Translations under genes and position numbers: made by a program
In this document: positions 1-64,000 of the stretch, piece by piece
Layout of the letters: each line of letters opens with the position of its first letter
Numbering within the stretch: the first letter of the stretch is position 1
The notes under the pieces: model-generated
What the model was told of the DNA's origin: nothing
Databases searched by the model: none
The model's input: only the letters and a program-made list of their open reading frames with translations
DNA from: Ginglymostoma cirratum
Lineage: Eukaryota
Reading direction: 5' to 3'
Assembly (NCBI GenBank): GCA_024137785.1
Contig: JAHRHZ010000268.1
Coordinates: 11,230,609-11,294,608, forward strand
Length of the DNA stretch: 64,000 nucleotides

Positions 1-990
1 GTCTGTACCATACTGTTCTTTCTTTCATATTGGATGACCTTTCCAAAACGATGATCAATAAACTCTAGCATTTCATGTATGGCTGACTTCTCAATAACAG
101 TGTTCCTGTTTCACAGTAAGTGCTCAATGACCAAAACTAATCCCATTAATTTTTTTTAATACTGACTGTATGGCACTTTCAAAATAAAGTAAAATAAAAT
201 TGGTATGATCAACTGAGGAGAATTAATGTATAGACTTTAGTTTAACTTGTCTGTCTCATCTAGAAAAGAGCAGATTTTCTTCATCTTGTTTAAAATTTGC
301 ACTATTTAAGGCATAGCATTTTTATTAGAAAGCTAAATTAAAATTTAGTATATAGAACATCACAAGCACTGTGGATTTTTAATAACGGCTAATTACTACC
401 TTGAAGACCAGCAACCCAATTTTCCAATTTTAGAAACCATCATTGGCATGATGTCAATGGAATAATCTCTCCTATCAGCCATCTCCAATATCTCCAACAT
501 CCACCACCTCATTCATGCCCTTGTACCCTCAGCACGACCTCCATTCGAGCATATTATCCTCTGGCATGTCTACATGATTTTAAATCCATATTGTCCAAGT
601 GTCTTTCTTCCACAACCATATGACATTGCATGTTAGCTATATTCTCAAACTCTCCTTACTCTCACTTCTTCTCTCCACCACCAAACGGTGGTTTTAATCC
701 TCACATCAACTTTTGTTCTAATTAATTTTTCCATATTCAATTAACAACATAACTAACTTTTATGCTGAAATGATTTAAGTGGAAAGTAGCCAATTTATGA
801 AGAAATGATTCTTGAATATTAATTAGGGGAAAGGAAGGGAAAGGAACATTGTATCTTTATAGAATTACCAGCTGGTATGGGATTCAACTTGCTTACTAGA
901 TTTACATATATCAACATAATTGCAAAATGGCTTGACCCTAATGTATTATGTTGGGTTTGCATCAGTAAATGGTTTACAGTTATAATTGTA

Positions 991-1122
991 TCAGAGATAA
1001 AATATACTACAGATGCTGGAGAATCCGAGATAACAAGGTGTGGGGCTGGATGAACACAGCAGGCCAAGCAGCAGCATAGGAGCAGGAAAGCTTGACGTTT
1101 CGGGCCTAGACCCTTCATCAGA
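991..1122 (-). mobile_element. Penelope-like element terminal fragment with an intact hammerhead motif
   Basis: Same terminus as the GIY-YIG copies at 11485 and 41461. Minus strand reads CTGATGA-AGGGTCTAGGCCC-GAAACGTC. Confidence 0.8.
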
Positions 1123-1124
1123 GG

Positions 1125-1250
1125 TACCGAGGTACCTTTGTACCAAAGATGACGTCAGGAATGGTGACTTTGTGTACTTTTCACTGTACTCCTGCACATC
1201 TGTACTTGAGTTCACATGACAATCAACCTAATTCAAATTCTAATTCTATT
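1125..1250 (+). mobile_element. 3' tail of a LINE-like repeat
   Basis: cttttcactgtactcc...gtacttgag...tgacaat plus short-repeat tail; related copy in reverse near 60850-60950. Confidence 0.4.
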
Positions 1251-3714
1251 CAAGCTTGTCTCATGCAGTGTTTGTGTGATTGTAGTCAATTTTGAAAGAA
1301 ATTGGGATTAAAAAAATGTAATCAATATCATGGTATTGGTAGATCTAATCACGTCCATGGGAAGTTGCTTCATCTACATCTAACGGCTTGGATTTAGAAT
1401 TGGGATTTTGGAATTTGCCAGTTCTGATATTTGGATTTTTTGAGCTTGAATGGAAATATCTGATATGAGTTCTAATTCCTCAGATTTATTGCAGTGTTCC
1501 AATGTGCTGTTGACCAGCCATTTGCCTTCCACCCTCTAAACTTTGGGCAAACCAAAGGTTTGCTGCCCACATGCTAACCCGTACAAATTTCCACTGATGT
1601 ACATTGGCTCAAAAGAGATACTCTGAGATACTTTGTGTTGCCATGGTAAATTGAGGTAGATGTGGTATCTGAAAATGGCAGTCTTTGAGCCATTTGTGAG
1701 TCTTGTGCACTGCACGGCAAACAATGTGATCATGGGAGCCAATATTCTTCAGAATAGCATTGATAGGCTCCATTTCTTTAGCAAGGTGGCAAGATGAGCA
1801 AATGGTTAGGTTCAACTTATGAGATTGCTGATCAGATCTAACCCCATGGTGCATGGAGCTACACAGACCCCAAAGTTTGTTTAATCAGTGAGGGTAACAT
1901 TTGAGAAACATATTAAGCAAACTGTTTTATGCAGGAATTATGGAGTGGCCACCCAACTGGTATTTTCCAGTAACAGAATGCTGTAGGCAGTACAAGAAGA
2001 CATTCTGCCTGCCACACAACTAAGTAATGTAAAGTATGAATTTCAGTGTTGGTACAACTCCAGGTACATAGGCCACATGAAACAGCAATTGGTCGATTGA
2101 ATTATACAGCATGTTCCTTCAGTTCTTCATAATAAGCAAAGTACACACTGTTATTTACCAGTCTGCGCTTGCAGAACCAGAAACAAAATGTCTGTGTTAA
2201 TATGTGATTCAGTGATTGGGTTGCATGATCCTGATTGCACCAATAGCTGCACTAAGAATCAATAAAGGCAAGATCATAATGAGGCTTGTTTGTGCTCGCA
2301 AGAAGGGCTGTGCTTTCAAAGACAGATTGGATGTATTCAAGCCTGATGAATAGTTCTGGAGCTTGTGGTACCTTTTAACTAACTGTTGCTTTCTCTATGG
2401 GAGTAGCTTGGCCAATCCCTGCCAACTTGCCAATCAGTTTACATCATTTTCTTTATAGTATAAATTATTGAGAATGTTTGAAATATGGCATTCTTGTGCT
2501 TGTCATTATCAGGGGTACCACATTTTAGTGGTGAGACTCCACTGGGGTCCTCCCTACCTGTTAGTAAATTGTAAAAAAAAAATATAAATTTGTCTATTCA
2601 AAGAAGAATAGTTAACTACTTTGGTGTCCTAACTAAAAACGTTTCCCAAATGATTTTGTTTTCAGGCTTTGCTATGCATAAATTGGATGCTATTTTTGAT
2701 TCAAAGCATGCCTTGACTTCAGAAGTAATTCGTTTGTTGTGTAGCACTAACCCAAAGAAGCGATTAAGGTGCCATTAAAATGCAGATCCTTTTAATAATA
2801 CTCTTGTGCTGACAGGGCTGTCAACACCACAGGAATGTTTAAGTTTTGAAGCTGGTGATGCAGATTCCAAATCCTTGTACAGATTAAGAGCCATGCTTAT
2901 CCTGTTAAGAATGATATGTGTCAACATAGATGTATTTTAGTACATGTTAAATTATTGCAGTATTTACCACAGTAATATTCTGTAGCAGTAAAACATTGTA
3001 AGGCTTTTGTGTTTCTGAAGAGAGTTATAAATGAAGATGTTGTAAAAAGATTTTAATACCTAAATATTCCCCTCTCTAATGTTTTTAAAAGTGTTGACTG
3101 TTTGATGGAATGTGATTTTGTGAATGCTACATGAGTTCTTGCCAATACCTGTCTGAACTCTGTTAACTCAATATTGACCTCTGTATGGTTCAACTGTTCA
3201 CAGGTGAACTTGTCAACGCTTGAGTCTGAGTTTAGTCAGTTACAGTTATATGGAAGTTGATGTATTATACAGAAATGCTGATAATTCAAGTACAATGGCA
3301 TATTAATTATGTGAAAAAGTGCAGTAATTTTGGTCTAATATGCAAATACTTTTGGAACGTTGGTGCTCTTGTAATTTTGACACTTGACAGTTGGTTGTTT
3401 TAAACTGACCAAGAGTGGATATTTCATGCAATTCAGCAAAGTAGATCTGTTAATGTATCAATCTGGTGAAACTGAACCAGGGTTGAACAACTAAACTGCC
3501 TGACCACACAAAAAGAAGCAAAGATGAACTGATTTGAAGGGAAACTGTTACTGAGTTTGAAATAAGAATCACCACTGAAGCCATTTCTATCTGAGGGGGA
3601 GGTACTGGAGGATAAAGGGAATGGGAGTTGAAATGTGAGTGCAGTGTTTAGCCTAGTCACTGATTCTGATTGATAGCCGCTCTTGTAATTTGTAAAGTAA
3701 TCTGAAGTAATGTA

Positions 3715-3880
3715 ACCATTGTTACCATGACAACATGATTCACTCGTCAGACTGGTTTTATAAGCAATTCCAGTGATTGGTTGGAGGTAACTGGAATCCG
3801 TTGCTTTGATATGCTGTCAAGTCACATGCTTCTTGGGGTGGGGAGTTTCTAGGCTGATAATTAATGTATGACGACTCAAG
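3715..3880 (+). promoter_or_regulatory. Candidate internal promoter for the short NCK1 isoform
   Basis: RFX X-box GTTACCATGACAAC (3721-3734), TGATTCA and CGTCA, inverted CCAAT (ATTGG 3776-3780), E-box GTCACATG (3821-3828), GT-box and kB-like GGGGTGGGGAGTTTCT (3835-3850), all within ~220 bp of the ATG in TE-free sequence. Confidence 0.45.
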
Positions 3881-3939
3881 ATTTCTGTCAGACTTGCATT
3901 TCTGAGCTGAACACAGAGAGGTAAAGGAAAGCAAACAAA

Positions 3940-3973
3940 ATGGAATCAGTTAATATTATCAAGCAGTTCTTTG
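3940..3973 (+). CDS. NCK1: Coding part of putative alternative first exon of the short NCK1 isoform (MESVNIIKQFF-G)
   Basis: Kozak-like AAAATGG, 11 codons plus 1 nt, then donor G|GTAAGT. Phase 1 matches the acceptor at 35381, giving [21 protein letters not shown], similar to recalled human isoform 2 [21 protein letters not shown]. Confidence 0.8.
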
Positions 3974-4554
3974 GTAAGTTACAAGTTTCCAATCAATTGG
4001 TAATCCATGGTCCAGTCAGTTTCATGCTTGCATTTTGCGGAGTCAGTTTAGGTGCACATACCTGATTTAATTTTATGTTTAGTTTTTAATGTCGATCGTG
4101 TTTTATTTCATCTATTTTGTATGTACCAAGTTGTTGGATTTAAAATAGTTAGTGTCCTTTCGGTAGGAAATGAATAGGTGAGTTAATTGATTTGAGCTTA
4201 TTTTACCGCTCTCGTATTGTATTAAGCTATACTAACATATCATCATTCCAATGCTCAAATTTTTGGTACAATTTCCAGTTTCAGACCGGAGTTAAGATTA
4301 CTCTCGTGGCTCCAACAACTTGTTAAATCTTGACTTCAAGTGAAACCTTTTTCTTCCCCATTTCAAGCCACACACTGGCTTTTGGGTTTTTTTTTGTAAG
4401 CAGGGAAAGTTTTGACTGCTGGTCATGATAATGTCATCTGCTGAACACATAATTGGAAGATTTTATGTGTTTGCTTTCTTGCATTTTACATTGCAATAGG
4501 AGGCAAATAAAGTTGGAGAACTGTATTATTTAAGTTTTGTAATAAGTTGGGGAG

Positions 4555-6290
4555 GAGGTGCTGTAGTGCCAGTTATACTGGATGAGTAATACAACGAAAT
4601 GCTCTGTGGATATTGGGCTCAAATTCCACCATGGCAACTGGTGGAATCTACATTAAATTAATAAACTGGAATTAAAGTAGGAAACTATTGTTGTCTGTCA
4701 GGAAAAGCCTATCTAAGCCACTTCCTTCCTTTGGGGAAGGAAGCTTGCCTTTCTTACCTGATCTGATTCCAGTACCACACTGTGGTTAACTCTTAATGGG
4801 CCAGCAAGCCACTCAGTTGTATCAAATTGCTAAAAAATCTAAAAAAAGGAATTAAACTAAACAGACCACCCAGCACTGACATAGGTGTTGAAAGCAAAAA
4901 TGACAAATCCAACCCAGTCAACGCTGCAAAGTGCAACATCTGGAAGTAGCCCCACAATTTGGGAGTGCTATCCCACAGATTAGTTGACCAATAGCCTGAC
5001 ATAGTCATACATAGAAATTCATACATGACAGCCAAGGTCCCAGAAACCAGCCAAGCCACAGGTCATGTTCTGTCTCGTCAGCAGAATGACCACGTCTGAG
5101 GTAGCAGCACAATGGTATACTATCAAGAGGGAGTTGTCCTGAGAGTCTCTGCCTCTGAGCCAGACGAAATGTCATGGTGTTAAGTCCAACATAGGTAAGG
5201 AAATCCGCTGCTGATTACCACCTACCACTTCTCCTTGACTGATGAATCTGTGGTCCTCCATGCTGAACATCAATTGGAAGAGGCCCTGAAGGTGGCAGAG
5301 GCACAGAATGTATTCTGGGTAGAGACTTCAATGCCCATCACCCACAGTAGCTCATTAAAACCACCACTACTGACCAAGCCTTAAAGGACATTTCTTTTTG
5401 ACTGGTCCGCAGTAGGTGGTGCTGGACATACCTACTTGACCTCCTCTTCAGCAACCTACGTGCCACAGATGCACCTTTCCATGACAGTAATGATAGGAGT
5501 TACTACGACACAATCCTTGTGGAGACTAAGTTGTTTGCTACTGTCAATGTACTGAATGGGATAGACTTCAAACAGATTAAGCATCTCAAGACTGGGTATC
5601 CATGAGGCATTATGAGGGCCTGGCCACTCTATGACTGCCATCAAGTGGAGGGACCAGCCCTCATACAATGAAGAGTGTAGGAGGGCATGCTTGGTGCAGC
5701 ACCAGCCATTCATAAAAATTATATACTTGCCTAAAGTTGCAGCACAGGTCTCTGTTGCATGCCAGATAGCGGAAGCCACATGCAACACATGGGGCTAAGC
5801 AATCCCACAACCAACAGATCTAAGCTCTGCAGTCCTGTCACATCCGTTTGTGAATGGTCATGGACAGTTAAACAACTAGCGAGAGGTGGCTTCACAAATA
5901 TCCCATCCTCATGGATGGGGAGCCCAGCACATCAGAGCAAAAGGTAAGGCTGAAGCATTTGCATCCAACTTCAGCCAGAAATGCTAAGTTAATATCCATT
6001 TTCACTTCCTCCTGTGGTCTCCAGTGTCACAAGATGTCAGTAATCAATCGATTTAAGCTACTCCACATGATATTGAGAACATACTGAAGGCACTGGATAC
6101 TGCAAAGACGGTGGGCTCTGATGACCTTCTGCACTGTCCTGAAGACTTATCCTCTAGAAGTAGCCAGCCCCCTAGCCAAGGTTGTTTCAGAATAGCTCCA
6201 TCATTGCCAACTACCCAACAATGTGTAAAATAACCAAAGGAATGTCCTGCTCCCTAAAAGCAGAACAAATAATTGGGCCAATTACCAACC
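4555..6290 (+). mobile_element. SINE-like head followed by a degenerate CR1/L2-group LINE ORF2 fragment
   Basis: tRNA B-box-like head (gctcaaattccaccatggca), then decayed endonuclease/RT-like sequence (gacttcaatgcccatca = DFNAH; aattaccaacc). Confidence 0.5.
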
Positions 6291-8665
6291 TGTGTACTTG
6301 TGATCAACAGCTAATTGACTGAAGTGTTTTTTGACGGTGCTATTAAGCAACATTTGCTGTAAATGCAGAATATTGTTTTGTTTAGCATGACAGAAATTGG
6401 CTTCTTTCTTGCAGATATTTGTATGTGAGTGGACTTTGTTACCATATCTTCAATGTTGAATGCCCTGATTGTATTTACTATTAAGTCACACATGGATAAT
6501 ATTGGTAATGTACCAAGGAGAGGAGCACATTCAAAGGTGTGTTACTTGGCCACAGATAGCCAGAGTGGAATTCTGATTGCTGAATGAAGCAAACTTTTGG
6601 CAACAGATTGTAATTAAAGAGCAGTGAGGGGAAATGTGGATGGGGAGGCAGTCCTAAAAGTGATTGAGTGGGTGCAGTGGATTGGAGCCTGATCTGTTAG
6701 GAGCAGGGAAAATTTAAAAATGGGTAGGGTCAAAGTGGGCTTGCTTTGAGTTGGAGATAATTAGCACTTCTACATTCTATACAACTGAAACTTATCTTTT
6801 TGAAGGGTGGGGTTGGAAGAAGGAGAAGTTAGCATTCTCCCTGTTATTTCAATGAACATTTTTGACTTCAGGAGAGATGAAAGCTTTGGTGAATGAGTAT
6901 GAAAACCAGAAAAACAAAAGAAAACTTGGACTGCATTGAAATCACAAAGGTATTGGAGGGGCTTCTTCTAATAATAAATATGGAAGTAAACTGTTGGAAT
7001 CAGAAAAGCATGGAGTTTTATCTTCAGTCGATGTTGATTTTCTATACTTATCAATGACTACCATGCATCAGGACTAATTAAAAAGTTGTAACCCCAATCT
7101 TTATTCCTGAAAATTGTGCATTATTCACGTTAGTTGAGCACAGGAGTAGATGCAGCCGCGATGCCCTACAATTCAAAAGCCTAGGGAAAGAGTATTGAAA
7201 AGAACACATTGTACGTAAATCTGAAAGGTCTAAAGGGTTAATACTTGATTTGAACTCAATGAATATCACCCACCGTGGTGAAGGCATAAAGACCTGGGGA
7301 GAGAGTAAGTGAGGGTGGCGTTGCTAATAAGCTAGGGATTGATGGGAGAGTGAAGACTAGGGGATTTTATGGGAAGCAAACCTAAGGCTGGGTTCTCTCA
7401 ACAGTATTTGCATTTGTATACTATAATGCAAAGCCAGTTTATAACCTGTAAACAGTTGCTGAGAAGCAATAAACTACATCTTGTACACTCTACAACATTT
7501 GAATTATTGGAACAGCAGATAGCTACCCCCTTACACACTGAACCATGTAAACTGCCAAAGAAAACCCACATTTTTTTTCTTATTCATCTGTGGGATATAA
7601 ATGGTGTTGGCTGGACCAGCATTTATGCTTGTCCCTAGTTGTCCTTGAGAAGATGATGGTGAGCTGCCACCTTGAAACACTATAGTCCATTTGGTATAGG
7701 TAGACCCACAGTGCTGTCGGGGACAAACGACATTCAGAAGATATGGATGGTCATGCATGCAACAGTAGAAAAGTGTTTAAAAACTCTATGTTAGAAATAT
7801 AGAGGTAATGTCAAATTCCCAATTACATAGCATTTTAAGTTTTGCAGAACAGCGTGGGTATTTCTCATTTCAATAATTTAATTTTACTATAGGGCTCCTC
7901 CTTGATTCCGGTGAAAACACATTAAAACTTAAATGAATACTGCATGATATTCCTGAGTTACATTGCTGAGAATAAATTCTGAATGAAGAAATGAAATTCA
8001 TTTTAAGATGCTTTATAAATGTATTTGATTAATGTACACCCAATTCATGAATCATTCAAAAACTCATTTCCCATTCATTATCCTGATGCACTGTATAAAT
8101 AATGATGTTATGTAAGCTCATCCTGTCCTGACTTGCTCTATATGACAGGCCTAGCTGTTTCAGAATGTAGAACTGCACAATTTTTGTTCAGCTTAAAATG
8201 AAGATGTAGACAATGAAGAGAGATGAATATTTGCTAAAATCAAAAGGAAAAGGACTCATTTGGTAAAAGAGAAACTTCTTTACAATCAACTGAAACAAAC
8301 ACAGGATACACCTAGTTTAGTTTAAAATGGCACCAATGACCAGATGTAACGAGCGTGTAAAGAATCTCAAAATGTAATCAGTTCGAATGTGAAAATATTG
8401 CCCAAGGCACCATCTGTCACTGGCAGCAAAATTAATGTGATAGAATGGCTGAAATGTTTACATCCAGTTACTTTTTTAGTGTTTCGATCTGGATTGCACC
8501 AATGTTTCCCCTCAGTTGCCTTGTCACACTGCAGAGCAGTTTTCAGTTTTGTTCTTCTTGGTCACTGTGATTTTTGACTGTGGGCAACTTTTCTTGTTTC
8601 CCAATTCAATGGAGAATAGCATTTTGTTCTTTATAGGTAACTGCAAAATTTAAAATTGATGCATA

Positions 8666-9855
8666 TTGTCCCAACACATTATTGATGATGATGATGAGCA
8701 TCTCGCCAAGATCTTCTTCACGCCTCCACTTGCCTTCAAACAACTGCTAAACCTTAAACAGACCATTGTTTGCAGCAAACTACCCAGCCTTCAAGACAAC
8801 ATCAACCACAACACTATACAACCCTGTCATGGTAACCTCTGCAAGACATGCCGGATTTTCAACGTGGACATTACCATCACACATGGGAACAATACCCACC
8901 ACGTGCATGGCAGATACTCATGTGACTCGGCCAATGTTGTCTATCTCATACGCTGCAGGCAAGGATGCCCCGATGGATGGTATGTTGGCAAAACCATGCA
9001 GACACTATGACAACGGATGAATGGATACGGCACAAAAATTGCCAGACCAAGGATGTTCCCACCAAGTGGGGGAACACTTCAACGGGTCAAGTACATTCGG
9101 CCTCGGATCTTCGGGTAAACCTCTTCCAAAGTGGACTTTGGGATACACAACAATGCAGAATTGCCGAGCAAGAGCTGATAGCCAAGTTCGGTACCCATGA
9201 GGACCGCCTCAATTGGGATCTTGGGTTCATGTCACACTACAGGTGACCCCACCACACTATACACACTCTCTTTCAGATTCTCGTGCGCTCTCTCTGGCTC
9301 AGACGCAGGCACACACTCGTGAATCTGTGGGGTGAAGTTATATTTGCAGATACATTCTATTTTGTTCAAAAAGCACACTATTTATAGACAGTCAGTCAAT
9401 GTGGCATTTTATAAATTCCTACTTTAGAAATAAAACCAGTCTGACTACAAACCAAAACACTAACAGATTGTAAACAAGGTCTAACATCTAACATGGATTG
9501 TCTGGCCTAAAATGTCACCTCTTCTTTACACTGATAGAACCTTTTAGTTCTCTCAAGACAGAATTTGAGGATTTACATGTACATATTAATCAATTAAAAC
9601 TTCTTTTTTTAAACTGATTTAAAGATTTAACAGCGTCTTAGGTTTGTTTGGTTCATCCTCATCAGTGGTGTGATCCTTCGATTTTCTTTTCACTTATAAA
9701 TTCTGTGTCTGATACCACCTCTCTCATTAACACCTGAAGGAGTAAGGCTCCGAAAGCTTGTATTTTCAAATAAACCTGTTGGACTATAAACTGGTATCGT
9801 GTGATTTTTGACCTTGTCCACCCCAGTCCAACACCGGCACCTCCACATCATGGCT
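8666..9855 (+). mobile_element. 5'-truncated Penelope-like retroelement (family B), GIY-YIG C-terminus and 3' repeat
   Basis: Frameshifted ORFs: PPLAFKQ..NLK, CHGNLCKTC, CDSANVVYLIRC...WYVGKT, EQELIAKFGTHEDRLN. The 3' end has a degenerate hammerhead (cacctga-aggag taagg ctcc-gaaagctt). Confidence 0.85.
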
Positions 9856-10077
9856 ACCAAATGTAGTTCTTGTTGGAAAAAGTTAACGCGATAAAGTACT
9901 GTAACTTGTTTGCTAGTACTGAGTTTTTTTGGTGCTTTTTAAACTTTAATCACCCAATCTTGTTTTTAATGTTAGTGATCAGATCCAGAAACATTTGATT
10001 CTAAGCTCCATTAAAGGATAAACTATAATTTTCACATTCATCTAAAATCATATTTGTTGCTGATCATTGCTGCATAG

Positions 10078-10181
10078 TTTATTGTTGGATTACAGGTACA
10101 TAAACTGGTGGAATGATTTATTGTNNNNNNNNNNATGATTTATTGTTGGATTACAGGTACATAAACTGGTGGAATGATTTA
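10078..10181. repeat. 39-bp tandem repeat spanning a 10-N assembly gap (10125-10134)
   Basis: Unit tttattgttggattacaggtacataaactggtggaatga at 10078-10116 and 10139-10177, with partial units next to the Ns. Confidence 0.85.
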
Positions 10182-10449
10182 AATCTATTTTAGTACTAAA
10201 GTAACACAGTGCTAAGAAAATAATTTAATCATTAGGTTTAAGATAATATGTACTTAAAAGAAATGATGAAATATTGGTATGTGAAATCCGTGTACCCAAT
10301 GTGCTAGGTTCGAGATTGCAAGTGAACCAACGTTTATAATGATGAATTAAAGTATCATAGCTATACATCAGCGTAAATACAGCCAATCAACTTCAGACAG
10401 GAAACTGTGAATATTAAGTAGATTCCAGATGTGGAGAAAGGAAACCCCT

Positions 10450-10700
10450 TCATGAATTGAAGGGGTTCTTATGAAGAGAGATGGGAAAGGTTGGATCCTT
10501 ATCCATTTGTGTTTAGAAGAATGAAAGCTGGTCTTATTGAGACATATAAGACCCTGAGGGGAATAAATAGAATGGATGCTGAAGGAAAGTTTTCCACTAG
10601 AGAGACTAGAACTCAGGATCAATTTTTTTTTAAATGAAGTATCTCCTGTTTGAAATGAGATTTATTTTCTGATGGTAGTCAGTCTGTGGAATTCACTTGT
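10450..10700 (+). mobile_element. CR1 LINE fragment
   Basis: ttagaagaatga...cttattgagacatataag...gagactagaact, typical of the CR1 ORF2 end. Confidence 0.6.
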
Positions 10701-10816
10701 GTGTGCTGTCATGTGTATTTTCTAAGTGGGTGTGTTCTATAAAGGGCTGACATGGTCCAGTGTGTGGAATGCTGGCCACCTCCGAGTCTAACAAAAAGAG
10801 TCTTGAAACATAAATA

Positions 10817-11038
10817 TGAAATAACTCCACAGAGATATCCTGTCACCTCTTGCTTACACAAGGAAGGTCCTTGACATTGATCCAGCTCCCTCAGCACCAG
10901 CTGTCTGAGTGAACAGAACCTCTGACACACCTGTTTATATCTGTCAGCCAGGACTCCCTGATTGGGGCTGTTAATCTGGTCCAATCAGGGAACTCATTCT
11001 GTGAGGTCCACCTGGCTGACCTTGTTACAATCGTTACA
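10817..11038 (-). mobile_element. Solo LTR
   Basis: Reverse-complement homolog of 39751-39975; TG...CA termini; imperfect 5-bp flanks aaata/gaata. Confidence 0.65.
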
Positions 11039-11484
11039 GAATAAAGTGTAGTTTATTGCGAATCACCACTCACAAGAATAGGCTCTATATTAGCATAGTG
11101 CAGACCTAACCTTGTGTCTGCCTTCCACGAGATCCTACTTCATTCTCCCACAAACTACTTAGCACCATCCACTTTGATGTTTTCCTAATTGCACTCAACC
11201 AATCATTAATCCTTTTGGACCCATATTCAACAGTTATGATGTAACCAGGCAGAACTGACATGGCTTTGTGAAAGACAGATCAATGTCCATGACCTTTTTG
11301 AGGAAGCTATGTTCATGTAGATGGAAGGGGACTGGTTAGTGATGTACAGATTTCTAAAAGGCATTTTATAAGGTGCCATATCAAAGGTTGCTGCACAAGA
11401 TAAGAACACACAGTCTAGAGGTAACATATCAGCATGATTACAGAATTAGTTAACTAACTGAAAGCAGACAGTAGGAATCAATTG

Positions 11485-12170
11485 TATCAGAGATATCGTA
11501 CCCGTTGTGGCTTCCTCTACATCGGGGAAACCAAGCGGAGGCTTGGGGACTGCTTTGCAGAACACCTGCGCTCAGTTCGCAACAAACAACTGCACCTCCC
11601 AGTCGCGAACCATTTCAACTCCCCCTCCCATTCCTCAGATGACATGTCCATCCTGGGCCTCCTGCAATGCCACAGTGATGCCACCCGAAGGCTGCAGGAA
11701 CAGCAAATCATATTCAGCCTGGGAACCCTGCAGCCCAATGGCATCAATGTGGATTTCACAGCTTCAAAATCTCCCCTCCCCCAACCGCATCCCAAAACCA
11801 GCCCAGCTCATCTCCACCTCCCTAACCTGTTTTTCCTCTCACCTCAAGCCACACCCCCATCTCCTATCTACTAACATCATCCCGCCCCCTTGACCTGTCC
11901 GTCCTCCCTGGACTGACCTATCTCCTCCCTACCCCCCCACCTACACTCACCTTTACTGGCTCCATCCCCGCCTCTTCGACTTGTCTGCCTCCTCTCCACC
12001 TATCCTCTCCTCTATCCATCCTCTATCCACCTCCCCCTCTCTCCCTATTTATTTCAGAACCCTCTTCCCCTCCCCCATTTCTGATGAAGGGTTTAGGCCC
12101 GAAACGTCAAGTTTTCCTGCTCCTATGATGCTGCTTGACCTGCTGTGTTCATCCAGGCCCATGCTTGTTA
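11485..12170 (+). mobile_element. 5'-truncated Penelope-like retroelement (family A) with 15-bp TSD
   Basis: GIY-YIG ORF CGFLYIGETKRRLGDCFAEH...VANHFN...LGTLQPNGIN; TSD agtaggaatcaattg at 11470-11484 and 12171-12185. Confidence 0.9.
12078..12112 (+). ncRNA. Minimal type I hammerhead ribozyme motif (Penelope-borne)
   Basis: CUGAUGA, stem II (GGG UUUAGG CCC), GAAA, palindromic ACGU stem III and GUC cleavage triplet. Confidence 0.7.
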
Positions 12171-14499
12171 AGTAGGAATCAATTGGTCATTTTTGTAATA
12201 GTACAACATGAATCTGTTCTGAGTCTTCAACTGGTTATAATCTATAACAATGATCTGGATGAAGACACTGAATGTATGATAGCACAATTTGTTGAAGGCA
12301 CCAAGATAGATAAGTAAGTAATTTGTCAAGAGGAGATAGAGCATTTACAAAGAGATATAGAGGGGTGGGGAAGCAGACCGGAAAGTGGAGGTGACACTAC
12401 AATCAAATCAGCCATGATATGGTGCAACAAGCTCATAGGGCCAAATGGCCGAATCCTGGGATTTTTCATTTGAAATTGAGGTGTCCAGATGTGCAGTACC
12501 ACTCAGCCCAAGAGCAAGCCTCATGCTCTGTCTCTATCCATAGTCATTCCAAAAATATGGAGAGTGGCATGGTTACGTCTTTACTGAGGCAGCTGAACTA
12601 TCGATTATGTAACGCAACAAGAACTAACTTTGTAGGGCCTGAAATTATGCCTGCAGGGCTTATAATTTGGTGGTTGAGCCAATTGGATTTTTTTTTTTTG
12701 CTTTTCCTTGACCCATCAATCACTTGAAGAAAAATGTAAATGCTTGGACATTTGCTGTGTTTATAGTGTGTCAGTCGATCAGAATGTTGATATGCTCACA
12801 TACTGTACCTCTGTAGAAGAACACTGGCTCACGACCATTGGTTACACAATGGTGTGTACATAGTCATAGCCCAGTCATTAGACGCTTGGATGGAGAGAAA
12901 ATCCAACGTGGAGTCTTATCTGTTTTAGTAACAAAAATTATTCTGATCTAAGTTGGCTAAATATTTGCTTGTAATTGATGTAAATTTTCTGGAACATGAT
13001 TTGTAAATTTATCCTAAACTCCTGTCTGCTGAAGCACTTAATGCAACATATATACTAGAACTCAGTTGGAATTTTGATAGTCTGTTATGGTACATTTCAG
13101 AAGTTAATATATTGTTAAAGTGATAGCTACTACATCTGTTTAGCTAATCATGTATGCATGCTGATTTCTCATGCATGATATGTCAGAGTTGAAGCCCTCA
13201 GTCAGTTATGTACTTTATGATTAAATTCTGCATTCATGTGTCGACAAGCAAGACTGTGTTGCCCTTGCGAGAAATTGGAAATATGGTGCAGGCTCTGAAT
13301 CACCCAGTTTTACTTTGGACATGAGAAGACAGAGTGCCTTGAGATAGAGCGTGCAATTCTTTATTATGTAAAGACTCCTGTGTTTTTTTGCCCATGCGTT
13401 TCTTTCATCCTGCTAATTGAAAAGGCTAAGGGAAAGGGTCAAAGCAGCATAGATTGTTTTCATTTGTGTCGCTAAGAAAACCTGGAGTGGCAGATCAACA
13501 AAAGTGCTCTGCAAGCATTGTGCACAGTTGAACGGCAAAGCAAGTCCTTTGCCTGCTTGTAGTAACCACGTAGTATTACAGCTACTGGTATCTCACTTTA
13601 TTTTAGTCAACTTAAATGTTACATGTTAACTCTGGAAACTGGAAGGTAGCTATTATAGTCAGATTAACTTTTATTAAATGAGTCCACTGTGGATTTCAGC
13701 CTGAAGTGTACTGCTCTTTTGCTATTTGGTTATGGAAGGAAGCGCTTGACTGTGTAATTTTAATGTCAAAAGACTTTTGCGAATGAATGCACGGCTGATT
13801 TCAGTGAAAATGGCTGGTTAGGAAGGCACAACTTCATATGTGATTCTTTTTTAAAAAATATTTCTCTGACCTAGTTGTGTTGATATGCCTCCTGTTGCAC
13901 TGCTTTAGGTCATTATTACTGTCATTGGTTATTCATGAAACCCATAAAGTATCTTGAACAGGTCAGTCCATGAGTACATTTCTGCTGTATTTCAAAGACC
14001 TTCCTGTGGATGTATTATGTATCTATTTCTTAGCTGGGCTGTGGATTGTATCTGCTGTTACACTGTAACTTTAATCCATAAATTTGACATCAGATTCCAT
14101 GTTTAACTGGTTCTTCCTCACCGAACACTTTTGCTCTATCTCTCCATTCTTTTTGTATTGCCATGATGCTGCAATCAAATATGAGCTGTAATTTGATCCA
14201 CCTAATTATAAGGAAGACACAAACCATTATCTTTGGCCCGCATCACAAACTCTGTTCCCACAACAGATTTCATCCCTTCTCCTCTTCCAACAATATTTCA
14301 GGCCAAACCAGACTGCCACAAGCTCAAAATTGTGTTGGACCTTGAGGTCTAGTATTAACAACATCATCTCCTGCATTGACTTGGTCTGTTTATTCCTCTT
14401 TTTGTTCTGTCGACTCTGCCCCTGTCATTGTCCATCTGCTGATGAAACCCACAGTAATGCATTTGTTATTTACAAACTTGATCATGCCAGTGCTGTCTC

Positions 14500-14650
14500 A
14501 TCTTTGGACAGACCAAAGGAAACCAGACCACCCATAGGAAACCCATGCAGAACATGCAAACTCCACACAGACAATTGTTCAAGGCTGGAATCAAACTGGG
14601 TTGCTGGCACTGAGGTAGCAGTGCTAAACCCTGAACCACTGTGCCACCCA
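14500..14650 (-). mobile_element. V-SINE/HE1-like fragment within an L2-like remnant
   Basis: Reverse strand tgtctgtgtggagtttgcatgttct...gggtttcct (V-domain), similar to 21269-21553. Confidence 0.65.
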
Positions 14651-16721
14651 TATCCGTGCAATTTAGAACTCTTGCAAACCAAGATGTTATCTTTGAAGTG
14701 AGTGGAAGATTTAAAAAAAACACAACAATGGAGTGACCAAATCTGATTGAAATGTGTATTCAATGCACCAATTTTATTTTCACACACAAAACATTTGAAT
14801 ACTGTCAGCACTTCCCAGTGTTATTATCCTTCTATACTTGTGATAGTTAAAGGACCTTTTATTGTATGACTAATATTGCTAACACATTGTATCTATGCAT
14901 CAGAACTAAATTTAGCAGTTTACTGCATAGTTCGTAATTTTACAGAGCTCTTTGGGATTCAGCTCCATCTATATGGAAGTTATTTTGTTAAGATTAGCTT
15001 GCTTGTTTGTAAATAGAATATACAAATATAGCTTTTATATAAAATTGCTTATTTCTAAGTCTGGGGGTCGTGTTGTGGTTTCATGCCGTAAGTTTTTACT
15101 TAACATTAGGTTGCCTTATAATCAGTAAATTAATAGGGCTTGTCATCTCATTGAATGTCTTCAGCCCTCTAACTCTTCAACTTGCTGCCTTTTCCCTTTC
15201 CTTGACCCTGTAGTTTGCAGCCGCTTCCTCCCTATTGCTGACCTTTCAACTTGCAGTCTCATCTCCAACTCACAATATCCAAATCAGCTGGAGTCCTGGC
15301 TTTCTGAATTGCCGGATCCTGATCCTGATGGTGCAGCAGAGCTGAGTTGGAAATCCATGTTTTCTAAAACATTTCTGCTTGTTGTTTCAGCCTGCCGAGC
15401 CCTTGCTCGGGAGTGAGGGCTCTGGAGATGAATAGCACTAGTGAGAGGCTGGATTGGTTTCAACAGAGCTTTAAGAGACGATGATGAAACCTCAAGCTCA
15501 TGACTTCTGCACCATTAGAACACTTTTTTTTCAAACCTGAAAGCTCCAGCTTGAAATAAGATCTTAAATGGAAATGCAGGTTCAAGAGGGATGAGTCAGC
15601 AAGTGGCAGCTTCAGCCAAAGGGTGGGTCAAGGAGAGATAGAAGGTGCAAGCCAGAATCAGGGGAATGGAAGAATCTGCACCAAACCAGGGGATCGGTGA
15701 CCAGCTGGATCCACCATAAGTAGAAACTTACATTTCTCTTATATTTATTTTAAGTCATCTCTTTTATCACTGTAGGAATTTAGTAGTTTGAAGTATTTCG
15801 ACTCAACGAGTATAATGTTTTAATCTATTTCCTGATAAAGAAGGTCCTGCAAACCTAACTTCACTTTCAGCATTAGTTCCTGAAGGGACCCAAGTTGTTT
15901 AAAGTTGTTTTTACTTTTCAGGAATGCAAGCTTAAGTGAGGGCTTGCTATTATTAAAATGGCTAGGCTATTTCAATGAACTGGAAATATGTTCAGACATG
16001 CAGTTAAATTTTTGCAATTAAACTTTTTAATAGTGGAATGAAACTTTTGAGTAGTCTTAAAGATTCCACTGAAGCTCAATGCAAACTAACAAGCTCATGT
16101 GTTTATTGGCAATATATGAATGAACCAAAGTGCTCTTCAAAGCAGAACATGTTTCAGATTGTTGATTCTTTGAATACTAATGATAATCCCATAAGAGTGC
16201 TTATTTTTGCCCATTCGTGAAAAGATTATTTACTGTTGATAATGATGCTTGAGTATTGTTAGTGTACCATTTATATTTGACCACAAACAAAGGAACTGCT
16301 TGAACTATATTCCAAAGTGATTTAGTTCTTGCACATCAAAGATTATCGAAGCAGGCATTAATCTTGTCTACATGGTGGATTTTAAAATTTTTGTTTTTGG
16401 GGGAAGGGGTTAAAAAGAGCTGAGGATTTTTTTTGATGTCTCCAATGCATGGATGAAGGATTGTGTAATGAAGCAGAAATAATAAACCATCTGCTAATGT
16501 AGATAAATTTACTTTCTTATGATAGATGTCATAGGAGTTTCAGTTCTGTAATAAGCAGTTTACTGACCATGGAGATCCTTCTTTTCCCCTTTTTTTTGAG
16601 AGATTTTGTATAGACAGGACCCATTTGGTTGAAGTGAGAAACTACTGACCGGAATTATTGCAAACAAAGTAGTTAATGTGGCGGAATATATAACTGGAAA
16701 AGCTGATCAAGGGCATTTTGT

Positions 16722-16815
16722 GATAACAAGGTGTAGAGCTGGATGAACACAGCAGACCAAACAGCATCAGAGGAGCAGGAAGGCTGACGTTTCGGGCCTA
16801 GACCCTACTTCAGAA
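16722..16815 (-). mobile_element. Short Penelope terminal fragment (hammerhead core mutated)
   Basis: gataacaaggtgtagagctggatgaacac...ctgacgtttcgggcctagaccctacttcag. Confidence 0.8.
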
Positions 16816-19339
16816 AAATTTGTCATGTTGTCATGTTTTATAGTAAATATATGTCGTGGTATCTATGAATTATTTTTGGAAAACATTATGACTATTAAGT
16901 GCATTTACAAAATGGATACGGATGAAAAGATATACTTGGCTATTCTCAGCTCATTTCTGCATAAGGATTCTGCCCTATATTTGGTAGACATATGGGATTC
17001 CTCCTAAATACAATTATGAACTTCTGCCTCCACTGTCCTAGTTCGAATAAAATTCTATCTTTGTCATGCTGTGGATTCTAAATGTTCTGGTGTAATGCTG
17101 TGCATTTTAATATTCTTGTCCTTGTTTTCAAGTCCATCCATATTCTCACTCCTCCTTTCTATCTCTGTTATTTCCTCCAGACCCACAATGTATTTGTGTA
17201 CATCTAATTCAGGCTGCTGAACACTAAATGATTTTCAAATTGCCCCTTGAACTGTCTAAGCTGTAAGATCTGAAATGACCTGGCTACCTTTTGATTTGCC
17301 TTTATAGTATTCACCGTACCATTCTATTCCGGTGATCTTGATGGATGAATCTTAGACAACATTCAGTTTATAGAACAACTATAAGAAATGGTTTTGCAGT
17401 TTTATCCAGTGTGTATTTTTGTCTGTCACTATACACGAAGCATATCAAATCATAGTACTGGGATGTCTTAAGAGTACAGTACATGCTCAACCTTGTGTAT
17501 GTGTGCATCTTGTGGTGCTGCTCAAAAGGTCAGTGTATGCCACGACTAGATGAGCCATTGTTGGCCTCTCAATGCTTTAAGTATACCAGGTTTTTATCCA
17601 ATAAAGTGATCCCTCGCTATTATGCCAACTATAATTAATTACGGTAATATTTCTCTTCACTTCATGTTGTAGTTACATTTCTGGAATGTGCAAGTTCAAA
17701 GGAAACAAATTTAAACAAATCAAATTTACAGGTTATAATCTAGGCAAGCGCTTTAACTCAGTTGAGAGTAAGGGCTTGGGAAACAAACACCAAAAGGCAG
17801 GAAATAAGGTCTGAAGTTGGAACAGCTTTTGATTTGAAAGTTCTTGAGGATGAATTGCAGGCTGGTATGGTGGCATCAAAAGTGTTGGCAAACAGGAGAG
17901 GCAGCTCCATTGTGGCGCTGATTGGATCACATGACCCTATGCCACATGCAGAGCAAATATTGAAACAGGACTCCTGGTGCTAAAAGCAAATACCACTCCC
18001 TCCATTAACTAGTGAATGTTAAATTGAATTTACTTAAGGGACGAATTAAAGCAAGATCTTACTGTACTTTTATTGCTACCAACACAATGTATCTAATAAA
18101 TTTCTGTTAATTCTATTCCTCAGGAAGAAACAGTATTTTTCTAAGTGTTGGGGAAAGCAAGCGAGATTGTGGTGTTTCAAACCCACTTCGTCCGGAAAGC
18201 AATGTTTTTTTATGAAGTCCTCAATTTGCCATGAATTAGTAGCATCGTCACAGACCTGTTGCAAAATGTTACTTCGAAACTGTTGTTCCTCAATTTTACT
18301 CATTGACCAGAATTCCAGTCACGTGTGACTTCTGCCTGGCAGATGGGTTGTTGACAAATTTGGTTGAGCACAAATTTCAAAGTGTGTGACGGTGAAAGAT
18401 TAGTGAATATTGGGGCCATTCTGAGTATATTCTAATGACCCAGTTCCTTGCAAAGATGCTACGCCTTATCTGTTGATTTGGCTTGAAACATTTGGAAACT
18501 TGGAAGGCAACATTAGGGAAGTTAGTACCATTCCATCTCCTCTGAGACCTCTTCAGAGGAATTTAAATATCTGGGGATACGTGAGTGTCTTGGTAAAATT
18601 AGCTTTCAAAAGGCAGTTTACATGAACTTGTGTTCACATCTCTTAGCATGTACCTAATTTTAATTGGCATGTATTGTTCAAATACATTATAAAAACAGAT
18701 GTTGATGAAAATGGTGCGGTGGGGATAAAAAGTACTAATCCTTCATTGTCTTTTCACATTCTAAGCCTGTTTCCGTGGTGTATCTTCAGGATGTTGCCTG
18801 TTATGCAGCAGCAATATGACTTTAAATCCTGTTTCGTGTTTACAATATTGTGAGCAATATATCTGCCATATGGAAGTTTTTGTAAAACTTGCTTTTAAAT
18901 TACAAGAAAGCAAACCACTTAAGCATGCAGTGTATTGTTCTCTGAATTACATTGTGGCCTGTCAAGTTTGTTTCATTAGTGTTTTGTTTTTGTCAGATTA
19001 AAATCAATCTAATATTAAACCACACCTTCACGGGAAGTGACTTCATAAGCTCCAGGAGGTTATTATTTCCCCCAGCATTCAGTTATAGACTTCCAATGGC
19101 TATTGGTAATTATTCTGCAGTTGTAACACCAATGAGTTGAAGGAGACTTGATAACTCATGTCTTATTGTGTGTGATATACAGTTTCCAGTTGCTGAGGAG
19201 AATCATAACAAAAGTAGGCAACAACCTTTTTAATCTCCACATGGTGGGTGGTAAGCCTGAATACCTAACAATCCATTATATATGTGGCCAGTTAATATGA
19301 AACACTCTGAAACAGTAGAGTCGCTGCACTCTCTGGCAG

Positions 19340-19575
19340 ATGTAAAAGTTTGAAAGGCCCTATCACAAGGAACAGGAGCTCTACCCACGAACCTAGCTCA
19401 TTTTTATCCTTCAGCTAGGTTGTCTGGTCATGATTACAATTGTTGTTTGTGGGATTTTGCTGTGTAAACACTTTCAATTGTGCTTCTTGCACTTAAGCAT
19501 ACAGACTGAATGTAAAGTGTTTTGGTATATTCCTAGGTCATGAAAGATTTATTATAATTACAAGCTTTATTTCTC
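19340..19575 (+). mobile_element. Degenerate Deu-domain SINE, 3' part
   Basis: tctggtcatgattacaattgttgtttgtgggattttgctgtg...tgtaaagtgttttgg resembles SacSINE1/AmnSINE1. Confidence 0.5.
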
Positions 19576-21268
19576 CTGAATCAATTAATTCTGGTTTTAT
19601 TTGTGTTGGTAATCCACAAGGTTTGTTTCCTTGATTATTATAAAATGTTGCAATTATATCCAGTACTTTGGCAAGTTGTATTAAAAGTTTCTTTGTACAT
19701 CAGAAGCTTGGTTTTGTTCAAACCCTAATATGCAATAAATTTTAAAACGTTCTGGTTTTTGTCAAGTGCAAATTTGATGTCGTGAGAACACTTTATTCCA
19801 GCTCTTGTCACTTCACGGGTTCAAATGTTGTAGGATTTCAGTTGACAAGTTTGGCTATGAGGTGCTTCAGAGCAATACTGGGTGAATGCTCCATGATTGG
19901 GGTGGTTCCCATAGAGGCATTTAACAAGTTAGGTGGATATACAACTTCTGAGTTATTGTTTGTAGAACAGCAAGAATATTATCCTGCAATTTTGAATGAT
20001 GGTTATATTCAATAAACCAGCTGGGCATTTCTCATTTTTTTAGCAACTCGGAGTGCGCAAATTGACTCCCAATTTTCCAAATATCTGTGGACCTAGGCGC
20101 AAATGTAACACCTTTGTTGATAAATGGGCATCAAAATTAACCCAGCAAGAAATGTGAGCCTACAAGACAAGACTAATATGAGGCTTAAGCTGCTGCAGAA
20201 TGTTGCTAGCTCCTTGAAGCTGGAAGTCAGTAGCTGAGAGAACCCCAGGATTTCTTAATGTGTCTGAGAGTTGGGGCTTGGACTAACAGAAGGAGGAATT
20301 GCTTGGTCTGACTGAGATCTAGGGCTCAAAAAAAAACCCAAAGAGCAGTGTCAAGTTGGAGAAGCTGAAATAGTTAGCCGCACAGTCCTAGATAGTTAGG
20401 ACCACGCAGCCATCCAAATCCAATTTGAAGAGAAGGGCTTGAGCAATTGAGAAGTGAGCAGCCTTTGGGATTGTTTGAACTGAGACTATGTCCTTCAAGA
20501 AGAGGAATTTAAATCCCTCTTGATTTAAAAACGGGGTTTTATCATTTTTATTATTAAAGGCTGATTAATTTCTTTGGTTTTGTTTTCTTTTGCCAATCCA
20601 CTTAACATCCAGCATGTGGTGTGTTCAACTGCACTCTGTATTAATTCATGTTTACCTCATGTCAATTCTGGATGTTTAGAGTACAAGAATGACTTTGACT
20701 ATTTCCATTGTTCAGTGGTAAAATTCTCCTGCTTTGTTTAAAACTGTGGAATAATGTGGCATAATTCTGTTAATAAATATCTAAGACTTCAAACATTGTC
20801 TATTGTACAAAAGCAGTTACCAGTTCCTGACAAGATTGTTTAAAAAAAATTTCGATTTTTGTCTGAGATCGGAACATACGGTGCTTAAAATTTTAAAAAA
20901 TGTAAAGATGGCACCAAAATAACTAGAATGTAACGGGCAGTTAGAATACAACAGCTTGGTGTTTGAAGAATCCTCCTAATCATATCAGGCTGTCATTATG
21001 ACTTAAGGGAGGTTATTTGCCACGTTGAGTTCATACCAGTTCTCTGTAAAACAATACGGTCAGATTACTTCCCACTCCCTCAGAACCGTGCAACTTTATT
21101 TCACTAATGTGTCCACCTAATTTTCTTTTGTAGTTATTGATTGATTATCTCCACTTCGTAATCCTCAAAGGCATCTGGTTGCAGTTTCTTGTCACTCACT
21201 GTTTAAAATGGTTTGTCCTCCTTCAATGGATGATGTGAACAGCTTTTGTCCATCTCCCCTTAACCTAT

Positions 21269-21553
21269 CACAGCACCAGGGACCCGGGTTCAATTCCAGT
21301 CTCGGGTGACTGTCTGTGTGGAGTTTGCACATTCCTCTCGTGTCTCCGTGGGTTTCCTCCAGGTGCTCTGGTTTATCCCACAGTCCAAAGATGTGGAGGC
21401 TAGGTGGATTGGCCTTGCTAAATTGCCTGTAGTGTTCAGGGATGTGTAGATTAGGCGGGTTATAGGGGAATGGGTCTGGATGGGATCCTCTGAGTGTTGA
21501 TGTGGACTTGCTGGGCCAAAGGGCCTGTTCCCACACCGTAGGAATTCTATGAT
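21269..21553 (+). mobile_element. HE1-type tRNA-derived V-SINE
   Basis: B-box ggttcaattcc, V-domain tgtctgtgtggagtttgcacatt, CR1-shared tail gggcctgttcccacac...attctatg. Confidence 0.85.
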
Positions 21554-22996
21554 GATTAACCCTGTAGTTGATATTCTTCATTGCTGGAACATTCTCCTCT
21601 TTATTCTCTCAAGGATCCTCACATCCTTCCTAAAGTCTGGTGACCAGAACAGGGTATGATTCTCCAATTGTGGCCTATCTAGAGCTTTATAGGTGTTCAG
21701 TATGTGTGCTGCTCTGTGCTCCATTTTTTTGCCCATTTTTAACCTGTTCTTAGTTCTTGACGGAGTCGCTGCTTCAATCACTAACCTTGTACATTTCATA
21801 AGTTGACAGTCTTTTGTCTACAATGATTTTCCAGTGTTCTGTCCTAAATTTCTTGGGATATGAAGGCAAGATTTAAATCTCCTCTCTAGACTCTTAAAGC
21901 ATTGGAATCAATTAATTTCTAATAACTGTGAACCATTGCATCATAACTTATGACACTTAAATCAATTCCGATTGTTGTGTTCTTAAAAACAAAAGTCAGA
22001 TTTTTGTTTTACATCTTGAGACTTTCTCGTACCAGACAGAAACCTGGTGAACCAACAATATTTCCTGAAAACCTCATCATCCATTAGGGCAGTATGCTCA
22101 GACTCATAACAAATATTGCAATTCTGTGAAACTGCACTGACTCACATTTAGCCTCTGACTACTGCCCAGAATAAAAGAAAACTGCACCAAGTTTCTTCAG
22201 TAACAATAAAAAAAACTTACTCTTTGTTACTGTTTTTATTAAAATTATTTCTAATTTATATAACTTAAACTTTTCCCTTTTTAAAATTCTCTTGTGTGTA
22301 TATGCAAAGGGCTGCACACAGACACAGCAGCGAGGCAGACATTCAGGGAAAGGAAGGGTGTTGAGCAGGAGCTATGTGGGAGGACTTCATAGTTTTCCTT
22401 TTATATGTTAAAATTTATTTTATAAGTCATTTCACTTAGAAAACTTTAACAATGTTAGGTATTTAACTTTACATGGTATAATGATTTAATTTTTTTCTGA
22501 AAGGAATTGTCCAACAGAACTTTAGTTTTTGTGTTTGGTTCTAATGGGGAAAATCTGAATTGCTTAACATTGTTTTATTTGACGTTTTGTTTCTCAGGGA
22601 CATATATAAGCATTAAGTGAGGAATTAGTCTAGTGTGGAATCACAGACTTCTAACAGCACATTAACTGTCGTCTTACCAAGCATTGATAGTTTTTATTTC
22701 TTTTATATGCAAGCCTTTCCTATTTGTAGGTTCAACTTCCTCCCCTTTACCAACACAACACCCACCATGTCATCTGCTCAGATAGTTGCACATCATTTGG
22801 GTGTCATTAAAGAACATAGTCTTGATGCTAACCTTGTCAAGGCATTTCAAACCATCAAGCAAATATGTTACAGGGCTTGGAGATCAATGCGTAGTCTGGG
22901 AATTGTTGAAGCAGTTTTGCCATTTTACTGGTTGGAAGAGAATTACTAGTCAGAAACCAAAACACGACAAGACAAAAAATAATTGTGTAAATAATT

Positions 22997-23889
22997 TCAG
23001 AGATAGTCGGAACTGCAGATGCTGGAGAATCTGAGATAACAATGTGTAGATTGGGATGAACACAGCAGGCCAAGCAGCATCAGAGGAGCAGGAAAACTGA
23101 CGTTTCGGGCCTAGACCCTTCTTCAGAAATGGGGGAATGGAAGGAGGTTCTGAAATAAATAGGGAGAGAGGGGGAGGCGGATAGAAGATGGATAAAGGAG
23201 AAGATAGGTGGAGAGGAGACAGACAGGTCAAAGAGGCGGGGATGGAGCCAGTGAAGGTGAGTGTAGGTGGGGAGTTAGGGAGGGGATTGGTCAGTCCAGG
23301 GAGGACTGACAGGTCAAGGGGGCGGGATGAGGCTAGTAGGTAGGAGATGGGGATGGGGCTTGAGGTGGGAGGAGGGGTTAGGTGGGGAGAAGGACAGGTT
23401 AGGGAGGCGGGGACGAGCTGGGCTGGTTTTGGGATGTGGTAGGGGGAGGGGACTTCACAAGCTTCAAACTCTCCCCTCCCCCAACTGCATCCCAAAACCA
23501 GCCCAGCTCATCCCTGCCTCCCTAATCTGTCCTTCCTCTCACCTATCCCCTCGTCCCACCTCAAGCCCCATCCCCATCTCCTACCTACTAGCCTCATCCC
23601 GCCCCCTTGACCTGTCCGTCCTCCCTGGGCTGACCTATCTCCTCCCTAACTCCCCACTGACACTCACCTTTACTGGCTCCATCCCCACCTCTTTGACCGG
23701 TCTGTCTCCTCTCCACCTATCTTCTCCTTATCCATCTTCTATCTGCCTCCCTCCTCTCCCTATTTATTTCAGAACCCCCTTCCCCGCCCCTATTTCTAAA
23801 GAAGAGTCTAGGCCCGAAGCGTCAGCTTTCTTGCTCCTCTGATGCTGCTTGGCCTGCTGTGTTCATCCGGCTCCACACCTTGTTATCTC
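22997..23889. mobile_element. Fold-back Penelope insertion (two inverted ~420-bp arms) with 13-bp TSD
   Basis: 23032-23450 is the reverse complement of ~23475-23889; TSD tgtgtaaataatt at 22984-22996 and 23890-23902. Confidence 0.9.
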
Positions 23890-25439
23890 TGTGTAAATAA
23901 TTGACTTATTGTAACCTACTGCAACCAAAAGCAATTGTAAATTCCCAGTGGGCAATAAGACAAATTCCTGCTACCTCTGTCACCACAATTGATTTTTTTT
24001 TACATTTGCTTTTGATGATGCAATCAGAACTGTTTAATGTTGTAGACCTAAACTTCAAGTAGTGTCATTCAATGTGGTGGGAATATTTACTTGAAGTATT
24101 ATTTTCAATGCCAGGACAGGAATGAAATATAATTATTGCTGTGCATTGCCCTCGCAAGAAGTAGACTCTTTGGCTCTTGTCATAAGACTGTGAGATTCCC
24201 AGGAGATGAAATAGAACAGAAATATTCTCTGCATAGATGTCCGTCATTCCTGCAATATTTCTCATTGATTATTGCAGTGTTCTGGAAAGGAACATGGAAA
24301 TGAGCATTTCCGGTTAGGGAAGATTTCTGGCTAGTTATATAATGTAAAGAAATTGGAGGGTCTACCATTGCTAGCTGTAGCTCCAGGCTGCAATATTGCA
24401 TGTAAAAGTGTATACTGCCACAGCAACTTGATCTCCTTGGAGGTCCTGTTGACTCAGCTGAATGGATGGCCCAAATGGATTAAATTGGTGCAAATGACAT
24501 TGGATTTGATTTAAGTCACTTTCTCCCACAGCCCAGTGGATTTTTTGTTTTTGGGAGGAAGATGAGGGATGGTGTGTGTCCAGAACTCTGCCACTCATCC
24601 TCTGATAGAAAGACAGAAGGAGAAGACTGAGAACTGAGTCTTAGAGTAAGCCATACATTCTTCCCCCGGAGTGTTATGAACACTATTTGTTACCACACCA
24701 GCAACTTGAAACCCTTTTGTCAACCAGAGCAAAATCATTGACCATGCCCCTTCCTAAAGACACCAATTTAGTTCTTCTGAATAAAATTCTACAACCAAAT
24801 TCCAGAAGGTTTGCTAAATGCTATATGAACACTGCCCAAAGGGAAAAAGGAAACTGCAACTGGGACCATGGCCAAGTTCCCGTCCTCAGACTAGGGACAT
24901 ATCCTTATCCAAATGGCCCTTTGACACCTGAACACACAACCCCAGCCTGCTGTCCAACCTTCCAAACTGTCATGACTGCTTCTACAGCTCAGCGATGGTG
25001 AATCCCTGCGACATTCATTAGCAAATGTAACACTACTATTCAAGAAAGGAGACAGGGAACTATAGGCACTCGAGACTGACATCAGTCATTGGGAAATTTC
25101 TATTAATATTACTGTTGAAATTTGACATATATCTTTGCTGTAACTATTTGTCGCAATAGCACTCACCATGTTGCATACTGAGTTCTGTTCGCTTATCATT
25201 TTTAACGAGCTGCATCTGCACCCCTAAGTCTCTTTGTTTGGCAACACTCCCCAGGAAGTTGAACCTCCCACCCTCATTGTCTCACACTGTCTACTTGTTT
25301 CTCAGTATCTTAAGGTTGAGCTCCTTACTGTCATCTTCAAATCCCTCTAACTTCTCCCCTATTCCATTGTATTTTAGATCAAATATTAAACCAGGCCCTG
25401 TCTGCTTGTTTCAATTAAAGCAAAATGTGAGAAGTATGG

Positions 25440-26590
25440 TAGACTGGTTGGTAAGGTTAGATCATATGGGATCTGGGGGAGCTAGCCAATTGGATACAAA
25501 ATTGGCCTAAAGATAATAGGCAGAGGGTGGTGACAGAGGGTTGCTTTTCAGACTGGAGGCCTGTGACCAGCAGTTGCCACAATGATTTGGTTTTGAGTCC
25601 ACTGTTTTTCATCATTCATATAAATGATTTGGATGTGAATATAGGAGGAATAGTTATTAAGTTTGAGATAACACCAAAATTGGTGGTGTTGTAGATAATA
25701 AAGATTATTATCTCAGACTACAACAGGACATTGATCAGCTGGGCCAGTGCACTGAGGAATGACAGGTGGAGTTTAATTTAGATAAACGTGAGATGTTGCA
25801 TTTTGGTAAGGCAAATCCAGAGCAGGACTTTCACAGTGAATATTAGGACCCTGGGGAGTGTTGCCAAACAAAGAGACTTAGGGGTGCAGATGCAGTTCGT
25901 TAAAAATGGAGTCATGGGTAGACAGGGTGGTAAAGAAGGTGTTTGGCACACTTGCCTTCATTGGTCAGAACATTGAAGATAGGAGTTTGAACATCGTGTT
26001 GTGGCTGTAAAGGACATTGAGGCCGTTCTTAGAATACTGCATACAATTCTGGTTGTCCTTCTATCGAAAGGATTTTGTTAAACTTGAGATGGTGCAGAAT
26101 AGATTTACAAGGATGTTGCAGGAATTGGAGGATTTGAGTTATAGGGAAAGGCAGAATAGGCTTGGATTTTTTCCCCTGGAGCACCATAAGCTGAGGGATG
26201 ACCTTTTGCAGAGGTTTATAAAATCAGGAGGGACCTGGATAGGGTGAATAGCCAAAGTCATTTTCCTAAGGTTGGGGAGTCCAAAACTAGAGGGCATAAG
26301 TTTAAGGTGAGAGGAGAAAGATTTAAAAGGGACCTGAGGGGTAAATTTTTTGTGCAGAGGGTGGTGTATGTATGGAATGAGCTGCCAGAGGAACTCGGGA
26401 GGCGGGTGGGGGAGTGGGAGAGTGGGTACAATTGCAACATTTGAGAGGCATCTGGATGGGTACATGAATAGGAAGGGTTTAGATTAATACAGGCCAAATG
26501 CTAGTAAATGGGACTAAGCCAGATTGGAATGTCTTGTTGGTGTGGGTGAGTTGGACCGAAGGGTCTCTTTCTGTGCTCTATGACTCTATG
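25440..26590 (+). mobile_element. CR1 (HER1-like) LINE, 3' ~1.1 kb
   Basis: RT C-terminus RPFLEYCIQFW...KLEMVQNRFTRM; ESKTRGHKFKVRGERF; tail ctctatgactctatg. Confidence 0.9.
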
Positions 26591-29589
26591 GCTGCGCTCA
26601 CTGTAAGAAAATGGCTAATAGTCACGTCAAATCCTGTGTGTGAAGTTTTACTAGTGAGCAAAGTTTTTAAAAGTAACTTTTTTTTGAGCCATGCTGCAAG
26701 TTTTTACAAGCCCCGAGTCTTATGTATGAAGCATCACATAATCAGATTAACAGCTCAAGTTGTTCTTACATCTGCAACTACACTGGGAGTTGTGGTGAAT
26801 TTCAGAGGGGCGGGGTGGGTGGAGCAGATAATTTTGGGCACAAAGTCACCCAGTGCTGAACTCCTTGGATGTTTTCGTTGGTGATTGTGGATCTGATTTT
26901 AGTTTCCTTCTGATGAAAGCTTTAATTCCTTGTTTGGCTGAGCACCTATAGGCATCAGGATCATCCAAATCCTCACCCAAGTGATCTACCGTATGTGGGA
27001 ATTCTGATGATAGGTGTTGTCAAGCCATATGACTGTAGGGGCATTGCAGCATGCATTATACTCTGTTGTCCCAAAACAGGCCTTTCCAGCAAGGGTCTCT
27101 GGACAATGATTAAAATTAGCAGCTCGTACTTTTCCTAATCTCCTAATCTATTGAAGTAATTGTAGTCTATTTCTGCTGCCTTGAGTTAGAGCTAACTGTA
27201 CAACCCAAGAAACAAACTTATTTCCTGTTTTTCATGGCTCAGCTATTCACTACTAAAACTAACTCTGCCTTCCGGAGAGTAGTGAGACGATTGTATAAAT
27301 CATATGCATAGAGTCCTTTTTCTTTATGGTACAGATATGTTTACACTATCCTTGAACAATGCATTAATGAATGGGGATAAATGAACCACTTCTTTTTGGA
27401 TTGATTGTTCAGTTGTTCAAAATAATAAAAGTTGTGTTTTTAAAAATGCAGTTGTAGCGTATAAAATGTTAAATTCTCAAACAGGCCTAGTGTGCAGTGG
27501 GAAAGGCAAAATATAGCTCTGAATCTTTACTTAAATATTTTGCATGTATTGCCTTTTTTTAAACAAAATACACATTATACATAAGCCTGCACACAGTAAC
27601 TCTTGCGTTTTACCAGTTTTAACAAAAGATTGCGTTGAGATTTCTGACTTGGTTTTGAGCAGATCACTAATTAGAGGTCCGTGTTCCAAGATGAACAACT
27701 GTTTGCTTTAAAAAAAAGTACAACCAGAGCACTGAACTTGAAACTGTCATTTCAGAAAGCTGAACATTTGATGTGGAACCCTTAACTCATGCATGGCCTA
27801 AGCAGTTATGTCATTCACTCCAATATGTCTAAGGGTGTATCCACAATTGCTGTAAGACTTCTTGCAATCCTTCCAAATCTAAAATTTTCCATTATAGATG
27901 CTGTAGAAAACAAATCATAGCCAAGTGGTCTGAAAGGCTTTTACTTTTGCAACTATGCAGAATAAGAGTTTTGAATATTAACTCTTACTGGAGAATTGGA
28001 TGAGGTTTAAATTGGGAACATAGTTCCAAGGTAATTTCGATAAGTTTGACCAAATGAGAGAAGTACGGAAAAGATTGATCATAAACCAGAGGAAAAGTAA
28101 TAAATGTACATTTTTTAGAAATGCTGTTGAAGTGTATATAAACAGTTACAGCAAGTGAACTCTGCTAGTATGGACGTGCACATGATCTAGATGCTACTTA
28201 AGCAGCAAGAGAGAGACAAAGTCAGGCATTTCAAATTCTGTTTTGTTGTGGTTCCTGGCCTGTTCTTTATGGTGAGTAAGAAGGAAGGTTGATGTGATCG
28301 TCAGTAATCTAACTAATCATAACAATGGAACAGATCAAATTGCTTTCCTGAAATTACTTCTGTTTTGTTACCATAGCAGCAAACTTGTGAACAGGTTAAT
28401 TATTGGATCTACTCTTCTCATGGAAAGCTTTTGTGTAATTGATGGATTTGTTAGCACCACCCACCCAAAAAAAATTTTGCAGCTAACTATATTTCAGCCA
28501 TGCATCAAAAACCTATTAGCTGTAATATGGATCCGTAAGATCAGTTATACTGTTGGCTTCTGCATTACACTTACAGAAAGTGGTAATATAATATGAACAA
28601 CTTAATAAAATCACATTGAGGCAGTATAGTTGATATTGCTCGATATTGGAATCCTGTCCAGTGTTCTGAGTCTTAATAGCAATTTCTGCAGCCTGGATTC
28701 AGGGACTTGCCTGAACAGGTGCGTTTTGACAATCCCAACTAGGTCAAGAAAAGTGTGTTGTAAAAGTAGGGAGTTTGTTCCTTTTTTATTATTTTTTAAT
28801 GTGTTAACTAAGATTGAACAATTGGTTGTTGTGCAATGTTTTCTCATAAAATGCTTTCTGACTTCCCCCTTCAAAGTATCGATGTTTCCTGAAATGCTAT
28901 GTGCTGTCTGTAGTTTATCTAAATGGCTTTTACTTGTATTTAAGTCTTATTGATGAAACTAATCTCAACTTCATCAGTAAGATACATGCTGCAATGGTGC
29001 ATTAGAGGCCCATTTATGCTTGGGAAGAGGGAACTTTTGGTGATTTTTAGGTTTCTGTTTCCTTTGTCAAAGGCATGTGTGGCATTTTAATGCCACCTTC
29101 TCAGACTGACTGACCAAGGACATTGTTAATTTGTGGGGGTAAAGTGGTTGGTAGATGAACTTCTTGAACCATTAGTTTGCCTTCTGAAAGGTTGCAATCT
29201 GCCTTCCTGACTGAAGGGAATGATGCAAATGCAGAAAATAACTTAAAATGTGCCTGTACATCTAAACAAATAAAACAATGGGGAAGTAACTAATATAAAG
29301 GGCCAGTGCCCAATGACACATACAATCAATGTTTAAAATAATTGGAAAAAAAGGTAAGTCAACAAAGCTTACTTTGAAAGCTTTTGAATTGGAGGAATTG
29401 AAGGAATGCTGGGAAAATTGCTCTTGCGGTGGGAGGCTATGCAGGGTGGGTTGATTGGAACACTATAGATGTGAAGAATTGGCAGAAAAGTGGCTTCAGA
29501 CCTCCAAAGCTTGATGACTAATGAGCTACAAACTCCTGAGCTTAGGTAAGCCTCAAAACGATAGAGACTTGGATATTTTTGGACTTTTA

Positions 29590-29935
29590 CTGAAGTCATC
29601 CATGTCTATATGCAGCAGGACCTGGACAACAACCAGGTTTAGGCTGACAGGTGGCAAATACATTCATGTCACACAAATGCCAAGCAATTATCATTTCCAA
29701 CAAGAGAGAATCTAATCATTACACCTAGACATTCAATGGCATTACCATTACTAAATCCCTGACTGTCAACATCCTGGAGGTTACCATTCACTAGAAACCG
29801 AACTGGACTACCCATATAAATACAGTGACTATGAGAGAAGGTCAGAAGCTGGGAATCCTGTGATGAGTAACTCATCTCCTGATTCCCCACAGCCTGTCCA
29901 CCATGTGTAAGGCAGAAGTCAGAAGTATGATAGAA
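29590..29935 (+). mobile_element. Degenerate LINE RT fragment
   Basis: tggcaaatacattc...acaaatgccaagcaat...atcctggaggttaccatt...tccaccatgtgtaaggca. Confidence 0.5.
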
Positions 29936-32900
29936 GGATCAGTACAGTGAATATATTTGGAGAAAGTGCACAAAATAATTATTGGGGTAGGAGGCCAGGA
30001 CAGGATTTTTATTTTTTGTTTAGTCTCTTCAGTTTTGTTTGAACGAAGTTTTGCCTGAAGCTGTAGCATCTTTAGGTTTTTGCTTCCAAAATATTAAATT
30101 GGTCGTGGACCACACTGATGTTGAGAACAGTTAGAATCTGGCACATTCTCTTACTTTAGCAACTGCCTTTGCACCATCTTGCACGTAATTATTTCATCGT
30201 GTGCAGACTTCAGTCTGAAGGTACAGCAATACATGTTTGAGAAATAGCTGCTGAATCCTGAACAGCCTAATTTGCGTGATTCTTTAGTTTATTTTCCTGC
30301 TTTTTGAATGATTACAAATAGGTGATTTTTCAAAGTATAACCTTGTTCATGCTGCATTCGTAAATGCTACATGTCTTAGGGCTTGTTGGTGTTCCACGGT
30401 GATCTGCTTTCTTCAGTTTACTTGTTCAAACCAAGTTTGTCACTTGTGCATCTCTGGATTGGTAGCTTTTCTTTGGGGTGGGGGCGAATCTGGGAACAAA
30501 ATTCTGTAATGAGTACATTTTTTTTTTGAGCAAGTAACTGATCTCTCCTCAATAAGTAGGTAAAGAGGTCCATCACATTTTTCAAGCAGCTGGGATGACT
30601 GCAGCTATTTGATGCTCAGGTTAATTGATGAGATCCAGTTTCCCATTGACAGTCTGCTTGTTTGCAAAGAGACAACTGGCACAGTAGGAAGGTAATAGCC
30701 ATAAGAAAGATAGATGGTTGAAGGCAGGGTGACTCTCAAAATTTATGAGCAAGGATAGACAGGGTAAGTGCTGCTGTTGATGTGCAGCTCTGACTCTATA
30801 CAGGTCTTAATTCAGAATAATTCATGTAACAGTGAAGAATAACTTCTATTTATGTCGCACCCTTAATATAATCAACCATCCCAGTTTATATCACAGCAGC
30901 ATTATAAGACCAAGCATGAAACTGACCCACATGAGGAAATATAAAAGTTTTGGTCAAATTGATTTTAAGGTATATTCTGGGGGAGAAAAGGCAGCTACAG
31001 AGGTGTAGAGAGAGAATTCCAGTGTTCAGAGCCTAGGTATGACTGCCAATAATGGAGCAATTTAAATTGAATGCTGAGGAAGTTAGAATTAGAGGAGCAC
31101 AGGTAGCTTTGATATTTGTCGAGCTGGAGGAGATGACAATGGTAAGAACAGTGAGAGCATTGGGATTTTAAATCCAGACGTTGTCTGAAGCCACCTAGGT
31201 GGTGGTTCCAGGAATGGAGATTGCTGTGTGTTGAGACACTGGCAGCAAATTTTTGGATTACTTCAACATTATGAAGGGCAGCAAATGGGAAAGTATTGGA
31301 ATTGTTGAGTCTACAGGTAACAAAGGTACATCAAAGGCTTCTGCAGCAGACTAGCTGTGTTCGGTGCAGTCAAGCAGTGTTGCGGACGTGAAAATGAACA
31401 GTTTTCATTGTAGCACAAGTATGAGCTTGGAGGCAGCAGTCAAATGTGGCACCCAGAGTGTGAACTGAATGGCTTAAATTTCAGCATATTGCCATGGTGT
31501 AGGGTGGAGTTGGTAGTTATGGAACAGAGAAGAACAGGGACTGAAAACAAATGCTTCTGTCTTCCCATATTTAATTTTAATCACTCCATCATTGGCAGCT
31601 ATGCTTTCACTTGTTTAGGTACCAAGCACCAGAATATCCTTCCAACATCTCCCTGTCTTCCCACCTAAGAAGTTTCATCAAATCTTTTGACCAAACATTT
31701 GGTGATTTGACCTAATCTCCTCCTATGGCTTGGTCCTGGTTTATTTTATATTACTGTTGTGAAGAATTTTGGAACTTCTATTATGTAGTGGTGCTATATA
31801 ACTGTAAGTCGTTGATGAAACAGAAAATATTGATACTCATTGTACTGAATGTAGCTTGATTCTTTATCTATGTCCTCAACAGAACTATGGCCCATGTGTC
31901 CCTTCACCTCCCTTTGATGCTCATCTAGTTGGGAATTTCACTGTGGTGGAGACTTTGTGCTAGTCACTGTCTTCCATCTGTCAGGAAGGGGGCTACGCTA
32001 GCACATGACCAGTGCCTGATCATGCCATTGTCACATCTTGTGAAACTTGGTCTGTAATGAAGAACGTTACATGAAGGTATCAGATGAAAGGAAAAGAAGA
32101 ATGAGAAAACGATAACCAAGTGAAAGAAAAATTGCCAAGTAACAGTAAATTACCCAGCCCAAGTAATTTTGCTCCTCTTAATTACATTCTGTGTTGTACT
32201 GTTACTATTCCTGAATGGGCACTTTAGTTAATTGCAGACTTTGCATTCCAAAACTTTGGGTACGTTTTAAAGCTAATAATGTGGACCTGTGTGCATCTGG
32301 GCCAAGTCGTTGGTGCAAAAGCCCATCACAGTTCGCTGAACTCATTTATCTGGTGAATTCCTTACTTTCAAGCCCCTGTTATCGGTCCTCTAGTTCAAAT
32401 ATTTTTTGCCCTTATTTATATTTTAATTTTTTGTCTTGACAATGGAGTTTTCCTCTTTTTGATTACTCAGCTTTCTGTGCTGTATAGTGGCTTCTTTAAT
32501 TAACTGCCCAAGTGTTTAGAAATGTGGAATAATTTTCTGACCTTTGGAATTGAACTATGTTCCACCTGAAGGGTGCAACCATTATCTGAAAGGAAAATGG
32601 GAACTAAGTTCCCTGTATGTGGTTCAAGGATGAAGGATTATTTTAGAAGCAAGCCAAGAGGCGTGTAGCTGGTTGCTAGGAGATGGAGTGCGCAGCAGCG
32701 AATGCTTCAAGTCACTCAAACATCAGTGTATTGGCAAACAGTGTAGTGTTGAAATCCGAAATTAAATTTGCGCAAATTTAATGAAAACTGTATCCAGTAT
32801 TATTCAATAAAAGTATTGTGAAAGAATTTTGATTTTGAACTGCATTTGCTGTTAGCTTGTTGCTGCAACAACTTCAATTCTTCCAAGACATTATTTTGAG

Positions 32901-33369
32901 GCACCTGACAGAACTGAGCACTATCACAAAGAATGTAGCTATTTAAAAGTGAAGAAAAGAGCTTTCACAGATACCTTGGGGCTACGAGCAAGTTATTCAG
33001 CATCATTAAGACACAAAGGTAGACTTCCTTTTTCCAACTCGGTGATGCACTTTTCATAAATAAATGGGAAAAGTTAAGCAGTTTGTGTCTAATTTTGTGA
33101 TTTAAAGCTTTTGCTCCAGTCTTTCCCATGGTTTCAAATCAAACTGTATTTATTTTCAAGATGAAGTGAATTTTCAATTTTGAGGATTCTGAGTTTTGAG
33201 GAGTTAAAATTCTACAGCTATGGAAAAAGGGTTTTTGAATTTTATCATTCCTTAATTGGTATGGAGAAACAAAAACAAGAAGGGCTTGCACAACATCCAT
33301 CTAGCAACTGACCTCTCTCTGATTTGGCACTAGTCCAGTATTTCTGGTGACGTCCCCTTGTATACCTCC

Positions 33370-33760
33370 TAAAGAAAGAAATCAGATATGTGTAACATCA
33401 CTCATGATTACCTAAAATGTTATGCCAATTAATTACTTTTGAAGTGTAGTCACTTTTCTTTTATAGTCATGTGTAGAATGCAAGTGTCACAGAGAAGAGA
33501 TAAATAACCGGTGATCCGTTTCGGTCATGGGGATGATAGTTGTTGAGAAAAAGGTTGGCCGGGACACTAGCAGAGCTACTCATATTTAGTTTGTAGAGTG
33601 CCATGGGATCTTCCATCTCTGTTTAACACCCCAAATAAAAGTTGGTCCCTCTGACAGTGTAACAAATTCTCAGTAGTGCACTGAAGTCTCAGCCTCGACT
33701 AAATGCTCAATTCTAGGGATCCAATCCTAAATCAATCACCTTCTGCTTTTAGATTGAGGC
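33370..33760 (-). mobile_element. Deu-domain SINE (SacSINE1/AmnSINE1-like)
   Basis: Reverse strand cagtgcactactgag...acactgtcagagg...gttaaac...aagatcccatggcact...agtgactacacttcaaaagta. Confidence 0.6.
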
Positions 33761-34002
33761 TTCCACAAGAAAGCTGATAACAAATGATAATTTGTACTTT
33801 TTGAATTAGACACACTTTAGTTGATTCTGAGGCAATGAATGAACTGTTTTGTCAGCTTGGTGACTTGAAAGATTATTCATTGACTACAAACAATTATTGT
33901 TTAACAGCATAGTCCGTTCCAAATTGCTGAGGTTCAATAGATCGTTTTTATTAAACACAGAAATACTCTTGGTATGACATTACTATCCTGAAGTGATAGG
34001 CT

Positions 34003-34195
34003 CAACATGTTTATTTGAAGACACCACAAGCTTTTGGAGTCTCACTTGGACACCAACACCACCTCTCTCATTGACACCTGAAGGAGTGAGACTCCAAAAG
34101 CTCGTGTCTTCGAACCAACCTGTTGGGCTATAACCTGGTATTGTGTGACTTTTGACCTTGTCCATCCCAGTCCAACACCGGTACCTCCCCATCAT
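34003..34195 (+). mobile_element. Penelope family B terminus with a short inverted 5' copy
   Basis: 34075-34195 is homologous to 9731-9850; 34003-34046 is an inverted copy of 34085-34125. Confidence 0.75.
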
Positions 34196-34867
34196 AAGTG
34201 ATAGGCGTCCACTGAACGTGACAGAAAAGTTGAGGCTTGTCCAATTCAGTGCAACTTTAACAGTGTGGTACATCTTAATTAATGCTAAACAACCAATCTC
34301 AGGATGAAAACAAACTTTTACAAGTGGGGTGCTTTATCTCATTAGACTTCGATTATTGTCAGAGATAGTAAGTGAAGCCTGTTTTCTCCTCTGTGTCAAT
34401 CTATCTTTGTTAATTGTACTTTTTTTTTAATCTTTATTTTGCTGTCTGTGCATGATTTGACATAGAATTAAACATCCCACCTTCCACTCGGGTCAAGGAT
34501 AGACACAATTGCTTGCTCTGTTCTTAAAAGCTCCAGAACTACTGTAGAGGGTGCTACGTTATTTACTCTATAATACAGGAAGTTGCAGAATCCCACAGAT
34601 AACCAATGCTAGGTTCAAGCGTAGTGAATGTCTTTCATTCGTTGAAAGCAAGGTTCCAGCCCATTTCTTCATTTCAAGGGAACTGAACTTCATTGAAGTT
34701 ACTAAAAGAGTATTAAAAGTGCTTTGGTTCCTCACCAAAATGGTCATTCTTCTTGTGAGCTTTGACCATCACAAATCCCATGCATGCACTTTTCAAAAGG
34801 CTAGCATAATTATGACCAATAAAGTGGCCTGTGTTTAAAAAAACTTTCTTTCTACATGTCAAAATTC

Positions 34868-34963
34868 TAGGGGCATGGGTCTGGGTTGGATGCCCTATGG
34901 GTCGGTGTGGACTTGTTGGGCCGAAGGGCCTGTTTCCACATTGTAGGGATTCTGTGATCTATG
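34868..34963 (+). mobile_element. HE1 SINE 3' fragment
   Basis: gtggacttgttgggccgaagggcctgtttccacattgtagggattct. Confidence 0.7.
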
Positions 34964-35380
34964 AAATCAATTGTAGTGACCAGCTGCTTCCGACTAAGAT
35001 TAAGATTAGGAGGTATATCTTGCCAACGTGCAGATCTTTAGTCAACAATGTAAATAGTGTAGTGGATTCGGTGAAATGATTTCTTATTTAAAAGTGATTA
35101 TGTTATGGAAAATAACATTGCACAATAAGTTCTTTGAGTGCTAAGCAAATATAAATGAGCTAAATGATCTTGTATATGAGCACTTCAACTTTTGCAGTGA
35201 AGACTTTTAAAGCAATCCACTCTATTTCCTTACAACTACATACGTATTTATAACCACAGTATAGTGCAGCTAATTTATCTGTGAAATGCTGCTTAGTATT
35301 TTTATTCCTTCGTGCATGAAGTGCCTTTGCATTCATGGCTGACGTACAGCACTGTAATAGTTTCTGTTTTTCCTTTTCAG

Positions 35381-36093
35381 GAATCGGAAAAGTGAAACGG
35401 AAACCAAGTATTCGTGACACTGCATCCAATGCAGATGCGGATGGTTACCCAGACAATGGAGAACGTCTATATGATTTGAATGCTCCTGCTTATGTCAAGT
35501 TCAACTACACAGCAGAGAGAGATGATGAGCTATCTTTGGTTAAAGGAACAAAAGTTACCGTCATGGAAAAGTGCAGCGATGGCTGGTGGAGGGGTAGTTA
35601 TAATGGACAAACTGGTTGGTTTCCTTCAAATTATGTCATGGAAGATCTTGAGGGCACCACAGTCGAACCTATGGGATCATTGACAGAAAGACTAGCAGTT
35701 GTGATCAGTGCACACAATGCTAAAGTACTTCATGTTGTGCAGGCTCTATACCCATTTAGTTCTTCGAATGAAGAGGAGCTTAATTTCGAGAAGGGTGAAG
35801 TGATGGATGTTCTTGAGAAACCAGAAAATGATCCAGAGTGGTGGAAATGTAGGAAGGCTGATGGGCAAGTAGGTCTGGTACCTAAGAACTATGTGAATAT
35901 TGTGCAAACATCACCACCAGTCATTAGCCTTGGTCCAACACCACCTCGATGTGACTACATAGGAGCAGCAACTACTGGCAGGTTTGCTGGTAGTCCGTGG
36001 TATTATGGAAAGATTACAAGGCATCAAGGAGAAGTGGCTCTGAATGAAAGAGGAGTTGATGGCGATTTCATAATTCGAGACAGCGAGTCATCA
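35381..36093 (+). CDS. NCK1: NCK1 internal coding exon (linker, SH3-2, SH3-3, start of SH2)
   Basis: Translation [10 protein letters not shown]...[16 protein letters not shown]...[15 protein letters not shown]...[20 protein letters not shown]...[10 protein letters not shown]...IRDSESS matches NCK1 rather than NCK2. Acceptor tttccttttcag|GA (phase 1), donor TCA|gtaagt (phase 0), 713 nt. Confidence 0.97.
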
Positions 36094-36794
36094 GTAAGTA
36101 ATGGATTAGCTATTGTAGGATTTTTAGTTTGTGTTTTCAATTATCATGCTTACAGTATTCTGATATTCCTCATGGGAAGTATGCTAATACATTATTTATA
36201 ACTTTCTTTAATGTGTGTAATTCTTTAGTTTTCAGATTTGTAACTAATGGAGGGGACATTGAGGCATTACTGTGTTGTTACACAAGTTCTTTAGATCCTA
36301 TTTGAATAGATTGCTTCTAGTGAGTTTAATAAGGACTAGCATCATTTTTGGCACACCCCTTCCCTGCAATACCTGATTTTTTTATTTTGGCATTTCACCA
36401 GAAGTCACTAGGACTTTAATATGAACCTGATTTGGGCATTTGCAACTAAAGGGTCCCTCCCTTTTTCTACTCTGAACATAAAATTTTGCATGCTATAGTT
36501 CATTGAGTCTCTGAGTTTTTTCTTTTCTCCATGAATTGAACTATAGTATCAAAAATGTTTGCCGATCAAAACGTTAGCAATGTGGAGAGAGAAGCATATC
36601 TTCTTTCTCATCAGGTTTGAGAGTGACTACCTGTGAGGCTAGAAATACAGAAATTTACTCTAATTCTTTCTGTCGTTGCCTACTGATACTCAATGGTGTG
36701 CATGCATTGTATGAAAGAAGAATGGAGTTGGCACTTGGAGTATATGTATTTAAAAAGATACCTAATCAGCCCTTACTTTCACTTTTTTTTACAG

Positions 36795-36989
36795 CCCAAT
36801 GACTTCTCTGTGTCTTTGAAGGCCCAAAACAAAAACAAGCACTTCAAGGTACAGTTGAAGCAAGGTCTCTACTGCATTGGACAGCGCAAATTTGACAGTA
36901 TGGAAGATTTAGTGGAACATTACAAAAAAGCTCCAATTTTCACAAGCGAACAGGGAGAGAAATTGTTTTTAGTTAAACCTTTATCTTAA
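36795..36989 (+). CDS. NCK1: NCK1 terminal coding exon (rest of SH2 plus stop)
   Basis: Acceptor tttttttacag|CCC, phase 0 matching the upstream donor across a 701-nt intron. Translation [22 protein letters not shown]...[27 protein letters not shown] at 36987-36989. Confidence 0.97.
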
Positions 36990-38920
36990 TGCGGAAGGTA
37001 AAGATCCACTGAAATGGATTCTTCTTGCAGGGAGAGAAAAAAACAATGGAAGCAAGGAAAATCATGATTTTTATCTGACTTACTGGCAATAATCACCTAA
37101 AACAACAGATTTACTTAAGTTTTCAATTTTAACTACACTTTGTGTCCCATTTGCATTGTAATGCTGTTTAATTTTGGATAACCCTTTCTTGTATGTAAAA
37201 TTTTGTGCCTTGCTTCTGTTGAGCTGCTCATTGTGAACACACTGCCTACAGTTACCTTTTTATCATAAATTTGTCCCACTTTGCCCAATAATCTTGAATT
37301 TTTTATATTTCACTTACTACATGCTATATATAGTATATCACTTATTAAGTCTTACTACAGATCTTTGAAATGTTTGTGTGCTTTCGAACCTTGTTGATTA
37401 GCTTGTGATATGTGAGATGTGAAATTTTATGTATTGTGTGTTTAGAATATTCATTTGCCTTTTCTAACTTTTCTTCAATTATTCACAAGAGATATCAATC
37501 AACTATGATTTAATTTTGTTTGAACTCTTGGTAGAGTGTGCAAATTGCATCAGGATAAGTGCTCTAGTGTGACATAAAATGTGGACATACCAGATTTTGC
37601 CTTAATCTTTCAAACCAAAGGCTGTGTATAACTACTGTAATGTTTATATATAAAGTTACAGTTTAATCACACTTTGGTAGGTCCTGCATTAGGATGTGAC
37701 TTTAGTAATATCCTTTAATATGTTTTCGCCTGTATTTAACTCCTAGGTTGAAACATAACTGATTTGAATTGATCTGTCATGTTTGATCACAGTCTCCACT
37801 TAATGCTTGCTTTGTTAATGGCTCATATTAGGGGTGCGTTATATATTGTGTTGTTTAGCTTGTAATACAGTCTTAAAGAATATCACAATTTAACAGATAA
37901 TCTATAATCACTGATTATATCAGAAGTACTCGCTGCTTCTGTTTTATTTTAATTCTTGAAGCTCCAGTTTAATGCCCAGAATGGGAGCTGCATAGTTGTT
38001 GACCTGGCATCTGTAATGCATCTTGCACCTGTAATACTGTATAGGCCCCTGATTCAGTATGATGTACATGCTGAATAATGCAAGGGAACTTTTGTTTTAT
38101 TGTCAGAAGAGAGGCAAGAGAAACAATTCAAAGGTAGCCAATTACTCAGACAGATATGTGACATCACATAGTTTGTGTACTACAGAGATCAGTTTATAGT
38201 ATCAGTAGAAAAATTGTGTCTGAGTTATCAGAATTTTGAATGATATTATTTATCTTTTAATTTATGCTTAAAGTCCATCCCATGGTTATCAGATTCATTC
38301 AAAAAGATGGAGTGTATTTTACTGTTTAAGGTATCAATTGTACCAAGAATTATGAGGGAATCAAGGTGCAAAATGTTGTATTTTGTCTTGTGTAACTTAA
38401 AGACCAGAGATCAGAATAATGTTGGAAATACGGATACAAACAGCTTATGAAGCAGCAATGTGCTGACACTAATGTCCTATCCTGCTATCTAGTAATCTGA
38501 TATCAAGAAGATTAAGAATCTTACAATGAATGATGCTTAAAGAGAGCATATTTTTTATATATTGAATTTTAGATAACATAAGTTTCTGAACCCTGGTCTT
38601 TTGATGTTCAATATTGTTGTAAACCTATAGAAAAAGTTGTTGAGTATAAAATGGCGCTTGGAAAGCTATACTCAGTCATTCTCATGTTATTTCTAATCCC
38701 CACTATTTTGTTACTGAAATTACTTAATCATATGTGTATATCCTTTTATTTTTCAAACACCAATGGTAACTGTTAAACTACAAAATACTGTGAAGTCAAA
38801 TTATGTTTTGCTGTCCTTAGTGCAGCAGATGTCCTACTTGCTTTCAGAAACTTATAATTTACAACTATGGTTGTGTTTAATTATTGCAAAACTCAATAAA
38901 GTTTGTAAGTCATCTTGTCC
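36990..38920 (+). other. NCK1: NCK1 3' UTR (probable)
   Basis: AT-rich, no recognisable TEs, from the stop codon to the first canonical AATAAA I found. Confidence 0.55.
38895..38900 (+). terminator. Polyadenylation signal AATAAA
   Basis: AATAAA followed by a U-rich downstream tract (ttgtcctaatttttattttt). Confidence 0.55.
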
Positions 38921-39210
38921 TAATTTTTATTTTATTGCTTCTGAATTGACTTTCCTGAATTATAAACAAAATGTTTAACTCTACCATTTTATTAATGCTA
39001 ATTTTTTTTTTGTTGCAGGACAAAAATACATATCACTAATCCCCAAAAAAAATCACTGCTGAATGCTGAACAAAAGCTTGGTTAGGTGATTCAAAATAAT
39101 TCAAAGACCAGAATTGATGAAATGTGAAATGAGAACGCTGAGGTTTCACCATGATGCTAATCTTCATTTTGCTTCCAAGGGGAAAAGGAAGTGCTTTTTT
39201 TTTTAGTAAC

Positions 39211-40718
39211 CTTTGATTTGATTTATTATTGTCATATGCACAGAGATACAGTAAAAAGTATCGTTGTACGTGCTATCCAGGCTTGACTTCTAAGCATAAG
39301 TACAAGGTGGCAGAACAGAATGCAAAATATAGTGTTACAGCTATAGAGAAGGTGCAGAGAAAGATTAACTCTAGTATATGACAGGTCTGTTCAAAAGTCA
39401 GATAATGGCAGGGGATGTATCTATTCTTGAATCTGTTGGTATATGCTTTCAAACCTTTAACTTCTGCCCAGTGGAAGAGACTATAACCAGGGTGGGAGGA
39501 GTCTTTGATTATATTGGCTGCTTTCCCGAGGCAGCAGGAAGTATAGATGAAGTCATTGGAAGGAAGGCTGGTTTTCATGATGGACAGGGCTGTGTTCACA
39601 ATTCTGTAATTTCTTACTGTCTTGGGCAAAGCAGTTGGTGTACCAAGCTGTGATGGATCTGGATAGGATGCTTTCTATGGTGCATGTATAAAAATTAGTA
39701 AGAGTCCATGTGGGCATACTGAATTTCTAGCCTTCTGAGGGAGTAGAGGCTGTAATGAGGTTAACCAGATGGAACTCATTGAATGAGTTCCCTGATTGAG
39801 GTTATTAATCTGGTCCAGTCAGGGATTCCTGGCTGACAGATATAAACAGGAGTGTCAGCGATTCTGTTCACTCTTACAGCCTGCTCTGAGGAAGCTGGAT
39901 CAGTGTCAAGGACTTTCCATGTGCACATAAGGGGTGATTTGGTGATAGGATACTGGCCTTTGTGGAGTTATTTCAGAGCCATTGGTGTACGGTTGATGAC
40001 CGTAGCATTGACGTGGATGGACCAGGACAGATTGGTGATATTTATTCCTAGGAACTTGAAGCTATAGGCCATCTCCACCTCAGCTCCATTTGTACAGACA
40101 GGGGCATGTCTTCTATGCTGCTTCCTGAAGTCGATGACAATTTCTTTTGTTTTTCTGACATTGAGGGAGAGATTGTTGTCGTTATACCATGCCGCTAAGC
40201 TCTCTATCTCTATCCTGCATTCTGTCTCGTCATTATTGAAGATCTGACCCATTGCAATGGTGTCATCAGCAAATTTGTAAATGGAGTTGGGGTGGAATTT
40301 GGCCACACAGTCATGAGTGTATAAGGAGTGTAGTAGGGGGCTGAGTACGCAGCCTTGTGGGGCACTGGTGTTGAGGATTATCCTGGAGGAGGCGTTGTCC
40401 CTTATCCTTCCCGACCCTCAGACTGTGATCAGTAAGTCGAGGATCTAGTTGCATAGTGGGGAGTAGAGTCCTAGAAGAGTTTGGTTGGAATTATGGTATT
40501 GAAGGCAGAGCTAACATTAATAAATAGGAGTCTGAAGTAGGAGTCCTTGTTATCTAGATGTTCCAGGCATGAGTATAGGGCCAGGGAGATGGTGTCTGCT
40601 GTGGTACTATTGTGACCGTAGGCAAATTGTAGTGGATCAAGGCAATCTAGGAGGCTGGAGGTGATGTGAGCAATTACTAACCCCCTGAAGCACTTCATAA
40701 TGATGGATGTCAGGGCCA
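39211..40718 (-). mobile_element. Rex1/Babar-like LINE, 3' portion
   Basis: [10 protein letters not shown]...LDPLQFAY...SSAFNTIIP; KFADDT; NNLSLNVRKTKEIVIDFRK; tail caataataaatcaaatcaaa. Confidence 0.85.
39751..39975 (+). mobile_element. Solo LTR nested in the Rex/Babar LINE
   Basis: TGTAA...TTTCA termini, 5-bp flanks gaggc/gagcc, internal TATAAA; homolog at 10817-11038. Confidence 0.75.
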
Positions 40719-41460
40719 CCTAATCTCTTGATTTTAGGATTCTGTGTCCATTTGTTACACAAATAAGAGCCAGACGTGATTGACCTTAAAATGTGTTTTT
40801 GAGCAGAAGGTGACAAAATAATTGGTTGGTGTTGCATGCTGGGTTTTTGAGAGACGGTTGTGTGGTAATTCAAATCTGAGTTGGATGGCGGTGTAGACAG
40901 TTCCCAAATATTAACAGAGCTGAGGAAATGTGAAAAGGGAAGTAGAGAGACAAAGAGCCAATAGAATAGCTTGACAGATAATATCAGATGGAATCCAAAG
41001 GCTTTCTATTGGCATGTGAACAGTAGCATCAATCGAGGGGGAGAAAGAGGTAGAACAACCTGGTTGAGGAACAAAATGAGCACTTTGTCCTCTACTTTGG
41101 TAAACATCAATGCAATGTAAATGCCATCGCAAACCAGGAGACTGCCAGGATACTGGATGAAATAAAAATGGGTGGTGAGAAGATACTAGATAAGCAGGCT
41201 CCACACAAAGTGGATGTATTTCCTGGCCTGGATATCCAGAAGCTGCTGATCCAATCTCCTGTATTTACAAGGTGCCAAAAGTTTGGAGGATTGTGTAAAT
41301 TTACCCCCTTATCCACAAAGAAGGCGAGTAGGTAAAGCTAGCATTTAAAGGCAGGCCAGTTGATCAACAGTCGTGGGGTAATATTTATATGCAATAATCT
41401 GTGAAAATTAACACCCATTTGGTCAAGTGTAAGAGATAAAAGAAGACTCAGCAAAGTCCC

Positions 41461-42063
41461 GAACCATTTCAACTCCCCCTCCCATTCCTCAGATGACATG
41501 TCCATCCTGGGCCTCCTGCAATGCCACAGTGATACCACCCGAAGGCTGCAGGAACAGCAAATCGTATTCAGCCTGGGAACCCTGCAGCCCAATGGCATCA
41601 ATGTGGATTTCACAAGCTTCAAAATCTCCCCTCCCCTAACCGCATCCCAAAACCAGCCCAGCTCATCTCCACCTCCCTAACCTGTTTTTCCTCTCACCTC
41701 AAGCCACACCCCCATCTCCTATCTACTAACATCATCCCGCCCCCTTGACCTGTCCATCCTCCCTGGACTGACCTATCTCCTCCCTACCCTCCTACCTACA
41801 CTCACCTTTACTGGCTCCATCCCCGCCTCTTCGACTTGTCTGCCTCCTCTCCACCTATCCTCTCCTCTATCCATCCTCTATCCACCTCCCCCTCTCTCCC
41901 TATTTATTTCAGAACCCTCTTCCCCTCCCCCGTTTCTGATGAAGGGTTTAGGCCCGAAACATCAAGTTTTCCTGCTCCTATGATGCTGCTTGACCTGCTA
42001 TGTTCATCCAGCCCCATGCTTGTTATCTCGGATTCTCCAGCATCTGCAGTACCTTTTATCTCT
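41461..42063 (+). mobile_element. Penelope family A 3' fragment
   Basis: NHFNSPSHS...LGTLQPNGINVDF; near-identical to 11607-12170; hammerhead core at ~41936-41965 with ACGU changed to ACAU. Confidence 0.9.
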
Positions 42064-42199
42064 AAAGACTTATGAACAGTTGTGTTTGACAAATAATTGA
42101 GTTTTAATGAGTGCGTGAGGCCAGTGCAGCTGATATGTATATGAACTTCCACAAGTTGTTTGGTTAAGTATCACTTTAGGCTTGAAAACATATGGGATA

Positions 42200-43160
42200 A
42201 AGCGGGTATTAACAGCATGATTACAAGTCGATTAAAAGAACAAAACAGTTGTGGTAAATGCATTTTCTAAATTCTACTGTGCTGTTCCCCATGGTGTGCG
42301 GTATTAGGGCCAGGGCTATTTGGTTCTACAGGCACAATTTCAAACTTTACAGATGGATGGAATTTGGAAGCACAGGAAACAGTGAGGAAGATGGTAAAAT
42401 ACTAAATAGGAGATAAGCAGGCTGGTGGAATGAGCAGACACATGTCAGATATAATTCAGTGCAAATGGTGTAAGATGATTCATCCCAGGTAGAATGAGGA
42501 AGGACAATACTTGCTAAACGGTACAGTTTTAAAGCTGACCCAAGAAGATGCGGAGAGGTTTTTTGTACTTGTGGGAGAGTCTAGGACCAAAGCGCATAAT
42601 CTCAGCATAAGGAATTGCCCATTTAAGACTGAGGAGGAATTGCTTCTCTCAGATGATAGTGAATCTGTGGAATTCTTTACCGCAAAGGGCTGTTGTGGCT
42701 GGTTCATCAAGTATATTCAAAGTGGAGATGGACAGATTTTTACTCAGTAAGGGAATCGACAATTATATTGGAAAGGTAGGGAAGTAGAGTTGAGGGATGT
42801 CAAATTAGCTATGATCTCATTCAGTGGTGGTGCAAACTCAATGTGCTGGATGTACTACTATTCCTACATCTAAGAGACATGAGGGTGTTTGTGCACAAAT
42901 CTTTTGAGATGTCAAGATGGAGTTAACAAAGAAGTTAAGAAAATGCATAGGGTTCTGGGTTTTATAAGTAAAGGCAGAGTACAAAAATCAGGAAGTCATA
43001 TTGAACCAACACAAAATGTTAGTGTGGCTTTGGCTGAAGTGATGTTCTGGGCAATTTAGGAAGGACCTGATGGCTGATGAGAGAGCAGAGAAGAGACTTA
43101 CTGAAATTGTTTCAGAAATTATTGATTAGTTATTTTAGGGAGATTTCATGGAGATATTTC
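42200..43160 (+). mobile_element. Old CR1 fragments
   Basis: gagagtctaggacc...aaggaattgcccatttaagactgag; gagtacaaaaatcaggaagtcat. Confidence 0.55.
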
Positions 43161-46100
43161 AAACCTTGGATTTAGATTGAGCAAACAAAAATAAAACAAA
43201 AACAAAAATAAACTTCCTAATGGCTGAAGGGTCGCTAAAGAGAGGGCAAAAGAACCACAAGCAACGATGTATAGGATGGGCCGAGGGGCTAAAAGCTAAT
43301 GATGGTATTTGACAGCTGCATGAGAAAGTAGATTGTATAGGATGGGAAAATAGGCTGGGAAAGTTACTAATGATACTCGACAAGCTGCATGACCTTGAAT
43401 GAGTCCTGTGAACACTCCTTTATGGGCTGAAGATGACACCTGCAGCTTGGTTTCCTGTAGCTGTGTTTTCTGTACTAGCTAGTAGTTTTGACTTCTGTAT
43501 CTGCTGCTCTGTGCTGGCTGTTTGTCACACTGTATATGAGAGAGAGAGCTAGAGTCGTTCCAAGTCACTGGACTTCACCTCGGACCAGGATCCCAAATGG
43601 TGCCAGGAACAACCTCAGCCTCCAGACTAGCCTTTAATCGAGGGGTCCCAGAAGGGGGTGAGGCTTATTGTTTTCTCTCCTCACTTTTTTTCATTCTTTT
43701 TATTTACGTAATAAATGATCCTTTCTTTGATAGTCATTTATTATTACTCAATAAATATTCATATTTAAGCAAATTGCTGTTGTTGAGCTTTCTGTTAACT
43801 ACATTTAACCAAATCTGAAAAGAACTGCTTAGATACACTGTGAGCCAAGTCAAATAATCAGCTAAACCTTTTTTATGCAACATGTTATTAGCATTGGGAA
43901 TGTTCTGCATGATAGCCTGAAGAATACAAATTAAATATTATCCTTCAGAAGGGAATTGTATATATACATTGTCACATAAATTAGAGATTTGGCAAAAGAG
44001 TAGGCAAGTGGGACTTATTGAATTCCTCTTCAGAGGCGTTGCCACAACCTGATGGTCAATTGGCCGCTTTCTGTTCTGTACTGTTTGATGTTTGGCCAAC
44101 TTAGTTGCGTATGCTCATTCAGAATGGCAGTCACTCTGTTCCTAAGTTTGTAAGAATAAACGGGTACTAAATATCAATAAAGATGAGAAGAAACAAGGGT
44201 GGCTGAAAGAGAGAATTAATCTCAGCAGTATCAGATTGAATCCATAAATGTCAAGTTAGGTCCCTCCAAGTAGGCTCTTTTGTGTTTATTTTTCTAATAG
44301 AACACAAACAGAAGTTGAACTATTTGTTCCAAGTGGCCATCACGAGATGGTGTTCTATACATTTTGTTTATGATGGAATTAAACAATTTATGAACAAACT
44401 CAAATGTCCCTCCCCTAGATCCACCTTTAGAGCGGGAGATTAAGCAAACATAGGTAATTGCTTCAAGATCAGGTCTGGATTTCACTTGCTGGTTAGACTT
44501 GCACATTAGGCAATAAAAAGGCAATGAACCAATTCCTATATTGAAAAGGTACTAACAGTGGCTGTTTATATTGTATTTTCATGTTTTATTTGCTGCTTCC
44601 CCCTTGGAGAACAGTGTGGAGTATTGGAGAGTTTGAAGGCTGATTATCAACGTTGATAGCTGTGTTGAATATCCTTCCTTGGCTGGTCAAGTTCTGAAGT
44701 GGAATTTAACCTGATGTCTCTTGGCTCAGAGATAAGAGTAGTGCACACAGAGCCACACGACCTTCAATGTACAATGATTACTATTAGTTAAGCTGCGCAT
44801 ATATCTGCGACAAATATGAAGCCTTTAGGCCTAGGAATATAACCTTAAAAAAAAGGCATCGCACATAAAAATAACTTTAGACCCTTAATTCTGCTCCTTG
44901 TACAGACTTCAGTGAACATAGCTTGCCTATTTGATTTCCTGAGAGGAACTTAACCTATATATATTGCAATTCTCATTCCACCTAGACAGGATTCATCCCA
45001 GTCACACAGGAACTATAGTGGTTTATGAAAGTATTTGGTATTTTGTTTTGCACCTAGCCCAATTTTCATAATTTAATTACATTTTTGATTGATTTGTAAA
45101 TTCTTCCCTCAAGCTACCTGCCTTCTTGGTGTTCCTGAGACTAAAATCAACTGCGTTGATTCCAAGGTCCAGTGAGCCCCGATTAATCAATTTGAATGAT
45201 ACAGTGGTATTTCCAGATGTCAAATGTATTTTTAAAAGATGAGCACAGTATTTTTCAATGCTATTGAGTGAAAAGAAGACATACTACTGAGTAAGTGAAA
45301 AACATCACCAATGGAGTCTACTAAGGATCTATCTTTGGCCCACTCCCTTTCCTTCCTCTGCATGCTGTTCCTTGACATCATCATCTGCAGACATGGGTTT
45401 GGTTTACATATGTATACTTAGGATGCTCTGCTGTGATGCCACTTTTTTGCTTTCAGTATGTCTGTCTGATATGATCTTGGCAAAACACTCACATTTATCC
45501 TAAACTGCACTGAAATCGCTGATCATTTTATCTTTGTCAACATCTCCCCCAGTGCATGGTAGTTTTGTTGCTCAATGGTCTGAGACTGGTCAATGTTATG
45601 ATTAGATTCTGTACCTTTTTGTGACAATTATACTTGAATAATATGTTATGGATTTTCTTTATTTGAAACTACTGATTGAACAATTAGTATTCTGGACAGG
45701 AATATCAATCTTGAAACACGTGTTCTGATTTTACTTTATTAACCTTATGTTCAAATATATTTACCTGAAAATGCTGCATTTCTTTTCAAACATCAAGCAA
45801 TCAATTTGTCTTAAATTTAAAATATGCCGTTAAGGATTGCATTTGCACCTGGAATTCAATAATATCAGCCCACATTGAATTGGATCAGAAATCCATACAA
45901 TTGTTTCATTTCAATAGATGTCTAACAGTGCATCCTAACTTGTTTAGAGGGCAAAACTGCAGTTTATCGGTACCACCCCAATTCATTTTTACACCCAAAC
46001 AGTGCTGTTCTGGTTCTTTAAGAGGAAGGAAATGTGTTTCTAGGGCACCATTGTGATCTGAGGGCAGTATTGTTTGATAGGCGAGTTACTGGATCCAGTT

Positions 46101-46624
46101 TTATACATTTTGAGCAAATGGTTTATAGCATTCCTGAGGCCATTTGTTCAGCTTATCCATGCCAGTCTTATGTATTGAGGTTTTTCACTTCCTTCTTTGT
46201 CTAACTCTGTCAGCATTATTCATTGTTCCCTTTTCCTACATGCTGATCCAGTCTCTCTCTAATTGATTCTATACTATTCACCTCTACTATTTAGCAGTGG
46301 TATCAAAGTTCACTTCTCACCATGCTCTGAGTAAAGAGGTCTCTTTTCAATTTTTAAAATTTGATTTTGGTGAATATTTTATAATGATGGCCTCTGGTTT
46401 CCCCTGCGCCATAAACTGAAACACTAACAAAAATGAACCAAACTGACATCTTTAAGGGGTCTCGGTTCCTTCTTCAAAATACCACTGTTGCATCATGTTT
46501 AAATTCAGGAAAGCCTTGCATTGCAATAGTATTTGTTATGGTGGGAACTCAATGTGTACATTAAATTGCACCACATTAAATTTTAAGAAAATACAGCCTT
46601 CAAGATATCATTGTTTCATTAAAC

Positions 46625-46757
46625 AAAAAGTAAAGATCTGTGGATGCTGAAAATCTGAAAAATAAACAGAAATAGCTTGTGAAAATCCATAGGTCCGGCA
46701 GCTTCTGGGGAGAGAAAATAAAGCCTATGTTTTGGATCCAGTGACCCTTCTTCAGAA
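46625..46757 (-). mobile_element. Penelope-like terminal fragment (third subfamily), degenerate hammerhead
   Basis: tggatgctgaaaatctgaaa...ggatccagtgacccttcttcag (minus strand CTGAAGA-AGGGTC...GATCC). Confidence 0.6.
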
Positions 46758-49700
46758 CTGGTTTCTGTGAATATTATGCATGATCTCTAAAATGTCAATG
46801 TATTGTTCTGTTAAATGTGCAGTTTTAGTGTCAGACTAAATCAGATTGATCAATTTCCTTAGAAGGCAGAGATTCATCTTGGTACTGTAGCGTGTGATTA
46901 TCAGGATATCCTGGATAATTGTTAACATCTTCCCACAAGAGCAAAGCAATTTGCTAACTTAAATTGTAGACTTCCTACTATTGAAACGCTGTTTATCAAA
47001 TCCTCCCACTTGTCTTGCAGTCCACTTGCGAGGTTATTTGTAAAGGGACTTTTTATTAACCCTTCATAGGTTAAAAATCATCCTGATTTGGATGGATAAC
47101 CCTCATGCATTGTTCTTCCTAATTTATAGACTGCATTGGAAATCAGTTCAGATATCCTCCAACTTCATCAAAAATAAAAGCAATCAGCTCTGCAGCAATT
47201 ATCTTGCTGCAACAAGAGCTTTAACCTGACAAAATATTCATCATCTCATACTTGAGCAAGTCTGGGATGTCACTGGTTACCTATAAATCTGCAAGTTCCC
47301 ATTCCGGAATGAAGCAAGAATCCGATGTTCTTCAATGTGGAAGCATCCCATGTTGAGAAGTTCCTTTATATCAAAACATACAAGTACAAACAATATGCAA
47401 ACCTCTAATTTGAAGGTGTGATTTTTTTCAAATTCAAGTATTTTTGACTTATGCACACAATTTATTCAACAACTTCTATCCATTTTTTAGTTATCACCCA
47501 TCATATGTTTTAATAATCACTTGGTTCAGACTTTGTTGTCTGAGGCAAAAGAATAAGCTTGCCATTCATTGCATTTACACTTGCTCTTGGAAATTTGCAG
47601 ATTTTTACACCATAGTTTGCAGTTTTCAGTGAAAATAGTCCATCTGTGGACTGTGTTAACAGGACACATGTATGTCCTCAACCAAACAGAAGAATCTTTT
47701 CTAAAGCACATGCAGTCTGAATCAGCAAGTGTACTTTACAGTGTTTGACATACAGAAAATAAATTGAATAGAACAAACGATGAGATAGAAAGAATGGTGG
47801 ATTTTTTTAAAATATGGTTCACATTTGGAAATGAAGTTAGTAGGCAGTAATTTAAGACTTGGACCCTTAAAACTTCATTTATATTTAAGCAGGCAAACTG
47901 TAAATAATTACTGTTTTAGTGGTGTCATGCTACAGCTTCCCACTATTTATATACCTGAATGCCAAGTCTCACAATGAGCTATGTTTTAGCAAAGCTTCTG
48001 GAGCAGGAGAGCTCTGATTTTCATGTTTAACTGCTCTTGCAGTTACAATATGTTGTCTGATTTTACTCATTGATAACAGCGAGGGCTGTAAATACCACCA
48101 AGATTAATGCAAATTCTGACCCATTGTACATTCTGGTCACATAGTCTTTATTCGGATGTGGTTTTGAAATCAGTTTGCTAGCTGGAGGATACTGCTGCAG
48201 AGCGTTTCTTGAGTTGGTTTTGCCTGTGGTCTACATAGTGCAGGTTTTTGAGTTTGTTCATGGCCTCTGTGTTGTAGTCTTGTAAAGGCCCACCATGTCC
48301 TGCATGCATGCTTACTCTGCTATTGGATGGAATTGTTGTCCTTACTTGGTGTTCTCCTCAGTGTGCAATGAAATCAATTTTTACTTTGTCTCCGTGCGTT
48401 TTGTAAGTTAGACCTTGTAGAGAATCCATTAATTGGCTGGAGTTTGTAACATTCAAATCATTATATATTCTTAGGCTTGATGCATTTGACTCTGTATAGG
48501 AACAGAGGCAGGATCCGGTTGGATGGTTTTAAAAGGTCACTCAAATCGGTGTCAGTGAACAGTCAATGCGTCAGCCAAGAGCAGTGATGGCTAGAACCAA
48601 ACAACTGACATGTTGTTAGCCCTGAGCAGGGTGGGGCTGAGGGCTGTTCAGTGAAGCCCTTGGTAGCGCCTTAAAGTTGGGGCTCAGAGAAGCTTGTGGA
48701 TGGTCGGTCACTCTGTGCTAATAGGCAGCCAGGTCTCAGAGAAACACTGCTCCGTTCAACAGCAGCCGAATGTCAGAGAGCAGGCCCTTGAACAAAGGAA
48801 GGCCAGGAAGCAACAATTGTGTGTAATGAAGCTGGTAGTTGGGGCAGTGGAATTCCTGTTGAGGACTAGCGAGATTCTGCTCAGAAAAGCTAGAGAGCTG
48901 GACTGTACCATTGACTAGATTCTGGAATGTGGCCTTGTCAGTCTAGTGGGGTGCCATCGCAGGTGGAGAGATTGTTCACCTCCTGGTCATTCAAGCCATC
49001 CACGTTAGAGCAGCTTTTAGGAGAACTTTGTCTTTAAATCTCTGTCCTCCTCATTACAGACTTCAAAGAATATGACTCTTGGTGTTCTCTGACCTGTGGA
49101 AGATTATTCTAGAACTCTATAAAGCACTAGTTAGTGATAAACATTAATCAATGAATTACAGGAAGATTGTAATCACACTAGAGGCAGTATCGGAAATATT
49201 TACAAGAATGAAGCCAGGAAGAGGGAGTTTCAATTAGGAGAAAAGGTGGCTTTGACTTAGTTTCTTTCCTTGGAAACAGAGGAGCTTAAAGGAAAATTTA
49301 ATTAAGGTATATAAAATTGAGGGGCCTGATTGAGTGGATGGGAAGGATCTGTTTCTGACAGCAGAATGTTAAGTAACAAGGGGTAACAGATGTAAAGTAT
49401 TTGGAAGGATTAGATGGGAACTTGGAGTTCTTTCACCCAGAGTGAAGTGGGCCTTGTTCAGTTCTGCAGGTCCACTGCAATAAGCAAGTCAGTCAGGGAA
49501 GCTGCACAGAAACGAGTCAGGGGTCTGGCCAATGAGGGCCATGCAAGTCTGTCTGGGGGTGGGCCATCAGCCCTGGGGGTCTGCAAAATGAAAGGCAAGG
49601 AGGGGTTATCAGAGGACACTGCCGTGGTGGAGAAGTGTGAGAACTCAGGTCTGGGGAGTGGCAACAACCTTTGATGACGAGGTAAAGGGTCTAGTGGATT

Positions 49701-50889
49701 TTTATGTATGATTGTTTGGAGAAGCGGGGCTCATGCCTGGGAGAACACGGGATACTGCGGGGGGTGGATATCGACTGTCAACACCACTCTGGGGTGGCGG
49801 TGTTGCTGTAGAGCATGGTGGACATGACTAAACTGTATAGCCAGGGATCAGGGTAATGGTGAGAGCTGCAATGTAATTCCAGGTAGCGTGTTGGAGCATG
49901 TTGTGGTTCAGCACTGCTGAGCTGTCGGTTTGTGCCAGGAGGAAGTTCAGGGAAGTTCCTTGATGACCATGCAGAGCCTGCGACTCGATGTGCCAAGTGA
50001 GACCCGCCTTGCTTTCTATGTTCAATCGACTCCTGGATGCAAACTGTGAATGGGAAATGGCTGTGACCACACCACGTGTGGGTGAAGCCAGCACTTTGTT
50101 TTCTGTTTTCTGAGCAAAGTGAGGTGCTTCAAGGAGCAATTCTATTAAACAAGTCCTTCCACAGTACAGTTTGAAGTCATCTGGAATCATAGCATCGTGC
50201 ACATGAGATGCAAGCCGTGTCCTAACTGTGTGGGGTGCAAATGCTAAGCAAGCATCTTGATCATGTCATTGCTCATTGCCTATTGAAAATAGCCATCACT
50301 GTGAGGCAGTAGTAATCACGACAACCTTAAAAGGGGCACTTGTAGGCCACAAGACACAAAGATAATGAAAGATCTCATAGGCTGCAAAACGGCACGGAAT
50401 TGATTCCCTCCCCTTGAACTGTGAATACTCTGACGTGCTCTAGTATGCAATGCCGCCTTTCTTGGCTGATGTGAAGCTGGGAGCACACGGTCTCCGTACT
50501 CTGGCAGCACTCACAATCTCCTATCTCCTTGTAATGTGACTCAACGTCCAATGTCAAAGTTCCTTATCGAGGCATTTTACGGCCCTCCTTATCAGAGAGC
50601 TCCATGTCCCACTTTATGAAAGAGTATGCTAAACCATCCTTAGTGAATGATGTAAATACTGACTGCTCACATTGTGAAGGAGCTGTTCAGTTTCTTACAT
50701 TCTACAGTTTCGTTGCAAGCATGACCAGTGGATCCAGCCGCTGCAGGAGTTGCTGTGGCTGCAGTGCAATGAAGGAGCTGAGAAATGGAAGAGGAACAGA
50801 TGCACCAACAATTGCTAAACAGCCTTCACATGAAGATGTTGCAGCTGAAGGTCCTGTCAGAGTGGCACAGGACATCTTCAATGCTATTT

Positions 50890-52330
50890 CCTCTAGATGA
50901 GCAAGGCGTAGTATCATGGCAGACTGATATGTCTCAGGACACTGTCACAGAACTATGTAAACTCTTGGAGTGGGACATAGAGTGAATTGTCATCCTCACC
51001 TGGTGATAGTCAAGGTGACACCTGCATTGAGCTTTTATGCAACTGCCTCCTTCCAAAGATCCGCAGCAACCGCCCTCCCCCGGCACACCCCCTCCCCCCA
51101 CCACCTCTCCATGTGGGATCCTTCAATCCTCTACCCACAAGTGTAACAAGGCAGTTACTGATGCTGTTTGTGCCAGATCTCAGTGCTTGATCTCATTTCT
51201 GCATGACAGGTCAGCGATGCAGTCCAAGCAGTCAGCTTTGGCAACATCACTGGCTTCCCCTAGGTCTAGAGAGTGATGGACTGTACACATATTACACGGA
51301 GATAGCCATATTGTAGCACAGCTGAGTTTACCAACAGAAAAGGGTTCCGCTTCATCAAGGTGCAAGTCATAAATGGTCATTGGTACCACATCTTTGAAAT
51401 CTGCCCCAGGTTTCCTACAAACTGCCATCATGCCTATATCCTTGAGAATTCTCTGATTCTTATAGTCTTTCAAGAATGAGAGACTGGACTCCAATAACCA
51501 ATGTGACAAGGGCTGTTGACCCATAACTTCTTTACTAAGGTAGAGTGTTGATACATTGAAGTCCATTCTTCAACCATGTAGATAGAGCCCTGCAACACAG
51601 AAACGGATCTTTCGGTCCAACTAGTCAATGCCGACTAAGTTTCCCAAACTAATCTAGTCCCACTTGCCTGCATTTGGCCCATATCCGTCTAAACCTTTCC
51701 TATTCATTATAACTGTACAAATGTCTCTCAAACGTTGTAACTGTACCTGCATCTATCACTTTCTCTGGCAGTTCATTCCACACATGAACCACCATTTGTT
51801 TGGAAAAAGATGCCCCTCACGTCCCTTTTAAATCTCTCTTCTCTCACCTTGAAAATATGCCCCCAAGTTTTGAATTTCCTCACCTTAGGGAAAAAAATCT
51901 TTGCTATTCACCTTACCCATGCCCCTCATGATTTTATCCATCTCTGTAAGGTCACCCCCAACCTCCTATGCTCCAGTGGAAAAAGCACCAGCTTATCCAG
52001 CCTCTCCTTTTAAACGAATCCTCGTGTCTCAGTACATCCTGATAAATCTTTTCTGAACCATTTCCAGTTTAATAATATCCTTCTTACAGCAGGCCAACCA
52101 GAACTGTGCACAGACGATGGGCATCCAGATGGCGAGTTTCTGCTGTTTGGATTGACCTTTGGCTGAAACTGGGGGACACTCCAGAGAGAATGTGCCGCAT
52201 AATCCTAGCATGCTGTGCTCTGCAAAAAGGGGATGTGATGGAAGCTGAAACACTAGGAGAGCAGCAGCAGTCCTCTGAGGAATTAGATAAGAACATTATG
52301 CAAGAGGGACATCATAGTCTGCATGATACA
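50890..52330 (+). pseudogene. Fossil PIF/Harbinger DDE transposase (HARBI1-like), split by a CR1 insertion
   Basis: Collinear decayed motifs: SQDTVTELCKLL, YATASFQ, HKCNKAVTDAVCARS, FGNITGFP*V*RVMDCTHI (~51237-51293), and after the CR1, FCCLD...TPERMCRIILACCAL. Confidence 0.7.
51578..52110 (-). mobile_element. CR1 LINE 3' fragment
   Basis: CAQFW...KKDIIKLEMVQKRFIRM on the minus strand plus the CR1 3' UTR. Confidence 0.85.
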
Positions 52331-52374
52331 GCATAGCAACATCAGGCACAACAAACCAGTCAGGACTTGATTGA

Positions 52375-52495
52375 GAGATAGTAGGAACTGCCAAAGCTGG
52401 GGTCTGAGATAACAAGGTGTGGAGCTGGAGAAACACAGTAGGCCAGGCAGCATCAGAGGAGCAGGAAAGCTGATGTTTTGGGTCGGGACCCTTCT
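52375..52495 (-). mobile_element. Short Penelope terminal insertion with 15-bp TSD
   Basis: TSD tcaggacttgattga at 52360-52374 and 52496-52510. Confidence 0.85.
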
Positions 52496-55121
52496 TCAGG
52501 ACTTGATTGACACCCATTTCCAGTAGATGAGAGCTGGGCATAGTGATCATTTATTGCTTGCAAAATTGTTGATTCTTGAAAGGCATGCTGTGCGTTTCTG
52601 TTCAGAGGCAATTGCAGCTTCTGTGCGCTTGTTTCCTTTAGTTTTTGTGATTGCTGAGTGAAAGTGAATGCTTTTAAGTGTTTGAAGGCTTTCCAGTATG
52701 TAATAGCCCCCCTTTGAACAATGTTGATAAGATGCTGGGCTACACTGGGCATTGGAAAAAGAATAACTTATGTAGGGTTATAGGATACAATATGTCTATT
52801 TACATGCTTAGTGGCTTGAAGGTCAAACAGCAACAGGTGTACAAGTGTGCACTTGCAAGTCCAATGAATTGTCAGCTGTACCACTTACTTTTGCAAAGTA
52901 TTGGTTTGTGGTTCTTGTACTACTCTGTACACAGTGAAGGACAACTCCAGATTGTTAATGTTTTAGTGGGCGCACGACTAGGCTTCAAGGATGGTACTGA
53001 CGCCAGGAATCGCAACAGTGGTGAGATCATCCAGCTGTGGAGAGTGAAAGAAAAGGACAAGTGAGACACCATTGGGTCACTGTGCATAGTTAGCGACGTG
53101 AGTTTGAGATGATAGGAAGCAAAAACTCACCCAGCCTCATAGAGACATACTCTCTGTGAAACCTGCTGAAAGGATTCAGTCCCAAGTGTAGCAACTGCAG
53201 AGCTACAGACCTAGGGGTTGGAAGGTGGGATTCAACTTTTTAGCTGGCACAATAGGCCACCTGAGTCCTAAAACTTTCTATGTTTCTACCTTTAATAACT
53301 TACAGTTATTAAAGTTAGAGCCTTGGGGGATAAATAATCTTTCTTACAATGTCTAGAAACAGCAGTGCTAAAGGAATACGCGAAAGAAGCTAGGCACAGT
53401 TGAGGCTCTGTTCTGTCAAGTTCAATAGAAGAAATTTAGCCAATGTCTGCAGTGGCTAGGAGTAGAATCTCTAGTGTGAAGCAGAAAATTCGTACAAGTT
53501 TCTACATTATCAGCATCATTCACTTTGAAAGAGGACAGCAACAATCATTACACACTTGAGGAAAGGAATTGTCTTCCCTCTAAATCCATAACTTTAGAAT
53601 GGTTGGTAAGCGTCTTGCTCACTCCAAAGCTCAAAGAGTTCTACAATGATATAATCAATCCTTGTAGAAGCTGGGGAAACGACAACAGCGAGAAACTATT
53701 ACATTCATAGTCAGGATCTTCTGCAGGTCTAAGAATAACTGTTCTTGGGATGTTTCCCTCTTATGGTTAGAGAAAGGCATTCAGCCAAATTCAGAATGGA
53801 AAAGTAATGTTTTGCTGTTGGAGTTCTATAATAAGCTCTGGCAGCCTTCAATGGATGTAATGATTTTGCATGAAGTCACTGACACTGTGGGAATTCAACC
53901 ATATAGATGCTTCAGACTGGCTCGCTACCAGGAAAATAATAACTGCAGTGCTGCAATTTTAAAAGTGCCTACCATAAATCTTTTAGAAACAGGCAATGCT
54001 GGGTACAGTGAAAGACAAAAAAGGGTGCAATGGAATTTCTCTCCCGGTTATTTAGCTGAGTGGGGACAAAGGGATTTCGATAATTGATTTCAGTTACTGG
54101 ATGTTCACTTCCACAGCTATGTGTATTGTTCACGATGTGATTCAGTTACTCAGGAATTCATAGTGAGACGGATGCACAGCAACTTCGACCTGTGTTGTTT
54201 TTAGCTTTTCTGCTGCAAATCCAGCTGTTATCTTCAACAAGCCATGCATACACATTTATCTAGTTCAGTAGGCTTCGGAAATCACCAAACGGCTATATTA
54301 TGTGCAAAAACTATTCCATTGTACTTCAGTGATCCAGAGATCTTAATAATAAGACTCTTGTCTACAAACCACGCTTTACAGATCACTTCAAATTACATCA
54401 GTGCTAAGTTTCCTAATAGCATAAATGTATTTATCCTGTTACCTCTTAATTGTAATAGTTAAGAATGTGAATTTTTAAATTCATTTCTAAAATCTGGGTG
54501 TTGTTGGCAATTAAAGCAGAAATTTGCTGTTCTTGTAATGCTGTGGCAAGCCACCTCAAACTGTGAGGCTGTATAGTGAAGGTAATCCTGCAATATTGTT
54601 AGACAATGAGTTCCCAGATTTTGACTTAAGCCATTGTGAGGATAATAGTGATTTGTATCAAATCCATTATGGTACTTGACTTGGATGTAATGCACCTGCC
54701 CTTGTCCTTCTGGTTGGTGTAGTTGGCTGATTTCTGCAGTTTATGATGAAGATGGCCTAAATCACACAGCCTCTGATCAACACCAGCACTATCTGAGAAG
54801 AATAAGAAGTGACATGATTGAAACATCAGACCCTGAGTCGTGTTGATGAGGTTGCTATAAGGATGTAGGTAAATCTAGAACCAGGGACTATGATTTACAA
54901 TTAAGAGGTCACTCATTTAAGACTCAGCTGAGGCAAAGATAAAATTCACTGTGAGGATTGTACGTCTTTGCAACTCCCTTCCTCAAAGGCAGTAGAAGCA
55001 GAGTCTCTAAATATTTTTAAGACAGATGTAGATAATTCCTTGGTAAGCAAGGGAACAAAAGGAAGTCAGGGTTAGATGAAAATGTGGAGTTGAGGTTACA
55101 TACAGATCAGACATGATTTTC

Positions 55122-55460
55122 GTTTATTCATTCACAGAGTGTAGGCATTACTGGCCCATCCCTAATTGCCCAGAGGGTACTTAAATGTCACCACATTGCT
55201 CTGGGTCTGGAGTCACATGTCGACCAGACCAGGTAAGGATGGCAGATTTCCTTCCCTGAAGAATATTAGTGAACCAGACGGGTTTCTCCCAACAATCAGC
55301 AATGGTTCCATGGTCATCAGTAGACTCTTAATTCCAGAATTTTTTAAAATTCAAATTCTACCATCTACCATGGTGAGATTTGAACCCAAGTTCCCAAAAC
55401 ATTACTAAGGTCTCTAGATTAACAGTCTAGTGATAATACCACTAGATCATCACATCCCCT
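55122..55460 (-). mobile_element. tRNA-headed SINE-like element nested in a CR1 tail
   Basis: Reverse homolog of the head at 4555-4800 (ggttcaaatctcaccatgg); CR1 3' sequence on both sides (54850-55120 and 55460-55520). Confidence 0.55.
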
Positions 55461-57199
55461 AATCTTATTGAATATCAGAAAAGGCTCACGGGACTGAGAG
55501 GCCCACTCCTCCTAATTCTCAGGTTGCTATCAGATTTATCTATTTTTACAGTTGACTCAATGATGACAAAGCCTCTCTTCCAACTTTCCCTTGGTGGGAC
55601 AGTGATGGCATACCAGCATACCAACTTACAGTTGGAAATTGTGGGCTTTCCCATCTTGCTTCTGCCTTTGGATAGGTTCAGCCCAAATTGTCTAAAAATC
55701 ATGCTTCTGGACAAAACCCAGAAACCAGCAAAACAAATAATATATGACCAGTGTCCCAATTTGCAGCATTTTAAATCATGTTTTATGTCTATTCTTTCAG
55801 ATTTCACATCCTAGAACACTGTGATAGTCAGCCTCAATTCTTTTTTTATTTGAGAGTATCAGGTTGACCATGACATTTTTGACATACCCAGAAATGATCT
55901 TGGACTCCTGAAAACTGGCATAAGTCAGTTTTGGGAACAATACAATATCATAGTAGACCTTGTCTTAATTTTAAAGTAACAGTTAAATACACCTGACAAA
56001 TGATGGATGATCTAAACAAGTCTTAGCTATTCAATAATGATTATTATTTACGGTAGAAATCTATATTTAATTCCTTGCTGGGCATTTTGAAAATACTTCC
56101 AAGGATTAACTCATTTTTATTGTCTTGAATGTGTTACCACTAAAAGAAATTAATTGATCTAAGGATTCCTCTGAAAAATGCAAGCCTGTCCTTTCCAGCC
56201 ATTAATGAAATGCTAAAGACCAAGGGCAAATTACCAAATTTGCACAATGCGAACATCTTAATGATTTGGGGACTGGTTGCACTGTTGGCCACTATCTCTG
56301 CAACCCATGTGGTTTTCATCTTTGACACGAACGCATGAAACAGCAACACCTTCTTTCACCAAAACATGTTGAATGAGCAATATCCAGATGTCAACAGCCT
56401 GCCAGCTGTTGTGACAATAGGATACAAAAACTGGACACCACAGTGTTATCTGTATTGTCCACTCCATAATGAAATGTGAAGCAGCAAGATGGGCCTTACA
56501 AAAGTGTTATTCAAACAGCCAGGCAACATGATTGTAGGCAAATAAAATTTCAATTGAAACATGTCTGAAAGCACATGGGAGTGAATTTGGACATGCATAT
56601 GTCAGAGGACTATCACATGCTCAGAGTTTGCAGAACAATAGGTGACCTGTCCATATAAAGGTGGCAGCAGTGAAAGTTCTTCTATGTCCACAACACCACA
56701 GGGACATGGAGCACAGACTGTGGCAAGGGCAAAACCTGCACAGTGCCCTTAAATGCGCTTTTGACAGTGACAGGAGGTTTTGGCAGGCCAGCTAATGTAA
56801 CAAAGCATTTCAGAATGCATATCTGTTCACTGCTGTCCAGAATAGTGCTGCATCCAGATCCACATCTAGGTCCTCTGCAACAGAACCTGCTTGCAACCTC
56901 GCCCTCCAGTCGGCAGGCAAATGAAACGGTCTTTGGCCCCAATTTATGTGCAACTTACTCTTTCTTGGATGACTTGCATGGTGCTGATCCCAACTCTTCT
57001 ATAACTTCTTCTTCACCAGCTTTGTTGTTCCACTCCTTTGTCTTGGGATTACTGTGGTTGGACAGTGAGAGATGTGTAAACATGCTATCAGCAGCTTGAT
57101 CATCATTGCCAAATGGCAGGGTGAGAGTCTGCTAGGAGTTGAGAAGAAGCAAAAAGGTGGGAACATCCTAAATGTTCTCAGTGCCACCAACTGATATGA

Positions 57200-57800
57200 G
57201 ACTGTTGCAGCCGACACCATGATGACGAGAGCCATCTCTCTGCTGGGCTCAGGAGATGAATGTATCCTTGTCGCCCAGCTGTTCTACTCTGCTCTCTTCT
57301 ATTGTGAGCTCCATTGTTCTGCCAGAGAGAGGGTAAAAAGCCAGTGATTGTGCCACACTCTATCTGGATGATCTGTCTACAGTGGATGAATGGTTGAAGG
57401 TGTGAGGAGTGGATGTGAAGCGTGTGTGTGAGGGTGTGATAGAGTATTTGGATTTTACTCAGGAGTCCTGTGTAGGGGGGCCTGCTAAATGAGTAATGGA
57501 GGTTTGGATACATTGAGTGGAGTGAGAGATTGGTCGAGCAGTGAGTAGGAGATGTCAGATGAAGATACATTAATTAACAGTGGCCATCTGTGTGAATTCA
57601 TTTAAGCTCTTGGGGCACTGCTGCCAGGGCCTTAGTCCCAGACTCTGGAAGTTGATCTCTCTGGTCACCCGCTCTCCCTTCGTGAAGTCTCCTAACTCCC
57701 ACCACCATGCCCAGCCCCCCGTAGCAGTGCAGTGATATCTCATCTCTGACTGACTTGCACCGTTAGTGCTGAAAGCATCACGTTCGTCAGTCACTGATGC
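57200..57800 (-). pseudogene. Fossil Harbinger-type Myb/SANT (trihelix) gene with an intron
   Basis: ERVTREINFQSLGLRPWQQCPKSLNEFTQ resembles the W..V...R.W.QC.K..NDL motif. After acceptor ctctctctggcag comes AHNRREQSRTAG...IHLLSPAE, resembling AHNRRE..TGGG...LTP.E. Confidence 0.6.
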
Positions 57801-57949
57801 AATCTCTTTATCCTGCTAGTCCCTGTAGCAAACATCAGCATGTCTTCAATATGTCTTTGATTGTCTGTACCACGTGGTTGGAAAATAGTAATGCTTGTGT
57901 TACCTGATGCAGGCAACTGAGAAAGGGAGACCAGCACAGATTCTTATGT

Positions 57950-58242
57950 ATAATCACCCTGGTTTTATTCTCTTTCATTGGGTAGAAGATACAAAAGTTT
58001 GAGAACGTGTACCAACATATTCAAGAACAGCTTCTTCCTCGCTGTTATCAGACTTATGAACAGACCTCTCATATATTGGAGTTGATCTTTCTCTGCAACT
58101 TCTCTGTAGCTGAAACACTATATTCTGCATTCCATTCCATTACCCTGATGTACTTACGTAACGTACAATTTGTCAGGATAGCTTGTAAAACAATACTTTT
58201 TATTGTATCTTGGTACATGTGACAATAATAAATCAAATCAAA
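57950..58242 (+). mobile_element. Rex/Babar-like LINE 3' end
   Basis: Homologous to the 3' end of the 39211 element; tail caataataaatcaaatcaaa. Confidence 0.75.
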
Positions 58243-58250
58243 AATTAATT

Positions 58251-60708
58251 CTCACAAGCTGGAGAGACCAGTTTTGAGTTTTAGCCATCCCAATCTGAGC
58301 AGGGACAAGCACCTAATGCTCCAGGCATGTAAAAGTGAGAGTGATTGAATTTTGCATCTTCAAATTTCAAAGCTGTACATCGTATATAACTGAAACAATC
58401 ACATAGCACTCTTGAAATTTGAAATATTCATCAGCAATATTTGCAATGGATTATCTTAGTTGCAGGAATCTGAAAATCTTCTTAAAATCTGCTTATACAG
58501 TTGTGCATGATGAGGCAATGTATAGCAAAGCTACGCAAAAGTATCAAGATTTATGTCACAGCCAGAATAAAATGATGGTCCCCCATGTAGCATTGCCGTC
58601 AGCGACCACTTATGTTTGCTATTTAAGTTCTTTGTGCTTGTGGCAACAAAAGAAACTACCTGACAAAGTAGCATCTCTGTTTCTGGAGGCAAGTACATTA
58701 TATCATTAATATATAGATATCACAGTGGTACATAAATCAGAAATCAATGTACTGTACAAAAATAAATCTAGATTGTGTTCAATGTCGCAACATTCAGATT
58801 TGTTTAAACAAATAATTATCAATGGCTATTAATTAGGTTAGTTTCAAAGTGAAATTTCAATGTTAATGGGCCAATGGTAATTTAGCAAATTATCCCACGC
58901 CTTCAGGGTGGTAAAACAAGCAAGGTTTGATTAGCTGGCAGATGCTGTTGTAGATTATAAGAAGAAATTACATAAATCTAACTCAGCAATAAAAATATCT
59001 CCAGGCAGCCATTTGACTGATCATGAAAGAACCTTCAATCCCTTACGCAACTGTTAGACAAAAAATGACATTGCCAGGCCTCATTAACACAGCAGCTGAA
59101 GAAAGTACGTCTTTATAACACAGCTCCTGGGCAAAAGGAGAGAAGCAAAAGTTATTGCAAATGTAGTAAAATCCAGTTGTTGAACAGTCTTTCAATTTAG
59201 GGCTCAGAAACAATTATGCGTTTCAGTGGGAAGTGAAACCCCCATCCGCTCCCCCCACCAACTCCCCATGTTTCACGCATGTGTTTACAATGGCATTGCC
59301 TTATTTACTGTCACATAGGGGCAGGGAGTCTTTTTTTGAGGTTAATTTATAATTTCTCACTGTTATAGGAGCGATCTCAGTTTTTCAAGGTAAAATTTGT
59401 CTTTTTTCATTGTTCAGACCACCCCTTATCATTGACAAAGGTGGTTTTCTAGAGATGCTTTTACTTTGTTGTCAGCAAGACAATATCATAAATTCCCCCC
59501 CCCCAACAAAAATAAAGACAGAATCCCCCGTGTCCTCACATATCACCCCACCAACCTTCGCATCCGCCGTATCATTCTCTGCTACTTCCGCCACCTACAA
59601 TCTGACCCCATAACCAAAGACATATTTCCCTCCCCACCCCTATCTGCCTTTCGTAGGGACCGCTCTGTCCGCAACTCCCTCATCCGATCCACACTCCCCA
59701 CCAACCCCACCACCGCCAGCACCTTTCCCTGAAACTGCAGGAAGTACTACAACTGCCCCTACACCTTCCCCTTCACCTCCATTCAAGGCACAAAACAAAT
59801 GTTCCACATCAGACATGGGTTTACCTGCACATCTGTCAACTTGGTCTCTTGCATCTGCTGCTCCCCATGTGATCTCCTCCACATCGGTGAGACCAAGCAT
59901 AGACTCGGAGACCATTTCGTAGAGCATCTGCGCTCTGTATGCGACAAACAACACCTTCTGCTTGCCAACCAGTTTAACTCCCCAGCCCACTCCCTGAGTG
60001 ACATGTCCATCCTGGACCTAAATATGGAATTCACCAGTTTTAAGATCTCCCCAGCCCTGGGCTCCTTCCATGACCAACCCCCCACCCTCTCATCCTCGCC
60101 TCTTTGACCTGACACAACCTGTCCATCTTCTCTCCCACCTATCCACCCCTCCCATCTCATTGACCAATCCCCACCACTCCCTACATGCACTCACCTATCA
60201 CCATACCACCTACCTTCCCCAGCCCACCCCTCTCTCTCTATTTATTTCCCAGCTCCCTTCCCCTCCCCATTTCTGAAGAAGGCTCCCAACCTGAAACATC
60301 AACTTTCCTGCTCCTCTGATGCTGCCAGTTCCTCCAGTTCCACACTGTGTTATCTCTGACTCCAGCATCTGCAGTTCTTGCTATCCCTGACATCATTTTA
60401 TTCCAGCTGTGACAAAAATATTGATATTTTTGTGTAGCTTTGGTATACATTGCTTCATCATGCATTACTGTATAAGCAGATTTTAAGAAGATTACTCAGA
60501 TTGTCACAACTAAGATAAAACAACGTTGCAAATATTGTTGATAATATTTCAAATTTCAAGAGTGCTGTGTAATTGTTTCAGTACAGGTTTGAAATTGGAA
60601 GGTGCAAAATTCAATCCCTCTCACTTTTACATGCCTGGACCATAATGTGCTTGTGGCTGTTCAGATCAGGATGGCCAAAACTCAAAACTGGTCTCTCCAC
60701 CTCATGAG
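58251..60708. repeat. Inverted repeat with ~320-bp arms (58251-58577 and 60391-60708)
   Basis: For example ggagagaccagttttgagtttt / aaaactcaaaactggtctctcc and gcactcttgaaatttgaaatatt / aatatttcaaatttcaagagtgc; roughly 80% identity by eye. Confidence 0.85.
59490..60388 (+). mobile_element. 5'-truncated Penelope-like element
   Basis: DRIPRVLTYHP...PPLSAFRRDRS; FTCTSVNLVSCICC...HIGETKHRLGDHFVEH; degenerate hammerhead at ~60273-60300. Confidence 0.85.
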
Positions 60709-61779
60709 TTTCATCATCTGTTTTCATCACATCTAGGCCTGTTCTCTGTTGACCCACGTTGCAGGTAATTATTTATTTGTTTATTTAGCTTTCTTATTCA
60801 GGAAGAATATAATTTGCATTGGTTTGGTTGCAAGTTAGAGTTTTAGTAGGTTCAGATTTAAGTTTTATTGTTATGTGTAGTCAAGTACAGGTACAAGAGT
60901 ACAGTGAAGAGTGTCCAATGTCACCACACATGGCACCATCTTAAATACAAAATCTTAATGATAGAAATAGAAAAATAAACAAATTACAAAGTTATGTAAT
61001 ACAGTCTTTTTAAAGTAAAAGTATAAAAATAAAGAAATAAAGTTAAAATGTCAAACACTACAGTCCCTCCTTGAGCCTGGGGCCTGCAGATACACCAAGC
61101 TGGTCTTTCTCCAAAAGGGCCTCCTCTCCCCCACACTGGGCATGCTTTCACCCGCTCTGTGCTCAGACCAACATGGGCACACCAGACTTCACCGCCGCTC
61201 GCAAGGCTTTGGCCCTGACCGCTGCATCACTGCTGACCGCCAGTGCCACTGTCCCTCATGTCTGAGCGCCATGTCGCTGACTGCCACTGCTACCATTCTT
61301 CATCGCCGGCTGCCTATCACCGCCTTGCCACCGCCGCCATCCGGGCTCGTACTGGGCCCCAGACACTGCCATGCTCTGTCACTGCCACTGTCCCTACAGC
61401 CTCCAAAAGGTAAGTAAGAAACACTTATCTGCCCAGAATCATACATAAAAATATTTCAGGACTGTAACTCAGACATGTTGCTCCAAACTTCATTAATGTT
61501 GCTTTGCTGAATAGCTGCGAAAGCTTACAATTTCAATGTATTATTACACATTACAAGACTATATAATTCCGCAACGCAATGAGTAGTGTGTGTTCGGATC
61601 AAAAATAGTCAATGTCTTTATGCCAGTTCAAGAGGGAATCAATATCATCTTGAATACACTGCTGAACATAAAAGCTTTTTAGTGATGATAGATAATTACC
61701 AATCTTTACTAATGTCATCATAATTGACAATTTTCACAGGAAATCTATAAAGAAAATGGGGATTTACATTTATTGAACA

Positions 61780-62160
61780 GTTTTCTTGGATAAGATGGAG
61801 AAGGCAATACAGCGTCCCACATACTGCACCTCTTTAAGACATAATTGCTGTTTTAATGTTGGGTGTTGTCAGTCAAGTCACACGAAGCAAGATCCCACAA
61901 AAAGGAACACAAAAAAATTCTTTAGTGGTTTGATTGTGGGATTAATGTTGAAAGTACAAGGACAGCACTTCCTTCAAATAGTACCACGGAATATTTTATG
62001 TAAATCTGTGAGAGAAATGGCATGAGAAATGGGCGCTCCAACAGAGCAGCGCATCCACGGTATTGGATTTGAGAACTAGCCCAGATTGTGTACTGAAGTC
62101 TCTGGTCTGTGATTTGTACCAACTCTGACTCAGAATCAAGAGGGCATCGTGAAGCCAAGA
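61780..62160 (-). mobile_element. Degenerate Deu-domain SINE
   Basis: agcaagatcccacaaa...ttcaaatagtaccacgg...ctctgactcaga. Confidence 0.5.
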
Positions 62161-63139
62161 TTGATACCTAAAGACAACAAAAAGTACTGAAAGAGCAAAA
62201 GTTTTCTGGTTGAAGGCCAGTATACAACGCAAATAAAGCAGTTCTTCAAATGATAGCTGACACTTGGAATTGAACAAAATAATGCCCGACTTCATTTTAT
62301 CATGACACAACTTGCATCTGAGAAACAGAGTCCTGCACCTCTACAGTCCACTTCCGTGGAGTCTCAGCTTTCGGTAGCAGTCCATAGAAGTCATAATTCA
62401 TTTCAAAGAAAGAAAGGTACATTGCCTTAAAGGAAGGGTAGAAGCTACTGAACTTTCCCATATTAGACTTCTGAGTAAGCAAGTGATGGCCTAACAGACA
62501 TTAATCATCAATTGTGCTCAATCACACACATTGAAAACAGATTCCAATCTCATTTGATTTGAATTGAATTTTGAATCACCAAATAATGGGCAGAATCTTG
62601 TTGAGAAGGCAGGATTTGATGAATTGCTGGTTGGTTGGTAAGTGACCTGTGCTGACTCCTTTTAAATGCTGCTGATTCCAAAGGCAGTCAGGCATTGATG
62701 AGACTTTCATTTCAGAGTTAAGTCTGCAGGGACAGTGGTGAATAATGAATTAGCCACATGTTTGAGCACCATTCTTCCTTCCCCTAAAGACTTTTTTTTT
62801 ATTTTTGAGTCTCACTGATATTACTGCCTCAATACTGTTAGTGAGATACAGTAGGGACCAGAACAGAAATCAGTGCTTATCCTGCCTGGGGCCCTCCAGC
62901 CCCCAACCCTAGCCCAGCAACACTGTCCACTGACACAAGTGCAGCAGCTCCACAATCTGGTATCACTAAGAATAATGATGAAGTTGCTCTTTTGTCTTAA
63001 AGTCTTAACTGGTTCAGTACTGTTCTTTTGGGAGGAAATTGCCAGCCTCATGTAGTGGCAGAAATGAAACTGTCTCACAGCAAATTCGTCAACATTTAAC
63101 TGTCCTCCAAAGTGGCCAAACAAACCACACTCGGATGTA

Positions 63140-63472
63140 GAGTTATACAGTATGGAAACAGACTCTTTGGTCCAACTTGTCCACACCGACCAAGTTTCCC
63201 AGACTAAGTTGGTCCCACTTGCCCACAACAAGTATCCCTCTAAACCTTTCCTATTCATGTACCTGTCCAACTGTCTTTTAAATGTTGTAACTGTACCTGT
63301 ATCTACCACTTCCTCTGAAAGTTCATTCCACATTTGAACTACCGTCTGAGTGAAAAAAGTTGCCCCTCAGGTCCCTTTTAAATCTTTCTCCTCTCCCCTT
63401 CTAAATATGGCCCTTAGTTTTAAACTCAACCACCCTAAGGATAAGAACTTAGCTATTGACCTTACCTAAACC
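63140..63472 (-). mobile_element. CR1 LINE 3' fragment
   Basis: WNELSEEVVDTGTVTTFKRQLDRYMNRKGLEGY. Confidence 0.85.
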
Positions 63473-63631
63473 TTGGCAAAGAATAACTTGAAGAACACTG
63501 CATGAATTGCAAGGGATCAAGACATTGGCCAATTTTTGACCAGTGATTAATAATGCCAATTAATCAAGTTTCTTATAGGCAGGAGTATTGCTGGAACTGA
63601 GTTCAAGTTGTGATATTGTTACATGTGATTG

Positions 63632-63650
63632 CAGCCACTAGGTGGCACTG
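63632..63650 (+). promoter_or_regulatory. Candidate CTCF site
   Basis: CAGCCACTAGGTGGCACTG matches the CCASYAGRKGGCRS core. Confidence 0.5.
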
Positions 63651-63730
63651 TTGTAGAATATTGGATGTTACTGTACGAAGGAATGAAAAGACAAAAACTT
63701 GCGTTGGAATAGCAGTCATTGAATGGCTCA

Positions 63731-63941
63731 GATAACAAGGTGTAGAGCTGGATGAACACAGCAGGCCAAGCAGCATCAGAGGAGCAGGAAAGCTGATGTT
63801 TCAGGCCTAGACCCTTTTCTGAAGAAGGGTCTAGGCCCGAAACGTCAGCTTTCCTGCTCCTCTGTTGCTGCTTGGCCTGCTGTGTTCATCCAGCTCAACA
63901 CCTTGTTATCTCAGATTCTCCAGCATCTGCAGTTCCTACTC
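63731..63941. mobile_element. 211-bp fold-back Penelope terminal insertion with 15-bp TSD and an intact + strand hammerhead
   Basis: TSD tcattgaatggctca at 63716-63730 and 63942-63956; arms inverted about ~63820; CTGAAGA-AGGGTCTAGGCCC-GAAACGTC. Confidence 0.9.
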
Positions 63942-64000
63942 TCATTGAATGGCTCATATTGTTCATGTTTAGTTAATTGTTCTGACTGTTAGGACGAGTG

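Follow-up and report, generated by a model that had tools for sequence, protein, structure and literature searches.

The window analysed here, a stretch of 64,000 nucleotides from Ginglymostoma cirratum, holds the 3' part of the NCK1 gene (Table 1). The gene was identified by a protein search with the shared exon, in which the top matches were NCK1 at 94%. The window reads IGKVKRK, as does NCK1, whereas NCK2 records are of the LGKTKRK type. An alternative first coding exon is separated from the shared exon by an intron of 31,407 nt (3974-35380). Its start codon, read from the sequence as the ATG at 3940, stands in the context AAAATGG, and an in-frame TAA at 3922-3924 makes it the first in-frame methionine. 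When joined, the three coding segments give a short NCK1 CDS of 942 nt and 313 aa with a single terminal stop. A 34-nt coding exon with this start context, a phase-1 donor and a product of this length had been proposed in a preliminary description of this DNA, and all of these were found in the sequence. The first 12 residues are those of Rhincodon NCK1 X2 (P0126) and Pristis X3 (P0128).

No SH3-1 motif was found in a six-frame search of the 64-kb window. The canonical SH3-1 exon is therefore placed upstream of the window, and the alternative exon would lie in the intron that follows it. No tRNAs and only three tandem repeats, all weak, were detected in the window, and ten N occupy positions 10125-10134. 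Elements whose translations resemble one another, likely LINE/SINE-derived repeats, are scattered within and after the gene at about 1000-1120, 11460-12130, 22950-23840, 41340-42075 and 59610-60190.

Table 1. Features of the short NCK1 transcript and its upstream region (window coordinates)
Feature	Position	Strand	Remarks
RFX X-box-like motif (3721-3734); reverse CCAAT (3776-3780)	3721..3780	+	Candidate promoter motifs by consensus
Conserved non-coding block with E-box-like TCACATG (3822-3828) and TGATAA (3855-3860)	3808..3863	+	Matches chimaera
5' untranslated exon part covered by spliced contigs	3896..3939	+	Contigs begin at 3896/3904; no 5' loose ends
Coding part of alternative exon	3940..3973	+	34 nt; 11 codons and first base of codon 12
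Phase-1 splice donor GTAAGT	3974..3979	+	Context TTG/GTAAGT; contigs leave window sequence here
Splice acceptor AG	35379..35380	+	Pyrimidines at 17/20 preceding positions
Shared exon: IGKVKRK, remaining linker 1, SH3-2, SH3-3, start of SH2	35381..36093	+	713 nt
Last coding exon: remaining SH2 and stop	36795..36989	+	195 nt

Splice junction and upstream region

Nine sequencing runs were listed, none on record as RNA, and four of the nine were compared with the window. Runs X1 and X2 come from the same single sample, presumed by us to be RNA (a guess), and are 99+% alike to the window. A contig of run X1 matches 3904-3974 and one of run X2 matches 3896-3974, both with zero differences, and both go on into the letters of window 35382-35411, a 30-mer that occurs once in the window. 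Since the G at 3974 is the same letter as the G at 35381, the junction in the contigs is 3973-to-35381, which is exactly the join that the preliminary description had named as its check. The depth of these contigs is low, at 3-4, in two runs of one sample. In runs X3 and X6, from relatives 90-95% alike, the donor is read straight through, unspliced. Among the 40 rows listed of a longer table of contig substitutions, none falls in 3913-4038. Further unspliced contigs at 3697-3862 (run X1) and 3301-3486 (run X2) could represent leader, pre-mRNA or DNA.

The significance of an ATG followed by a donor was assessed within the window. An open phase-1 ATG lies within 151 nt of seven of the nine GTAAGT donors in 1-35380, and of those seven only 3940 combines a purine at -3 with G at +4. 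With the looser donor G/GTRAG, two strong-context cases were counted on the + strand and three on the minus-strand control. The ATG-donor pattern by itself is weak, being near chance level; the exon is raised above chance because of the spliced contigs and the conservation across species.

The contig ends at 3896 and 3904 need not mark a transcription start. The non-coding block further upstream is likely a promoter or leader element: against the back-translated extension of the chimaera model P0137 it scored 27.3, and the highest of 60 intron controls reached 20.0. Beyond chimaera, none of seven bony-vertebrate extensions scored above all 60 controls, the best having 1/60 and 2/60 controls as high. 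Several models from fish and salamanders contain SHG, VTW or GHV in their upstream extensions; these triplets could be read from a similar E-box, with no significant alignment. The motifs at 3721-3860 are named RFX X-box-like, CCAAT, E-box and GATA-like by consensus, and RFX-like matches number two in the window, counting both strands. It is possible that the 3940 exon is internal, with AG candidates upstream that are weak (best 13/20 pyrimidines vs 17/20 at 35379-35380). Seven upstream ATGs between 3710 and 3924 open frames of 1-18 codons and would be uORFs only if transcription begins upstream of about 3870.

Conservation of the short isoform

With the shared exon as query, 918 proteins were found, of which 120 were listed, and cluster look-ups added members. 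Of 259 proteins compared, 216 carried an IGKVK-type anchor: 126 canonical, 71 alternative-type (Met at -12 and Lys at -5) and 19 with other starts. The 71 alternative-type proteins give 29 distinct peptides, which are related to one another and not independent. In RefSeq, short isoforms with the 12-residue start are annotated in Rhincodon, Pristis, Mobula, Rhinoraja, Hemiscyllium/Chiloscyllium and Callorhinchus, and seven chondrichthyan records carry orthologous peptides. The same short isoform is annotated in Erpetoichthys, Polyodon, Acipenser, Amia, Lepisosteus (with an upstream extension) and many teleosts, as well as in Latimeria, Protopterus, a caecilian, salamanders, frogs and mammals. 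These RefSeq isoforms are gene models, not observed proteins.

The proposal that the exon is conserved from shark to mammal was thus borne out, with chimaera, gar and coelacanth, the groups singled out beforehand, among the lineages that have it. The peptide given beforehand for human NCK1 agrees in all 12 letters with the one in NCK1 records named as dog/seal, camel and chinchilla. No human-named short NCK1 record was among the 15 listed of 274 cluster members, and no bird or reptile NCK1 was among the records listed. None of 55 further cluster representatives, which sample cyclostomes and NCK2, has the alternative peptide, but as these are mostly full-length forms the result is no evidence of its absence there; the lamprey cluster (P0414), of eight members labelled isoform X1, is known here by its representative. 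In the full-length Nck of cyclostomes (hagfish P0411, lamprey P0414) the linker helix before the GKVKRK patch is shortened, so that the activation motif would differ from that of jawed vertebrates. An origin in the jawed-vertebrate ancestor had been put forward, and the short isoforms annotated from chimaera to mammals uphold it as a minimum age; by this comparison of sequences the exon would be at least that old. The description of the exon as hidden did not hold, the isoform being already in RefSeq as X2/X3 in several sharks and rays.

The window fits the peptide type M-[DEN]-x-x-[NK]-h-h-K-x-h-h, which stands in place of residues 1-76. Profiles for ranking were built without chondrichthyan sequences. 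They placed 3940 first among the 68,643 stop-free 11-mers of the window (27.3 vs 19.5), both when made from 24 bony-vertebrate peptides and when made from seven mammalian ones. When the two filter columns were left out it ranked fifth among the same 68,643. Across 39 isoforms, the 12 residues have a mean pairwise identity of 0.60, compared to 0.54-0.56 for linkers 2 and 3; the domains, at 0.86-0.87 across short isoforms, stand above the peptide, and KVKRK is 99% conserved. The exon is almost certainly real and under selection.

Two short models, Pristis X2 (P0134) and Ambystoma X2 (P0106), have about 20 extra residues between the alternative start and IGKVK, which suggests a further cassette exon or an alternative splice site. 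A MetaClust record of 292 aa (P0297) holds a decayed NCK1-like sequence whose beginning is in register with that of the short isoform. Its profile score of 13.3 lies between the 1.8 of the canonical form and the 26.6-44.1 of true peptides. The sequence may have arisen as a retrocopy of the short mRNA, in which case germ-line expression would be implied.

What is replaced and what replaces it

The canonical form has 76 residues ahead of IGKVK, ending ASIVKNLKDTLG. In the short form residues 1-76 are exactly replaced, with 12 new residues in register with linker residues 65-76, a segment that includes D73, I67, V68, L71, K69 and K72. According to passages of the papers concerned, D73 is part of the N-WASP-activating motif described in Okrut 2015 (PMC6557995, which gives the motif limits second-hand), linker constructs mutate I67/V68/L71 and K64/K69/K72 and the basic linker 1 recruits actin filaments (both PMC6624021), and the same linker contributes to N-WASP activation (PMC9333988). 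Since the replaced residues comprise SH3.1 and the reported N-WASP-activating segment, the short isoform is predicted from its sequence to be without both of these functional elements but to retain KVKRK. The preliminary description was right that SH3-1 is lost, but the replacement also takes in the N-terminal half of linker 1 and with it the reported N-WASP motif. Passages of PMC7278359 report that SH3.1 residues 4-59 are enough for CD3-epsilon binding and that this contact is of limited relevance in Jurkat cells; for the latter reason CD3-epsilon may not be the key loss. A PxxDY-like motif lies in linker 3 within the shared exon (isoform residues 197-204), with P197, P200 and D203 invariant in 39 short isoforms. 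The same source suggests that this motif could bind SH3.1 in cis (PMC7278359); in the short form it would stand unoccupied.

The 29 distinct peptides share several properties. Residue 2 is D in 21, E in six and N in two, so that a NatB-type start (Met then Asp/Glu/Asn) is present in 29/29, and residue 5 is N or K throughout. Positions -7, -6, -3 and -2 (residues 6, 7, 10 and 11) are hydrophobic in 93-100% and position -10 in 83%, with mostly F at residues 7, 10 and 11. The hydrophobic moment is above that of shuffles (P<0.05) in 24/29 peptides; for the window's own peptide P is 0.16. Net charge over residues 1-19 is +3 to +6. Membrane-inserting helices typically have an aromatic face with a basic cluster after it. 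Proteins that start with Met-Asp/Asn/Glu/Gln are NatB substrates and nearly 100% acetylated, and N-terminal acetylation stabilises N-terminal helices, as stated in passages of PMC11735805.

Structural comparisons were also made. AlphaFold gave residues 1-43 of the short form a pLDDT<50 and no helix, and residues 61-107 of the canonical control behaved likewise, so the prediction does not discriminate. A search for solved-structure look-alikes of the 22-residue peptide returned 0 matches at E up to 10, and an atlas search with residues 1-24 gave no usable match. The new and the canonical 12-mer scored 2.76 in register (shuffle P 0.035), a value that 2.1% of intron 10-mers equal or exceed, and the score at register -3 was 3.1. 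Compared to 26 other Nck-like linkers, the new peptide gave a joint shuffle P of 0.058. An origin by duplication of the canonical exon end is unsupported, likeness to the canonical helix being weak.

Possible roles and relation to known forms

Our preferred reading, tentatively held and drawn from sequence features, is that the new peptide may be a NatB-acetylated amphipathic membrane anchor of the 313-residue NCK1; it is proposed because the peptide is aromatic and in most of its 29 forms amphipathic, has a NatB-type start and precedes KVKRK. Transcription would begin at an intronic promoter near 3700-3900, and the initiator Met would be kept and the N-terminus acetylated by NatB. The 12 residues would form an amphipathic helix on acidic membranes, with the KVKRK basic patch behind it helping to hold the adaptor. 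An adaptor of two SH3 domains and SH2 would thereby be pre-localised at membranes; it could not bind CD3-epsilon-type PxxDY ligands through SH3.1 and would activate N-WASP less directly. Against this stands the window's own peptide, which is not significantly amphipathic (shuffle P 0.16). In addition, exchanges among D, E and N are the most frequent of the conservative kind, and these residues would also fit a helix start or the +4 G, so that residue 2 is compatible with NatB and nothing more. The wider proposal is that a second Nck1 has been retained throughout the jawed vertebrates, a single 34-nt exon exchanging both SH3.1 and the N-WASP-activating helix for an acetylated membrane-anchoring helix; it is conceivable and is held with somewhat more reserve. 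If true, it would mean a membrane-resident, lower-valency Nck1, receptor recruitment uncoupled from N-WASP activation, and retuned Nck/N-WASP condensates.

The peptide might instead be a re-tuned protein-binding helix that still binds the N-WASP/WASP GBD or another partner, keeps the allosteric activation of actin and sheds SH3.1 only. This is rather unlikely, even though the peptide has the same length to the exon junction as the canonical linker and shares with it Lys at -5 and hydrophobic residues at -10, -6 and -2. Of the 26 other Nck-like linkers, 69% have a basic residue at -5 and 73% a hydrophobic one at -2 (-10, -9 and -6 being fixed by the anchor), and the hydrophobic faces of the new and canonical peptides have similar directions, at about 100-120 vs 130 degrees. 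The resemblance of the Nck CRIB-binding motif to N-WASP's own C-terminal region, described in a passage of PMC10182996, was counted on the same side. The weak in-register likeness argues the other way, as do positions -7 and -3, which are hydrophobic in the new peptide but polar in the canonical one. A strict GBD-helix pattern is fitted by the canonical segment and by 0/29 new peptides, and is a weak test, being fitted by 0/26 other linkers too. We regard as doubtful, to a like degree, that the deletion itself is the point, a tissue-specific promoter giving a lower-valency or competing Nck1 whose 12 residues act chiefly as a start, stability or export-type signal. Here SH3.1 and part of the basic linker are gone (+9 over 26 residues vs +3 to +6 over 19), a loss that alone would alter partner choice and condensate behaviour, and promoter-like motifs and a chimaera-conserved block lie upstream; but a mere spacer is unlikely to have retained F/W on the helix face at four positions, together with N/K at residue 5, in all jawed-vertebrate classes sampled. 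It is very improbable that the ATG and the donor stand together by chance, or that the splicing is noise, without any function at the protein level. Such ATG-donor patterns are common and contig depth is low, from one sample, but the exact junction in contigs, the peptides in seven chondrichthyan records and in bony vertebrates, and the first rank given by independent profiles have already largely refuted it.

Work on SH2/SH3 adaptors, on actin assembly driven by N-WASP and on signalling condensates uses Nck1 as a central model. In the available parts of two papers with construct listings (including PMC6624021), the Nck1 constructs derive from the 377-aa form. No study of the short isoform was found in the literature searched, whose scope excluded most subscription papers. 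The word "isoform" has 0 occurrences in the available text of a Nck review (PMC2661883), the available parts of PMC6904212 and PMC10755736 hold nothing further on the short isoform, and "Nck" was not found in the readable supplements of PMC10182996. Already known is the isoform annotated in RefSeq from sharks to mammals, and the exon, judged by its sequence, is the orthologue of that annotated form; what is new is how deeply the exon is conserved and that the reported activation helix is swapped in register. The short isoform would be a natural separation-of-function variant, lacking, from chimaera to mammals, exactly the ligand site of SH3.1 and the activation motif of the linker, and knockouts or reagents against the SH3.1 exon would be expected to spare it.

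The closest known forms are the chondrichthyan NCK1 isoforms X2/X3 of Rhincodon typus (XP_020373233.1), Pristis (XP_051873745.1), Mobula (XP_062902097.1), Hemiscyllium (XP_060690885.1) and Callorhinchus (XP_007885564.1), which, like the window, have 313-314 aa and a 12-residue start ahead of IGKVKRK. They are orthologous to the window form with no essential difference, and none of the records compared is letter-for-letter equal; Rhincodon X2, identical over the first 12 residues, has 99.3% identity over the other 301, which suggests that the shark of the window is a near relative of the whale shark. Mammalian short NCK1 (dog/seal, camel, chinchilla, dolphin, bats) has the same length, junction and pattern, with 5/12 residues of the commonest mammalian peptide identical to the window. 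Human NCK1 isoform 2 is presumably a mammalian short form of the same kind. Canonical linker 1, described in citing passages as holding the N-WASP activation motif (Okrut 2015) and as a phase-separation linker (Banjade 2015), resembles the new peptide in preceding IGKVKRK and in having Lys and three hydrophobic positions in register. Unlike it, the new peptide is aromatic and less basic, with a wider, shifted hydrophobic face and a free N-terminus, and the two have no significant homology. The new peptide is without a Gly-2 for myristate. The N-terminal helices of Arf/Arl are amphipathic membrane helices to which it may be likened by analogy only. A further analogy, and only that, is alpha-synuclein, a NatB substrate starting with Met-Asp according to a passage of PMC11735805, which resembles the new peptide in its Met-Asp/Glu/Asn start and adjoining basic residues and, in so far as the new peptide is amphipathic, in that pattern.
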